A DNA stretch of 58,602 nt from the NCBI GenBank assembly GCA_021776675.1, contig JAJFFM010000149.1, forward strand, positions 1-58,602. The letters are read 5' to 3'. This document shows, in pieces, positions 1 through 58,602 of the stretch (within the stretch, counting starts at the first letter, position 1; the number at the start of each line of letters is the position of its first letter). The DNA comes from Robiginitomaculum sp. Its GTDB lineage: Bacteria > Pseudomonadota > Alphaproteobacteria > Caulobacterales > Maricaulaceae. Position numbers and translations under genes: made by a program. The notes beneath the pieces are model-generated. The model saw nothing but the letters and a program-made list of their open reading frames with translations. It did no database searches and was not told the origin of the DNA.

Positions 1-103
1 CATGCCAGCGGAAAGTTTTATTCAAACCGAAGAACGCACCGTGCTCAATTATATTTTGAAACCTTTTTCCGAGCAACTCGGCAGATCATTTAGGGAAGAA
101 TAA
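1..103 (+). CDS. 3' end of an HlyD-family type I secretion membrane-fusion (adaptor) protein; partial, the start lies outside the window
   Basis: The frame starting at nt 2 reads MPAESFIQTEERTVLNYILKPFSEQLGRSFREE, with TAA at 101-103. The ...ERTVL.YlLKP....l..aFRE tail is typical of HlyD-family adaptor C-termini. Confidence 0.5.
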   Translation, partial: MPAESFIQTEERTVLNYILKPFSEQLGRSFREE

Positions 104-212
104 CTCAATTAGAGAAGAATAGCCCCTAGAAGAATTGCCTATAGCAAAGATTAGCAGCCCGCTTGACGTCTGTTCCTGCGCGCCGTAACCTTGCAAAAAA
201 ACGCGGGGACTT

Positions 213-1994
213 ATGAATTTTTCTAAATTCACACACCTTTTTTATGGTGCCATTTATTTGCTACGCACAGGCATTTTACTGCTCGGGTTTGCGGCACTAT
301 CAAGCTCGGCATTTGCACAACAGGAAGCTGAAACTCAGCCTACTGAAACAGAGGAAATTGAAGCAGTTGAAACTGAAGCGGTTGAAGAAGAACCAACCGA
401 GGCAGAAATTCAGGTTGAAGCCGAAGCACAGACCCACCTGACCAATTCCTTACTCTCTCTGAGCGAAACCGTCACCGCGCGGCAAAAAAGATTAGCTGAC
501 CTCGGCAGAGAAATGTCGCGCACAAGTAAAGACATCGACAAGGTCGCTCTACAAATAGAAATCGATGCGCTGGCACTTGAGATTACTCAGGTCGAGCAAG
601 AAATGGACTTAGTGGTGTTGGGATTGCAAGCCCGCCAATATTCCAAGGACAACGGCGAGCAAGAACCCGTCAATATTAGCGAAGAAATCGCCCGGGTCTT
701 TGAACCAATCATCATGTCCATAGAGCGCGCCACAGAACCAGCCAGACGTATGGAAGAGCTACGCCAACTGGCCGATCAAGCCGAGAAACGCATCGTCATT
801 GCCCAAAACACTTTGGACAGTATCAACGGGTTCAGAGATACCGAGGTCAAATACCCCAAAGACGTAAAAGAACGGCTCGATAAACATCATGAACTTTGGC
901 AGAACCGCCTACAAGAAGCGCAAAATATAGACATTGCACTGAAAGAACAACTGGCAGCCACTAGAAGGGCGCGCGGTAATTCTCTCAAACAATTCTCCGA
1001 AGATTTCGGCGGTTTTATCTTGAACCGAGGCGCCAGCTTGCTCATGGCTATGGTGTTAGGCTTCGGCTTTATCCTGTTATGTCAAATAATTATATCCTCG
1101 ACGTCCTACTGGTATAGACGCAGCCACAATGATGTTTTGTCCGCCTCCATGCGCATTTTTTCTATGCTTATTTCATTGATCGGCATTATCGGCGGTTTTG
1201 TAATTGCCGTCACGATTTTTAACATTCGCCAAGACTGGTTGATGTTAGCCATGAGCCTTTTGCTCGCACTAGCCCTATCTTGGACATTTGTAAAATCATT
1301 ACCGGCACTGGGTGAGCAGACCAGATTATTGATGAATTTGGGCGCAGTCCGTGAAGGTGAACGCACGCTGGTCAACGGCCTGCCCTACAGGATTGAACGC
1401 TTGTCCATGTACACAAAATTGGTCAACCCGTCCTTAAGCGGCGGCGAGATGATATATCCTGTACGCGAGCTTATCGGCATGCATTCCAGACCCGTCACAG
1501 ACGGCGAAGCATGGTTTCCCACCCAAATCGGCGATTGGATAGTCAGGGACGGCAAGCATTACCAAGTGACCAAACAAACCCCTGAACATGTCATCATTAG
1601 ACGCCCCGGCGGCGCCGAAGATTTCGTGCCCGCGCAAGAGTTTATGGACACTTTATTCGAAGTTATCAGCGACGGATATAGAGCCGTTTATGAATTTGGT
1701 CTGGATTACAAACATCTGGATGTGGCGCGCACAGAAATTCCCGAACGCATCAATCAATGTGTGAAAGACCATATCGGCGACATTCTAGGCGACGAAGCTT
1801 TGGTGGCCGTAGACACAAGATTTGTCGGTCTCGGCGACAGCGCCCTGTCCTTCACCGTTCTGGCTGATGTTGGCGCAGGCCTAGGGAGTGAGTGGAAGAA
1901 AATGCAAAAATACTTAAACCACGCCGTCGTAGAAGCCTGCCTAACCCAAAACTGGGACATCCCCTTCCCGCAATTGGTTGTGCATAAGGGGTAA
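213..1994 (+). CDS. MscS-like mechanosensitive channel family membrane protein with a long acidic, coiled-coil N-terminal extension
   Basis: 593-aa ORF. It has a signal/TM segment, an E/T/A-rich acidic repeat (ETQPTETEEIEAVETEAVEEEPTEAE), a coiled-coil region and 3-4 TM helices. These are followed by a beta-domain-like segment (REGERTLVNGLPYRIERLSMYTKLVNP...) and a C-terminal ...WDIPFPQLVVH motif typical of the MscS family. Confidence 0.55.
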   Translation: MNFSKFTHLFYGAIYLLRTGILLLGFAALSSSAFAQQEAETQPTETEEIEAVETEAVEEEPTEAEIQVEAEAQTHLTNSLLSLSETVTARQKRLADLGREMSRTSKDIDKVALQIEIDALALEITQVEQEMDLVVLGLQARQYSKDNGEQEPVNISEEIARVFEPIIMSIERATEPARRMEELRQLADQAEKRIVIAQNTLDSINGFRDTEVKYPKDVKERLDKHHELWQNRLQEAQNIDIALKEQLAATRRARGNSLKQFSEDFGGFILNRGASLLMAMVLGFGFILLCQIIISSTSYWYRRSHNDVLSASMRIFSMLISLIGIIGGFVIAVTIFNIRQDWLMLAMSLLLALALSWTFVKSLPALGEQTRLLMNLGAVREGERTLVNGLPYRIERLSMYTKLVNPSLSGGEMIYPVRELIGMHSRPVTDGEAWFPTQIGDWIVRDGKHYQVTKQTPEHVIIRRPGGAEDFVPAQEFMDTLFEVISDGYRAVYEFGLDYKHLDVARTEIPERINQCVKDHIGDILGDEALVAVDTRFVGLGDSALSFTVLADVGAGLGSEWKKMQKYLNHAVVEACLTQNWDIPFPQLVVHKG

Positions 1995-2117
1995 TTCGGT
2001 AACTATCATCATAATTTAAGTATGTTGTCTTTTAGCATTTTGGTTTTTCGAATAATAATGACACTAAACGTACAGTAAATATACCAACTTGGATTTAGCG
2101 TGTGGGTAGTTGACCAA

Positions 2118-3185
2118 TCAGCCCATAAGCAATCTATTAAACTCATTCATGAAATCGGCGCAGGTACCGTCTATTAAATTAACATACGCATCGCCTGGAA
2201 TAGGCCCGTGTCTATATTCGAAATGATAACTAATCTCAGTTCTAATACTTTGTATATTATTATCCGATTGCTCAAAGACAGTTCCCAATACGTCGCCTAC
2301 ATCAAACTTACCTCCATTGTGGATGAGCTTCATATTTAGCCCCAAAAACCCAAATCCCAAAAACATTACAATGTCTGCCTGAACAAGGGCATCATGGATT
2401 TCGCTCTGTGTATCGTCCTCTACACTTTCAGTAAAAGTTTTCAAATATTGAGATTGTTCGATTAGCTGTTTTGCCCCTAATGATGCTCCAAAGTTTGTAT
2501 GACAGTGGCCACGTTCAGCTCTGAATGTAAAATCGCCAACGGAGCCGTAGGGGTATATGATATTTAGTGCATCTATTATACGTTCGCCCTCGTCCGCCGG
2601 TACATCAAAATATTGCAGTGAAGCGTAATAGAAAAATTGGTGTATACACCGATCATAATTGAAGGAAATAAATGTAATATTCTCAAGTGAAACAAGAAAT
2701 TGTTCGAAATTGGTTTCCGCTACAAGTATTTTGAAAAACTCTCCAAGCCATGTTTTATTGGCTTTACTGGCGTCAAAAATGGGAATGCCTGACGTATTAC
2801 CATATACATATAATCTACTGCTTTTTTCGGCTTCGATAATAGCGTGGGTGATTGCCAATTTACCAACCTGAACAAGTTCATTATTTTTGGAATGAGTGTG
2901 CATATAATTATCGATGGACGGTGCAATCGGCATATTATCCCTGATTTTCCACGCTGCTTCTTGAAGGGTACGATTGTTGGAATCAGGAAGCAAAGTAAAT
3001 GCATGTGCTATTTCCGAGCTTCCTCTAATTAATTTTCTTCCAAAAGTATCATAATTGATATCCAGCAAGTCTGCAATTTGTGTCTTTAATGTTGAGCCAA
3101 CGGGTAGCCCAAATTCCTTACTGGCACCTGCCCCGACGACAATAACATTTTTCCGATTTTTATCACCCAATACCGTACTCCTCAA
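2118..3185 (-). CDS. Divergent SIR2-like (SIR2_2-type) domain protein, standalone; candidate defence or accessory gene
   Basis: 355-aa ORF that is visibly AT-rich relative to its neighbours. The N-terminus VIVVGAGASKEFGLPVGSTL matches the GAGxS..GlP opening of SIR2_2 domains. SFNYDRC matches TTNYD. IIYPYGSVG sits where xxLHGS is expected, so the His is replaced by Tyr. VMFLGFGFLGLN sits where the iGySl.D motif is expected. Confidence 0.45.
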   Translation of the reverse strand: MRSTVLGDKNRKNVIVVGAGASKEFGLPVGSTLKTQIADLLDINYDTFGRKLIRGSSEIAHAFTLLPDSNNRTLQEAAWKIRDNMPIAPSIDNYMHTHSKNNELVQVGKLAITHAIIEAEKSSRLYVYGNTSGIPIFDASKANKTWLGEFFKILVAETNFEQFLVSLENITFISFNYDRCIHQFFYYASLQYFDVPADEGERIIDALNIIYPYGSVGDFTFRAERGHCHTNFGASLGAKQLIEQSQYLKTFTESVEDDTQSEIHDALVQADIVMFLGFGFLGLNMKLIHNGGKFDVGDVLGTVFEQSDNNIQSIRTEISYHFEYRHGPIPGDAYVNLIDGTCADFMNEFNRLLMG

Positions 3186-3251
3186 ATTCCCAATTGTTCA
3201 GACCTATCTTTTGAATACATTCTACCATTAAATTATTCCAACCTTTTTTCC

Positions 3252-3388
3252 ATAACGGTAACACATTACGCTGCCATTTCGCCATTACGGTGCCATTACG
3301 GTGACAGTACCATTAAAATTACGGTGAATTACGGTGACAGTTACCGAAATTATGTCCTCTTCGGAATTACGCGGAATTACGGTGACAG
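3252..3388. repeat. Array of eight copies of an ATTACGG(TG) motif, three of them extended to ATTACGGTGACAG, in the 5' region of the SIR2-like gene
   Basis: Copies start at 3252 (ATAACGGTA variant), 3265, 3284, 3295, 3318, 3328, 3366 and 3376. Three doublets are spaced 10-11 bp apart (3284/3295, 3318/3328, 3366/3376). GACAG(C)TACCATTAAAAT is additionally duplicated at 3303-3319 and 3445-3462. Confidence 0.8.
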
Positions 3389-3484
3389 CGAGCGAAGCGA
3401 ATGCCTCTTGTGAACCGGAATTCCAGTATTTCCTCATTGTAAACGACAGCTACCATTAAAATGTCACCTTTCATAAACAGCCAT

Positions 3485-3526
3485 AAAAACTAATCCATGA
3501 TCCTTCCTGCGCCTTAATTGTTGTGG
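3485..3526. repeat. 42-bp direct repeat, copy 1 (partner at 4187-4228), immediately downstream of the antitoxin gene
   Basis: AAAAACTAATCCATGATCCTTCCTGCGCCTTAATTGTTGTGG versus AAAAACTTATCCATGGTCCTTCCAGCGCCCTTATTGTTGTGG. The two match at 37 of 42 positions with no gaps. Confidence 0.85.
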
Positions 3527-3539
3527 AAAGAATGCTGTT

Positions 3540-3839
3540 TTAGGAATGCGCTTCTGTACTCTCAGTTTTCAAAGTCATACCGAGTGCGGACAATACAGCA
3601 AGGATGGTTCCAAATTGGGGCTTACCAGTTTTCTTAAGCCCGCGGTATAGGCTAGGACGTGACAGCTTGGCCTTGATCGCAATCTCACTCATGCCTTTAG
3701 CGCGGGCGACAATACCTATAGCGTCGATGATGTGGGCTTCTTCACCTGTTTCAAAAGCTTCTGATAAATACATAGCAATATCTTCGTCGGTTTTGAGATA
3801 GTCGAGGACGTCCCATTTGGTAGTTTTTAATTTTGTCAT
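3540..3839 (-). CDS. Addiction-module antidote protein (HTH, HigA/Xre-like antitoxin)
   Basis: MTKLKTTKWDVLDYLKTDEDIAMYLSEAFETGEEAHIIDAIGIVARAKGMSEIAIKAKLSRPSLYRGLKKTGKPQFGTILAVLSALGMTL matches the 'putative addiction module antidote protein' family. I chose the internal ATG at 3839 rather than the 155-aa ORF start at 4007, which would overlap the toxin gene. The gene lies 16 nt downstream of the toxin stop. Confidence 0.8.
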   Translation of the reverse strand: MTKLKTTKWDVLDYLKTDEDIAMYLSEAFETGEEAHIIDAIGIVARAKGMSEIAIKAKLSRPSLYRGLKKTGKPQFGTILAVLSALGMTLKTESTEAHS

Positions 3840-3855
3840 TTTTCCTTTTTCCTTT

Positions 3856-4146
3856 TTAAATACGCTTGGCCATATCCTTTGCTTTTTTAATGTCTTTAGC
3901 TTGTGTTTTTTTGGAACCACCACACAGCAAGATAACGACAACGCTACCTTGTTTAGTGAAGTATATCCGATACCCAGGGCCGTAGTTAATGCGCATTTCG
4001 CTGACACCCTCGCCTACGGGCTTAACGTCACCGAGGCTACCTTGTTCAGTTAGACGAATGCGGGAAGCAATTTTGATAATGGCACGACGGTCTTTAAGAG
4101 CTTTTACCCACTTATCAAATTCATCCGTTTTGCGAACTTCTAACAC
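3856..4146 (-). CDS. RelE/ParE-superfamily toxin ('addiction module killer protein' type)
   Basis: 96 aa with a GTG start. FDKWVKALKDRRAIIKIASRIRLTEQGSLGDVKPVGEGVSEMRINYGPGYRIYFTKQGSVVVILLCGGSKKTQAKDIKKA is the characteristic killer-protein pattern (G.GyRiYf......vilLlcGGdKstQ..DI..A). Confidence 0.8.
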   Translation of the reverse strand: MLEVRKTDEFDKWVKALKDRRAIIKIASRIRLTEQGSLGDVKPVGEGVSEMRINYGPGYRIYFTKQGSVVVILLCGGSKKTQAKDIKKAKDMAKRI

Positions 4147-4186
4147 GGATTACATGTAGCCTATGAGCGACAATAAGTCAAGAGTA

Positions 4187-4228
4187 AAAAACTTATCCAT
4201 GGTCCTTCCAGCGCCCTTATTGTTGTGG
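4187..4228. repeat. 42-bp direct repeat, copy 2 (partner at 3485-3526), immediately upstream of the toxin gene
   Basis: See copy 1. The two copies are 702 bp apart and bracket exactly the toxin-antitoxin pair. Confidence 0.85.
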
Positions 4229-4249
4229 GATGGAATTTGATGCTGGACA

Positions 4250-4790
4250 GGAACCACACAATATATGCGCGGGTCAACTGAGCATCCCTCCCCGTGCGCC
4301 GCAAGGTGTATCTGGCTTTCTTGCGTGGTTGATGTTTTGGCTCCGGCTCTGTGTAGAGCGGTCGCACCGCAGATCGGGGTTAGCTTCGGGACAAGCCTCA
4401 ACTCGCCCTTATGAACCCAACCGTTTTTGGCGGCGTAGAGGTCAACGTGATATAATACCTGTCCGTAATAATCGTCCCTTTTACATATTTACACGCCCCG
4501 GCATGCATATGGGCATGCGGGCAAACCTATCCCCAACCCAATTTATGGAACGTCTTGTTGCCCTATCTGGTCGGGGTCGGGTCAGCGTTTACCGCATGCG
4601 CTATTGGCGCAAAACCGTCAAAGGCAAAGCGGCGCCCCTCGGCACCGAACATGAATATTGGCGCGATCCACTTGGCCGTATTGGTAAGCACATGGGCAGA
4701 TTGTCCAGCGGCATTTGGGCTGCACATCTCTGGCCGGGCTGGCGGCTCTATATTCCCAACCTGCATGCATCAACGCCCGTGAACCTCTCG
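4250..4790 (-). pseudogene. Possible heavily decayed tyrosine recombinase (phage or island integrase) remnant
   Basis: Minus-strand translation in shifting frames gives fragments resembling integrase C-terminal motifs. These are ...KLTP-DLRC / ATALHRAGA (compare hTPHDLRRTaATlLaeAG), NINHA (compare LNHa), and further upstream IEPPARPEM......SAHVLTNTAKWI (compare W.IPa.RMK....H.VPLs..A..il). No intact ORF exists. This is a weak, by-eye call. Confidence 0.3.
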
Positions 4791-4946
4791 GGTGGACAAT
4801 GGCGTATGTGCATGTACCAAGTCTCCCTACTCTTGTTTAAATACAGACCCAAATCCACATATTCGCCCACACTACCCCTTGCACCTTTTCGCCGCGCGCA
4901 TTAAACATACGAAATTTTGTGCAAATTGTAGATTCTTTGGATACTT

Positions 4947-7900
4947 ATGGGAAAACGTACTGACATTAAATCTATCCTGATTATTGGGGCCGGGCCGATT
5001 ATTATTGGTCAGGCCTGTGAATTTGATTATTCTGGCGTCCAAGCCTGTAAAGCTCTGCGCGACGAAGGCTATAAAGTCATCTTGGTCAATTCCAATCCGG
5101 CCACAATTATGACCGATCCGGGCATGGCAGATGCCACCTATATCGAACCGATCACGCCGGAGATTGTCGAGAAGATTATCAAGCGCGAACGCCCCGACGC
5201 CCTGCTCCCGACTATGGGCGGACAAACCGCGCTTAACACCGCACTGAAACTCGAAGAAATGGGCGTATTGGAAAAATACGGCGTCGAGACGATTGGCGCC
5301 AAAGCGGACAGCATTGATAAAGCCGAAGACCGCGCCCGTTTTCGCAACGCTATGGACCGCATTGGCCTTGAAAACCCGCGCGCCGTTATCATCACCGCGC
5401 CTAATAATGATGTAAACGCGGGCGTAGCCGAAGCCGTCCGTAAATTAGACGAAACCGGACTACCCGCCATCATTCGCCCGGCCTTTACACTCGGCGGTAC
5501 AGGCGGCGGTGTTGCTTATAATATCGAAGAATTTGAACATTTCGTCCGCTCCGGTCTAACCGCTTCACCGACCAATCAGGTGCTTATCGACGAGAGCTTG
5601 CTCGGTTGGAAAGAATACGAGATGGAGGTCGTCCGCGACAAGGCGGATAATTGCATCATCATTTGTTCCATCGAAAACATCGACCCAATGGGTGTGCATA
5701 CGGGCGATAGCATCACCGTCGCCCCCGCCCTAACGTTGAGCGACAAAGAATACCAAATGATGCGAGATGCTTCTATTGCCGTTTTGCGCGAAATTGGCGT
5801 CGAGACTGGTGGATCGAACGTGCAATTCGCCGTCAACCCCAAAGACGGACGCATGGTGGTTATTGAAATGAACCCGCGCGTATCGCGTTCGTCCGCCTTG
5901 GCCTCCAAAGCAACGGGATTCCCAATTGCCAAAATCGCTGCCAAATTGGCCATTGGGTATACTCTGGACGAGCTTGACAACGACATTACGGGCGCGACCC
6001 CTGCGGCGTTTGAGCCGACCTTGGATTATGTCGTTACCAAAATTCCGCGTTTTGCCTTTGAGAAATTCCCGGGCGCCGAAGCCGTTCTTTCAACATCTAT
6101 GAAATCGGTTGGCGAAGTTATGTCTATTGGCCGCAGTTTCAAAGAAAGCTTGCAAAAAGCTCTGCGTTCCCAAGAGACGGATATAATGGGGCTAGACGAA
6201 ATTGAACTGGATACATCCGTCGATAATATGGACACGGTAATGCGCGCCGAGCTGGCACGCCAAACACCGGACAGATTGCGCATTGTTGCACAGGCATTTC
6301 GCGTTGGTTTTTCAACTGATACTTTGTACGAAATCACCTCCATTGATAAATGGTTCTTGCGCCAAATTGGTGAATTGATGGAAACTGAAAATCTGGTAAA
6401 AACTAATGGTTTGCCAGATACCGCCCAAGACATGTTAGCCCTGAAAATGGACGGGTTTTCTGATATGCGTCTAGGGCAACTTTGTGGTAAAACGGAACAC
6501 GAAGTCCGTAAGCACCGCCATAATTTGAACGTGCGTCCGGTTTATAAACGGGTCGACACATGCGCCGCAGAATTTGCCGCCAAAACGCCATATATGTATT
6601 CAACTTATGAGCATCTATCATTTGGCGGTATCGCGGCATGTGAGAGCCGTCCGTCAAACCGCAAGAAAGTTGTTATTCTGGGTGGTGGTCCGAACCGGAT
6701 TGGCCAAGGTATAGAATTTGATTATTGCTGTTGCCATGCTGCTTTCGCGCTGGAAGAAATCGGCGTTGAAAGCATTATGGTCAATTGTAACCCCGAGACG
6801 GTTTCGACGGATTACGACACATCTGACCGCCTATATTTTGAGCCGCTGACCGAAGAAGATGTATTAGAGCTAATCGCCAAAGAACGTGAGAACGGCAAAT
6901 TATTGGGCGTTATTGTGCAATACGGCGGACAAACCCCGCTCAAGCTAGCCGAAGCCCTCGAGGACAACAACATTCCGCTATTGGGTACGGAACGGGATGC
7001 TATTGATTTGGCCGAAGACCGAGAGCGGTTTAAGGCGCTGTTGCAAAAACTTGACCTACTCCAGCCAGCCAATGCCATTGCCCGAACTGACGACGAAGCC
7101 GCGAAGGGTGCCGAAGAGGTTGGTTATCCGGTCGTGCTTAGGCCTTCATTTGTGCTCGGTGGTCGGGCTATGGAAATCGTCGAGAACGAACCTGACCTGC
7201 GCCGCTATGTGGCCGAGGCCGTGAAAGTATCTGGTAAATCGCCGCTACTAATAGACCAATATTTACGCGATGCCATTGAAGTTGACGTGGACGCGATTTG
7301 CGACGGCGCGGAAGTATTTGTCGCTGCCGTCATGGAGCATATCGAAGAAGCTGGGGTTCACTCCGGTGATAGCGCATGTTCTTTACCGCCGTATTCCTTG
7401 AGTAAAAAAATTGTCAAAGAATTGAAGCGCCAAACCAAATTACTGGCACTTGAGCTTGGTGTCGTGGGTTTGATGAATGTCCAATATGCCGTTAAAGATG
7501 ACAAAATTTATCTCATAGAAGTCAACCCGAGAGCATCTCGAACTGTTCCGTTTGTTGCCAAAGCCACAGGCCTTGCAGTGGCTAACATTGCTGCCAAAGT
7601 CATGGCGGGGCATAAACTCAGCGAATTTGATCTTACGAAAATAGACAAAGGCCAAATTGCTGTCAAAGAAGCCGTCTTCCCATTCGCCCGCTTCCCTGGA
7701 GTTGATACGGCGCTTGGGCCTGAAATGCGATCTACAGGCGAAGTTATGGGCATGGCTAATGATTTTGGGGCTAATAATTTCGGTATGGCCTTCGCCAAAA
7801 GCCAATTGGGCGCCGGCGTCGTGCTACCTTCAAAGGGGACTGCATTTATTTCGGTCAAAGACCGCGACAAAAAGATGATGGAACCATTGGCCGAACAATT

Positions 7901-8225
7901 GCTCGAACTTGGCTTTACAGTTGTCGCGACTGGAGGTACTGCCAAGCATCTACAAGCGGCAGGCTTGGATGTGGCGCAAGTGAAAAAAGTTTCCCAAGGT
8001 CGTCCACATATTGTCGATGCTATGAAAAACGGTCAAATTGCATTGGTCTTTAACACCACTTGGGGCAAGCAAGCCCTCAAGGATAGTTACTCTTTACGCC
8101 GTGCGGCTCTCATGGGACAAATCCCTTATTATACGACCTCTGCAGGTGCCCGCGCTGCAGTTGCGGCAATTACGGCATTGGCACAAGAGGATTACGATGT
8201 CATGAGCTTACAGGGATATGGATAG
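4947..8225 (+). CDS. carB: Carbamoyl-phosphate synthase large subunit
   Basis: 1092 aa with duplicated ATP-grasp halves ([11 protein letters not shown]... and [11 protein letters not shown]...), an oligomerisation domain and an MGS-like C-terminal domain. This is an unmistakable CarB. Confidence 0.97.
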
Positions 8226-8236
8226 GCCAAAATGCG

Positions 8237-8258
8237 AAGCCGCTTTTACAAGCGGCCT
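8237..8258. terminator. Short hairpin between convergent carB and urcA; possible bidirectional terminator
   Basis: GCCGCTT-ttac-AAGCGGC, a 7-bp stem 12 nt after the carB stop. The T-run is weak on both strands. Confidence 0.35.
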
Positions 8259-8284
8259 CGACACAATTTATTGTAATATTACTA

Positions 8285-8650
8285 TTATTTTGCAATAGAT
8301 GTTTGGTGATAAGCAGTGACGCGCGCATCATTCAGATCAACAACAAAATCGTTCAACAGACCATCTGCACAAGCATCGTTTACACGTCTGTCGTGCAATG
8401 TCTGATGACCACTCGTTTTACAGGCATTTTTGGCACGCTTACTCAGTTTTTTGTATATGCGCCGCGCACCATTGTCACTATTCAGCAAATAGCTGTCGAT
8501 GCGTGTCGTGACGGTGTCCGACACTCTAGTGTTTGCGTACGCAGGTGCCGAAGCAAAACCCATCACGGCAATACATGTTGCGAGGGTAAAAGCATTGACT
8601 CTGTTACGGGTCCAATGCACTGTGTTTGTTAGTTTATTCTGCATTTTCAA
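8285..8650 (-). CDS. UrcA-family secreted protein
   Basis: 121 aa with a signal peptide (...ASAPAYA). The mature part contains the UrcA-like pattern ...LLNSDNGARRIYKKLSKRAKNACK... (an L.s..Ga..ly.rl..AA..vC core with conserved Cys). Confidence 0.6.
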   Translation of the reverse strand: MKMQNKLTNTVHWTRNRVNAFTLATCIAVMGFASAPAYANTRVSDTVTTRIDSYLLNSDNGARRIYKKLSKRAKNACKTSGHQTLHDRRVNDACADGLLNDFVVDLNDARVTAYHQTSIAK

Positions 8651-8984
8651 TCTCCATTTTTAATGCGTTTAAACGCGGCGGTGAAGTTGCACCTTCACCG
8701 CCGCTTAATAAGTTGAGTGCCAGAGTTTGAAGGGGTAATAAGCTCTCTTCTTATTCTTTATCGATAAACGACATATGTCTCATATGCAACTCATTTTTAT
8801 CGTTAAACAATAATTTTTGGTAATGTTTAGAAGATAATCTCATGAATATCGTCCTTGCAAAACGAGTGAGCATGCGTATATACCCGCCGATTATGCTTAT
8901 GGTTAGGTCTCGCTAGGTTAACGCCTAACTAAGGTTTACCAATTAGCTTTGCAGATGAATTTATATAGATAATTAAGAGATAAA

Positions 8985-9458
8985 ATGAAAAAATTTCCAA
9001 TGACAGTTCCCGGCCACGTAGCTTTGGAAGCTGAGTTAAAAGTGCTCAAAACCGAGGAGCGTCCTTATATTATCAACGCTATTGCGGTAGCTCGTGAGCA
9101 CGGCGACTTAAAAGAGAACGCGGAATACCACGCCGCCAAAGAAAAGCAGGGGTTTATCGAAGGACGTATTCAGGAATTAGAGAGTAAGCTCACTCTTGCC
9201 ATGGTGATCGATGCGACTAAACTTGGCGGTGATACGGTAAAATTTGGTGCCACCGTCACGATAGTCAACGAAGATACGGACGAAGAAAGCACTTACCAAA
9301 TCGTCGGCGAAGACGAGGCGAGTATCAAAAACAAAAAGATTTCCATCACGGCCCCTATTGCCCGCGCCTTAATTTCCAAAGAAGTTGGTGATGTGATTGA
9401 GGTCAATGCACCCGGCGGTTCTAAATCTTACGAAATCCTGGACATCGCCTACGTCTAA
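8985..9458 (+). CDS. greA: Transcription elongation factor GreA
   Basis: 157 aa. ...[30 protein letters not shown]... and the C-terminal [17 protein letters not shown] are classic GreA motifs. Confidence 0.95.
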
Positions 9459-10447
9459 TGCCCCACTCCCAGCAAAATGCCGAGCTAACATGTCTTGTCA
9501 TTTCCGATGGACGACGCGGTATTGAAAATCAAGCATTAGGTTTAGCCGAAGCATTGTCTAGCTTAGTTGAAACTACAATCAGCAAACATATTGTCCCGAC
9601 GAGCGGTATATTTAAAGCTCTGCCACCAAGCATACAATTTCTACTTAAATCCAAACCCAAGGATTACGGCATTACGAGCGCGCCCAAAATCGCCATAGGC
9701 TGTGGCCGCCAAGCCATTGCTGCGCTCATGGCATTAAAAAAATCTTTGGGCGCAGATATTTTTACTGTCTATGTGCAAGACCCCCGTATCAATCCTCAGC
9801 ATTTCGATTTGGTAATCGCGCCTGAACATGATGGTCTGTCAGGCCCTAATGTGCAGACTATGATCGGCTCACCCAACAGGATCACGGCAGAACGGCTTAA
9901 AGACGAAGTTCAAAAATTCACTGCGAAATTGGACGAACTTCCAAAGCCTCGCGTTACAGTTTTAATCGGCGGTACATCAAAGACCCACAAATTAACCAAA
10001 GAAGTTCACCAAGGTCACATGCAAGCAATTTGCACTTTGGCAGAACAAGGCATGTCCGTCATGCTCACAACATCACGCCGCACTCCGAATTGGGCCGTGG
10101 AAGATTACAAGAAAATCTCCAATGAGCAGAAGCATATTTGGGTCTGGGATTGCCAGAAACAAGATTGCGGTGACAATCCTTATTTCGCATTTCTAGGCGC
10201 AGCAGACGCAATTTTAGCCACACAAGACAGCACCAATATGCTGACGGAAGCCTGTGCCACTGGCAAGCCCGTATTTACATTACCCATGGCGGGCACGCCG
10301 GGGAAATTTGCTATATTGTATTCAAACTTAAAAAAACGCTGTCATGTTGTGCCTTTTGAAGGATCCATAAGAGCTTCCGCCTACGAACCGCTTAACGAAA
10401 CTGCTCGCTTGGCCGAAATAATATTGCAATATATAGATAAAAATTGA
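9458..10447 (+). CDS. ELM1/DUF1022 family (mitochondrial-fission ELM1-like) protein
   Basis: 329 aa. CLVISDGRRGIENQALGLAEAL matches the DUF1022 N-terminal signature. The start overlaps the greA stop (TAATG). Confidence 0.75.
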   Translation: MPHSQQNAELTCLVISDGRRGIENQALGLAEALSSLVETTISKHIVPTSGIFKALPPSIQFLLKSKPKDYGITSAPKIAIGCGRQAIAALMALKKSLGADIFTVYVQDPRINPQHFDLVIAPEHDGLSGPNVQTMIGSPNRITAERLKDEVQKFTAKLDELPKPRVTVLIGGTSKTHKLTKEVHQGHMQAICTLAEQGMSVMLTTSRRTPNWAVEDYKKISNEQKHIWVWDCQKQDCGDNPYFAFLGAADAILATQDSTNMLTEACATGKPVFTLPMAGTPGKFAILYSNLKKRCHVVPFEGSIRASAYEPLNETARLAEIILQYIDKN

Positions 10448-10525
10448 AGGGAAAGCACCCTTGCCCGCTTGCCTTTACCCTGTATGCACACTACCTACTG
10501 ATTAAATCAAATTCATGAGTTATAT

Positions 10526-11497
10526 ATGTCTAATACGTCACAAGATACCATCCATCATAAAGTCCTTATTATTGGGTCTGGCCCTGCAGGATATACCGCC
10601 GCCGTTTATGCTGCGCGCGCTATGTTAGAGCCAGCAATTGTTGCAGGTATGCAGCCCGGCGGTCAGTTGACCATCACAACAGATGTTGAAAATTACCCCG
10701 GTTTCCCTGAAATCCAAGGGCCGGAATTAATGGAACACTTCAAGACCCACGCCCTAAAATTCGGCACCAAAATCTACGAAGACTTGATTACAGATGTGGA
10801 TTTTTCAAATCGCCCTTTCACCATGAAAGGTGATACAGGTACGACTTACACAGCGGACGCCGTGATTATTGCCACCGGTGCACAAGCCAAGTGGATTGGC
10901 TTGCCTTCCGAAGATTATTTCCAAGGTTTCGGGGTTTCAGCTTGTGCGACCTGCGACGGGTTTTTCTATAGGGATAAAGAAGTTATCGTTGTCGGCGGTG
11001 GTAATACTGCCGTCGAAGAGGCTCTATTTCTTACCAATTTTGCCTCTAAAGTTATCCTTGTGCATCGCCGCGACGAATTACGCTCAGAGAAAATTTTACA
11101 AAAGCGTCTGTTTGAAAATCCAAAAGTTGAGATACTTTGGGATACGACACTTGTTGAAATTCTCGGCGACGACATGCCCAAAGGCGTGACAGCGGCCAAA
11201 TTGAAAAACCTGAAAACCGGCGAAGAATATGACCGTCCTGTACACGGCGTCTTTATTGCAATTGGCCACAAACCATCAACCGAAGTTTTCAAAGGCCACG
11301 TTAAAATGAACGAGGGCGGCTATATTGAAACGGCCGCTGATAGCACGGCGACCGATATTCCAGGCGTCTTCGCTGCGGGCGATGTCAGCGACGAAACTTT
11401 CCGCCAAGCTGTGACTGCGGCTGGACTTGGCTGTATGAGTGCACTTGAAGCTGAAAGATGGTTGACTGAAAATATGCCAGCTGAGAACAAAGATTAG
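10526..11497 (+). CDS. trxB: Thioredoxin-disulfide reductase
   Basis: 323 aa with the GSGPAG FAD motif, the CATCDG redox-active disulfide, the GGGNTAVEEA NADPH motif and a GVFAAGDV C-terminal motif. Confidence 0.95.
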   Translation: MSNTSQDTIHHKVLIIGSGPAGYTAAVYAARAMLEPAIVAGMQPGGQLTITTDVENYPGFPEIQGPELMEHFKTHALKFGTKIYEDLITDVDFSNRPFTMKGDTGTTYTADAVIIATGAQAKWIGLPSEDYFQGFGVSACATCDGFFYRDKEVIVVGGGNTAVEEALFLTNFASKVILVHRRDELRSEKILQKRLFENPKVEILWDTTLVEILGDDMPKGVTAAKLKNLKTGEEYDRPVHGVFIAIGHKPSTEVFKGHVKMNEGGYIETAADSTATDIPGVFAAGDVSDETFRQAVTAAGLGCMSALEAERWLTENMPAENKD

Positions 11498-11505
11498 GAG
11501 GCTCA

Positions 11506-12414
11506 ATGCCGGATACACTGGATTGGGATAAGCTAAAGACATTTCACGCAGCTGCAGACACAGGCTCCCTGACAGCAGCGGCAAACCGTTTACGTATCTC
11601 TCAGTCCGCCGTTTCCAGACAAATTTCTACGCTAGAACACCAACTTGGCGCCCCCCTCTTTCATAGGCATGCACGCGGTTTGACCATGACAGAGCAAGGG
11701 CGAATTCTATTTAAGTCTGCTCATGACATGGCGCACCAGGCCGCACTAGCGCAAGCCAGTGTCATCGATTCGCAGCAAAAACCACAAGGCGTTATACGTG
11801 TCTCCTCCCCAATATCTCTTGGATCCAACTGGCTAATTTCGCTCCTACCTGAGTTTAATAAGCTGTTTCCGTTAATCCGCATTGAATTATTATTAGAAGA
11901 TGAAGAGCATGATTTATCAACAATGGATATTGATTGTGCTTTGCGTCCATGGCCTTCCACACAAGGTGATGTAATTGAACGTAAGCTTGGAAATATCTCT
12001 CAAAGCTTATACGCATCGCATAATTACCTTGCAGAGCACGGCGCACCTGTTGATGTCCACGATCTTGATAAACACGACATTGTTGCTTTCGGCGATATTA
12101 TCCCGGGTCGCCTTATCAGTGCCAATTGGGTGTTGGAATTAGGCCGCCCAGAAGGCAGCCCACGTATTCCTGTGTTGGCCGTCAATAATTTGCACGGTAT
12201 AATGCGTGCAGCAGAGGCCGATTTGGGCATTGTCGGCATACCGGACTATATGGTGGCCATGTCAAAACGATTAGTGCGCGTGCTCCCACAAATCAGCGGT
12301 GAGCCCTTTGACATATATTTTGTTTATCCGTCTGAACTTCGTGGCTCGACCCGTGTACGGGTTTTCCGTGAATTCTTGCTAAATGCAGCAAAAAGATGGC
12401 GCAGAGCCAATTAG
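11506..12414 (+). CDS. LysR-family transcriptional regulator
   Basis: 302 aa with an N-terminal wHTH (LKTFHAAADTGSLTAAANRLRISQSAVSRQISTLE) and a LysR substrate-binding C-terminal domain. Confidence 0.9.
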   Translation: MPDTLDWDKLKTFHAAADTGSLTAAANRLRISQSAVSRQISTLEHQLGAPLFHRHARGLTMTEQGRILFKSAHDMAHQAALAQASVIDSQQKPQGVIRVSSPISLGSNWLISLLPEFNKLFPLIRIELLLEDEEHDLSTMDIDCALRPWPSTQGDVIERKLGNISQSLYASHNYLAEHGAPVDVHDLDKHDIVAFGDIIPGRLISANWVLELGRPEGSPRIPVLAVNNLHGIMRAAEADLGIVGIPDYMVAMSKRLVRVLPQISGEPFDIYFVYPSELRGSTRVRVFREFLLNAAKRWRRAN

Positions 12415-12566
12415 GCATGCATTAATGCATAACAGCTGTGACGATTTGGCACTGCACATTCCCAAAATAATCCCTATATGATAGTTATCGAGTAATTGAT
12501 GCTTCCCCTGCGTCTTACTTGACCAACCGCATACAGTTCCTCCCCGAATAGTATTGCGAAGACTTG

Positions 12567-12602
12567 GCCGAACTTTTGTATTCAAAAGTTCGGCTTTTTT
12601 TT
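12567..12602 (+). terminator. Strong rho-independent terminator, orphan (150 nt past the LysR-family stop)
   Basis: GCCGAACTTTTG-tatt-CAAAAGTTCGGC, a 12-bp perfect stem followed by T8 (12595-12602). Confidence 0.8.
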
Positions 12603-12695
12603 GCCAAATCGAAGCTAAAGACAAACTTATATTAACGTTCTCGCACTATCAATTCATATATTAGAAATTTGTGGCATTGCAAAGGCGGATTTACT

Positions 12696-15149
12696 ATGGG
12701 TAGACTTGACGACGACGATTTAGATAACGACGAAGTTATAGGACAGGAAATTGATAGCTTTCGCATGCAAAACGGCATGGAAGCAGAGCTGTTTCATATC
12801 CTCGACGAGGCCCTAGACGTTGGCGTAAGCGTCCTAGACAAAGATTTAAATTACTTATATATCAATCGTTCCGCTGCTAAAACGCTACACTTGAAAGAGA
12901 GCAACTTTAATGTTGGCGACCCTCTCAGCAAAGTGCACAAGCTTATGGTAGACAACGGAGTTATTGATCCGAAAGTCCTTAACCGCAATAAATTGTCCCC
13001 TGAAGAATTGCGCAAAATGTTTCATTCGGGTCTAGAAACGTCCAAAGATTTAACACCATTTAAAGATGGATCCGTCCACCGCTTGCAGCGCAAGCAAACG
13101 AAAAGCGGCTATACAATTTCCATTAACCAAAATGTCACTCAGCTTTTACAAAAAGAAGAGATGCTACAAAAGGCTCTGGAACTTGGTAAATCCGGTTATT
13201 GGATATATGATTTTCGCACCAAAAAACTTGAGCTTAGCACCTCCTTAAGCACTATCTTATCTAAAGAAGAGCTGAACAAGCTGCATACAAAGGGCATATA
13301 TTCCATGATACATCCTGATGACCGGGATGGTTACAAAAATGCTCTTATACAAATGCAGGAAAACGATGACACCATCAATTATGTCGGCCGCAATATAACT
13401 GCGGACAAATGGTTTAGAACGACAGGTAACTCCGAACGCGACGCGAGCGGCAAATTAGTTCGGCTGCGGGCTTTTGTCAAAGATATCACCGAAGAGACCT
13501 TACAAGCACAAGAGCTTGAAAAAGCCAAAGATGAAGCCATCGCGGCCAGTATGGCAAAATCTGAGTTTCTCGCCAATATGAGCCACGAAATTCGTACCCC
13601 CATGAACGGGGTTCTCGGCATGGCTGAGTTGCTAGAAGAATCAGATATCGACGAGAGGCAACGTGAGTTTGTCGAAGTTATTACCCGTTCTTCAAATGCG
13701 CTGCTGACCATCATCAATGATATTCTGGATTTTTCAAAAATCGAAGCAGGCGCCTTTGAACTGGATCCAGTAGAATTTGACATGCGTGATGTCCTAGCTG
13801 ATGTGACATCCTTATTATCTACCAAAGCCCAAGAAAAAGGGCTTGAATTGATCATCAATTACCCACCTTATATGGAGCAGTACTTTGTTGGTGATGCAGG
13901 GCGTATGCGCCAAATAATCACCAATACGGTTGGGAATGCTGTAAAATTCACCGAGGCCGGACATGTATTAATCAATGTGAAAGTAAAGAATTTATCAGAA
14001 AGCAGCGCCAATTTAACTGTAGAGATTACAGACACAGGCATTGGTATAGAAGCGGATAAACTTGCCAACATTTTCGAAAAGTTCACACAGGCGGATAATA
14101 GTACAACCAGAGTCTACGGCGGCACAGGCTTGGGCTTGAGCATTTCAAAACACATTGTCGAACTTATGGGCGGCAACATGCAGGTCAGTTCCGAGCTCGG
14201 TAAAGGTTCCACATTTAAATTTAATATCCCGGTGCCGATCGATACGACCGCTGAGCGCACCAAACGCGATACGACTAATCTTAAAAACCTCAACGCACTC
14301 ATTATTGACGATATCGCAATTAATAGAACCATTCTCACGGAACGGTTGAAGGCATGGGAAATCAAACCTACAGCCGTTCAAGATGCTGTAGAAGCACTTG
14401 AACACATAAAACAAGAAAAAACCCAAGGCAGACCAATTGACATTATTGTCATGGATTATTTAATGCCCGGCATGAACGGTCAAGATCTTGCCGCCTTGCT
14501 CAGCAGAAATTCGCAAACCAGAGATATACCAATCATCATGTTATCGTCCTGTGACCAACCCATCTCATCCAAAGAACTGCAAGCAATCGGTATACAAGCC
14601 CATTTGGTCAAGCCCGTTCGTGAAGGTCAGCTATATGATAATTTAGTAAAAATTATCTCTGATGCAAAACACAGGTCAAACCAAACAGAGGCAGCAATAC
14701 CTATATCGAATACACAAGCTGACACGGCTCCGGAAGAGACAACGGTCAAAATCCTGGTTGCAGAAGATTTTTTATTGAACCAAGACGTTGTTCGCTTGAT
14801 GTTACAAGATTCGAATTTCGAGCCTGAATTTGCCAATAATGGTCTCGAAGCCGTGGAAAAATTCAAACAGGAACCAAACACGTTTAAAGCCGTATTAATG
14901 GACATTTCAATGCCCGTTATGGACGGTTATGAAGCATCTGAACTTATCCATGCCCATCAAGTAAGTACTGGACAGCCATTGGTACCAATTATTGCTCTTA
15001 CCGGTCACGCCCTAAAACATGACCGTGAAAAATGTCTAGAATCTAGCATGAACGACTATTTGACCAAGCCTGTCAAACAAGACAATTTATTAGCTACGTT
15101 AGAAAAATGGGTATTTGGACAAGAAGCCAATGCGGTGATGAGCGCTTAA
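12696..15149 (+). CDS. Hybrid sensor histidine kinase/response regulator (PAS - HisKA - HATPase_c - REC - REC)
   Basis: H-box SEFLANMSHEIRTPMNGV, N/G boxes (GNAVKFT, DTGIGI, GGTGLGLSI), then two receiver domains (IIDDIAINR...MDYLMPGMNG and VAEDFLLNQ...MDISMPVMDG...KP). I preferred the ATG at 12696 over the TTG at 12669. Confidence 0.9.
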   Translation: MGRLDDDDLDNDEVIGQEIDSFRMQNGMEAELFHILDEALDVGVSVLDKDLNYLYINRSAAKTLHLKESNFNVGDPLSKVHKLMVDNGVIDPKVLNRNKLSPEELRKMFHSGLETSKDLTPFKDGSVHRLQRKQTKSGYTISINQNVTQLLQKEEMLQKALELGKSGYWIYDFRTKKLELSTSLSTILSKEELNKLHTKGIYSMIHPDDRDGYKNALIQMQENDDTINYVGRNITADKWFRTTGNSERDASGKLVRLRAFVKDITEETLQAQELEKAKDEAIAASMAKSEFLANMSHEIRTPMNGVLGMAELLEESDIDERQREFVEVITRSSNALLTIINDILDFSKIEAGAFELDPVEFDMRDVLADVTSLLSTKAQEKGLELIINYPPYMEQYFVGDAGRMRQIITNTVGNAVKFTEAGHVLINVKVKNLSESSANLTVEITDTGIGIEADKLANIFEKFTQADNSTTRVYGGTGLGLSISKHIVELMGGNMQVSSELGKGSTFKFNIPVPIDTTAERTKRDTTNLKNLNALIIDDIAINRTILTERLKAWEIKPTAVQDAVEALEHIKQEKTQGRPIDIIVMDYLMPGMNGQDLAALLSRNSQTRDIPIIMLSSCDQPISSKELQAIGIQAHLVKPVREGQLYDNLVKIISDAKHRSNQTEAAIPISNTQADTAPEETTVKILVAEDFLLNQDVVRLMLQDSNFEPEFANNGLEAVEKFKQEPNTFKAVLMDISMPVMDGYEASELIHAHQVSTGQPLVPIIALTGHALKHDREKCLESSMNDYLTKPVKQDNLLATLEKWVFGQEANAVMSA

Positions 15150-15207
15150 CTCTATGAGGCTGTTGCTCGCAACATGCTTAATTCTATGAGGCTGTTGCTC
15201 GCAACAT
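15144..15207. repeat. Tandem 32-bp duplication (31/32 identical) spanning the stop codons of the convergent kinase and dps genes
   Basis: GCTTAACTCTATGAGGCTGTTGCTCGCAACAT (15144-15175) followed by GCTTAATTCTATGAGGCTGTTGCTCGCAACAT (15176-15207). Confidence 0.9.
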
Positions 15208-15651
15208 CCAGGCAGTCTTCTCGTGCAAAGTAATGCGCGGTGCGACCACATCGCCTGTCGCATCGTCTGAAACATCCTCTGCAATGCGTAAGACCTCGCG
15301 CGCCGTTCTGGCGACTTGCTCATGGCCTTGCTCCAAATTGCGAACCATGTCTTGCCAACTTGGCTCACCGTCTTCTTCTTTAATCGTTGCCAATTTCACG
15401 AACTGTGCGTAGGAACCCGGCGCTTTGTGGCCAAGGGCACGAATACGTTCGGCCAGTTCATCAACCGCCGTCCACATTTCTGTGTACTGATCCATGAACT
15501 GAATATGGAGTTGCTGAAAATGCGGGCCTTCAACATTCCAGTGATATCCGTGAGTTTTTAAATACAGTGTGTATGTATCCGCGAGCAAACGGCTAAGTGC
15601 CTCAGCTGAACGGGCGCGGTCTTCCTCAGAAATCCCAATATTTATATCCAT
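15184..15651 (-). CDS. dps: Dps (DNA starvation/stationary-phase protection protein, ferritin-like)
   Basis: 155 aa. LSRLLADTYTLYLKTHGYHWNVEGPHFQQLH and ...DELAERIRALG are Dps signatures. Confidence 0.92.
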   Translation of the reverse strand: MDINIGISEEDRARSAEALSRLLADTYTLYLKTHGYHWNVEGPHFQQLHIQFMDQYTEMWTAVDELAERIRALGHKAPGSYAQFVKLATIKEEDGEPSWQDMVRNLEQGHEQVARTAREVLRIAEDVSDDATGDVVAPRITLHEKTAWMLRATAS

Positions 15652-15738
15652 TTTTTCCTCTTTTAGAACTATTCCTCTTTTTAGAACTATTCTAAATATA
15701 TAAGATGGTTTTATAAATAATCAAGGCGCTAAGTAAAC

Positions 15739-16959
<1,221 letters not shown>

Positions 16960-17196
16960 CTAAGCCTAAAACTAAATTATCATTTTGCCAGCACAAATTT
17001 CATCAGGGCCAAAAGGACTGAGGCTATACTTTACTAATCATGAATATTGAAATTATTGAGCTCATGGAAAAGCTTGTAACACTTTTATACAATCCGGCCA
17101 AAATGAGACCCTTCCGTCACATAATCACCTTAGCATTGCCTTACTCATTACATATTCCCCATCCATAAATCAGGCTCACGCTTGTAGGAGATTATT

Positions 17197-17280
17197 ATGC
17201 GGCACTTTGCTTTTGAAAAGTTTGTCGGTGGCACGACTTTGGCACTTGGGTTTATTATGTTGATTGGGATGAATGTCTAA
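17197..17280 (+). CDS. Candidate 27-aa hydrophobic small protein (below the ORF-track cutoff)
   Basis: AGGAG lies 6 nt before the ATG at 17197. The product is MRHFAFEKFVGGTTLALGFIMLIGMNV. The stop at 17278-17280 overlaps the ATG of the next ORF (ATGTCTAA). Confidence 0.25.
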   Translation: MRHFAFEKFVGGTTLALGFIMLIGMNV

Positions 17281-17563
17281 ATTAAATAATTCTGATGCGC
17301 TTAGGCATTTAAAATCCGGTGATATTATCGACGCCAAGTCCTTTGGACTTAAACTCATTGATAACACATATCAAAGGTTCATGGTTCTCAGGGCAGATAT
17401 TGTTCACAATAGTCACGCTGATATCGTTTGCGCGAATGACATCACATATATGAAGAGCAAGAATACTTCAAACATCTTAACCCTGAGCAGTAATTATCCA
17501 TTTGGACGTCTCAGAGGCGACACACCCTTGCGGTATGTAATATATGGTAAATTAGTTCGCTAA
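17273..17563 (+). CDS. Hypothetical protein (AT-rich orphan)
   Basis: 96-aa ORF in an otherwise empty 800-bp AT-rich gap. Its start overlaps the stop of the upstream small ORF. I recognise no motif. Confidence 0.3.
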   Translation: MSKLNNSDALRHLKSGDIIDAKSFGLKLIDNTYQRFMVLRADIVHNSHADIVCANDITYMKSKNTSNILTLSSNYPFGRLRGDTPLRYVIYGKLVR

Positions 17564-17754
17564 GCACTCCTAAAACAGCCCAAAAACACATCCCGTAAAT
17601 ACACCCATAAAAACTGGAGCGAGCATTACCTAAAATTAAGTGCAATTATTGCCGACGAATCGCTAAATTTGTGCAAAATTCAACATTAGGGGATGAGCCT
17701 CTAAGAATTTGTAGCAGTGCGGGTCTTTAGACACGGCAGATTTAGCGAGCATTT

Positions 17755-19326
17755 GTGTACGTTCAGGATAAATTTTCTCCCTATCTTGATCCGGATCCCA
17801 TAGCTGAATTCTTTGATGATATCGGTCAACGTAGTATGGTTACGGGGCTTTTCGCGCTCCTCATCCATGTGCTTATTTTTATGATTTTACAAACCAGATT
17901 AGACATCCCGCATGTTCCAGACGAGCCTGAACCAATCATTGTCGAAATCATCAGCTTCGAACCAGAAGCCGAGCCTGAACCTGAAATAGAGCCTGAAATA
18001 GAGCCAGAACCGGAGCCGGTAGTCCGAGCCGCCGTACCGCCGCCTGCCCAAGCACCCGTTCCGAAACCCAAGCCAAAACCCAAGCCAAAACCGAAACCTA
18101 CGCCGCCACCACCTGAACCAGAGCCAGAACCAATTCCTGAGCCTGAACCAATTCCAGAACCAGTTGTCGTTCCCCCTGCCCCGGAAATCATGAAAACGCC
18201 TGAACCGGAACCGGAGCTAGACGCCCCGCCCGACCCTGTACCTATCCCTGAACCCACACTGGATGTGTTCGACCCGGAATTGGTAAGCCAGACCGACCCT
18301 GAGCTCACGCCTGAACCTGTCCTCGACATTTCTGAACCAATCGTCGAAGCTACAGAACCAATCGCGCCTTTATTTGAGTCCGACATTCTGGAAACCGAGC
18401 TAGAGCCTGAAGACTTGCCGGAAATTGACGAGCTCCTAGAACTGGCACCTGCACCCGTCATCACCGAAGAACCGTTATCGGGTGTAGAAACACCAGAGCC
18501 CGAACCAGCGCCAGAATTACCCCCGCCGCCTGCACCACTATTTCAACAAGACATAATTGACACCCCGCAAACCCAGACCGAGCCAGAAATAGAATTACTG
18601 GACATACCGGACATCGAAATTGCTGCCATTCCGCCGACCATCCTTGCATCGCCTGATGCCCCGACAACACAAGATGAGGCCGAAAATTCTATCCCGCAGG
18701 AACAAGCCATCACACCGCTTGATTTCATTTTGAAAGACCGAGGTAATTCTGGCGTACCGGGTGACGATATAACTGGCTCCTCTAACCCATTCGCGGGTGA
18801 CATCGGCACCCCTTCTGGCGCGCCCGTGTTCACAGGCTCGACACCGCGCGCGGCGCCGGGTGCCGGTGGATGGCAAATAAACGGCACATGGCCTGCTGAT
18901 GGTTTGCCGGGTGGTAAGGGTATAATTCGCGATATAGACTGTCGGGGCGAAAAACGTGACCATGAAGAATGTCCTGAATATGTACGCGGCAATACGGGGC
19001 GCGGTGCAGACGGGTTCGAAGCTTTCGGCCCACACACGCCGCTCGGCACCAGCACGGTTAAGAGATCACGAGGCATGGCCCCTAATTTAGCTATTACACC
19101 AGGCTTTGGCGATCCAGGTTCTCCTTCGGGAAATGTACTCGGCGATGCGGGTGGTTTCCAAGGCCAATTCTTCGGCGATAATGTTGGCCCGCGCGACCAA
19201 GGCCGCCGCATTCGGGATGTTTTTAGTGCGCCTGATACTGCCCCGTGGACAACGCAAACCGTCTTACCACCTCCGCCAGACGAAGACGACGAGGATGAAT
19301 TGATTATTTTGAAAAAACCGGAATAA
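17755..19326 (+). CDS. Membrane-anchored proline/glutamate-rich protein (TonB-like N-terminus, non-TonB Gly-rich C-terminus)
   Basis: 523 aa with a GTG start and one N-terminal TM helix (GLFALLIHVLIFMIL). A long (EP)n/(KP)n tract follows (EPEPEIEPEIEPEPEP...PKPKPKPKPKPKP). The C-terminal 200 aa are G/P-rich and lack the TonB C-terminal domain pattern. Confidence 0.6.
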   Translation: MYVQDKFSPYLDPDPIAEFFDDIGQRSMVTGLFALLIHVLIFMILQTRLDIPHVPDEPEPIIVEIISFEPEAEPEPEIEPEIEPEPEPVVRAAVPPPAQAPVPKPKPKPKPKPKPTPPPPEPEPEPIPEPEPIPEPVVVPPAPEIMKTPEPEPELDAPPDPVPIPEPTLDVFDPELVSQTDPELTPEPVLDISEPIVEATEPIAPLFESDILETELEPEDLPEIDELLELAPAPVITEEPLSGVETPEPEPAPELPPPPAPLFQQDIIDTPQTQTEPEIELLDIPDIEIAAIPPTILASPDAPTTQDEAENSIPQEQAITPLDFILKDRGNSGVPGDDITGSSNPFAGDIGTPSGAPVFTGSTPRAAPGAGGWQINGTWPADGLPGGKGIIRDIDCRGEKRDHEECPEYVRGNTGRGADGFEAFGPHTPLGTSTVKRSRGMAPNLAITPGFGDPGSPSGNVLGDAGGFQGQFFGDNVGPRDQGRRIRDVFSAPDTAPWTTQTVLPPPPDEDDEDELIILKKPE

Positions 19327-19346
19327 CAGCTTTGGAAATAGTGGGG

Positions 19347-19655
19347 CTACCTAAGTCTAAGCACGAGATAAAGGGTAGCATCCTCAACAATATTATACGC
19401 ACTCAATGTTTTGATATCTTCCAATTGCTTCCCAGAGAAAATCAACCGTTGTATGTCTACGGGAATGCCTTCTTTGTTCAAAATAGCTTCTTTTATATCC
19501 AATATTTTTGCTGAGGGCTTAAGATCAATTTTAATGTTTTTCCCCGTCAGTGTCTTAACCGTGATACGGATTGTGTCCTCTGCCAAAGCGGGGGCTGGAA
19601 TCAAAGCCGTGCTAGCCACTGCTACAAACAAACTCAAAAAATAACGTCTTTGCAT
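19347..19655 (-). CDS. Exported ubiquitin homologue: twin-arginine signal peptide plus a ubiquitin beta-grasp domain ending LVLRLR, with no Gly-Gly
   Basis: I chose the ATG at 19655, which is preceded by GGAGG at 7 nt, over the ORF-track start at 19688. The signal is [25 protein letters not shown] (an RRxFL Tat motif and an AxA cleavage site). The mature part [74 protein letters not shown] aligns without gaps to ubiquitin residues 1-74, with 45/74 identities by hand count. Confidence 0.85.
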
Positions 19656-19710
19656 AAATACCTCCAAACAATCCTCGACCCGTAACAATATTTCCTGTTA
19701 AAAGAAACCT

Positions 19711-21243
19711 ATGAATGTGTTTTGCTTATATATATCAACGTTTCGCGTATTCAATTGGGATGATTTTACTTCGTCTGCACTCGGGGTATTTGCTTTTTTG
19801 TTTTGTGCGGTACTAGGCACTGTAGTCATTACGTCCTTGGCATTTTTTGTGGTTGATATTAGCCAGACCAAAGATTCGGTACGGCGAAATTTTCCTGTAC
19901 TTGGGCGGTTTCGCGGATTATTTTCTCACTTGGGGGAATTTTTCCGCCAGTATTTTTTCGCTCAAGACCGCGAAGAAATGCCGTTTAATCGGGCGGAACG
20001 GGACTGGATTTACACGGTGAGTAAAACCGGAAGCGAAACAGTACCCTTTGGTTCGACCCGTAATTTAACGCAAGGCGCAGTAATTTTTGCTAATGGTATG
20101 TTCCCCAAAATGGAAGGCGAGCACGAGCTTCATGTCCCCAAACTCATCGGAGCGGACGCAGAGCATCCTTATCAACCGGGAAGCTTTTTCAATATCTCAG
20201 CAATGAGCTACGGCTCTTTATCCAAACCGGCCATACAGGCTTTGTCCTACGGAGCGGCTATGGGCGAGTGTTGGCTCAATACGGGTGAAGGCGGGGTATC
20301 ACCCTATCATTTGGAAGGCGGTTGCGACCTAGTCTACCAATTGGGTACGGCAAAATTCGGCGCCTGCAATGCGGACGGCACCCTAAATGCAGATAAATTA
20401 CGCGAGATATGTACAAACCCCAATATAAAAATGATTGAGCTAAAGCTCAGCCAAGGTGCCAAGCCGGGTAAAGGCGGGATTTTGCCGGCCGCAAAAGTTA
20501 CCGCAGAAATCGCTAAAATACGCGGCATCCCGGAGGGCGAAGCCGCCATATCCCCGAACAGACATGTGGAGGCAGCAGACGCAGAAGAATTGCTCGATTT
20601 AATCGCAAGTGTCCGCAAAATATCCGGACGACCTACGGGCATTAAAATGGTCATTGGCGATCTATCCAAACTCGACGAGTTTATTGCGGCCATAACGAAG
20701 CGCGGCGCGCAAAGCGCACCGGATTTCGTTACTTTGGACGGCGGCGACGGCGGCACGGGCGCAGCCCCGATGCCGCTGATTGACAATATGGGCCTGACCA
20801 TTCGCGAGAGCTTGCCTGCGACTGTAGACGCCTTAGTCGCGGCAGGACTGAGAGAGCGTATCCGCATCATTGCCACGGGTAAGCTTATCACGCCTGCCGA
20901 GGTTGCATGGGCATTTTGCGCAGGTGCTGATTTTGTCTCTTCGGCGCGCGGCTTCATGTTCGCTCTTGGCTGTATCCAAGCTATGAAATGCAACACCAAT
21001 ACTTGCCCCACAGGGATCACCACTCATAACCAACGACTACAACGCGGGCTCAACCCTGAGAACAAAGCCGAACGGGTGCGAAAATTCATCAAAACCATGT
21101 GCTATGAAGTCAGCATGATTGCCCATTCGTGTGGTGTTGACCATCCGAACCAACTCACCCGCGACCACGCGCTGATTGTAAATGCATCCGGACGTTCACA
21201 ACCGCTCACGGCGATTTGGCCCAATATTGAGACGCCTAAATGA
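19711..21243 (+). CDS. FMN-binding glutamate synthase family protein (GltB domain-2-like, membrane-anchored)
   Basis: 510 aa with an N-terminal TM segment. It contains RRNFPVLGRFRGLFSHLGEFFRQYFFA.DREEMPFNRAERDWIY, LKLSQGAKPGKGGILP and DFVTLDGGDGGTGAAP, the characteristic motifs of this family. Confidence 0.85.
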   Translation: MNVFCLYISTFRVFNWDDFTSSALGVFAFLFCAVLGTVVITSLAFFVVDISQTKDSVRRNFPVLGRFRGLFSHLGEFFRQYFFAQDREEMPFNRAERDWIYTVSKTGSETVPFGSTRNLTQGAVIFANGMFPKMEGEHELHVPKLIGADAEHPYQPGSFFNISAMSYGSLSKPAIQALSYGAAMGECWLNTGEGGVSPYHLEGGCDLVYQLGTAKFGACNADGTLNADKLREICTNPNIKMIELKLSQGAKPGKGGILPAAKVTAEIAKIRGIPEGEAAISPNRHVEAADAEELLDLIASVRKISGRPTGIKMVIGDLSKLDEFIAAITKRGAQSAPDFVTLDGGDGGTGAAPMPLIDNMGLTIRESLPATVDALVAAGLRERIRIIATGKLITPAEVAWAFCAGADFVSSARGFMFALGCIQAMKCNTNTCPTGITTHNQRLQRGLNPENKAERVRKFIKTMCYEVSMIAHSCGVDHPNQLTRDHALIVNASGRSQPLTAIWPNIETPK

Positions 21244-22085
21244 AAAAACCAGTTGTTGAGAATATAGATGACTTATCCACGGATATTGCGGGCACAACCG
21301 GCTTTTTAAAAGTCGAGAGGGATGTAGACCCCGCGCAGGTTGAATCCGACTGGCAGCATCTTCAAAAGCACGGTTTTGTCATGATGAAGAACCTGATTTC
21401 CCATGCCGAGGTCGAACAAGTGAAAGCCGCTCTTACGCCCCTGTTTGACAAGGTTGGCCGCAATGAGTTCGAAGGGGAGCTTACACAGCGCATATATTCG
21501 ACTATGGCCAAAACTCGCGCCGTAGATTGGCTGGCTACGCATCCGCGTATTCTGGCCCTGCTCGACAAAATGTTCATGCCGAATTACCGGTTATCGCAAT
21601 TGCTCGGCATCAATATATTACCGGGCGAAAGTGCACAATTCATTCATCCTGATGACGGGTTTTATCCCGTACCCCGTCCGCGCCCACCGCTCGGCGCAGC
21701 CAGTATATTCGCGCTGGATGATTTTACCGAGAAAAACGGCGCCACCAGATTGATACCAAAAAGCCATCTCTGGGGGATGCGCAAACCCACCAAAAACGAC
21801 AAGGTTATCTCCGCGGTTATGCCCAAAGGCAGCGCTGTATTTTACGGCGGTACATTCTGGCACGGCGGCGGCGCGAATGTTTCGGACGCCCCGCGTATGG
21901 CTCTAACCGCACAATACTGTGAACCGTGGCTCAGGCAGCAAGAAAACCTGATGATGGCCATCCCCAAGGAGATTGTGCACAAATTAGACCCACAACTACA
22001 ATCTCTGATCGGCTACTCCATCCTGCCCCCATATATAGGTATGGTGAACGGTGTACACCCATTACGGATGTTGGACGAAGAGTGA
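21240..22085 (+). CDS. Phytanoyl-CoA dioxygenase (PhyH) family Fe(II)/2-oxoglutarate oxygenase
   Basis: 281 aa. It shows HPDDGFYP (HxD), ...GSAVFYGGTFWHGGGAN (distal His) and the overall PhyH pattern. The start overlaps the upstream stop (ATGA). Confidence 0.85.
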   Translation: MKKPVVENIDDLSTDIAGTTGFLKVERDVDPAQVESDWQHLQKHGFVMMKNLISHAEVEQVKAALTPLFDKVGRNEFEGELTQRIYSTMAKTRAVDWLATHPRILALLDKMFMPNYRLSQLLGINILPGESAQFIHPDDGFYPVPRPRPPLGAASIFALDDFTEKNGATRLIPKSHLWGMRKPTKNDKVISAVMPKGSAVFYGGTFWHGGGANVSDAPRMALTAQYCEPWLRQQENLMMAIPKEIVHKLDPQLQSLIGYSILPPYIGMVNGVHPLRMLDEE

Positions 22086-22089
22086 GCTT

Positions 22090-22431
22090 ATGAAATTATT
22101 GGTAATAAAACTTATAACTTATCCGCTTGTCTATTTTTCTATCTGCTTCATTTTAGCAAGTGGTTTCGGATCCGCATTTTCCGGAATGTTTGACCCTGTG
22201 CCTGAAGACTATTTATCCTATGGAAACTATTTTGATGGTTTCATAATTGGTTTAGCTATGGGCGCAACGATTGGGTTTTTTTTATACGGAATTGTTTTTG
22301 GCATTTCAGCCTTCATTTACTCTTTGATGCCTCAAAAGTTTAGTTCAATTCTAAAATTTATTTTCTTGGGTTTTACAATAATCTTTGGCTATTTGTCAGG
22401 TTCAATTTTTGCAACAGGTTTGGCGATTTAA
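22090..22431 (+). CDS. Small integral membrane protein (3-4 TM), hypothetical
   Basis: The internal ATG at 22090 gives MKLLVIKLITYPLVYFSICFILASGFG.... The product is strongly hydrophobic and AT-rich. The gene begins 4 nt after the PhyH stop. Confidence 0.5.
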   Translation: MKLLVIKLITYPLVYFSICFILASGFGSAFSGMFDPVPEDYLSYGNYFDGFIIGLAMGATIGFFLYGIVFGISAFIYSLMPQKFSSILKFIFLGFTIIFGYLSGSIFATGLAI

Positions 22432-22522
22432 ATTCTTACCCACTCTGTATGCTTCTAGTTTATCCTCGACTGTACGACATTACCCTCAGCTTGGTTTTCC
22501 CACTAACAAAAGAATGCAAGTA

Positions 22523-24430
22523 TTATCCCGCTTTGACTTTGGCAACCCATTGATCAACTCGGCGTTCAAGCACGGAGAGCGGCATAGCACCACCTCCAAG
22601 AACCGTGTTGTGGAATTCACGGATATCGAATTTATCGCCCAATTCTTTTTCGGCGTCCCGACGTAGCTCTTGTATTTTCAGCATACCGATTTTATATCCT
22701 GTTGCCTGTCCTGGCCATGTCATATAACGGCGGACTTCCGCACGAGCTTGCCCTTCGGTAATTGCTGAGTTTTGTTTGAAATACGCGATGGCGTCTTCTT
22801 CGCTCCACCCTTTTGAATGCAAGCCAGTATCAACAACAAGACGAATAGCGCGCCAAATTTCAGACCCTAATCTGCCAAATTCTGAATATGGATTTTCATA
22901 CGTGCCGTTGAACTCAGTCGCCAGCCATTCAGTATACAAAGCCCACCCTTCGGAATATGCATTAAAGCCTGCTTGTGTGCGAAATGTTGGTACGCCGGTT
23001 AATTCTTGAGCAATCGAAATTTGCATATGATGCCCCGGCAGACCTTCGTGGTATGCAATCACTTCAAGTTCCCGCTTCGGCATGGCTTTCATATCTGATA
23101 AATGTGCATAATACACACCGGGACGTGATCCATCTGGCGTTCCTGAATTATAATGCTGGGGCGCACCATCTTGTTCGCGAAACGCCTCAACTCGTTTCAC
23201 TTCAAGGTCAGCTTTGGGCAGAATACCGAAAAAACTTGGCAGTTCTTTTTTAATGCGGTCAAGCGCAGAGGTCGAATCGTCGATATAGGCTTGGCGGCCC
23301 GCATCCGTATTGGGGTAATAATAGCGTGGATCGTCTTTATTGTCTCGAAGCTCGGTGAAAAAGGCTTGCAAATCTCCTTCAAAGCCAACCTGCTCTTTGA
23401 CTTTGATCATTTCGGCGCGCAGACGAGCAACCTCATCCAGACCAATTTTGTGAATTTGCTCAGACGTCAAATCCGTTGTTGTATTATTTGCAAGTCTCTC
23501 ATTGTAATAGGCTTCGCCGTTTGGAAGAGCACCAACACCCGTTCCCAGTTCGGGCGTATTTTTAACATCTTCTTTCTGCCATGCTATCAGGTTTTCATAA
23601 GCCGGCTTCCAGTCGTCGATCAGTGCTGTTCGCGCCGCCATCTTCAAGCTATCCGCTTTGGTAGTATCGATTTCGTCCTTGCTCAGGAGAGCATCAATTT
23701 TACTCTGCGCATCTGCCCAAATCGCGCTATCTTTTCCCTCGTCGAAGGGCGCACCTGTGATAATTTTTTGTGCTGAGTCTATTACAGACACGAATGAAAA
23801 ACGTGGTGGACGGACACCCGTTTCTGCATTGGTTTTTGAGAGCACAATTAACTGATTAATCACTCTGCCTGTCTCGGAAAGACGGCTGATATAGGCTTCC
23901 ATGTCCGACACATTATCAACTTTGTGGACGGCGATTAATATCCTTGGGAATTGGGTATGCACGGCACCCATTTGCTCAAATATATATCCGTTATTTCTAA
24001 ATTTATCAGCATTGACGGCAGTTTGATATTGATATTCCCATATATCCCAGGAAATTTTCGCATCAGATGTCAATTTATCATAATCGAAATTTGTCTTCAT
24101 CGCATCGACGGTCGCCTTTCGCCATGCCATTTGCTTGTCAGACGCTTCTTGAGAAACATCATCCATTGCAGCGTAATTCGTCTTTCGGCCAAGGAAGGTT
24201 TGCTGCAAGGGACTGAAAGCAACTTCTTCTTCAAACTTTTCTTCAAACCATACGTTCAGACGTGCGGTTTCTGCCGTAATTTCATCTACAGAATAACGTG
24301 CGGCTGGGGCTTCTTTCGACGCTGGCGTCGATGTCGAGGGGGAACAAGCGGCCATTGCGCTGGATGCTAAAAGTGTAATTAAAAGATGGCCGGTTGTTTT
24401 ATTAAAGTTAAATTTAGGTGCTATACTCAT
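22523..24430 (-). CDS. DUF885 family protein with signal/lipoprotein-type N-terminus (paralogue 1 of 3)
   Basis: 635 aa with the signal ...LLASSAMAACS. It carries the DUF885 hallmark EVIAYHEGLPGHHMQ and YSEGWALYTE...W.A.RLVVDTGLH. Confidence 0.85.
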   Translation of the reverse strand: MSIAPKFNFNKTTGHLLITLLASSAMAACSPSTSTPASKEAPAARYSVDEITAETARLNVWFEEKFEEEVAFSPLQQTFLGRKTNYAAMDDVSQEASDKQMAWRKATVDAMKTNFDYDKLTSDAKISWDIWEYQYQTAVNADKFRNNGYIFEQMGAVHTQFPRILIAVHKVDNVSDMEAYISRLSETGRVINQLIVLSKTNAETGVRPPRFSFVSVIDSAQKIITGAPFDEGKDSAIWADAQSKIDALLSKDEIDTTKADSLKMAARTALIDDWKPAYENLIAWQKEDVKNTPELGTGVGALPNGEAYYNERLANNTTTDLTSEQIHKIGLDEVARLRAEMIKVKEQVGFEGDLQAFFTELRDNKDDPRYYYPNTDAGRQAYIDDSTSALDRIKKELPSFFGILPKADLEVKRVEAFREQDGAPQHYNSGTPDGSRPGVYYAHLSDMKAMPKRELEVIAYHEGLPGHHMQISIAQELTGVPTFRTQAGFNAYSEGWALYTEWLATEFNGTYENPYSEFGRLGSEIWRAIRLVVDTGLHSKGWSEEDAIAYFKQNSAITEGQARAEVRRYMTWPGQATGYKIGMLKIQELRRDAEKELGDKFDIREFHNTVLGGGAMPLSVLERRVDQWVAKVKAG

Positions 24431-24566
24431 GATGATAATTCCCCGTGATTGTTTTGCGGCTGAAAGTCGGGCAAAATCGGCGCAAAGTCAAGCGAGATGA
24501 AGTTTGAAATATGATCATTAGAAAACTTAAGAAGACTTGAGCGGACTTAAGATGGATTGGGCGCGC

Positions 24567-24812
24567 CTAATTCTTGCGCGCCTGAACTACATTGCCCTCT
24601 ATGTGGGTCTCCCCGAGCATTTTTAGAGCCTCGACCCGGTACATACCCTCGACCAGCACATAGCGGTCTTTACCGACACGGACATAAATCGGCGTTTGTT
24701 GGCCGTTCTCTAATATGTCTTCGGCGAGCGCTTCGACTTTTTCTGCATCAAGATCTTTGCGTTTGCCAGCTGGGACATAAATTTTTTCAATAGGGACATC
24801 TATAATTCTCAT
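24567..24812 (-). CDS. Small standalone ParB/Srx-fold N-terminal-domain-like protein
   Basis: 81 aa. IPIEKIYVP...QQTPIYVRVGKDRYVLVEGMYRVEALKMLG resembles the ParB N-terminal domain core (..lvdGhHRleAak.lG) with the HH degenerated to MY. Confidence 0.5.
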   Translation of the reverse strand: MRIIDVPIEKIYVPAGKRKDLDAEKVEALAEDILENGQQTPIYVRVGKDRYVLVEGMYRVEALKMLGETHIEGNVVQARKN

Positions 24813-24869
24813 ACGGTTAGTTTAAGGTATTTCTTGACCCACGCCAAGAGGAAGATTTACAGTGCGGAT

Positions 24870-25529
24870 ATGAGAAATTACAGTATCCAGCCATCGCCGA
24901 TTATCAGTTTACCAATAACCGGAAGCAATGACCGCTTTCCTGTTCGCCGTATATATTGTGTTGGCCGCAATTACGCAGACCATGTGCGCGAGATGGGCGG
25001 GGATCCGAACCGTTCGACACCTATATTTTTTACAAAATCGCGCGAGACAATTGTTGGGTCCCGTGAGACCATCCCCTACCCGCCCCTCACAGAAAACCTG
25101 CATTTTGAAATAGAATTAGTTGTAGCCATGGCAGGGAAGACAGAAATTTTCGGCTACGGCGTGGGGCTTGATATGACAAGACGCGACATACAGGCGGTGG
25201 CCAAAAAGGGTGGCAAACCTTGGGACATGGCCAAGAACTTTGACGATAGTGCGCCTTGCTCGGCGATTATGAAAGCGAGTGAGGCACCTGATATTTCTGC
25301 GGCTGAAATTATGCTGACTAACAACGGGTCGGTTAAACAAATATCGACCTTGAACAAAATGATTTGGAGCGTCGACGAAATCATTTCCCATCTAAATGAA
25401 ACTGTGACCTTGGCAGCAGGTGATTTAATATACACAGGCACCCCCGAAGGAGTTGGCGCGGTAATTGCAGGCGAGACACTCGTCGGAACTATCGAAGGCC
25501 TGCCAGAAGTGAAAGTGTCTTATGACTGA
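24870..25529 (+). CDS. Fumarylacetoacetate hydrolase family protein (fumarylpyruvate/fumarylacetoacetate hydrolase-like)
   Basis: FPVRRIYCVGRNYADHVREMG, FFTKS, ELVVAMG, PWDMAKNFD and GDLIYTGTPEGVG are FAH-family motifs. I preferred the ATG at 24870 over the TTG at 24834, based on the usual 20-22 aa N-terminal length before FPVRR. Confidence 0.85.
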   Translation: MRNYSIQPSPIISLPITGSNDRFPVRRIYCVGRNYADHVREMGGDPNRSTPIFFTKSRETIVGSRETIPYPPLTENLHFEIELVVAMAGKTEIFGYGVGLDMTRRDIQAVAKKGGKPWDMAKNFDDSAPCSAIMKASEAPDISAAEIMLTNNGSVKQISTLNKMIWSVDEIISHLNETVTLAAGDLIYTGTPEGVGAVIAGETLVGTIEGLPEVKVSYD

Positions 25530-26184
25530 ACATAGTGAATATATTCTGCATAACTATTTTCGCTCAACCACATCCCTGCGTGTGCGTGTTGCATTAAACA
25601 TAAAGGGACTTGATTTCGGCTATGCGTCTTATGCTTTGCTCAACCAAGAGCATAAATCAGGAGCATATTTAAAGCTAAACCCGCAAGGTTTAGTGCCTAC
25701 ACTCGAGATTAAAGGAGAGACCGTTTTAACCCAATCTATGGCAATTCTTGAATATCTTGATGAAGAACACCCCGAACCTCCGCTCTTGCCTGATGACGCA
25801 CTTGGGCGGGCACGGGTAAGGGCTTTGGCAGGCATTATAGCCGTAGACATTCACCCCATAAACAATCTACGGGTTTTAAAGTATCTGGAGACTAAATTTG
25901 CAGCAAATGCAGATGACAAAAAAACATGGTTCCACGAATGGGCCCACCAAGGCATGAAGGCATTTGAAGCCCGTTTAAAGACCGATACCGAGACCGGGCA
26001 GTTCTGTCACGGCGATACGCCGACCATAGCCGACATATGTTTGTACGCCCAAATGTTCAACAATCAGAGATTTGACTTGGACATGTCAGCCTACCCTTGC
26101 ATTATGGCTATATTCCGTGCGTGCGAATGTCTGCCTGCTTTCGTAGACGCCGCCCCGCTCAATCAACCTGATGCCCCAAATTAA
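25522..26184 (+). CDS. maiA: Maleylacetoacetate/maleylpyruvate isomerase (zeta-class GST)
   Basis: 220 aa. LHNYFRSTTSLRVRVALNIKGLDF....L...EH....Y.KLNPQGLVPTL matches the MaiA N-terminus. The gene overlaps the FAH gene by 8 nt. Confidence 0.85.
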   Translation: MTEHSEYILHNYFRSTTSLRVRVALNIKGLDFGYASYALLNQEHKSGAYLKLNPQGLVPTLEIKGETVLTQSMAILEYLDEEHPEPPLLPDDALGRARVRALAGIIAVDIHPINNLRVLKYLETKFAANADDKKTWFHEWAHQGMKAFEARLKTDTETGQFCHGDTPTIADICLYAQMFNNQRFDLDMSAYPCIMAIFRACECLPAFVDAAPLNQPDAPN

Positions 26185-26213
26185 GGGGCAGAATACAACT
26201 TAGGAAACAAACT

Positions 26214-27341
26214 ATGCTTAAAAAGATATTTATTCTCTTCGTCTTTGCGGTTTTAATCTGTGTTGGATATTTGTCGCTTTGGCCAGTACCTATCAATCCT
26301 GTCTCCTGGGATGCACCAAAGAGCGTTGGCTATACGGCTGATTTTGAGCCAAATATGAAATTGGCCGGCTTGAAAACGCTGGCTATTGGTGAGCACCACG
26401 GCCCCGAAGATGTAGCAGGCCGTATAGAAGATGAGCGCATGATCATCTACACATCTACTCAAAGCGGCGATATTATCCGCATTGATCCCCATAGCAATGA
26501 ACACAGGGTTTTTGCCAATACCGGTGGTGTTGCGCTCGGCTTACAATTTGCACCTGACGGATTACTGGACAAAAACCTGATAGTCGCGGATGCCCACAAA
26601 GGATTGCTAAGCATTGATGCGAACGGTACTGTCACGGTTCTAACCGATAAAGCTGAAGACGGCAGCCCTATATTATATGCGGATGAGCTTGCTATTGCGC
26701 AAGACGGTAAAGTTTATTTCTCTGATGCTTCGACTAAATTCGGTGCCAAACAGGCAGGTTCTACGCTTTCGGGTTCTCTATTGGAATTGATGGAACACGG
26801 CAGCACTGGACGAGTATTGGTTTATAATCCCGCAGACGGCAGCACCAAAACAGTTGTGGATAATATGAGCTTCCCCAACGGTGTAGCCATGTGCCCGGAC
26901 GATGCCTGTATCCTCATTGCGGAAACCGGTATGTATGCCGTAAAACGCTTTTGGTTGACTGGCCCTAAATCCGGTACCATGGACACTGTCATAGAAAACC
27001 TACCCGGGTTTCCTGACAATATAAATAAAGGCCAAGACGGTCGTTATTGGGTTGGGTTGACCAGTCCACGCTCGCAAGCGCTGGATAATCTTTCAGACAA
27101 GCCTTTCATGCGTAAATTGGTGCAGCGCCTACCTGCAGCCATGCGCCCCAAGGCGGTCAATTACGGCTTTATATTTGCTATGGACATGAACGGCAAAGTA
27201 TTAGCCCAATATCAAGATCCATCCGGTTCTTATCCGCTAACCACTGGTGCTACCGAACCCGGTGATGGCTGGTTATATATTGGCTCATTAGGTGCCATAG
27301 AACTAGCGCGCAAAGACATAAACCATGAATTATTCGAATAA
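26214..27341 (+). CDS. SMP-30/gluconolactonase/strictosidine-synthase-like beta-propeller protein, membrane-anchored or secreted
   Basis: 375 aa with an N-terminal hydrophobic segment. GPEDVA, ...YFSDAS.KF, FPNGVA and GFPDNI...DGRYWVG are typical of the strictosidine synthase-like/SMP-30 fold. Confidence 0.7.
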   Translation: MLKKIFILFVFAVLICVGYLSLWPVPINPVSWDAPKSVGYTADFEPNMKLAGLKTLAIGEHHGPEDVAGRIEDERMIIYTSTQSGDIIRIDPHSNEHRVFANTGGVALGLQFAPDGLLDKNLIVADAHKGLLSIDANGTVTVLTDKAEDGSPILYADELAIAQDGKVYFSDASTKFGAKQAGSTLSGSLLELMEHGSTGRVLVYNPADGSTKTVVDNMSFPNGVAMCPDDACILIAETGMYAVKRFWLTGPKSGTMDTVIENLPGFPDNINKGQDGRYWVGLTSPRSQALDNLSDKPFMRKLVQRLPAAMRPKAVNYGFIFAMDMNGKVLAQYQDPSGSYPLTTGATEPGDGWLYIGSLGAIELARKDINHELFE

Positions 27342-27365
27342 TCTTCTTTTTACAGGAATTAAATT

Positions 27366-28676
27366 ATGCAGTTCACTCACAATTTAAAATTTTGGATCAT
27401 TGGGCTAACATTAGTCTTCGTGCAGGCCTGTAGTTCTACCCCAGATGTGGAAGCCTCGAAGGTTGATACACATATTAAAACCAAAATTCCGCCGCCATTT
27501 GCGATTACGACCCAATCTTTGCGCGAAGAACGTTTAGACAAATTAATCGTCGAACTCGTGAAAGAAGGCAGTGTACCAGGTCTATCCGTCTTGATTTACG
27601 AAGGCGATAAAGAGACATATTTCGGAGAAGCAGGCTATTCGGATATAGCAGCAAAAACGCCTTTGAAACGGGCTGATATCGGACGCTATTACTCCATGAC
27701 CAAGCCGATTACCGGTGTTGCTATGATGATGCTGTATGAGCGAGGTAAATTTAAACTGGATGATCCCGTCTCGAAATATTTGCCGGAGTTTAGCGAAATG
27801 ATGGTTTACGGCGGCGAAAACGAAGACGGGACTATGCAGCTTGTACCTGCCGAAAACCAGATTACCATACGCGATTTGATGCGTCACACCTCTGGCCTGA
27901 CCTACGGGTTTATTGATACACCCATTGACCATATGTATAATAAAACCAAACTGCTTACATATGACCAAACCGTAGCGCAGTTTTCTGAAAAAGTGGCTCA
28001 ATTACCCTTACTCTATCAACCTAGTACCCAGTATAATTACAGCGTATCAGTTGATGTGCAGGGGCGGCTCATCGAGGTTTTATCGGGGCAATCGCTTAGT
28101 ACATTTTTTGAAGCTAATATCTTCACCCCGCTAAATATGAACCATACAGGTTTTAAGGTCTCAGCACTGGACCGGTCAAAATTTAGTGCTGTTTACGCCC
28201 ATGGTAAAGAAGGCTTATTTGCTATGCACGACGGGGACCCGCGCATACCGCTAGGACTTCTTGTCGACGAGCCGTTTTTGGGTGATCTTGCATTTGAAAG
28301 CGGTGGCGGCGGACTGGTTTCGTCCATAGATGATTACGCAAAATTTGCTTTGATGCTACAGCGCAATGATGGCACATTGATTAAACCTGAAACACTGGAA
28401 TTAATGACAACGGATCAATTGGGTGATTTGCTCAAGGGAGGCCTCGACGAAGGCACCAGTTTTGGTCTTAACTTTGCTCTTAAAACAACACCGCAAAAAA
28501 GCGGTGTCTATAATGTACCCCAAGGAACTTTTTATTGGGGCGGCACCGCAGGAACATTGTTTTTTGTTGATAAAAAAAACGACCTGACATTCTTGATGCA
28601 TACACAAGTCATGAGACCCTTTAAACGTGACCTACGCGCTCGAATGGTGAACGCAATTTACGGATATAGACCATGA
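27366..28676 (+). CDS. Serine hydrolase, beta-lactamase/esterase (class C-like) family, secreted or lipoprotein
   Basis: 436 aa with the signal ...LVFVQACSS. It has the SxxK motif (YSMTKPITGVAMMML), YSVS (YxN-like) and a late GGGL/WGG motif. Confidence 0.85.
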   Translation: MQFTHNLKFWIIGLTLVFVQACSSTPDVEASKVDTHIKTKIPPPFAITTQSLREERLDKLIVELVKEGSVPGLSVLIYEGDKETYFGEAGYSDIAAKTPLKRADIGRYYSMTKPITGVAMMMLYERGKFKLDDPVSKYLPEFSEMMVYGGENEDGTMQLVPAENQITIRDLMRHTSGLTYGFIDTPIDHMYNKTKLLTYDQTVAQFSEKVAQLPLLYQPSTQYNYSVSVDVQGRLIEVLSGQSLSTFFEANIFTPLNMNHTGFKVSALDRSKFSAVYAHGKEGLFAMHDGDPRIPLGLLVDEPFLGDLAFESGGGGLVSSIDDYAKFALMLQRNDGTLIKPETLELMTTDQLGDLLKGGLDEGTSFGLNFALKTTPQKSGVYNVPQGTFYWGGTAGTLFFVDKKNDLTFLMHTQVMRPFKRDLRARMVNAIYGYRP

Positions 28677-29329
28677 ATACGTTAACCTTACACATTGGCA
28701 ATAAAAATTACTCTTCATGGTCAATGCGGCCTTGGCTAGTTTTGCGCAAAAGTGAGTTGTCTTTTGCGGAAAACCTGATCCAACTTGATGTCCCGGGATT
28801 TAAAGACAAATTACTGGCACTTACGGATGCGGGTACTGTCCCCGTATTACAAATCGGTGATGACATGCTGCCTGATAGCTTGGCTATCAGTGATTGGTTG
28901 GCGCAGGCCGTGCCAAACCTTTGGCCGACAGACCCCAAGGACAAAGAACGAGCGCACAGGCTTTGCAAGCAATTGCAAGATGATTTTACCGAGTTACGTA
29001 ATCACGCGCCGATGAATCTCCGGCGGCGCACCCGCACAAAAATGCCAAAATCATGTCTGGAATCTGCGGTCAAAATGGACGGTATATTTTCTGATTTACT
29101 AAGCGAGCATGACGGGCATTTTTTATTTGGTAATTGGTGTATTGCAGATGCATTTGCCACACCTTATGCGACACGTTTCGTCAGCTACGATATTCCTCGT
29201 TCCCATAAAATGGACACTTATATTAGTGAGCTCATGGGCGACGAAGATTATTTAGATTGGGAAGCCGATGCCATGGTCGAGGTTTGGGAATTACCGGATA
29301 CAGATTTGATCTACGGTGGTCGCTCTTAG
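28673..29329 (+). CDS. Glutathione S-transferase family protein
   Basis: 218 aa. NKNYSSWSMRPWLVL... and ..GTVPVL match the N-terminal thioredoxin-like GST fold. There is a 4-nt overlap with the upstream gene. Confidence 0.8.
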   Translation: MNTLTLHIGNKNYSSWSMRPWLVLRKSELSFAENLIQLDVPGFKDKLLALTDAGTVPVLQIGDDMLPDSLAISDWLAQAVPNLWPTDPKDKERAHRLCKQLQDDFTELRNHAPMNLRRRTRTKMPKSCLESAVKMDGIFSDLLSEHDGHFLFGNWCIADAFATPYATRFVSYDIPRSHKMDTYISELMGDEDYLDWEADAMVEVWELPDTDLIYGGRS

Positions 29330-30136
29330 TGCACATTCATTCCTTGCACATTTATCCTGTAAAAAGCACTCGCGGTATTAGCCTTCAAACTGCACAAGTT
29401 AAACAGCGCGGCCTTGCGGGCGACAGACGCTTCATGTTGGTAGACACAGACGGTAAGTTCATCACACAAAGGGAGTTCCCAAAATTAGCGCTACTCTGTA
29501 CACGTCAAAACGTGAGCGGAATTGCACTTAAATTGCCTGAACATGACTGGGTGGATGTACAGCACCCTTCCCCAGACAACCGCAAGCAAATCACCGTATG
29601 GCGCAGTCGTGTCGACGCTGCTTATGTTGAGGGCGAAACAAATATGGCCTGTCCGCATGGCTTGGCCGTACCGTGTCGTTGGTCTTTATGGACGAAAACG
29701 CAGAGCGCCTCGCCAATCCAAAATGGACACCCGCCCCCAGCCAAGTCAGTTTCGCAGATGGCTACCCGATTTTGATAACCAATACGGCATCGCTTACCGC
29801 ACTTAACAATCATATTACAAGCACGGATGGGAATGCCATCGGTATGGACAGGTTTCGCCCAAATATCGTCATTGAAAGCGACACTCCGTGGGCAGAGGAC
29901 AATTGGCAATCCATGCAAATCGGGGATGTTATCCTAGATCTCGTCAAACCCTGTGCAAGATGCATCATAACCAGTATCGATCAAAGCACAGGCGAAAACA
30001 CAAAAAAACCGCCCTCGCCGCCCTCAAAGACTTACACCCAAGTACAGACCCCAAAAACCCCGGTGTACTTTTTGGCTGGAACGTGGTTGCAAGAACAGTG
30101 GGGAAAATTAGTGTTAATGATACAGTCAAAATATAA
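29330..30136 (+). pseudogene. MOSC-domain protein (YcbX-like) interrupted by two frameshifts
   Basis: Frame A gives VHIHSLHIYPVKSTRGISL...ITVWRSRVDAAYVEGETN. Frame B gives KYGLSAWLGRTVSLVFMDE...VSFADGYPILITNTASL..LN...RFRPNIVIE...VKPCARCIITSIDQSTGENTKK. Frame C gives TALAALKDLHPSTDPKNPGVLFGWNVVARTVGKISVNDTVKI*. The shifts lie near 29631-29650 and in the A7 run at 30002-30008. Confidence 0.7.
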
Positions 30137-30185
30137 ACCAAAATTGAAATTTGCGCGGGGCGAAGAATTGTTGTAAGCTCCAGCT

Positions 30186-31037
30186 ATGGGAAAACGGGTT
30201 TTATTTCTAGCGCTTGTATGGGGAATGGCCTTGTGCGTCTCTATTTCGGTATTTGGGTCAAATACCGTCACCAGTTCTTTCAATGGAAAGCGCGCCAAAA
30301 AACAACTACTCAATGTCCAGAAAAATGAAATAAATGCCTTAGCACTGAACTGTGAAATATCGGAAAATAAGATTCGAAAATCATTTGCGACCGTCTTGCG
30401 ACTTAGCACCAAAGACAAATTTGAGCAAAAATACGATGTAGCCATCACCACTGGGCACGGACTATTAGGTGCCGATGGTAATTTGTTTGCAAATTGTTTT
30501 GTCAGTTATCCCGGCAGTGAAAATATTCCTGTAACGGCCGCAAAACTCGCGCCAAATTTCAAAGTCGGCACACCGTCGGATTGGGGAGTGATTATTTTCC
30601 CCACTATTAAGCAAGGTAAGCTTATCCGTTACTCAGTTGGTGATAATTTTTCACAAAAATCATTTGAAGGTTTTGCAGAAATGCGGCCATCCGTATTATT
30701 TTCAACGGCTCGTGGTCTGCCTACAAATGGTCAGAATTGCTCAGTTGAACCCCGCCGGTTTGCAGGCCTAGGGCATAAAAAATTCCTCGGCTTTTTATCG
30801 CACACTTGCCGCGCCATTCCTGGACAATCGGGAACACCAATTTCAATCATTCAAAATCAAAACCCTATCCTCATAGGAATCCACGTAGGTAATTCTATGG
30901 TCTATGGCTACCCCACGATGAATACACCTTTGCACTACCGCGGTTATATGCGTGGGATTGACGCAGTGTTTATGACTGAATTTTCAAAAGTTTTAGCCAG
31001 TATGAACATAAAATTTCAAGAGAAAAGAATACCTTAA
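30186..31037 (+). CDS. Secreted trypsin-like (S1/chymotrypsin-fold) serine peptidase, divergent
   Basis: 283 aa with a signal peptide (LALVWGMALCVSISVFG). A candidate catalytic triad is present: ITTGHGLLG (His), SDWGVIIF (Asp) and AIPGQSGTPI (the GxSGxP serine). The gene is AT-rich. Confidence 0.5.
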   Translation: MGKRVLFLALVWGMALCVSISVFGSNTVTSSFNGKRAKKQLLNVQKNEINALALNCEISENKIRKSFATVLRLSTKDKFEQKYDVAITTGHGLLGADGNLFANCFVSYPGSENIPVTAAKLAPNFKVGTPSDWGVIIFPTIKQGKLIRYSVGDNFSQKSFEGFAEMRPSVLFSTARGLPTNGQNCSVEPRRFAGLGHKKFLGFLSHTCRAIPGQSGTPISIIQNQNPILIGIHVGNSMVYGYPTMNTPLHYRGYMRGIDAVFMTEFSKVLASMNIKFQEKRIP

Positions 31038-32056
31038 TGTCTTTACCTATTCTGGATATTTCAGATTTACGACAAAACCCAGAAAGCCGTGCGGCGCACA
31101 ATACAGCCAATCAGCTTCGTGATATTTGCCACACCGCAGGTTTTTGCTATATCGTAGGACACGGCATGTCTGTGCGGCATGTGAAAATTGCTGCGGCCAT
31201 GCAGAGTTTTTTTAATCTGCCTCTATCCGAACGTGGAAAACTAAATTTGATTAACTCCCCGCATTTTCGCGGTTATACTATATTGGGCAATGAGCTAACG
31301 GGCGGCGCGCAAGACTGGCGTGACCAAATGGATTTTTGCGACGAAAAGCTCGCTCACGTTTTATCAGATAATGATCCGGCGTGGCTTAATCTGCGCGGCC
31401 CAAATCAGTGGCCGGAAACACTGCCAATACTACGTCCCGCCGTTGAAGACTGGATGGACGGCATGTACGAAATTGGTGACACGCTAACCCGTGCCCTTTC
31501 GCTCGGCATGGGATTGGGAGCAGATTATTTTGACAGCTATTTTACGCCAAAAGGCGACGCCCGCCTCAAGCTTATCCGTTACCGTATACCGGAAACGGGC
31601 GGCAGTTCCCAAAATTATAATCAGGGTGTGGGCTGGCACAACGATACGGGGTTTCTCACCTTTATTATGCAAGACGAAATCGGCGGATTACAAGTGGATA
31701 TAGACGGCAAGATCATTGATGCTACACCTATTGCCAAAGCTGGAGAAGACGCATTGGTGATGAATATGGGCGAAATGTTACAAGTGGCAACGGGTGGTTA
31801 TCTGCGCGCAACACCCCACAGGGTCAAAAGCCCACCGCCCGGCACAGAGCGCCACTCCATTGCTTATTTCTTTAACCCGAGGATAGATGCCAAATTAGAG
31901 CCCGTCCCTCTCCCCCCTGAACTTGCAGGCGAAGCGCACGGCCCCCAAAATACAGACCCAAATGACCCCGTATTTAACGTAGTAGGCGCAAATATATTAA
32001 AAACAAGATTAAGGGCACATCCCGATGTGGCAGCTAAATATTACGGGGTTGAGTAA
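31037..32056 (+). CDS. Isopenicillin N synthase-like 2OG-Fe(II) oxygenase family protein
   Basis: 339 aa. It has the N-terminal non-haem dioxygenase domain (LPILDISDL...C...GFCYIVGHG) and HNDTGFLTF....GGLQV....W......NMG..L...T.G.L.AT.HRV (the HxD...H facial triad). Confidence 0.85.
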   Translation: MSLPILDISDLRQNPESRAAHNTANQLRDICHTAGFCYIVGHGMSVRHVKIAAAMQSFFNLPLSERGKLNLINSPHFRGYTILGNELTGGAQDWRDQMDFCDEKLAHVLSDNDPAWLNLRGPNQWPETLPILRPAVEDWMDGMYEIGDTLTRALSLGMGLGADYFDSYFTPKGDARLKLIRYRIPETGGSSQNYNQGVGWHNDTGFLTFIMQDEIGGLQVDIDGKIIDATPIAKAGEDALVMNMGEMLQVATGGYLRATPHRVKSPPPGTERHSIAYFFNPRIDAKLEPVPLPPELAGEAHGPQNTDPNDPVFNVVGANILKTRLRAHPDVAAKYYGVE

Positions 32057-32601
32057 TCGCCTATTGGCGGCAAAGGCCATTGAAAGTATAACCTCCACAC
32101 ATCAGATACGTTTTGAATTATGGATGTAAGCGCTCTTTGCTCACCATTCAATTGTGTGACTACAATTTGCTCAGTACCGCCATTTTTCCCTTCACCATAA
32201 AATAATACAGAATAGCCAGTCTGGCATGCTATAATAGCACCACTTCCAACAACTCTTGTATTTTTCCTACTTAAAGTATGATGCTTAAATGCATCTGCTA
32301 TATCCCGAAGCAATGAAACATCTTTTACTTTATTATTTGTGCGAAGAAAGACACATTTCATATCTAGTTCATTTCTGAGCTTCCCAATATCAACAATATC
32401 CCCTTCGCTTAGGACAAAGTCTGTAAATTGATGTAACTCAATTGAGGCTGTGCGCGCACGTCTCATAAGATCATCACGAGCTACATTTAAATTCTCTAAA
32501 TCACCAGAGGTCAAGGCTTGAGTTAAGGCAATTTCTGCTAATTTATATTCCGCCAAGGCTGGCAGAATAACCTTATCAAAATGGTGCTTAATCACAGGCA
32601 T
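32041..32601 (-). CDS. Hypothetical protein (AT-rich orphan)
   Basis: 186-aa ORF with clean coding appearance. It is much more AT-rich than its flanks, and its 3' end overlaps the convergent oxygenase gene by 16 nt. I recognise no family. Confidence 0.5.
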   Translation of the reverse strand: MPVIKHHFDKVILPALAEYKLAEIALTQALTSGDLENLNVARDDLMRRARTASIELHQFTDFVLSEGDIVDIGKLRNELDMKCVFLRTNNKVKDVSLLRDIADAFKHHTLSRKNTRVVGSGAIIACQTGYSVLFYGEGKNGGTEQIVVTQLNGEQRALTSIIQNVSDVWRLYFQWPLPPIGDYSTP

Positions 32602-32679
32602 GAAAAACTTTAGTTCAAATGGATGCCATAAAAAACACGAATTCTTTGTTAGGACAACCCCTTACCAAAATTTTCACCC

Positions 32680-33777
32680 CTAAACATTAAACTTAAAATG
32701 CATGATGTCGCCGTCTTGGACGATATATGTTTTGCCTTCTTGGCGGGTTTTGCCGGCATCTTTGGCACCTTGTTCGCCGCCGTGCTCTACAAAATCCTCG
32801 TAGGCCGTAGTCTCGGCGCGGATGAAGCCGCGTTCAAAATCTGTGTGAATGACACCGGCGCATCTGGGGGCGCTCCAACCTTCGTGGAACGTCCATGCAC
32901 GGGCTTCTTTGGGGCCAACAGTAAAATATGTTTCCAGACCGAGCAGTTTATATCCGGTTTGGATAAGACGGTTAAGGCCCGGCTCTTCCAAATCCAGCGC
33001 TTCTAAATAATCCACGCGTTCTGCGTCGTCCAGTAAGGCAATTTCACTTTCGATTTGCGCAGAAATAACCACAGCCTGCGCACCTTCAGTTTTGGCGTGG
33101 GCAAATACGGTATCAGAATATGCATTCCCCGTGGCCGCACTGTCTTCGTCAACATTGGCCACATAAAGAATTGGTTTAGCGGTTAGTAATTGTAGCATAC
33201 GCCAAGCTTTGCGGTCGTCTTTATCGATTGTAGCGGCACGCGCAGGACGGCCTTCACCGAGTTCTGCCAAAGCAATATCAATAAGCTTTAGAGTTAAAAT
33301 GGCTTCTTTGTCGCCACCTTTCAGTTTTTTCTCCAGCGCAGGTTTACGCTTCTCCAAGCTCTCCATGTCAGCCATCATCAGTTCGGTTTGGACAGTATCC
33401 AAATCCGCTAATGGATCGATTTTACCTTCAACATGGGTAACATCATCATCATCGAAACAGCGCAGCACATAAGCTATGGCATCTGTCTCGCGGATGTTGG
33501 ACAAGAATTGGTTGCCGAGCCCCTCACCTTGGGAAGCACCGCGCACAAGGCCCGCAATATCTACGAAATTCATCCGTGCGGGAATTTGCTCTTTCGATTG
33601 ACCAATTTTGGCAATAACAGGTAAGCGCACTTCGGGTACGGGCACTTCACCGACATTAGGCTCGATGGTGCAAAATGGATAGTTTTCCGCCGCCGCAGAC
33701 GCCGTCTGGGTCAGGGCATTAAACAGGGTTGATTTACCAACATTTGGCAGACCCACAATTGCGCATTTAAATCCCAT
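32680..33777 (-). CDS. ychF: Redox-regulated ATPase YchF (Obg-family GTPase/ATPase)
   Basis: 365 aa. [18 protein letters not shown], the DIAGLV G3 motif, and a C-terminal TGS domain ending ...[10 protein letters not shown]. Confidence 0.95.
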
Positions 33778-33791
33778 TACATCGTCCTAAC

Positions 33792-33855
33792 TTAACTTTT
33801 TCTTGGCTTAATTTTTTCTTGGCTTAATTTCTTCTTGGCTTAATTTCTTCTTGGT
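33792..33855. repeat. Four tandem copies of a 16-bp unit spanning the pth stop codon
   Basis: Plus-strand units are TTAACTTTTTCTTGGC, TTAATTTTTTCTTGGC, TTAATTTCTTCTTGGC and TTAATTTCTTCTTGGT. On the coding (minus) strand each unit reads (G/A)CCAAGAA(G/A)AA(A/G)TTAA and ends in TAA. Confidence 0.9.
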
Positions 33856-34445
33856 TTAGATGTTGGTGCAGGTGCCAAATGATTAACTTTGGTTTGAAAT
33901 TTTTCGATCTCTCCTGCCGCCAATAAACCAGCACTTCGAACACACGCATCCAATAATGCATTAACCCAGTCACGATCTGATTTAGCAAAATCAGATAACA
34001 CATGGCTGTGCACTTGTTCTTTGCGTCCCGGATGACCAATACCCATACGGGCACGGTAAAACTCTGCACCTACCGCGGCCTTGATAGAACGAAGGCCATT
34101 ATGGCCAGCAATACCGCCGCCCAACTTCACGCGAAACTTTCCCGCATCCAGATCAAGCTCATCATGAAACACAATAATCTTGTCTTTGGGGATTTTATAA
34201 AACTGCGCCGCCGCCGCCACGGAGCGACCACTTTCGTTCATAAACGTCATAGGCTTTAGGATAAGTGCTTTAATACGCCCGCCCTCAGTTTCGATGAAAC
34301 CTTCACGCACACTTCCACTAAACTTAGATTTTGGTGCAGAAAAATTATGATAGTCTGCAAGTGCATCAACCGCCATAAACCCAATGTTATGGCGGTTGCC
34401 TGCATATTTTACGCCGGGATTACCCAGCCCTACAATGAGAAGCAT
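33840..34445 (-). CDS. pth: Aminoacyl-tRNA hydrolase (peptidyl-tRNA hydrolase)
   Basis: MLLIVGLGNPG.KY...RHNIGF...D, FMNESG and HDELDL..G are Pth motifs. The ATG at 34445 is preceded by GGAGG at 5 nt, so I preferred it over the ORF-track start at 34514. Confidence 0.9.
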   Translation of the reverse strand: MLLIVGLGNPGVKYAGNRHNIGFMAVDALADYHNFSAPKSKFSGSVREGFIETEGGRIKALILKPMTFMNESGRSVAAAAQFYKIPKDKIIVFHDELDLDAGKFRVKLGGGIAGHNGLRSIKAAVGAEFYRARMGIGHPGRKEQVHSHVLSDFAKSDRDWVNALLDACVRSAGLLAAGEIEKFQTKVNHLAPAPTSKPRRN

Positions 34446-34528
34446 TGGTGCCTCCGCATTTAACCTTTTGCGTTTAAATAAAAACGAGAACATAGAGCCA
34501 AATGACAAGGCCATAGAACGGGGGAAAC

Positions 34529-35197
34529 TTAACCCTCGCCTTCTGTCTCGCCTTCGCCTTCGCCTTCGACTGCTTCGCCTTCAACTGCTTCGCCTTCTTC
34601 GCCCTCTACGGCTTCTTCTTCAGGCTCTTTCTCAACACGAGCCATTACAATAGTGACGACGGTCGGATCACGGTCAGTAATAGCAGGTACGACACCTTTA
34701 GGGAATTTAATCTCTGATTCGTGCAAGCTATCGCCGATTTCCATTTCTGAGATATCAACGATAATGCTATCCGGAATGCTACCCGCAGGACATTTCACTT
34801 CGATGGCATGGCGAACAACGTTCAAATTACCGCCTTTGGTCAGGCCTGGGCATTCTTCGTCGCCAACAAGCTGGATGCCAACTTCCATTTCAATAATGGT
34901 TTTGGATGTCACGCGGAAGAAGTCGATATGCTGCGGCATGTCCTTAACAGGGTGGAATTGCACGTCTTTGGTAATGACGCGCTGCTCTTCACCTTTATGG
35001 GATATCTTCAACATAGAAGATATCAAATTACCAGTGTTCAGCGCTTGCAAAACTTTATTTTCTTTCATGCTGATAGCTACAGGGCCTTCGTCGCCGCCGT
35101 AAATCACACCTGGGACCAGTCCTGCACGACGAGCAGCACGAGCGCCGCCTCTACCAGTGTTTTCGCGGACTTCTACTTCTAAAACTACATTTGACAT
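34529..35197 (-). CDS. rplY: 50S ribosomal protein L25 / general stress protein Ctc, with an acidic repetitive C-terminal tail
   Basis: 222 aa. ...R...GRGGARAARRAGLVPGVIYGG... and ...HPVKDMPQHIDF match L25/Ctc. The tail is EKEPEEEAVEGEEGEAVEGEAVEGEGEGETEGEG. Confidence 0.92.
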   Translation of the reverse strand: MSNVVLEVEVRENTGRGGARAARRAGLVPGVIYGGDEGPVAISMKENKVLQALNTGNLISSMLKISHKGEEQRVITKDVQFHPVKDMPQHIDFFRVTSKTIIEMEVGIQLVGDEECPGLTKGGNLNVVRHAIEVKCPAGSIPDSIIVDISEMEIGDSLHESEIKFPKGVVPAITDRDPTVVTIVMARVEKEPEEEAVEGEEGEAVEGEAVEGEGEGETEGEG

Positions 35198-35450
35198 AAC
35201 GTCATTCCTTTGCTTTTTTCACCATCAAACCACCTCACGAAAATCGTCGCCCCTTAACCGTTCCTGGCAGGCTACAAACATCTCTTCGCGCTTTGCTTTG
35301 ATTTAAGTGGGCGGTGTATAGGCGAAAGCCAAATTAAGTGCAAGCGGATATATGACTGCATTTGAGGTGAAATGCTATATTGTAACCATGCCTTAATTTT
35401 GCTACATTGCTCCCATAAAGTGTACAAAATCGATAAATCGGAGGCACCCC

Positions 35451-36935
35451 ATGCTCAATACGCGTAAACTTCTTCTCATTTTCACAGCTTTGGCCAGTTT
35501 AGGGGGAGGGCAAAGTGCGTTCGCGCAAAGCTCAGAACTCTCCCAAGAGCTCTCCATGACAATCTACGGTGATGGGCGCGCCTTAGTTGAGGATGTGCGG
35601 GATATAAAGTTTGAGCGCGGACGCAATACGGTGATCTTGCCGGGCGTATCATCCAAAATCAATGCACCTTCGGCTACCTTTGTGGCAGATGGCATAGAAA
35701 TCGTAGAACAAAATTTTGACTATGATTTACTGACCCCGCAAAAGCTGATGCAAAAAGCGGTCGGCGAAACCGTCACTATTGTCCGCACCAACCCCGGCAC
35801 TGGTGTTGAAACCCGCGAACGCGCCAAAGTCTTGGCCGCCAATAATGGTGTGGTTGTGCAGATAGGCGACCGTATCGAAGTCCTTCGTGATGACAATCTG
35901 CCGACCCGTGTTATCTTTGATGGTGTGCCAGAAAACCTACGTGCTAACCCAACCCTTTCCACCATGGTACATTCCCAGCGCACAGGAACACGCAAAGCAA
36001 CCCTGAATTACTTATCAGACGGACTGAACTGGCGCGCAGACTATGTGATGCTGTTCGACGAAGACAAGGAAAAGATGGACATCCAAGGTTGGGCCACTCT
36101 AACCAACCAAACCGAGACCACATTTAAAGATACCAAAGTATCTTTGGTGGCGGGCCATGTGGGCAATCAATACACCCGCAATTTGCATCTGCAGCAAAAT
36201 AACAATTATAATTATAACAACTACAACCGAAACAATCGCAGCAACCGTAATAACAATGTCCGCAAGGGTGGGACAGAATCTAATCCTTATGAACGCATCG
36301 GGGATAATTATCTCTATCCATTGCCCGGTCGCACGACGATTGCATCCAACCAGACTAAACAAGTTGGTTTCCTGAGCGCCGAAAACGTCGACGCCAAGAA
36401 AGTGTTTGAATATCAACAAAGCGGATTTCGCACGATCAAAGACCCGCAAGCCGCAGATGTGCGCATTGTGTTTTCCAACTCGCGAGCGGCTGACCTCGGC
36501 GAGGCTCTGCCCAAAGGCATTATCCGTGTCTATGCCAATGACAAGCGAGGCCGTGCGCAGTTCATAGGCGAAGAAATGATCACCCATATTCCAGGTGGTT
36601 CCGAGCTGGCGCTCAAGATCGGTGAGGCGTTCGACGTCAATGTCAAACCAACACAAACTCGTGTGGATAAAATTTCCAAATATGTCAGTGAGCACGATAT
36701 GGAATACGAGATCACCAACGCCAAGGACGAAGCCGTAGAAGTCGTTATCCGTCAGCAACTTTGGGGTTGGCGCACGGAATACAAAATCCTGTCCGAGAGC
36801 CACGACAGTGAAAACCCGGATGCGTATTCATATGTCTGGACGGTAAAAATCCCGGCGAACGGCGAAACCACGCTGAAATTTAAATTCCGCCAAGACTGGT
36901 CGTGGTCAGCCGCAAGCAGTGGGTTTCCTAAATAA
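35451..36935 (+). CDS. DUF4139 domain-containing secreted protein (paralogue 1)
   Basis: 494 aa with the signal ...GGGQSAFA. IYGDGRALVEDVR......G.N.V.LPGVS, ...YLSDGLNWRADY....D......GWATLTNQT...F.D.KV.LVAG is the DUF4139 pattern. It contains an Asn-rich insert, QQNNNYNYNNYNRNNRSNRNNN. Confidence 0.8.
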   Translation: MLNTRKLLLIFTALASLGGGQSAFAQSSELSQELSMTIYGDGRALVEDVRDIKFERGRNTVILPGVSSKINAPSATFVADGIEIVEQNFDYDLLTPQKLMQKAVGETVTIVRTNPGTGVETRERAKVLAANNGVVVQIGDRIEVLRDDNLPTRVIFDGVPENLRANPTLSTMVHSQRTGTRKATLNYLSDGLNWRADYVMLFDEDKEKMDIQGWATLTNQTETTFKDTKVSLVAGHVGNQYTRNLHLQQNNNYNYNNYNRNNRSNRNNNVRKGGTESNPYERIGDNYLYPLPGRTTIASNQTKQVGFLSAENVDAKKVFEYQQSGFRTIKDPQAADVRIVFSNSRAADLGEALPKGIIRVYANDKRGRAQFIGEEMITHIPGGSELALKIGEAFDVNVKPTQTRVDKISKYVSEHDMEYEITNAKDEAVEVVIRQQLWGWRTEYKILSESHDSENPDAYSYVWTVKIPANGETTLKFKFRQDWSWSAASSGFPK

Positions 36936-36942
36936 AATAATT

Positions 36943-37108
36943 TCTCCTTCCCCTACTTGTGGGGGAAGTGCCGGAGCTCTTGCGGAGGCGATGGGGGCGG
37001 CGCGAAGCGCCAAAATATCTATATATAATCTCCTGCATCAAGGCAGGCCTTTGGTCTGCGCCCCCATCCCCCCTTCGGGGTACTTCCCCCATAAATGGGG
37101 GAAGGAGA
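36943..37108. mobile_element. MITE/REP-like inverted-repeat element, copy A (about 166 bp)
   Basis: The termini are TCTCCTTCCCCTACTTGTGGGGGAAGT (36943-36969) and ACTTCCCCCATAAATGGGGGAAGGAGA (37082-37108), which are inverted. A nested inverted repeat is GATGGGGGCG (36990-36999) and CGCCCCCATC (37059-37068). The element is related to copy B at 38749-38947. Confidence 0.6.
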
Positions 37109-38745
37109 TATTCCTCATACTCCTAACCCTCTTCCTATTCACCACCACCGCAAACGCCCAAGACTTACCGCGCATCGTATCCCCCGAAGCAGACGGCACC
37201 GCGCTGACCATTTACCCGAAAAATTTGGCGCTGATAACAGAGACCCGCACACTTAATTTGCCCTTAGGGAAATCCACCATTGTGTTTGAAGGCGTCAATG
37301 AGCGGATGATACCGACGTCTGTTCTACTCAGACAGTTTTCAGGTCTGACAATTGAGCGTAATTTTGACGCGGAATTACTCTCCAAAGCTAATTTGTTTGA
37401 ACGCTCAATTGGCGAAACTGTCACCTTGACCCGCACCGATAAATCCAGCGGTATTGTGAGGCGTGTACGGGGTGAAATTATTTCGGCCAAAAACGGTGTA
37501 GTCTTTGACATTGGCGGCAAGCTAGAAACCTATCAATGCTCTGGCCTGTCCGAAGCTACCATGTTCGACAATATCCCCGAAGGTCTTAACAACATACCGG
37601 AACTGTCCATTGATGTGGACACAACAGTGTCAGGCCCGCGCGAACTGGTCATATCCTATTTGGCAGATGGCTTTAGTTGGGCGGCAGATTATAGGTTGGA
37701 TTTGACCAGTGAGAAAACTGCAAAGTTTAATGCGTGGCTGACCTTTAAGAACGAAACCGCGCAGTCATTTAAGAACACGCAAACTTCAGTTGTCGCAGGA
37801 AGCCTAAACCGTTCCTGGCAAACCAAGTCGCCGGAGAAGCAAAGCAACCATCTAGCTGCAAATTGCTGGCCACGGCAGTCAAGTTTGACACCATTACCAG
37901 TTACTGAATATACGGGTTATCGTGATGAAGTAATGGTTACAGCTAGCAAACTATATGCTGATGTAGGTTTGGAACTAGCTGTGACCGCCCCACCTGCGCC
38001 TGCTTTGATGGACGCAGCAGCACCCGCCCCACCTGAGCAAGAAGACCTCTCCGAATATAAATTATACCGCATCCCCGAACCGATCAATGTCGCGTCTTAC
38101 CAGACCAAACAAATTCGGTTTATCAATGAACCTGAAGTGGAGGTAGAGCAAGTTTATACATTTGAGGAAAGCTGGCGGTCTCTGCTTAATCCTGACCAAC
38201 CACTGCGCCCTGCCATTCAAGAAACACGTTTGGATAACAGCAAAGACGGCAAGCTTGCCAAACCCCTACCCAGCGGTACTTACCGCGTCATGTCGCGCAC
38301 CAAAGAAGGCAAACCACATATCCAGGGCGAGGACAGCATTGACAACCGCGCAGTCGACCTGCCCGTAGAGATTAAAACCAACATCTCTCATAATGTGCAA
38401 ATGCAAACCCGCATTACAATTGCAGGTGATGGCGTAGTGATCGGAAAATCTAATTGGAACGACATAAAGGTTTTGGAAAAAGTTGAACACATTTTCACCA
38501 ATGCCCACAATATCCCGATGACCGTGGAATTTAAAGCTACCGGGCTGCCACAATTCCAGTACAAATACAGCACTGAAAACGGGGTCAGCCGCAATGGTCA
38601 AATTTTATCCGGCTATTATGGTGCACCATATAAAGTCTTAGACCCGTCCATAACACCGGATGTAGACGAGGCCACACCAACATGGACATTTACCCTGCCT
38701 GCAAACAGTACGAAAATTCTGAGTTATAAAGCTGAGAGGATATAA
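36991..38745 (+). CDS. DUF4139 domain-containing secreted protein (paralogue 2); start codon uncertain
   Basis: The mature part (QDLPRIVSPEADGTALTIYP.NLALITETR...YLADGFSWAADYRLDL...FNAWLTFKNET...VVAGSL) parallels paralogue 1. The in-frame start candidates are ATG 36919, ATG 36991 and TTG 37051. The latter two lie inside repeat element A and 36919 lies just upstream of it. Confidence 0.7.
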   Translation: MGAARSAKISIYNLLHQGRPLVCAPIPPSGYFPHKWGKEIFLILLTLFLFTTTANAQDLPRIVSPEADGTALTIYPKNLALITETRTLNLPLGKSTIVFEGVNERMIPTSVLLRQFSGLTIERNFDAELLSKANLFERSIGETVTLTRTDKSSGIVRRVRGEIISAKNGVVFDIGGKLETYQCSGLSEATMFDNIPEGLNNIPELSIDVDTTVSGPRELVISYLADGFSWAADYRLDLTSEKTAKFNAWLTFKNETAQSFKNTQTSVVAGSLNRSWQTKSPEKQSNHLAANCWPRQSSLTPLPVTEYTGYRDEVMVTASKLYADVGLELAVTAPPAPALMDAAAPAPPEQEDLSEYKLYRIPEPINVASYQTKQIRFINEPEVEVEQVYTFEESWRSLLNPDQPLRPAIQETRLDNSKDGKLAKPLPSGTYRVMSRTKEGKPHIQGEDSIDNRAVDLPVEIKTNISHNVQMQTRITIAGDGVVIGKSNWNDIKVLEKVEHIFTNAHNIPMTVEFKATGLPQFQYKYSTENGVSRNGQILSGYYGAPYKVLDPSITPDVDEATPTWTFTLPANSTKILSYKAERI

Positions 38746-38748
38746 CTT

Positions 38749-38947
38749 TCTCCTTCCTCCGTTTTTCCCCAAAGGGACTTCCAAAAGGGCGCAGGGGAAG
38801 TACCCTCTTCTTAGAGGGGGATGGGGAAGTACCCTCTTCTTAGAGGGGGATGGGGGCAGAACTTATAGTATTGTGCAGGAAGAGAGAACGGCCCCCATCG
38901 AGCGCCATGAGGCGTTCATTTCCCCCATGAAAAATAGGGGAAGATGA
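38749..38947. mobile_element. MITE/REP-like inverted-repeat element, copy B (about 199 bp) with an internal 29-bp tandem duplication
   Basis: The left end is TCTCCTTCCTCCGTTTTTCCCC.... The right end is ...TTTCCCCCATGAAAAATAGGGGAAGATGA, inverted relative to the left end of copy A. It shares the GATGGGGG/CCCCCATC internal inverted repeat. The unit GGGGAAGTACCCTCTTCTTAGAGGGGGAT is repeated at 38794-38822 and 38823-38851. Confidence 0.55.
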
Positions 38948-38951
38948 AAAA

Positions 38952-39893
38952 CTAATCAAACAGTTTGGAAACGCTTTCTGCATTTGCAATACGTCTGATG
39001 GCTTCACCGATTAAGCGTGCCACTGTGACTTCGCGAATTTTCTTACAGTCTTTTACCTTTTGTGGCTGGGATACCGTGTCGGTTATCACCACTTCTTTCA
39101 GTGCTGATTTATTGACATTTTCTACGGCCGGATCAGACAACACACCGTGGGTGATATAGGCGCTGACCTGTTTGGCACCTTTTGCCATGAGGGCATCTGC
39201 GGCTTTGCACAGCGTACCACCGCTATCGATAATATCGTCGAGAATGATACAATTGCGCCCCGTCACATCGCCAATAATGTTCATGACTTCACTTTCGCCA
39301 GCTTTGGGACGACGTTTATCAATTATGGCAATATCGGCTTCGAATTTTTTGGCTAGAGCCCGCGCACGGACAACGCCGCCCGTATCCGGGGAAACAAATA
39401 AAATATCTTTAAGTTCTTTGCGCGAATATTCTGCGCGGATATCTTGTTCAAATACGGGCTGCCCAAACAGGTTATCTGTCGGCATATCAAAGAAGCCTTG
39501 AATTTGCCCAGCATGTAAATCAAGGGTGAGAACTCGGTCCGCGCCAGCACGGGAAATAAGATTAGCAACTAATTTCGCAGAGATTGGAGTACGTCCACCA
39601 ACTTTGCGGTCTTGTCTGGAATAACCAAAATAAGGAATAACAGCCGTAATACGTGCCGCCGAAGCGCGAAGCAATGCATCCATCAATATCAACAATTCCA
39701 TGAGATGATCATTAGCGGGTGCAGATGTGCTTTGGATCAAGAAAATATCTTCGCCGCGTACATTTTCATTGATGCGAACAAAAATTTCCTGGTCTCTAAA
39801 TCGTTCAATATTGACGTCCGTCAACGGCATATCAAGAACGTCGGCAATAGCGGTGGCTAAACCCTCGCTGGCGGTACCACTTAATAGCTTCAT
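38952..39893 (-). CDS. prs: Ribose-phosphate diphosphokinase (PRPP synthetase)
   Basis: 313 aa. ...[40 protein letters not shown] and [11 protein letters not shown] are Prs motifs. Confidence 0.95.
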
Positions 39894-39966
39894 GAGAGCC
39901 CTTTATAATTGTGCGACTCGGATGACCTTTGCCGCTTACCGCCCTTTAACAAACTAGTTTAGAAAA

Positions 39967-40764
39967 TCAAACCCCTTCATTGATCATTATTACAGAAATA
40001 TTACGGCCATAGTCGTCAATATTATTATGGCAGTTATGACGATAGCTAAAATACGTATCGGGCGCAGCATATGTGCAATCAGGTAATGCCGCCGCTTGCC
40101 CTATGCCAACTGCTAATAATCTGTGCACCAGATAAGCCTTGATATCAAAATAAGAACGGTCACCTTTTCCCTTTTTAGGGCCATTACTGAAAAACTTTGC
40201 GCTGCCAAGATTTTCCGAAATAAACTCGTCAACAAATTCCGGCCCAACCTCAAAATGCTGTGATCCGATACACGGACCGACGGCAGCAATTATATTTTTT
40301 CGTTCTGCACCCAAACTAACCATTGCCTTAATCGTTTCGTCCGTTATCCCCGAGAGCGCCCCACGCCATCCTGCATGGGCTGCACCAATAACGCCTGCTT
40401 TTGTATCCGCAAATAATACAGGTGCACAATCTGCTGATAATGCGGAAATCGCAAGCCCCGGCGTTTTAGTGACAATGCCGTCTGCATTTGGTTGCGCGTG
40501 TTTATCCCATGGTGTTTTAGCAATAACAATATTGGAGCTGTGGATTTGATGGTTGGACAAAAGACGCGCGCCCGACGTCCCGATAGCTTGCGCCACAAGC
40601 TCGCGATTTTCTTCGACATTTGCAGGATTATCATCCGAGCCACGGCCAGTATTCAGGCTTGCATATTTATCAGTTGATACACCGCCGCAGCGGCCAAAAA
40701 AACCGTGGCTGATGCCCTGTAAACTATCAAAAGCGGGAGACAATTTTACGGGCAAATCCGGCAT
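39967..40764 (-). CDS. pgeF: Peptidoglycan editing factor PgeF (YfiH/DUF152 laccase-domain protein)
   Basis: 265 aa. HGFFGR.GGVS, SADCAPVLFAD, AHAGWRG and C....FEVG match the YfiH family. Confidence 0.85.
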   Translation of the reverse strand: MPDLPVKLSPAFDSLQGISHGFFGRCGGVSTDKYASLNTGRGSDDNPANVEENRELVAQAIGTSGARLLSNHQIHSSNIVIAKTPWDKHAQPNADGIVTKTPGLAISALSADCAPVLFADTKAGVIGAAHAGWRGALSGITDETIKAMVSLGAERKNIIAAVGPCIGSQHFEVGPEFVDEFISENLGSAKFFSNGPKKGKGDRSYFDIKAYLVHRLLAVGIGQAAALPDCTYAAPDTYFSYRHNCHNNIDDYGRNISVIMINEGV

Positions 40765-41924
40765 TATTGTTCCCCCTCCCCAAAGCCTAATGGCGCGGGC
40801 AAATCCGGTGATTGAATAGCCATGGCTTTGAACAATGTGCCCATATCATTCACATCTGTTAGTCGGTGTAATTGCCTTGCTATTTTTGCCTTGGATTTCA
40901 TAGACGCCTTTAGCCCAAGAGATTTGGAAAGCGACACGGCGCGCACTTCAATACCGAGCCGTGATAAGAACTGCCCTTGTGGGCACGGACCGTAATTTGC
41001 AAGCCCTGCTTTCTCAGCCCATTCTCCAAGCGCGGCAAAATCTACGCGCGCCGTTAAATCAGCGTGGCCGGGTTCATCCAGAGGAAAGACTTTTTCGTGC
41101 TTTTTCAAGGCTTGAAAAGTATCCCCCAACTCTGTTGTGTCTGGGCCGTAATCTATAAACAAAGCCGCGCCGGGATGATCCGCAAACCTTTTGCGTAATG
41201 TTTCAACAATTTGTCCAAGTCCCGGGTTTATCTCCAATAAATCCCCGTCTTTCACGGGCGGAATTTCCGCTGGTAAAAGTGCATGATCAATTGCGGATAT
41301 TGGGGCTTCGGACACGCTGAATATCAATTTGTTTGTATTGTCCGGGTTCACATCAACCATGCGCTCATACCATCCCGCATTACCCTTGAACCTATCTTTC
41401 ATAATCAGTTGGCGCACAGGTAAACAATCAAGATATTCATTGCCGATGACTATGGTTGGTCCTTGGGGAACATCCGCCAAATTATCAACCCAACTTACCG
41501 GAACACCTGCATTTGCCAATGTCTCCGCTTGTTTAGCTTCAAGTGCACTGGACATTTCTATCAGGTTTAAATGAATTGCAGCAAAAAAGTCATTATCCAG
41601 CCTTGCCGTGCGCAGCATGTCCGACATCATCACACCGCGTCCGGGGCCGTACTCTACCAATTGTACGGTCTCTGGCTTGCCCATGCACCGCCATGCATTG
41701 ATCATCCAAAGCCCGAGCACCTCGCCGAACATTTGCGAAATTTCTGGTGCTGTAATAAAGTCACTTTGCCCGTTTTTGGCAACGCCCAATGGGTCGCGAG
41801 TTGGGTAATAGCCTTGCTTAGGATCGAGCAAGCACCAACTCATATAGCTGGCCACACTCATGGGGCCACTGGTATTGATGTGAGCGAGAATGCGGTCTTT
41901 AAGCGTTTGCATCAGCTTTGTCAT
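40764..41924 (-). CDS. Class I SAM-dependent methyltransferase, DUF185/NDUFAF7-like
   Basis: 386 aa. ...YY......G..GDFITAPEISQMFGE..G.W and VEYGPGRG.MM.D.L match DUF185. Confidence 0.8.
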   Translation of the reverse strand: MTKLMQTLKDRILAHINTSGPMSVASYMSWCLLDPKQGYYPTRDPLGVAKNGQSDFITAPEISQMFGEVLGLWMINAWRCMGKPETVQLVEYGPGRGVMMSDMLRTARLDNDFFAAIHLNLIEMSSALEAKQAETLANAGVPVSWVDNLADVPQGPTIVIGNEYLDCLPVRQLIMKDRFKGNAGWYERMVDVNPDNTNKLIFSVSEAPISAIDHALLPAEIPPVKDGDLLEINPGLGQIVETLRKRFADHPGAALFIDYGPDTTELGDTFQALKKHEKVFPLDEPGHADLTARVDFAALGEWAEKAGLANYGPCPQGQFLSRLGIEVRAVSLSKSLGLKASMKSKAKIARQLHRLTDVNDMGTLFKAMAIQSPDLPAPLGFGEGEQ

Positions 41925-42810
41925 CTACTGGGGCAAGAGGCCATTCAGATATAACAGGTGCACGTTTTGCCGCCCATAAAATGACGAGCACACCGATAAT
42001 AACCATAGGTAATGAATATGTCATACCGCGCGTCAGGGGTCCAAATAAAGTCGCATCCGGCTCACGGAAAAACTCCACAAATATTCTGAAACTTCCGTAC
42101 ATGGCAAGGAACATGCCCGTTGCCAATCCCGGCTTGGTTAAGATATTAAACTTGCGCGATGCTAGCCACAAAACAGAGAATATCACCAAGCCTTCAAGGA
42201 AGGATTCGTAAAGCTGGCTGGGATGGCGGGGGCTTAGCGGGAACCCATTTTCAGTGAAAATATACGCCCACGGCACGTCTGTTGCGCGGCCATAAAGCTC
42301 TTGGTTGACAAAATTAGCGAGCCGTACAAGCCCAAGACCAATAGGCGCAGAAATCGCCAGAATATCGGCAACCCGCATCAGTTTAAACTTGCGCGATTTC
42401 GCCAAATAAATAGCGGCTATACACACACCGAGGAAGCCACCGTGAAACGCCATACCGCCTTCCCATACTTTGAAAATACGGACGGGATCTTTGATATAGT
42501 CCTCCAAGCCGTACAGTAAAATAAACCCGATACGACCACCGACAATAATCCCGATTAAGCTAAAAAACATCAAATCTTCGAGCATGCGTTTACTCGGTAC
42601 CAGCACGGTTTCACCAACAGCCTTAGGATTTTGCCAAATGCTTTGGTTGGCACTGCTGCGGTTTGCGTAATAATAGGCCCCAAACAGGCCGAGTATATAG
42701 GAAATGCCGTACCATTTCACTGATAACGGCCCAATGTGGAAGGCTTCTGGCTTTATCCAATCGGGAAATGTGATTGCCCTAAATAACTCTAGCGAAAATT
42801 CTAATATCAT
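41899..42810 (-). CDS. lgt: Prolipoprotein diacylglyceryl transferase
   Basis: 303 aa, polytopic. It carries W.GGMAFHGGFLG, GR.ANF.N.ELYGR.T..PW and HPSQLYE, the Lgt signatures. Confidence 0.92.
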   Translation of the reverse strand: MILEFSLELFRAITFPDWIKPEAFHIGPLSVKWYGISYILGLFGAYYYANRSSANQSIWQNPKAVGETVLVPSKRMLEDLMFFSLIGIIVGGRIGFILLYGLEDYIKDPVRIFKVWEGGMAFHGGFLGVCIAAIYLAKSRKFKLMRVADILAISAPIGLGLVRLANFVNQELYGRATDVPWAYIFTENGFPLSPRHPSQLYESFLEGLVIFSVLWLASRKFNILTKPGLATGMFLAMYGSFRIFVEFFREPDATLFGPLTRGMTYSLPMVIIGVLVILWAAKRAPVISEWPLAPVDDKADANA

Positions 42811-42890
42811 TCTGCACTCTATCTATTTCAATTTTGATTGTCCGTGTTATACTGAGAACCTACTTAAGCCAATAGAAATTACTGGAGCCC

Positions 42891-43166
42891 ATGATGCAAA
42901 CCAAATCCCCCGCCTTTGATGATCTGGCCAATTTGATGACCAATGCCTTCGGTGCTGTCAAAGGTGTCGGCGACGAGGTTAAAGCCGCAGGCCGTGCCCG
43001 CGCAGAAAGCTTCATAGCGGAAATGGACCTGGTCAGCCGCGATGAGTTCGAGACAGTAAAAATGATGGCCGCCAGTGCGCAACAAGAAATCGCCGAGCTA
43101 AAAGCCGAAATCGCCAAGCTAAAGGCGCCGAAAAAGCAGGCGACTAAATCCAAGGCAAAAAAATAG
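42891..43166 (+). CDS. ubiK: UbiK/YqiC (BMFP) family accessory factor
   Basis: 91 aa. ...FDDLANLMTNAFGAV.G...E.......R...F...MDLVSRDEFE.VK.M is followed by a coiled-coil and a Lys-rich tail. Confidence 0.7.
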   Translation: MMQTKSPAFDDLANLMTNAFGAVKGVGDEVKAAGRARAESFIAEMDLVSRDEFETVKMMAASAQQEIAELKAEIAKLKAPKKQATKSKAKK

Positions 43167-43212
43167 CCCGCCGATAATATCGACGGACTAAAATTTAAAT
43201 ATCTAAAAAGAA

Positions 43213-43605
43213 CTACTCTTCTGTGCGGTCCACAGAAACATCAGGTGCAGGAATGGTTGTTTCATTCTTAAAACATTTTTTCTCTACGTTTATTTTGTTA
43301 AGAGCATCAACAGTTCCCTTAAGGTTTGCAATATGTGCCGCTTGGTTACTTCCTGAAAGCGATGAAACAGGTAACCCTAGAAATATCACACCAACTGTGT
43401 CATTTGATCTTGCTTTTTTTTGAGCTAATGATGCCGTTACTAAGGCTTCCTCTGTCAACCTAAGTTCTTCAGAAACTTGCTCGCAGTCATATTTGCTATA
43501 TTGCAAACTGCTCACATATGTCGGTGCAATTTTATCAGGAGCTGTTGCACAGCTCACCAAGATAATAGTTCCGAAAACTAAAGCTATTTTATTTTGAATT
43601 TTCAT
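43213..43605 (-). CDS. Hypothetical lipoprotein
   Basis: 130 aa with the lipobox ILVSC after a signal sequence. The gene is AT-rich and matches no family I recognise. Confidence 0.55.
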   Translation of the reverse strand: MKIQNKIALVFGTIILVSCATAPDKIAPTYVSSLQYSKYDCEQVSEELRLTEEALVTASLAQKKARSNDTVGVIFLGLPVSSLSGSNQAAHIANLKGTVDALNKINVEKKCFKNETTIPAPDVSVDRTEE

Positions 43606-43700
43606 TTTGTCCCCCAGAATAGTGTTTAAGATAACACTACAACTAGAGACTTAATTTAAATATGTAAAGTTGAAAGCAGTGGTTTATTTTATTTAAATTA

Positions 43701-44603
43701 CTACTTATCATCAAATTCTGCTGAAAAACCTACAATCGCATCTGCGATTTCCTTTGGGTGGGACAATGGTATCATGTGGCCGATCCCGTCCAGTGTAATT
43801 AATTTTGCGCCTTCAATTTCCTCACTTATTTTCACGCCAACTTTGTAGGGCACCATTTTATCTTTTGTGCCGTGGATGACCAAGGTCGGGGTCTGAATAT
43901 CGCTAGCGGAAATATCGCTGGGGGTGAGCGCAGTCATTTCACCGCGAAATGTATCGAGGGAACCCGGCATCAAAAGCAGGCTTCTTTGGTTGCCAACCCA
44001 ACGGGGTGGCAAAGTTTCTGCGAACCGCGCCGAAATAACGGCTTTGGCCAAGGGATCACCAAGCACTGGTAAGCGCATAGCCCACTCTGCGGCTTTCATA
44101 TTATCCCGATTGCCCTCTATTTTCATAGAAGAACCAACAGCCGCCAATAGCACAATGAACGGTGTTTCAATTTTGCGCGCGCTGGCAGAAGATTGCACAA
44201 TCCCGCCGCCGAACGACCATCCGACCAGTGCAGGATTGTCTAAGCCCATAACGTCTATCAAAGCATCCAGCTCGTCAGCATTGGCTTGCATTGTAAACTT
44301 TGCATTTGCATCCCGCCTTGAAGAATGACCGTAACCAACGCGGTCATACCAAGTCACTTGATAGCCCCTGTCCACAAGTTCTTCGACCATTTCAGGCCAG
44401 TCACTAGCACTACCCGGTAAGCCGTGTACTAAAACAATTGGTTTGCCTTCACCTTTGGTGAAAGTGTTGATTTTGGTACCGTTCGGGAGGGTGACTATAT
44501 TTCCGGCTACAGGCGATTTTGGTACAGGCAATATTTTGCCCAAAATGGTGAGCACTGCGAATAATACCACAATGACGATAATAATTTTCAAAACCATTTT
44601 CAT
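43701..44603 (-). CDS. Alpha/beta-fold hydrolase, N-terminally anchored
   Basis: 300 aa. It has the HGLPGS oxyanion region, a nucleophile elbow GWSFGG, and a late ...GIGHM catalytic His. Confidence 0.8.
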   Translation of the reverse strand: MKMVLKIIIVIVVLFAVLTILGKILPVPKSPVAGNIVTLPNGTKINTFTKGEGKPIVLVHGLPGSASDWPEMVEELVDRGYQVTWYDRVGYGHSSRRDANAKFTMQANADELDALIDVMGLDNPALVGWSFGGGIVQSSASARKIETPFIVLLAAVGSSMKIEGNRDNMKAAEWAMRLPVLGDPLAKAVISARFAETLPPRWVGNQRSLLLMPGSLDTFRGEMTALTPSDISASDIQTPTLVIHGTKDKMVPYKVGVKISEEIEGAKLITLDGIGHMIPLSHPKEIADAIVGFSAEFDDK

Positions 44604-44625
44604 ACGTCTCCCCTAAACCATACCC

Positions 44626-44653
44626 ACAAAAAAACGGGCCATCAAAGCCCGTT
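44626..44653 (-). terminator. Rho-independent terminator of the petABC operon
   Basis: The minus strand reads AACGGGC-tttgatg-GCCCGTT followed by TTTTT, 47 nt downstream of the cytochrome c1 stop. Confidence 0.75.
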
Positions 44654-44699
44654 CATTGTGTCTTTAATTGTACGCTAAGGCAATGCCCTAATGTTCCGA

Positions 44700-45503
44700 T
44701 TAGTGTTCAACGTCTTTCCAGACTTCTTTATAGGTCATGAACAACAGAAGCGCGAAAATAAACAGGAACAAAAATGTAGCAAAACCAACCTTCTTGCGGA
44801 CTTCCATTTTCGGATCACCTGACCACGCCAAAAATTCGACAACGTCATGCGCCATTTGCTCTGTGGTTGCTTTGGTACCGTCTGCATATTCAACGAGGTC
44901 GTCGCTAAGCGGTGGTGCCATTTTAATTGCCCCCCCTGGGAATGCAGAATTGTGATACACACCGTCGTGGTTCTCGTCACTTTCATATCCGGTGAGCAGA
45001 GCATAGAGATAATCTGCACCGCCTGTCCGCGCTTGAATAATGATAGATAAATCGGGCGGTACTGCACCGCCATTAGACGCCGCCGCCGCTATAGCATTTG
45101 GAAAAACGTCAGGGAACTTATCTGCCGGAATAGCTGTGTCATCAATTACGTCACCGCTTTCTTGGTCGATACGCTCAACCGTCCAGTCCTTGGCAAATGC
45201 TTTGACAACAGGATTGTCGTTGGGGTTCGGGTACTCTGCATCATAAAACGGACCACCTTTGTCACCGAGATGACGGAAAGACAAATGCTCCAGAGCATGA
45301 CAGGACGAACACACTTCTTTGTAAACCTGATAACCGCGCGCCATGGCGTCACGGTCATAGGTTCCAAACGGACCTTTAAAGCCCCAATCCTGAACTTCGA
45401 TATGTTCTCCGCCGCCTGCAGCTTGGGCAACCATTGAGCCTGCGAAAAGCGATGTAGAAATGACCGCAATAGCGGCAAATGTTTTACTGATAGATTTTAA
45501 CAT
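44700..45503 (-). CDS. petC: Cytochrome c1 (ubiquinol-cytochrome c reductase)
   Basis: 267 aa with a signal peptide, the CSSCH haem-binding motif, and a C-terminal TM anchor (FATFLFLFIFALLLFMTY). Confidence 0.92.
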   Translation of the reverse strand: MLKSISKTFAAIAVISTSLFAGSMVAQAAGGGEHIEVQDWGFKGPFGTYDRDAMARGYQVYKEVCSSCHALEHLSFRHLGDKGGPFYDAEYPNPNDNPVVKAFAKDWTVERIDQESGDVIDDTAIPADKFPDVFPNAIAAAASNGGAVPPDLSIIIQARTGGADYLYALLTGYESDENHDGVYHNSAFPGGAIKMAPPLSDDLVEYADGTKATTEQMAHDVVEFLAWSGDPKMEVRKKVGFATFLFLFIFALLLFMTYKEVWKDVEH

Positions 45504-46756
45504 TATGCATCTCCCGATAATACGGCTTTGGTAATCGATTCCGGTAGCGGTTTGGTTTTCTCAATCCAGCCCATGATGGGTAGGATCGGGAAGAAATAAG
45601 CAAAGTAATACAGCGTCGCAATCCGTGACAACCACTTAAAGCTCATACCGTGTTCACCGATAGGAATAGCAATATCGTCCGGTGAATTAGCGCCGCACCA
45701 ACCAAGGATAAAGCCCATAACCAAGAAGATAATAAAGAACCAACGCGTGATAGGTCTAAAGCGCATAGAGCGGACTTTGGCAGTATCCAACCAAGGCAGG
45801 ACAAATAAAACCCCAATGGCACCAAACATCAACATAATACCCATCAACTTATCAGGTACAGCCCGCAAAATCGCATAGAAGGGCAAGAAATACCATTCAG
45901 GCACAATGTGCGGCGGCGTCACCAAAGGATTGGCACGTTGATAGTTATCAGCGTGACCAAGTGCGTCCGGTAGATAAAATACGAACAGCGCGAAAATTAG
46001 CAAAAACACAGCAATCGCGAACGCATCTTTCATAGTGTAGAAAGGATGGAACGGCAGTGTATCAGACTTAGATTTAGGCTCGATACCTATGGGATTATTT
46101 TGCCCAACATGATGCACAGCCCAGACATGCAGCCCGACAAGCGCACAGATGATAAATGGCAGCAAATAATGCAATGAGAAGAAACGTTGCAAGGTCGGGT
46201 TACCAATGGAATATCCACCAAGCAACCACTGTTGTAAGCTTTCACCAACAACTGGGATAGCACCAAAGAAGCCTGTAATCACAGTCGCACCCCAGAAGGA
46301 CATCTGTCCCCACGGGAGTGTATAGCCAAGGAAACCCGTGGCCATCATAGCAAGATAAATCAGGCAGCCAATAATCCAGAGAAGTTCGCGCGGGTTCTTG
46401 TAAGATCCGTAAAACATACCCCTAAACATATGGATATAAACGGCCAAGAAGAACATGGATGCACCAACTGCATGCATGGGCTGTAACAGCCAACCGAAAG
46501 GCACATCGCGTTTAATGCGTTGTATACTATCGAACGCCAGATCAACATCCGGTGTATAATGCATGGCCAAAATAATACCGGTAATGATTTGCGCCATGAG
46601 GCACAATGTCAAAATCCCGCCAAATGCATACCAGTAATTTAGGTTACGCGGGCTTGGGAATCCCATGAAATCAACGCCGAACCGAACGATCGGAAGACGT
46701 TTATCGAGCCAGCGCTCAGCCGCATATTTCGGCTCATATGTTGAATGTCCACTCAT
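45503..46756 (-). CDS. petB: Cytochrome b
   Basis: 417 aa. It shows [10 protein letters not shown], conserved haem-ligand His pairs, [13 protein letters not shown], and 8 or more TM helices. Confidence 0.95.
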
Positions 46757-46760
46757 ATTC

Positions 46761-47342
46761 TTATCCTACCTTGATAACAGTGTCGGAGATGTATGTATAT
46801 TCCGGGATTGGCAAATTTGTTGGTGCCGGACCTTGGCGAATACGCCCAGACGTATCGTAATGGGAACCGTGACACGGACAGTACCAGCCACCAAATGCGC
46901 CCATTGGATCGATTTTACCCTGCTCACCTACCGGAATGCAGCCAAAGTGGGTACAAACCCCAACCATGACCAAAAGACGTTTATCGATAACACCGGAAAG
47001 ATTTGGAACGAACCGATCATCATCTGATTGCGGGTCACGCAAATTAGCCACGTCGACAGCATCAGCCGCGTCTATTTCTTCTTGTGTCCGGTAACGGACA
47101 AATACTGGCTTGCCGCGCCATAGGACTTTAATCTGTTGCCCTTCGGAAACTTTGGCAAGGTCAATTTCAATTGAACCGGCGGCGCGCGTATCAGCGGCGG
47201 CACTCATTTGCGTCACGAGCGGCCAAGCAAATGCACCCGCACCAACTGCAGCAGTTGCAGCCGTAGCTATATAAATAAAGTCACGGCGTGAAGGTTCCCC
47301 GTTCTCGCTACCGTGCTCGTCAAACTTATCTGTGTCAGACAT
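46761..47342 (-). CDS. petA: Ubiquinol-cytochrome c reductase Rieske iron-sulfur subunit
   Basis: 193 aa with a Tat-like N-terminus ([12 protein letters not shown]) and the CTHFGC...CPCHGSHYD 2Fe-2S boxes. Confidence 0.95.
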
Positions 47343-47519
47343 GTTTATCCTTTTCTATGTTTGGAATTTTATAAAAGATATGACCAAGCATACCTATATA
47401 TAATTTCCCCTCTAACGAATCTGCGACATTACGCCGCAAATTTGCCTTTACTTAGTCGGTTGTTTAAGGGAAGGACGAGCGAATACCAAGCAAATATCGA
47501 CGAGGAACCGAAAAATTTC

Positions 47520-47975
47520 ATGAAAATTGTCCTATACCAACCTGATATTGCCCAAAACCTTGGCGCAGCAATGCGTTTATGCGCATGTTTTGACGTTTCT
47601 CTCGGTGTCATAGAGCCGTGTGGCTTCCCGCTAACAGCCAAAGCTCTGAGACGAACCGCCATGGATTACGCCGCCAACATCGAACTGATTCGTTATAAAA
47701 ATTGGTTACATTTCACGAAATCGCAAACAGAGGACGGCGGACGCATTATCCTGCTCAGCACCAAGGCCAGCACCGCTATCACCGAATTTGAATTTCGCGA
47801 AAACGACACCCTGCTGTTTGGCCGCGAAAGCGCAGGCGTGCCGGGTGAAGTCCACGCCGCCAGCGACGCCCGTATCCATATCCCAATTAGCAAAGACACA
47901 CGCTCACTGAATTTGGTCAGCAGTGCGAGCATTGCTTTGTTCGAGGCACTGCGCCAAACAAATACATATCCGTAA
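47520..47975 (+). CDS. trmL: tRNA (cytidine(34)/uridine-2'-O)-methyltransferase TrmL (SpoU/TrmH family)
   Basis: The internal ATG at 47520 gives MKIVLYQPDIAQNLGAAMRLCACF...LLFGRESAGVP......IHIPI....RSLNLVSSASIALFEALRQ, 151 aa, which is the typical TrmL length. The upstream ORF extension is AT-rich junk. Confidence 0.85.
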   Translation: MKIVLYQPDIAQNLGAAMRLCACFDVSLGVIEPCGFPLTAKALRRTAMDYAANIELIRYKNWLHFTKSQTEDGGRIILLSTKASTAITEFEFRENDTLLFGRESAGVPGEVHAASDARIHIPISKDTRSLNLVSSASIALFEALRQTNTYP

Positions 47976-48047
47976 TACTATATTGCGATGGGGCCGTATT
48001 GCAGGTAGTGTAGCGACCACAAAACTAAGAACAAAGGTGAGAATATC

Positions 48048-49112
48048 ATGAAAAAATGGGGAATTCGTATAGGTACCGTTTTACTTGTCTTGGTAATTTT
48101 GGGTTTCGTTTTTAAGGGTAAGATTGTTTACGCCCTTATCAAATCCAACATCGCGCCGACGCAAAGCTTTGCCAGTATTTCGCCGCCACCTACCCCTGAT
48201 TATACTGCTGATATTTCGTGGGCTGCTCTGCCTCAAAACCAAGAAGGTTCCGATTTTACTCCTAAAGAACTTACCGCCAATGACACACAACATGATGCGG
48301 CAGTTTTCTTTATTCACCCAACTACATATTATTCTAAATCGGGATGGAATGCGCCGCTCGGTAGCAATGAAGCCAATACACGCATTGATGATTTGGTCAT
48401 GCCTGCCCAAGCTAGTGCGTTTAATTTATGTTGTGATATTTACGCGCCTTATTACCGCCAAGCAACGCTGTGGTCTTATTGGGTACGCAAAGACGGTGGT
48501 CAAGATGCATTGGATTTAGCCTATGGGGATGTTGAGCGTGCATTTGATGAATTTTTGAAGCGCATTGGCTCGCAACCCTTTATTTTGGCAGGCCATAGCC
48601 AAGGCGCACATCATCTTGAAACGCTGCTAATAAACCGCATAAGCGGTACAGATCTACAAGGACGCATGATTGCCGCCTACCCCGTTGGCGGTTCAATAAA
48701 CCCAGTGAGCTTTGCAAATCGTGCGCCAGATATACCTGTGTGTGAAGTGGCTACGCAAATAGGTTGTTTTGCTACGTGGAATAGCCGCGGGGCTAAGTCT
48801 GAGATTTGGGACGACATGCCCGGTGCAGTGTGCGTAAATCCGCTCAGCTGGGCGGCAGACGATACGCCTGTGAAAGCTGAGCAAAACCCTGGTTCATTGG
48901 CCATTGGTGAACAAACTCGTTTGGACACAGGTGTTACCAGTGCACAATGTCTGGATGACAGGCTACTTGTTGGTGAATTTCAAACCGATATCTATGAAGG
49001 TTTAAAACTAAGCTGGGGAAAAGATAATTATCATGTTCTGGACTATGGTTTATTCTATGCCAGCATTCGCCAAAACGCGGCGGACCGCGTTCAAGCTTAT
49101 ACTGCAGAATAA
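48048..49112 (+). CDS. DUF3089-like alpha/beta hydrolase-fold protein, membrane-anchored
   Basis: 354 aa with an N-terminal TM segment, FFIHPTTY, and a GHSQGA nucleophile elbow. Confidence 0.65.
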   Translation: MKKWGIRIGTVLLVLVILGFVFKGKIVYALIKSNIAPTQSFASISPPPTPDYTADISWAALPQNQEGSDFTPKELTANDTQHDAAVFFIHPTTYYSKSGWNAPLGSNEANTRIDDLVMPAQASAFNLCCDIYAPYYRQATLWSYWVRKDGGQDALDLAYGDVERAFDEFLKRIGSQPFILAGHSQGAHHLETLLINRISGTDLQGRMIAAYPVGGSINPVSFANRAPDIPVCEVATQIGCFATWNSRGAKSEIWDDMPGAVCVNPLSWAADDTPVKAEQNPGSLAIGEQTRLDTGVTSAQCLDDRLLVGEFQTDIYEGLKLSWGKDNYHVLDYGLFYASIRQNAADRVQAYTAE

Positions 49113-49184
49113 ACCATATCCTAATTTTCCAGATGCCAGAGTTTAGATACTAGAGTTTAGATACTAGCCTTTAGACGCCACCCT

Positions 49185-51014
49185 TTATTTAGACGCGACC
49201 CAGGCATCAACCCGCTCTTCCATAATCGACAAAGGCACAGGGCCTGAACTGATGATGACATCATGGTATTCGCGAATATCAAATTTATCACCCAGTGTAG
49301 CTTTAGCCGCTTCACGTAAAGACAGAATTTTCAACATACCAATTTTGTATGCGGTTGCCTGTCCTGGCATGATGATGTAACGCTCAATAGCTTTGATACA
49401 GTCATTTTCTGCATTGGGTGTATTTGTGGTGAGATAATCAATAGCCTCTTGGCGAGTCCATTTTTTATCGTGCAAGCCCGTATCTACAACCAAACGTGCG
49501 GCACGCCACAGTTCCATAGCGAGACGGCCGAAATCAGAATAAGGATCCTCATAGAACCCCATTTCTTTGGGCAGGAATTCTGAATACAGTCCCCAACCTT
49601 CGGAATACGCCGTGAAGCGGCCAAATTTACGAAACTTTGGAACATCCTCTAATTCCATCTGAATGGCGATTTGCATATGGTGACCGGGAATGCCTTCATG
49701 GTATGCCAGAGCTTCCATCTGGTATTTCGGCATGTCGGTTATCTGGTAGAGATTAGCATAATAAGTGCCGGGTGTTGTACCATCTGCGGAAGGTTGATTA
49801 TAGAATGCCTTTCCGGCAGATTTCTCGCGAAACGCTTCAACTTTTTTGACGATTAAATCAGCTTTAGGCTTGACGATAAACACATCATCAAGACGCGTTT
49901 TCATAACGCCGATTATGCTGTCCGCTTCCTTAAGATAAGCTTCCCTTCCCGCATCACTATCTTCGTAATATTGCGCCGGGTCATTTTTAACCTTGTCAAA
50001 AAACTCTTGCAAACTACCTTCAAAGCCGACCTGTTTCATGATGGCGCGCATTTCGCCGTGTATACGGGCGACTTCGGAGAGACCAAGATCATGAACTTCC
50101 GTGGCCGACATATCCGTCGTGGTCATGCGCTTAAGACGGTCAGCATAATACTCTGCACCGTCCGGCAATTTCCATGCGCCGTCATCCGTATTGGCATTCG
50201 CCTGCATGATTTCCATCTCGGCAATCATATTTTCATAGGCGGGCTTGAATGATGTTTGAAACGCGGTAATTGCATCCGCAGTTAATTTTTCACGTTGCTC
50301 GTCTGTGATGTCCAACTTGCCAATCTTCTTGGTGAAGTCTGCCATCAAAGCTGACGGCTCGCCTTCAGTAAACGGTGCGCCAACAATGATATTTTTAGCA
50401 TCGCGAATTACATGAGCATAAACATAAAGCGGCGGCTGGATACCGTTCGCTGTACTGTTTTTTTCGTTTTCTACATGAACGGCTAGATACTCTTTTACCC
50501 CGTGCAAGCGAGTAATATAAGCCTCGGCGTCACTGATAGTATCTACACGGTGACGATTGATGAGGAACGACGGAATATTGGACTGTACACCGAACATCTG
50601 GTTGAATGTATAGCCGTAATCCCACCACCGGGCACCGTCGATTTGTTGTTGGCTTTGGATTTCAAACAGGCGGTATGACAGCTGATGGTCTGCATCAAGA
50701 TCATCCATATTATATGCGGCACGCATATGCGCCAAATCGGTACGCGCCTTCTCAACACCTTCAAGGTAAAATGCTTTGCTCGGGTCATTCCACTTGTCAT
50801 AGTCCGTCTTCATGCCCAGCGTGGTCATGAATTGTGGGCTCTTGTGTACGGCATCCATAAATACAGATTCGAACCAAGCATCCAGTTTCTGGTTCTGGTC
50901 TTGAACGTCTGCACTGACGGCAGGTGTCATAGTTTCACCATTGGTTTTATTCTCGCTCTGGGAGCATGCGCCGAGCGCTAACACGCAGGCTGTAAGTATC
51001 AAATATTTCTTCAT
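49185..51014 (-). CDS. DUF885 family lipoprotein (paralogue 2 of 3)
   Basis: 609 aa with the lipobox LALGAC. It carries EALAYHEGIPGHHMQ, YSEGWGLYSE and RLVVDTGLH. Confidence 0.85.
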   Translation of the reverse strand: MKKYLILTACVLALGACSQSENKTNGETMTPAVSADVQDQNQKLDAWFESVFMDAVHKSPQFMTTLGMKTDYDKWNDPSKAFYLEGVEKARTDLAHMRAAYNMDDLDADHQLSYRLFEIQSQQQIDGARWWDYGYTFNQMFGVQSNIPSFLINRHRVDTISDAEAYITRLHGVKEYLAVHVENEKNSTANGIQPPLYVYAHVIRDAKNIIVGAPFTEGEPSALMADFTKKIGKLDITDEQREKLTADAITAFQTSFKPAYENMIAEMEIMQANANTDDGAWKLPDGAEYYADRLKRMTTTDMSATEVHDLGLSEVARIHGEMRAIMKQVGFEGSLQEFFDKVKNDPAQYYEDSDAGREAYLKEADSIIGVMKTRLDDVFIVKPKADLIVKKVEAFREKSAGKAFYNQPSADGTTPGTYYANLYQITDMPKYQMEALAYHEGIPGHHMQIAIQMELEDVPKFRKFGRFTAYSEGWGLYSEFLPKEMGFYEDPYSDFGRLAMELWRAARLVVDTGLHDKKWTRQEAIDYLTTNTPNAENDCIKAIERYIIMPGQATAYKIGMLKILSLREAAKATLGDKFDIREYHDVIISSGPVPLSIMEERVDAWVASK

Positions 51015-51047
51015 GGGACTTCCTTTCTTATTGTTGTGATTTCTAGC

Positions 51048-52892
51048 TCATTGTTGTGTTTTTTTGTTGTCTATCCATTCATTGACCAGCTCTTCCAGCA
51101 TTGTCAACGGCACTGAACCATTGGCCAACACGACATCATGAAACTCACGAATGTCGAAATTATCGCCAAGTTCTTCTTGCGCACGTTTCTTAAGTTCACT
51201 GATTTTCAGCATACCAATTTTATAGGCTGTTGCTTGCCCCGGCCAGACAATATAGCGGTCAATTTCTGCGCGGATATCACCTTCGGGGTTCGCTATATTT
51301 TTTAACATATATTGCACGGCCTGTTCACGCGTCCATTTTTTCGAATGGATACCCGTATCTACAACCAAACGTGCGGCTCGGAATATCTCCATAGAGAGGC
51401 GCCCAAAATCATTATAAGGATCTGTGTACATGCCAAGCTCGACCGGCACACTTTCCGCATATAGCCCCCAACCCTCAATATAGGCAGTGTGGCCGCCTTG
51501 TTTACGAAACTCTGGTATGCCCTTAAGTTCCATTGCAATGGCAATTTGCATATGATGACCGGGAATACCCTCATGGTAGGCCAGAGCCTGCATTAGATAT
51601 GTTGGCTGATCACGCACATCTTCTAGATTAACAAAATAAGCCCCTGGCCTAGTACCATCCAATGATGGCTGCTCATAAAATGCGAAAGCTGCCGAGGCCT
51701 CACGGAACGGTTCAACCCGTTTAACAATCATATCCGCTTTGGGCTTGGTGATAAACAAATCATCCAATTTAAGTCTCATTTCGTCAATCACGACAGTAGC
51801 CTCTGACATATATTGCGCGCGGCCTGCATCGTCATTGGACAATGTAAATTGCGGATCCGTACGTAAGAATTTGTAGAAATCCTGCAAACTGCCTTCAAAC
51901 TCCACTTGCGCCATAATTTTTCGCATCTCGTCTTGGATACGGGCAACCTCTGCTAGACCAATATTATGAATTTCATCTGCAGTTAGCTTTGTGGTCGTAG
52001 CGTAATTGAGTTGAGACTGATAATACGCTGCACCGTCTGGAAGTCGCCAAACGCCATCATCATTCTTAGCAATAGCTTGATGTGCTTCAAACATAGCGAT
52101 TAGGTTTTCATAGGCAGGTGCAACAGATGTGAGTAAAGCCTGTTTTGCTTGCTCTAATAATACATCTTTGTCCGCCTGGTTTACTTTTTTTAAGTTGGCA
52201 ATTTTAGCTTTGATATCAGCGTAAAGCGGGCTGTCAATTTCGTCCGTAAATGGTGCACCCGTAATCACATTACGAGACGTCTTGACCAGTTTTGCATAGG
52301 CAAATTTTGGCAGTAAAACACCGGAATTTGCCTGCGCTTCTGCTCGTGATTGGTACTGTCCGAAATACTTCGTGGTAGCGTTTAAACGTGCAATATATGC
52401 GCGGGCATCTTGCGCACTTTTTACAGTATGAAAATTGACCATAAAAGTTGGAAACTCACCGTGCGGCCCGAACATATGGTCAAACACATATCTATGTCCG
52501 GCAAATTTATGCCTCGCTTCAGAAACATTCCCATTATATTCATACAAACGGTAAGAAATTTTACCCTGCCTATCAAGATTGGCAAGGCTGAACTGAGTAC
52601 GCATATCGGCAACAGATTTTTGTTCAAGCGCATATTCCTCATCAAGAGCGGCTTGCGATACATCATCAAGTTTAGCCGAGCTATCTTGTAAACCAAAATA
52701 TGTCTGTGTCATTGGTGACTTGGCCAAACCTTCTTGGTAACGGGCCTCGAACCATTCATTTATTTGTTCGGTTTGCGATTCTACTTTATCGACCTTAGGC
52801 ACATCTGAACCAGAACACCCGACCAAGCCAATGGTCAATAATGCTCCAGCAAAAACACCAACTGCTTTATGGCTAAGCAAGTGTTTGAACAT
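51048..52892 (-). CDS. DUF885 family lipoprotein (paralogue 3 of 3)
   Basis: 614 aa with the lipobox GLVGCS. It carries QALAYHEGIPGHHMQ, YIEGWGLYAE and RLVVDTGIH. It sits in tandem with paralogue 2, 33 bp apart. Confidence 0.85.
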   Translation of the reverse strand: MFKHLLSHKAVGVFAGALLTIGLVGCSGSDVPKVDKVESQTEQINEWFEARYQEGLAKSPMTQTYFGLQDSSAKLDDVSQAALDEEYALEQKSVADMRTQFSLANLDRQGKISYRLYEYNGNVSEARHKFAGHRYVFDHMFGPHGEFPTFMVNFHTVKSAQDARAYIARLNATTKYFGQYQSRAEAQANSGVLLPKFAYAKLVKTSRNVITGAPFTDEIDSPLYADIKAKIANLKKVNQADKDVLLEQAKQALLTSVAPAYENLIAMFEAHQAIAKNDDGVWRLPDGAAYYQSQLNYATTTKLTADEIHNIGLAEVARIQDEMRKIMAQVEFEGSLQDFYKFLRTDPQFTLSNDDAGRAQYMSEATVVIDEMRLKLDDLFITKPKADMIVKRVEPFREASAAFAFYEQPSLDGTRPGAYFVNLEDVRDQPTYLMQALAYHEGIPGHHMQIAIAMELKGIPEFRKQGGHTAYIEGWGLYAESVPVELGMYTDPYNDFGRLSMEIFRAARLVVDTGIHSKKWTREQAVQYMLKNIANPEGDIRAEIDRYIVWPGQATAYKIGMLKISELKKRAQEELGDNFDIREFHDVVLANGSVPLTMLEELVNEWIDNKKTQQ

Positions 52893-53065
52893 TTTATCCC
52901 CTAATCAATATACCGTTTCAGGGGTTATACAGACTTATCGATAAAAGGAAAGCATATCTATGAGCGCGACCCGTCTAGGGGATAATTTTCAATATCATTA
53001 GAACCATTAATGCAAAATCAGGAGCCTTCCAGCCAAAATCACAGATAGGCGGGACAGCGGCCATA

Positions 53066-53743
53066 CTAATTTATAGCCGCATTTGCCGCGTCTCTTATGG
53101 CCTTGATATTTGCGGCATAGACACTTTCGCCTTGCGCGCCTTTGCCAAACACGGCTGAGCCTGCGACCAGCACATCTGCACCCGCTTCGGCCACGAGTGG
53201 TGCTGTACTTGGCTTGATACCGCCGTCGACTTCTATTAAAATATCGCGGCCACCCAACATAGTTTTGAGGTCACGGATTTTCTGAATTTGTGAATGCAAG
53301 AAACTCTGCCCGCCAAAGCCCGGATTAACCGACATAACGATCACAAGGTCGAGCCTATCCAAAACATTTTCAATAATATTTATGGGCGTAGACGGATTGA
53401 GCGCCACGCCTGCCTTTGGTCCCAGTTCACGGATGACCTGAAGCGTCCTATCAAGATGCGGATGAGCCTCTGGATGGACGGAGATATAATCCGCGCCTGC
53501 ACTTGCAAATGCACCGAGGAGCGCATCCGCAGGTTCGATCATCAAATGCACGTCCATGACGGTTTTGATGTGCGGGCGTATCCACTTACACACGTCCGGC
53601 CCAATGGTCAGGTTTGGCACATAATGATTGTCCATCACGTCCACATGCACCCAATCACATCCGGCCGCTTCAATAGCCCGGATTTCATTGCCGAGCTGAG
53701 CAAAGTCTGCGGATAATATTGACGGTGATATTTTGATGGACAC
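53066..53743 (-). CDS. rpe: Ribulose-phosphate 3-epimerase
   Basis: 225 aa with a GTG start preceded by AGGAG. ISPSILSADFA.LG, H.DVMD..FVPN, D.HLM and MSVNPGFGGQ.F are Rpe motifs. Confidence 0.95.
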   Translation of the reverse strand: MSIKISPSILSADFAQLGNEIRAIEAAGCDWVHVDVMDNHYVPNLTIGPDVCKWIRPHIKTVMDVHLMIEPADALLGAFASAGADYISVHPEAHPHLDRTLQVIRELGPKAGVALNPSTPINIIENVLDRLDLVIVMSVNPGFGGQSFLHSQIQKIRDLKTMLGGRDILIEVDGGIKPSTAPLVAEAGADVLVAGSAVFGKGAQGESVYAANIKAIRDAANAAIN

Positions 53744-53947
53744 ATTGAACTCCTAGCTTACGAAATGCCGAGCTTAGCGCGCCAGCCCGGATAGATTTTA
53801 TCCGCAGCAGATTGAAACGTCTCAAACGCTCTGGCAAGTTCTTTATGCTCTTTGGCGTACTTCACAATGCTCTCTGGCACAGTTTTTTGGGTTGTTTTTA
53901 CAAAAACCCCAAAGATTATACGCCAAAGTACTCTTTCCCGATGCCCT

Positions 53948-55159
53948 CTACGTAGTTTGCGGTCGCCCTATGATTTTAAGCCAAAGCAAGGAAAACGCGG
54001 CCAGTATGGAAACCGGGATTAAGACTAGAGCTATGCCGCTCCAGCCGTAACTGTTGAGTGTTACTCCTGACGCCAGAGATGCCAATGCCACAAGTGTGAA
54101 AAGAATAAAATCATGCAGACCCTGCACTTTGTTCTTTTCGCCCTCATGATACGCCTCGCCCAATAATGTGGTTGCGCCGATAAATCCGAAATTCCACCCG
54201 ATACCGAGCAAGATCAAAGACGTCCAAAAATTCCAAAGCTCTAGCCCCGCCAATGCTACGCCTGCGCACATTATCAATAAGCCAAGCCCAGCCGCAATAA
54301 TAGGTAGTTTCCCGAACCGTACGATTAACGCACCTGTAAAAAAACTGGGGCCGAACATCGCCAGCACATGCCAGCGTATACCCAGCACCGCTTCGGCTTC
54401 GGAATGGCCGTGATGCTTCATGGCGAGCGGCGCACCCGTCATCATAAATGTCATAAGCGCATAAGACGCAACGGCGCAGAGAAGTGCTACAATAAATACG
54501 GGCTGTTTAATTATCTCGCTTATATTGCGAACATGGGCGGAAGTTATCTCTGCTGATATATGGCTGCTGCCAACAGGTTTTAAAAACAACAAGACGCCAA
54601 TACCCACCGTTAACAATCCCGCCATACCGACGAACGCGCCTGCAAATGGTAGTGGCAGAAACATATCCTTGGTGCGTAACACAACTTCGGTGCCAATAAA
54701 TGCTGCAAGTACACCGCCGGTAAGCACCCAAGAAATAGCCCGAGATTTAAATTTATCCGTGCCCGTGTCAGCGGCGGCAAATCTGTATTGTTGTACAAAT
54801 GCCCCTGCCCCACCAATAAACAAATAGCTGAGACAAAACAAAGCGAAAGCACCTTGTTGTAAGGATAACATAGCCATCACCGCACCCAATATACCTATTA
54901 AAGCCCCAATGATAAAGCTTAATTTGCGGCCAAATTTACGGCCAAGCATGGCAACCGGCATAGCGAAAATTGCAGAGCCGGCACTAAAGGTTGCTACGGG
55001 CAATGTCGCCAAGGCAAGAGCATCAGGGTTCAGCCACGCGCCGCCCAAAGCGCCAAGTGATATGGCAATAGCCCCGATGGAACCATTACAAGCCTGCGCC
55101 AAGGACAAGACAAAAGCATTGCGCACGCCGACATTTGGCGCACTTGGTTGCACACTCAT
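53948..55159 (-). CDS. MFS transporter
   Basis: 403 aa with about 12 TM helices and an MFS loop 2-3 motif (MLGRKFGRK). Confidence 0.85.
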
Positions 55160-55181
55160 ATTTACTCCTGCTCTTTAATTC

Positions 55182-55931
55182 TTAAGTTTCTTGGTAATCT
55201 TGATGTTCTTTTAAATCTGGAAGGCGGTCATAGACCGGATAATGTTTTCGTATCTTCACAATCTCGCTATAGGCACGGTTAATCAATGCCATTTTGTGGG
55301 TAGCTAGCTCTTGCAGTTCAGGCGGCAGACCGCGCGCAACCAGTCTGTCGGGGTGATTGGCAGCAGCCATCATGCGGTAAGCCCGTTTCAGTTCACTGTC
55401 GGTGATCGCTTCATCAATTCCCAATATCAAATAAGGATCGTCCAGCGCACGCCCAATATGTGCCGCGCGTATGCGGTTAAAGGTCAGAGGGTTAAAGCCA
55501 AAAATTTTACTGGTGGTTTCCAGGAACATTAATTCTGCACCCGTAACGATACCGTCCGCGAGGGCAATATGAAACAAGCCGTCGAGTATATCTTCTAAAA
55601 TATCAGGACGGGCTTTGTAATGACGGTATACTTTTTTTGCATAAGCTTCATATCCCAATGTCGTCTGCTTGGCCAAATCAAAGAAGCGCGCAATACCGTC
55701 GCTTGCCTCTACAGACGATTTAAACACGTTTTTAAAGGCATCAATTTCGTCGCTGGTCACAACTCCGTCTGCTTTGGCTAGTTTTGCGCCCAGCGCGATT
55801 AATGCCGCCGCCACACCCGCATCGCCGATATCGCGAAATGAGGCGTTTGCCGATTTCCCTCTTGCAGTCTGATTGCGCGGTGGCCCAAAAAGCTTTGCCG
55901 CCGCTGATAATATGCGCATGCCAAAATTCAT
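55182..55931 (-). CDS. TerB-like domain plus C-terminal J-domain co-chaperone (DjlA-like)
   Basis: 249 aa. The TerB-like repeats are AKADGVVTSDEIDAF and ALADGIVTGAELMFL. The J domain is DPYLILGIDEAITDSELKRAYRMMAAANHPDR. Confidence 0.75.
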   Translation of the reverse strand: MNFGMRILSAAAKLFGPPRNQTARGKSANASFRDIGDAGVAAALIALGAKLAKADGVVTSDEIDAFKNVFKSSVEASDGIARFFDLAKQTTLGYEAYAKKVYRHYKARPDILEDILDGLFHIALADGIVTGAELMFLETTSKIFGFNPLTFNRIRAAHIGRALDDPYLILGIDEAITDSELKRAYRMMAAANHPDRLVARGLPPELQELATHKMALINRAYSEIVKIRKHYPVYDRLPDLKEHQDYQET

Positions 55932-56100
55932 AGCCCGCTTGTGCCCGAATTATGCGAACGGCTCAATAGGATACAGCGCAAGTTCACTAAAATGTTTTCC
56001 AGTCTACTAAAATTATTTTAAAGTAAACATCCTCTAAAAATTGCTCGCTTTTAGCTGCTACCTCCCCTAGATATAATGGAAACAAAAGGGGGAATATATT

Positions 56101-57321
56101 ATGGGACAGTTTATTGGTCTACTTGGCGTCGTTGTATTACTGGGCATAGCTTATATAGCGTCCAGCAACCGCAAAAACGTGAACCCACGCACTATTTTCA
56201 GCGCCCTCACCTTGCAATTTGCTATTGCTCTGTTCGTGTTCAAAACACCGTGGGGTAGAGTTGTCCTGGAAAATGTTACCAATTTTATCGAACATGTGCT
56301 TGGATATTCCATGAAAGGTATCGGGTTTATTTTTGGTGATTGGGCCCAAAGCGGCAATGTTATGCTCAGCTTTGCGACTATGGTTCTGCCGGTTATTATC
56401 TTTGTTGGTGCCTTGATGACGGTCTTGTTTCACCTCGGTATTATGCAAATCGTCATGCGCGGGCTTGGCTTTGTCCTGCGTAAAACCATTGGTGTCAACG
56501 GTGTAGAAGCCCTCGCCGCCAGTATGAATATTTTTGTTGGTCAAGACAGTGCACCATTTGCCGTGCGTCCTTATTTGGCGACCATGCCTAAATCGACTTT
56601 GTTCCTTGTTATGACAACGGGTATGGCGACCATTGCCGGCTCTATTTTGGCCGGTCTTATGGCTATGGGCGTGGACGGGCAGAGCCTGATCGTAGCCAGT
56701 TTCATGGGCGCACCAGGCGGTATCCTCATGGCGAAAATGATTATGCCGAGCGACCCCGAAGACGCAGATATCATCCCTGAAAACATCGAAATTAAAGCCA
56801 CTAAACATTCAAATGTTATAGAAGCCGCCGCGGTTGGCGCATCCGAAGGCGTACAACTCGCTATTACTATTGGTGCTATGTTGATCGCCTTTATTTCTTT
56901 GATCGCACTCCTTAACGGCATGCTCGGCGGCATTGGCGGTTGGTTCGGTTTCGAAGGTCTGACTTTCCAGAGCATTTTGGGCGTTATTTTTAGCCCGATT
57001 ATGTGGCTCATTGGTATTCCGTGGAGCGAGGCCGGTATTTCCGGGAGCCTGTTTGGTGAAAAACTAATTCTGAACGAATTTGTTGCTTACGGGAGTTTCA
57101 TGGGTATGGGCGAAGGTGCCCTGTCCCCGCGCGCCGCAAAAATCACCACGATTGCCCTGTGCGGTTTCGCGAACTTCTCGTCCATCGCAATTGCTCTGGG
57201 CGGCATTGGTACACTAGCCCCAGAACGGCGCAGCGAACTGGCCTCATTTGGTTTGAAAGCAGTCCTAGCGGCATCCCTAGCCAACCTGCTTAGCGCGGCG
57301 ATAGTTGGGTTGATGATCTAG
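56101..57321 (+). CDS. NupC/NupG-family concentrative nucleoside transporter
   Basis: 406 aa and polytopic. The N-terminus LLG....L.IAY..S.NRK.....I......LQF.IA..V..T, together with ...GF.ANF.SI.I..GG, is typical of the CNT family. Confidence 0.9.
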   Translation: MGQFIGLLGVVVLLGIAYIASSNRKNVNPRTIFSALTLQFAIALFVFKTPWGRVVLENVTNFIEHVLGYSMKGIGFIFGDWAQSGNVMLSFATMVLPVIIFVGALMTVLFHLGIMQIVMRGLGFVLRKTIGVNGVEALAASMNIFVGQDSAPFAVRPYLATMPKSTLFLVMTTGMATIAGSILAGLMAMGVDGQSLIVASFMGAPGGILMAKMIMPSDPEDADIIPENIEIKATKHSNVIEAAAVGASEGVQLAITIGAMLIAFISLIALLNGMLGGIGGWFGFEGLTFQSILGVIFSPIMWLIGIPWSEAGISGSLFGEKLILNEFVAYGSFMGMGEGALSPRAAKITTIALCGFANFSSIAIALGGIGTLAPERRSELASFGLKAVLAASLANLLSAAIVGLMI

Positions 57322-57346
57322 AACGTTCTACTCTCAAACGTCTGTG

Positions 57347-57904
57347 CTATTGGTCGGGGCTTTTACCCGTTAACAACTGATAGTCAGCAGGGTTTTCTTG
57401 TTTCAATTCGTTTAAGAACGCTTCTGGCCATTCACCATAAATCCACATATCCTTTGCTTCTTTTGCGCGCTTTGCCATGCGCTTTGCAGGAACTAGCTGT
57501 TCTTCCAACATGAGTTGTTTCTTAATCAGGCCGTCACGTTGACTAATCGCAAGTGATTGATCCAATGCTGTATTAATATTTTTTTGAAGGTCTAGGGCGG
57601 GCACCATAAATGAACGATTGCAAATTTCAAACGCTACCATTTCAGTATTCCAAACCTCCATAATATCATCGCTTGTAACAGCATCGGAACTCGTAGCTTG
57701 CAGTTGTTTTTCAATGTCGTAATAAGCGGGTGGCATTGGGCATTTATATTCTGAAATATCAACACCCATTGCTGCAGCCAATGCTGGAGAAGGCTTGTTG
57801 ATCCGGTAACGGAACTCGTTAAACCAGAGAAGCGTACCGACCCAGATCGTTATGAGAACGAGCGGAATACCAATGCCCCATTTTGCAATCCTTTTCATGT
57901 TCAT
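57347..57904 (-). CDS. Hypothetical membrane-anchored protein
   Basis: 185 aa with one N-terminal TM helix (WGIGIPLVLITIWVGTLLWF). I recognise no motif. Confidence 0.5.
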   Translation of the reverse strand: MNMKRIAKWGIGIPLVLITIWVGTLLWFNEFRYRINKPSPALAAAMGVDISEYKCPMPPAYYDIEKQLQATSSDAVTSDDIMEVWNTEMVAFEICNRSFMVPALDLQKNINTALDQSLAISQRDGLIKKQLMLEEQLVPAKRMAKRAKEAKDMWIYGEWPEAFLNELKQENPADYQLLTGKSPDQ

Positions 57905-58175
57905 TATTACCCCCTATCACCTGCCCTCACAACTCATAATACATATTTTACCAAGAGCCGAAGATACGGTGCAATAATTTGGTGGTAAATGACAATCAAT
58001 ATTGTGTGATAGACTTTCTAATTTAAATTGTTCTTTCTAATAACTTAGCGTATTCTTCCATTGGAGTTGATGCTATAACCTCACAAAAAATTCATGTCCC
58101 CTACCTTTAAATAGCGTATGATAATTCTTATATGTTAGCTTCAAGCCCGCTTTCTGGGTATTGGGAGGAAAGATT

Positions 58176-58602
58176 TTGACTAAAAAGACGACTAAAGATA
58201 CCGCAATCAAGAAGACAGCTAAAACTTCTCTAAAGGCCAGTGAAACAACTGGTAATATGAACCTGTCTGTTGCCATGTCGCCAGAACAAGGCTTGTCGAG
58301 TTATCTGACCGAAATCCGTAAATTCCCGATGCTGGAGCGGGACGAAGAATTTATGCTAGCCAAACGCTGGGTTGCCCACCAAGACAGCTCTGCGGCAGAA
58401 CAAATGGTAACATCACATCTGCGCCTCGTGGCTAAGATTGCTATGGGTTATCGGGGCTACGGTCTGCCTATCGGTGAGGTAATCTCAGAGGGCAATGTCG
58501 GCCTGATGCAGGCGGTCAAAAAATTCGACCCGGACAAAGGTTTCCGCCTTTCCACCTATGCTATGTGGTGGATCCGCGCCGCCATTCAGGAATATGTTCT
58601 GC
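58176..58602 (+). CDS. rpoH: RNA polymerase sigma-32 (heat-shock sigma factor RpoH); partial, runs off the window
   Basis: GLSSYLTEIRKFPMLERDEEFMLAKRW...AAEQMVTSHLRLVAKIAMGYRGYGLPIGEVISEGNVGLMQAVKKFDPDKGFRLSTYAMWWIRAAIQEYVL contains the RpoH region 2 signature. The start is either the TTG at 58176 (GGGAGG 8 nt upstream) or the in-frame ATG at 58257. Confidence 0.9.
   Translation, partial: MTKKTTKDTAIKKTAKTSLKASETTGNMNLSVAMSPEQGLSSYLTEIRKFPMLERDEEFMLAKRWVAHQDSSAAEQMVTSHLRLVAKIAMGYRGYGLPIGEVISEGNVGLMQAVKKFDPDKGFRLSTYAMWWIRAAIQEYVL

What the first reader, a model, noticed from the sequence alone, without database searches (positions are those of the whole stretch)
19347..19655. Twin-arginine-exported, near-eukaryotic ubiquitin homologue with no Gly-Gly tail and no conjugation machinery
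**Similarity to ubiquitin.** The mature 77-aa product aligns gap-free to eukaryotic ubiquitin residues 1-74, with 45/74 identities by my hand count. It keeps the L8/I44/V70 hydrophobic patch, K6, K11, K27, K33 and K48 (K29 becomes A, K63 becomes E), the KEGIP.D.QRLIF.GKQLED core, and the C-terminal LVLRLR. This is far closer to ubiquitin than typical prokaryotic beta-grasp proteins such as ThiS, MoaD, Pup or the Bil/Bub ubiquitin-like proteins.

**No conjugatable tail.** The ORF stops (TAG) directly after R74. There is no Gly-Gly and no downstream in-frame extension that would encode one.

**Export signal.** The N-terminus [25 protein letters not shown] fits the Tat consensus (R-R-x-F-L) and has an A-x-A cleavage site. 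This would export an already folded domain.

**Context.** A GGAGG Shine-Dalgarno sequence lies 7 nt before the ATG at 19655. The ubiquitin-like part is visibly more AT-rich than the flanking genes. The gene is monocistronic: it is convergent with a Pro-rich envelope protein gene and divergent from an FMN-dependent GltS-like gene. I found no E1, E2, JAB/DUB or RING-like gene anywhere in the window.

**Precedent and hypothesis.** The only well-known precedent I am aware of is Bacteroides fragilis BfUbb, an exported ubiquitin of apparent eukaryotic origin that mediates intraspecies antagonism. An analogous horizontally acquired, Tat-exported ubiquitin mimic in an alphaproteobacterium would be unusual. 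It could act as an inter-bacterial toxin or as a decoy against a eukaryotic host or grazer ubiquitin system.
Basis: partly seen in the sequence, partly recalled or inferred. Interest (0 to 1): 0.9.

Follow-up and report, generated by a model that had tools for sequence, protein, structure and literature searches.

The report
Exported ubiquitin in a marine bacterium
A marine stalked bacterium (Robiginitomaculum) carries a real, eukaryote-type ubiquitin gene that has gained a bacterial export signal and lost the tail needed for tagging proteins. It is a second, independent kind of "secreted bacterial ubiquitin" besides the one known from gut Bacteroides.

Summary
Window 19347-19655 (-) encodes a 102-aa protein. 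Residues 29-102 align without gaps to ubiquitin 1-74 at 45/74 identity. It matches Pfam PF00240 (E 7e-23), and the AlphaFold model superposes on ubiquitin (TM 0.96, rmsd 0.6 A). The ORF stops after R74, so there is no Gly-Gly.

The N-terminus is a cleavable-looking signal peptide with a Q-R-R-x-F-L twin-arginine motif. No E1, E2, JAB or RING gene lies in the 58.6 kb window.

The host is a Robiginitomaculum-like alphaproteobacterium. The gene is not a chimera and not a recent insertion:
- A 64%-identical orthologue sits in the same chromosomal slot on six independent metagenome contigs.
- dN/dS is 0.1-0.2.
- GC3 is normal for the window.
- One sister genome that lacks the gene still keeps its ribosome-binding site and first ~8 codons.

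It is only 35% identical to BfUbb and has no cysteine, so this is an independent capture. Unlike BfUbb, it keeps ubiquitin's canonical I44 and I36 recognition faces and has remodelled the helix face.

Best reading: an exported, non-conjugatable ubiquitin mimic that acts by non-covalent binding; its target is unknown. Tat export rests on the motif only. This is a new variant of a known kind. Interest 0.65.

The parts
19347..19655 (-). Complete gene for the 102-aa ubiquitin-like precursor (ATG 19655-19653; TAG stop 19349-19347)
   Evidence: ORF list and sequence. Pfam PF00240 scores 80.7 bits. It is the only ubiquitin-like sequence in the window by tblastn.
19661..19665 (-). Shine-Dalgarno GGAGG, 5 nt upstream of the ATG
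   Evidence: Read directly from the sequence. The same GGAGG-plus-ATG arrangement occurs in the P0071-lineage orthologues, and it survives as a remnant in genome L004, which lacks the gene.
19581..19655 (-). Signal peptide, codons 1-25 ([25 protein letters not shown]); predicted cleavage after A-L-A
   Evidence: Hydrophobic h-region (Kyte-Doolittle maximum 2.2 over 12 residues) and an AxA site. The region is unstructured in the AlphaFold model, pLDDT about 50. An equivalent peptide is present in the orthologue P0071.
19635..19649 (-). Twin-arginine motif R-R-Y-F-L (codons 3-7)
   Evidence: It matches the TatP-type pattern RR.[FGAVML][LITMVF]. It is conserved as RRDFL in P0071, while the rest of the signal peptide diverged. 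No Tat HMM hit reaches threshold.
19350..19580 (-). Mature 77-aa ubiquitin-fold domain: E-D-T followed by the equivalent of ubiquitin residues 1-74. It ends LVLRLR with no Gly-Gly and contains no cysteine.
   Evidence: 45/74 identity to ubiquitin without gaps. AlphaFold pLDDT exceeds 90 across the domain. Foldseek gives TM 0.96 and rmsd 0.6 A to ubiquitin chains.
17755..19326 (+). Left boundary of the slot: a convergent 523-aa membrane-anchored protein with Glu-Pro/Lys-Pro repeats (resembles TonB; that comparison is from my own knowledge) and no Pfam hit
   Evidence: Orthologues at 71-82% identity flank the slot in all related loci, whether or not the ubiquitin gene is present.
19711..21243 (+). 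Right boundary of the slot: a divergent Glu_synthase-domain (FMN) gene. The 55-bp spacer 19656-19710 holds both upstream regions.
   Evidence: Pfam PF01645. The block just upstream of its ATG is conserved in L004 and L009.

Best explanation
The gene encodes a domesticated eukaryote-type ubiquitin that the bacterium exports and cannot conjugate.

**Shown**
- The mature 77-aa domain is a true ubiquitin beta-grasp.
- It stops at residue 74, so it cannot be activated by an E1. No E1, E2 or DUB gene is nearby.
- It carries an N-terminal signal peptide.
- It was already present in the common ancestor of several Robiginitomaculum-like species. It has been inherited vertically in one fixed chromosomal slot under purifying selection, and at least one lineage has deleted it.

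**Inferred**
- The RR-x-F-L motif routes the already folded, very stable domain through the Tat translocon to the periplasm. Signal peptidase I then cuts after ALA. Onward release, for example in vesicles, is possible but unknown.
- Outside the cytoplasm it works as a stand-alone binding module, a ubiquitin mimic, through non-covalent contacts. Selection has preserved the surfaces that ubiquitin receptors read: the K6-K11 loop, the L8/I44/V70 face and the I36/L71/L73 patch. The helix face was rebuilt early and then frozen ([10 protein letters not shown] in both lineages).

**Favoured target (weakly).** I favour a partner that recognises ubiquitin's canonical face. The most plausible candidates are ubiquitin-binding proteins of the eukaryotes these surface-dwelling bacteria live on or are grazed by. 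This mechanism would differ from that of BfUbb.
For: **Identity and fold**
- 45/74 identity to ubiquitin.
- PF00240 at 80.7 bits.
- PDB ubiquitin hits at about 1e-22.
- AlphaFold pLDDT above 90 across the domain.
- Foldseek TM 0.96 and rmsd 0.6 A.

**No conjugation**
- The stop codon follows R74 directly.
- The orthologue stops at the same position, ending LVLKLN.
- The window Pfam scans show no ThiF, UQ_con, JAB or RING domain.
- There are no PADLOC hits.

**Export**
- The signal peptide is conserved in both lineages and includes RR-x-F-L.
- The motif plus a hydrophobic stretch occurs only here and in the Rieske protein among 50 window proteins.
- The window's Rieske protein matches PF10399, the Rieske subunit's TAT-signal family. 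Rieske proteins are classical Tat substrates, so the organism very probably has a Tat system (inference).

**Real, old and functional**
- Orthologues lie in the same slot on six independent contigs, L001-L003 and L007-L009.
- The two lineages share 17 derived residues.
- dN/dS is 0.16 between lineages (0.11 for the mature part) and 0.10-0.15 within the P0071 lineage.
- GC3 is normal.
- L004 lacks the gene but keeps the ribosome-binding site plus about 8 codons: 25/29 nt identity, alignment score 38 against 17.4 +/- 1.9 in shuffles, 0 of 300 shuffles reaching it.

**Canonical faces preserved**
- I44 face 13/14, I36 patch 3/3 and core 14/17 are identical to ubiquitin. Only 15/40 of the remaining positions are.
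- Three-way invariant positions number 12/17 on the faces against 8/40 elsewhere (Fisher p = 4e-4).
- BfUbb shows the reverse pattern: 8/14, 0/3 and 31/40.

**Ecology.** Robiginitomaculum is repeatedly reported on kelp and other macroalgal surfaces and in marine biofilms (titles and abstracts listed).
Against: - No experiment or dedicated predictor supports Tat routing. TIGR01409 and PF10518 do not hit. The n-region is very short and there is no basic residue in the c-region.
- Nothing shows that the protein leaves the periplasm. No secretion system or delivery device is linked to it.
- A eukaryotic cytosolic target would need a delivery route for which there is no evidence.
- Related MAGs come from subseafloor and vent-type samples as well as from surfaces.
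- In the P0071 lineage several E1-contact or linkage residues have drifted: R42K, F45V, K48Q, R72K, R74N. The mimicry is therefore imperfect.
- The face and core position lists used come from my memory of the ubiquitin structure.
- Hydrophobic patches can also be conserved for reasons of stability.
Confidence: 0.55

Rival explanations
1. It is an interbacterial toxin of the BfUbb/BoUbb type. In this reading the exported ubiquitin homologue is released, taken up by related bacteria through an outer-membrane transporter, and kills them by binding an essential periplasmic protein.
For: - The architecture is the same as BfUbb: a signal peptide, then a ubiquitin domain, with no Gly-Gly and no immunity gene (PMC3352274; PMC5705921).
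- Presence is patchy among close relatives, as for ubb.
- The organism lives in dense surface biofilms where antagonism pays.
Against: - The mature part has no cysteine, whereas the C-terminal disulfide is reported as crucial for BfUbb antagonism (PMC11467351).
- Identity to BfUbb is only 26/74, and the two proteins changed opposite surfaces.
- The known importer is a SusCD pair, which is a Bacteroidota device.
- The gene is old, vertically inherited and under ordinary purifying selection (omega 0.1-0.2). It does not turn over on an island.
Confidence: 0.2
2. It has an endogenous periplasmic role. In this reading the captured beta-grasp domain was recruited as a small adaptor or chaperone-like subunit for the bacterium's own envelope physiology and has nothing to do with other organisms.
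For: - The gene shows long vertical inheritance at a fixed housekeeping locus with omega about 0.1-0.2.
- A newly evolved helix surface, [10 protein letters not shown], is strictly conserved and is not ubiquitin-like.
- It lies next to a conserved envelope-spanning protein with Glu-Pro/Lys-Pro repeats.
Against: - The gene is dispensable. It is deleted in L004 and absent in L005 and L006, while the neighbouring envelope gene stays.
- Adjacency with that neighbour is convergent, not operonic.
- This reading gives no reason why exactly the canonical ubiquitin-receptor faces should stay intact.
Confidence: 0.18
3. It is an artefact or a relic: eukaryotic or viral contamination joined to a bacterial contig, a mis-called start on a cytoplasmic protein, or a decaying pseudogene.
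For: - Raw GC is lower than in the flanking genes.
- The exact protein occurs on one contig only in the protein collection.
Against: - The same gene lies between the same two bacterial genes on six independent contigs from at least three samples.
- A homologous remnant survives in a sister genome.
- The ORF is intact, with conserved start, stop and ribosome-binding site in both lineages, and omega is 0.1-0.2.
- GC3 is normal.
Confidence: 0.02
4. It is the ubiquitin-like component of a bacterial conjugation system (Bil/Bub, CBASS-Cap2, or an archaeal-type E1/E2 operon) whose enzymes lie outside the window.
For: Such systems exist in bacteria (for example PMC10557695, listed). Only 58.6 kb of the genome was seen.
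Against: - There is no C-terminal glycine in either lineage.
- A signal peptide would remove the protein from cytoplasmic enzymes.
- The window holds no E1, E2 or JAB gene and gives no PADLOC hit.
- The sequence is far closer to eukaryotic ubiquitin than bacterial Ubls are.
Confidence: 0.02

Closest known systems
BfUbb / BoUbb, the secreted ubiquitin homologues of Bacteroides fragilis and B. ovatus (PMC3352274, PMC5705921, PMC11467351)
   Same: - Each is a eukaryote-type ubiquitin, about 61-63% identical to human ubiquitin, in a bacterium.
- An N-terminal signal peptide is fused directly to the ubiquitin domain.
- Neither has Gly-Gly or conjugation enzymes.
- Presence is patchy among close relatives.
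   Different: - It is an independent acquisition: 26/74 identity to BfUbb against 45/74 to ubiquitin.
- It has a twin-arginine-type signal, not a Sec/SPI signal.
- It has no cysteine, so it lacks the C-terminal disulfide needed for BfUbb toxicity.
- It keeps the L8/I44/V70 and I36 faces that BfUbb has changed, and it remodels the rest of the surface that BfUbb kept.
- Its host is a marine alphaproteobacterium without the SusCD importers.
- It is a solitary, ameliorated gene in a housekeeping locus, whereas ubb sits on an 11-kb low-GC island.
Eukaryotic ubiquitin (Pfam PF00240)
   Same: - The fold is the same (TM 0.96).
- Identity is 61% without gaps.
- The hydrophobic core, the K6-K11 loop, I44, V70, I36, L71, L73, R42 and R72 are retained, as are five of the seven lysines.
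   Different: - It is truncated after R74, so it cannot be activated or conjugated.
- It is made with a bacterial signal peptide.
- The helix face is rewritten: 5/15 identity over residues 18-32.
- K29 becomes A and K63 becomes E.
- It evolves at a dN of about 0.22 between congeneric lineages, whereas ubiquitin is almost invariant across eukaryotes.
Monomeric ubiquitin genes of giant viruses and entomopoxviruses
   Same: - They are single-copy, intron-free ubiquitin genes, some of which also lack Gly-Gly (P0095 ends LVLRLR).
- They share individual states with the window protein: [17 protein letters not shown].
- A poxvirus ubiquitin gene was proposed as the source of BfUbb.
   Different: - They have no signal peptide.
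- None is clearly closer to the window protein than cellular ubiquitin is: the maximum is 48/74 against 45/74. A viral donor is therefore only a possibility.
Other signal-peptide ubiquitins found here: Ruminococcus albus 7 plasmid pRUMAL01 WP_013483628.1, and metagenomic P0089, P0100/P0233 and P0103
   Same: - Each has a bacterial-type signal peptide placed directly before a ubiquitin domain.
- P0103 also has an RR-S-F-L motif.
   Different: - These are near-canonical ubiquitins and so look like recent captures.
- Some keep Gly-Gly (P0089, P0100).
- The R. albus protein carries a 145-aa C-terminal extension.
- None shares the 17 derived residues of the Robiginitomaculum family.
- None has been studied.
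Secreted ubiquitin effectors of plant-parasitic nematodes (Globodera UBCEP12, as discussed in PMC5705921)
   Same: Each is a ubiquitin domain given a secretion signal and used outside the producer cell to act on another organism.
   Different: They are eukaryotic producers using ER-type signals. They have a cleavable C-terminal extension peptide, and the ubiquitin moiety is conjugation-competent.

Membership tests
Ubiquitin family (Pfam PF00240, eukaryote-type ubiquitin) | Sequence match above the curated threshold | tested here: met
   80.7 bits against a cut-off of 25.4, E 6.8e-23, covering profile positions 1-72 of 72. Identity to human ubiquitin is 45/74.
Ubiquitin family (Pfam PF00240, eukaryote-type ubiquitin) | Beta-grasp fold superposable on ubiquitin | tested here: met
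   AlphaFold pLDDT exceeds 90 for residues 30-100. Foldseek against PDB ubiquitin chains gives TM 0.96 and rmsd 0.6 A.
Ubiquitin family (Pfam PF00240, eukaryote-type ubiquitin) | C-terminal Gly-Gly for E1 activation and conjugation | tested here: not met
   A TAG stop codon follows R74 directly. The orthologue P0071 ends at the same position with LVLKLN.
Ubiquitin family (Pfam PF00240, eukaryote-type ubiquitin) | E1/E2/E3/DUB machinery encoded with it | tested here: not met
   No ThiF, UQ_con, JAB, RING or HECT domain appears in any window ORF of 150 aa or more. The rest of the genome was not seen.
Bacteroides ubiquitin homologues (BUbb: BfUbb, BoUbb) | Signal peptide fused directly to a ubiquitin domain that lacks Gly-Gly | tested here: met
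   The architecture is as described for BfUbb in PMC3352274 and PMC5705921.
Bacteroides ubiquitin homologues (BUbb: BfUbb, BoUbb) | C-terminal cysteine or disulfide, reported as crucial for antagonism | tested here: not met
   Neither the window protein nor P0071 has a cysteine anywhere in the mature domain. The requirement is taken from PMC11467351.
Bacteroides ubiquitin homologues (BUbb: BfUbb, BoUbb) | Common descent with BfUbb, meaning closer to it than to eukaryotic ubiquitin | tested here: not met
   Identity to BfUbb is 26/74, against 45/74 to ubiquitin. The BfUbb sequence was recalled from memory. It scores 166.7 bits over all 76 residues against PDB 8hm3_A and gives the published count of 48 identities to human ubiquitin.
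Bacteroides ubiquitin homologues (BUbb: BfUbb, BoUbb) | Kills related strains by binding a periplasmic PPIase after SusCD (ButCD) import | not testable with these tools
   This needs growth-inhibition and binding assays. SusCD pairs are a Bacteroidota feature (general knowledge).
Twin-arginine (Tat) exported proteins | Z-R-R-x-Phi-Phi motif at the boundary of the n- and h-regions | tested here: met
   The motif is Q-R-R-Y-F-L in the window protein and Q-R-R-D-F-L in P0071. Among 50 window proteins, the pattern plus a hydrophobic stretch is found only here and in the Rieske subunit.
Twin-arginine (Tat) exported proteins | Recognition by curated Tat-signal profiles (TIGR01409, PF10518) | tested here: inconclusive
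   Neither profile hits the window protein. P0071 gives a sub-threshold hit to the Rieske Tat-signal model PF10399 (21.2 bits against 24). These short profiles are insensitive: the window's own Rieske protein scores only 16 bits on PF10518.
Twin-arginine (Tat) exported proteins | Tat machinery present in the organism | tested here: inconclusive
   No tatABC gene lies in the window. The window's Rieske protein matches the Rieske TAT-signal family PF10399 at 63.5 bits. Rieske proteins are classical Tat substrates, so this suggests a Tat system but does not show one.
Twin-arginine (Tat) exported proteins | Export dependent on TatC and on the RR pair | not testable with these tools
   This needs a tatC mutant or an RR-to-KK substitution, followed by cell fractionation.
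Bacterial Ubl conjugation or defence systems (Bil/Bub, CBASS Cap2, ThiS/MoaD, Pup) | Adjacent E1-, E2- or JAB-type enzymes and a C-terminal glycine (Gln or Glu for Pup) | tested here: not met
   No such domains occur in the window. There are no PADLOC hits for the gene or its neighbours. The C-terminus is Arg.

The most novel reading that the evidence does not exclude
A marine algal-surface bacterium has kept an exported ubiquitin decoy for a long time. The decoy's receptor-binding faces are preserved on purpose. It would plug ubiquitin receptors, DUBs or E1 enzymes of a eukaryotic host or grazer, or bind an as yet unknown bacterial ubiquitin reader, without being conjugatable. Together with BfUbb/BoUbb, the Ruminococcus plasmid protein and the metagenomic cases, it would show that bacteria from at least three phyla have repeatedly captured ubiquitin. 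Each capture added an export signal, and the older captures lost the Gly-Gly tail. The outcome would be at least two mechanistically different products.
Probability: 0.3. Interest if true: 0.8.

Novelty: new variant of a known kind. Interest (0 to 1): 0.65.

Why it matters
**Why the literature gap matters.** Papers on BfUbb describe B. fragilis as the only bacterium, or one of a few, with a eukaryote-type ubiquitin.

**What this case adds**
- It is an independent capture in a different phylum and habitat.
- It uses a different likely export route (Tat).
- It shows the opposite pattern of surface conservation to BfUbb. Secreted bacterial ubiquitin is therefore a recurrent evolutionary solution and probably has more than one mode of action.

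**Why it is tractable**
- The protein keeps the canonical ubiquitin recognition faces and is only 77 residues long.
- It would make an easy probe for asking what an extracellular or periplasmic ubiquitin binds.
- The natural presence, absence and deletion series within one genus offers ready-made comparisons for ecological or co-culture experiments.

Tried and rejected
- **Close relatives in GTDB species genomes.** A scan with exact peptides of the window protein found nothing.
- **More family members.** Two searches of the 5.8-billion-protein collection, one with the single sequence and one with the two-sequence profile, returned only the window protein and the P0071 cluster as full-length relatives. 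Everything else was ordinary ubiquitin or polyubiquitin.
- **A phage or virus vector.** There was no hit in IMG/VR or in GenBank phages.
- **A donor clade.** No database ubiquitin is closer than 48/74. Giant-virus-like monomeric genes share a few states, but not convincingly. I did not build a tree, because 74 near-invariant columns cannot resolve it.
- **Tat-signal HMMs.** TIGR01409 and PF10518 gave no hit.
- **Promoter and terminator scan.** It found nothing above the shuffle expectation.
- **Rfam.** Nothing in the window.
- **The upstream DUF900-OmpA gene as a functional partner.** It accompanies the orthologue in the P0071 lineage. I rejected it because it is absent from the window. It interrupts a spacer that is contiguous in both the window and L004. 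It is frameshifted in several contigs.
- **P0102 as a signal-peptide ubiquitin.** I discarded it because its cluster consists of eukaryotic polyubiquitin fragments.
- **The window protein's own contig.** The look-up was not on record.
Full report
**1. What is in the sequence**

Window 19347-19655 (minus strand) is an intact 102-codon ORF. A GGAGG lies 5 nt upstream of its ATG.

A computed gap-free alignment places residues 29-102 on human ubiquitin 1-74 with 45/74 identities.
- K6, K11, K27, K33, K48, L8, I44 and V70 are kept.
- K29 becomes A, K63 becomes E, H68 becomes Y.
- The ORF stops directly after R74.

Other measures agree.
- Pfam PF00240 scores 80.7 bits against a threshold of 25.4.
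- PDB ubiquitin chains match at about 1e-22.
- An AlphaFold model has pLDDT above 90 throughout the domain, with the ubiquitin order of strands and helix.
- The model superposes on solved ubiquitin structures at TM 0.96 and rmsd 0.6 A.

**2. Whose genome it is, and whether the junctions are real**

The window is ordinary alphaproteobacterial chromosome. It holds carB, greA, trxB, a LysR regulator, aspartate aminotransferase, petABC, prs, pth, rplY, ychF and lgt. Rfam finds no RNA gene.

The convergent neighbour is a 523-aa membrane-anchored protein with Glu-Pro and Lys-Pro repeats and no Pfam hit. It has orthologues in three GTDB genomes, all named Robiginitomaculum sp.. The lineage is Alphaproteobacteria, Maricaulales, Robiginitomaculaceae.

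A 100-aa orthologue of the ubiquitin-like protein exists as protein P0071.
- It is 64% identical over the full length.
- It begins MQRRDFL and ends LVLKLN.
- Its cluster holds six sequence variants.
- It occurs on six independent metagenome contigs, always convergent with the same Pro-rich gene.
- On the longest of these contigs, the Glu_synthase-domain gene and the PhyH gene follow on the other side, as in the window.

Contamination or a chimeric assembly is therefore excluded as far as sequence can show.

**3. History of the gene**

The three Robiginitomaculum genomes L004-L006 have the synteny orf96, Pro-rich gene, Glu_synthase-domain gene, PhyH gene. They have no ubiquitin gene. The spacer is only about 60-90 bp.

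The 87-bp spacer of L004 is not naive sequence. On the reverse strand it reads AGGAGGCACATAAGCTCAGGCGTGATTTTTGGG.
- This is homologous to the ribosome-binding site, the start codon (now AAG) and the first ~8 codons of the ubiquitin gene.
- It matches the P0071-lineage sequence at 25/29 nt. The alignment score is 38, against 17.4 +/- 1.9 in shuffles, with 0 of 300 shuffles reaching it.

So the gene was present in the common ancestor of the window lineage, the P0071 lineage and L004. L004 later lost it by a deletion of roughly 285 bp. Whether L005 and L006 ever had it is unclear.

Other evidence points the same way.
- The two surviving lineages share 17 derived residues relative to ubiquitin, so they descend from one acquisition.
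- Between them dS is saturated (1.1-1.3).
- dN/dS is 0.16-0.21 overall and 0.11 for the mature part. Within the P0071 lineage it is 0.10-0.15.
- The gene is therefore functional. Its dN of 0.22 is two to four times that of its neighbours (0.05-0.11).
- Raw GC is low (40.1%, z = -2.0) but GC3 is unremarkable (z = -0.75). This fits an old, ameliorated gene whose AT-richness reflects its amino-acid composition.

No donor can be named. The closest ubiquitins in 5.8 billion proteins reach only 48/74. Some monomeric ubiquitin genes share a few states with it ([17 protein letters not shown]). They lie on contigs that look like giant viruses, with a B-family DNA polymerase, RING and HSP70 genes and many orphan ORFs. 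This is a hint only.

**4. Export**

Both lineages have a 23-25-residue N-terminal peptide. It consists of M-Q-R-R-x-F-L, a moderately hydrophobic stretch and a small-x-small site (ALA/ED in the window, VSA/TG in P0071). The RR-x-F-L part is conserved while the rest has diverged.

Among 50 proteins of the window, a Tat-type pattern followed by a hydrophobic stretch occurs only here and in the Rieske iron-sulfur subunit. Roughly fifteen other proteins in that scan begin with hydrophobic, signal-like N-termini that lack the RR motif.

The Rieske protein matches the Rieske subunit's TAT-signal family PF10399. Rieske proteins are classical Tat substrates, so the organism very probably has a Tat system. 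This is an inference, since no tat gene is in the window.

Against this, neither TIGR01409 nor PF10518 hits. Only P0071 gives a sub-threshold hit to the Rieske Tat-signal model.

Export is well supported. Tat routing is a reasonable inference that still needs a dedicated predictor or an experiment. Ubiquitin folds fast and is very stable (general knowledge), and this makes a folded-protein pathway plausible. BfUbb shows that Sec can also export such a domain.

**5. What it cannot be**

- It has no C-terminal glycine in either lineage.
- A signal peptide removes it from the cytoplasm.
- No E1, E2, JAB or RING domain occurs in 58.6 kb. The short unassigned ORFs were inspected by eye and none looks like such an enzyme.
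- There are no PADLOC hits.

It is not a conjugation system.

**6. Comparison with BfUbb**

BfUbb and BoUbb have the same architecture: a signal peptide, a ubiquitin domain and no Gly-Gly. According to the literature:
- they are secreted;
- they kill related Bacteroides by binding a periplasmic PPIase after import through a SusCD transporter;
- they need a C-terminal disulfide (PMC3352274, PMC5705921, PMC11467351).

The window protein differs.
- It shares only 26/74 residues with BfUbb, against 45/74 with ubiquitin. The BfUbb sequence was recalled from memory and checked against PDB 8hm3_A.
- It has no cysteine.

The two proteins have also diverged from ubiquitin in complementary ways.

| Region | Window protein identical to ubiquitin | BfUbb identical to ubiquitin |
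|---|---|---|
| L8/I44/V70 face, including the K6-K11 loop | 13/14 | 8/14 |
| I36/L71/L73 patch | 3/3 | 0/3 |
| Hydrophobic core | 14/17 | 9/17 |
| All other positions | 15/40 | 31/40 |

Positions invariant among ubiquitin and both Robiginitomaculum lineages number 12/17 on the two faces, against 8/40 elsewhere (Fisher p = 4e-4). The position lists come from my memory of the ubiquitin structure.

Residues 18-32, the exposed helix, are 12/15 identical between the two bacterial lineages ([10 protein letters not shown]). They are only 5/15 identical to ubiquitin. That surface was rebuilt early and then conserved.

**7. Most likely mechanism**

- Shown: it is an exported-looking, non-conjugatable, selectively maintained ubiquitin fold.
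- Inferred: it is a free-standing ligand that works by non-covalent binding through the canonical ubiquitin recognition faces, possibly with a second, lineage-specific surface on the helix.

I weakly favour a target that normally reads ubiquitin. That points to proteins of the eukaryotes these bacteria live on. Robiginitomaculum is repeatedly found on kelps, other macroalgae and marine biofilms.

No delivery route to a eukaryotic cytosol is evident. Related genomes also come from non-host samples. The P0071 lineage has drifted at R42, F45, K48, R72 and R74.

A BfUbb-like antibacterial role and a purely endogenous periplasmic role remain live rivals.

**8. Wider pattern seen in passing**

Signal-peptide ubiquitins recur.
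- Ruminococcus albus 7 plasmid pRUMAL01 encodes a Sec signal, a near-canonical ubiquitin without Gly-Gly and a 145-aa extension.
- Contig L012 has a bacterial neighbour gene (QSregVF_b). It encodes a Sec signal plus ubiquitin that still has Gly-Gly.
- The P0100/P0233 cluster, on compact soil contigs, does the same.
- P0103 carries RR-S-F-L before ubiquitin.

Adding an export signal appears to be the usual fate of ubiquitin genes that land in bacteria.

**9. Verdict**

The feature is real. It is a new variant of a known kind, the exported bacterial homologues of eukaryotic ubiquitin. It is independent of BfUbb and probably differs in mechanism. Its function is unproven. Interest 0.65.

Noticed in passing
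L001 80-1557; L009 2838-4297; L008 1-989: In the P0071 lineage a 1.8-kb DUF900 (alpha/beta hydrolase) plus OmpA-domain gene sits 48 bp upstream of the ubiquitin gene on the same strand. It interrupts a spacer that is contiguous in the window and in L004, so it looks like a later insertion. It is split by a frameshift at the same place in L001 and L009, and by a different one in L008. It may therefore be decaying, or these may be assembly errors.
   Followed up: partly
L020 3929-4669 (NC_014824.1 387760-388500, Ruminococcus albus 7 plasmid pRUMAL01): An annotated 'ubiquitin family protein' of 246 aa. It consists of a Sec-type signal peptide, a near-canonical ubiquitin domain ending LVLRANGD (no Gly-Gly) and a ~145-aa C-terminal extension. 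It lies among dockerin and PI-PLC genes. This is another independent exported bacterial ubiquitin.
   Followed up: partly
L012 716-1039; L021 1265-1561; L022 899-1195: Short contigs with bacterial-type neighbours (QSregVF_b; an APH-family kinase) encode a Sec-like signal peptide fused to ubiquitin that still ends in Gly-Gly (P0089, P0100/P0233). P0103, on a 1-kb contig, has RR-S-F-L before ubiquitin and ends RGD.
   Followed up: partly
L010 6001-6264; L013 5001-5234; L016 3816-4058; L019 164-415: Monomeric ubiquitin genes lie on contigs that look like giant viruses, with PolB, RING and HSP70 genes and many orphan ORFs. One of them (P0095) also ends at LVLRLR without Gly-Gly.
   Followed up: partly
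window 17755-19326 (+): A 523-aa protein with an N-terminal membrane anchor, long Glu-Pro and Lys-Pro repeats like TonB, and a conserved two-cysteine C-terminal region. It has no Pfam hit. It is conserved across all related Robiginitomaculum loci.
   Followed up: partly
window 22051-22431 (+) and the PhyH-DUF885 spacer: A 126-aa multi-pass membrane ORF with very low GC (35%) and no family match. The spacer between the PhyH and DUF885 genes is about 440 bp here but about 1.15 kb in L004, so this is a second variable spot close to the ubiquitin slot.
   Followed up: no
window 22523-24430, 49185-51014, 51048-52892 (all -): Three DUF885 paralogues of about 610-635 aa lie in one 58-kb window. Two are in tandem, and all three have lipoprotein-like N-termini.
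   Followed up: no
window 29257-29775 and 29673-30176 (+): The MOSC_N and MOSC domains lie on two overlapping ORFs in different frames. This may be a frameshifted or mis-assembled single MOSC gene.
   Followed up: no
window 3540-4007 (-): An ORF matches the 'addiction module antidote' family PF21716 (dnstrm_HI1420), so a toxin-antitoxin remnant may lie near the start of the window.
   Followed up: no
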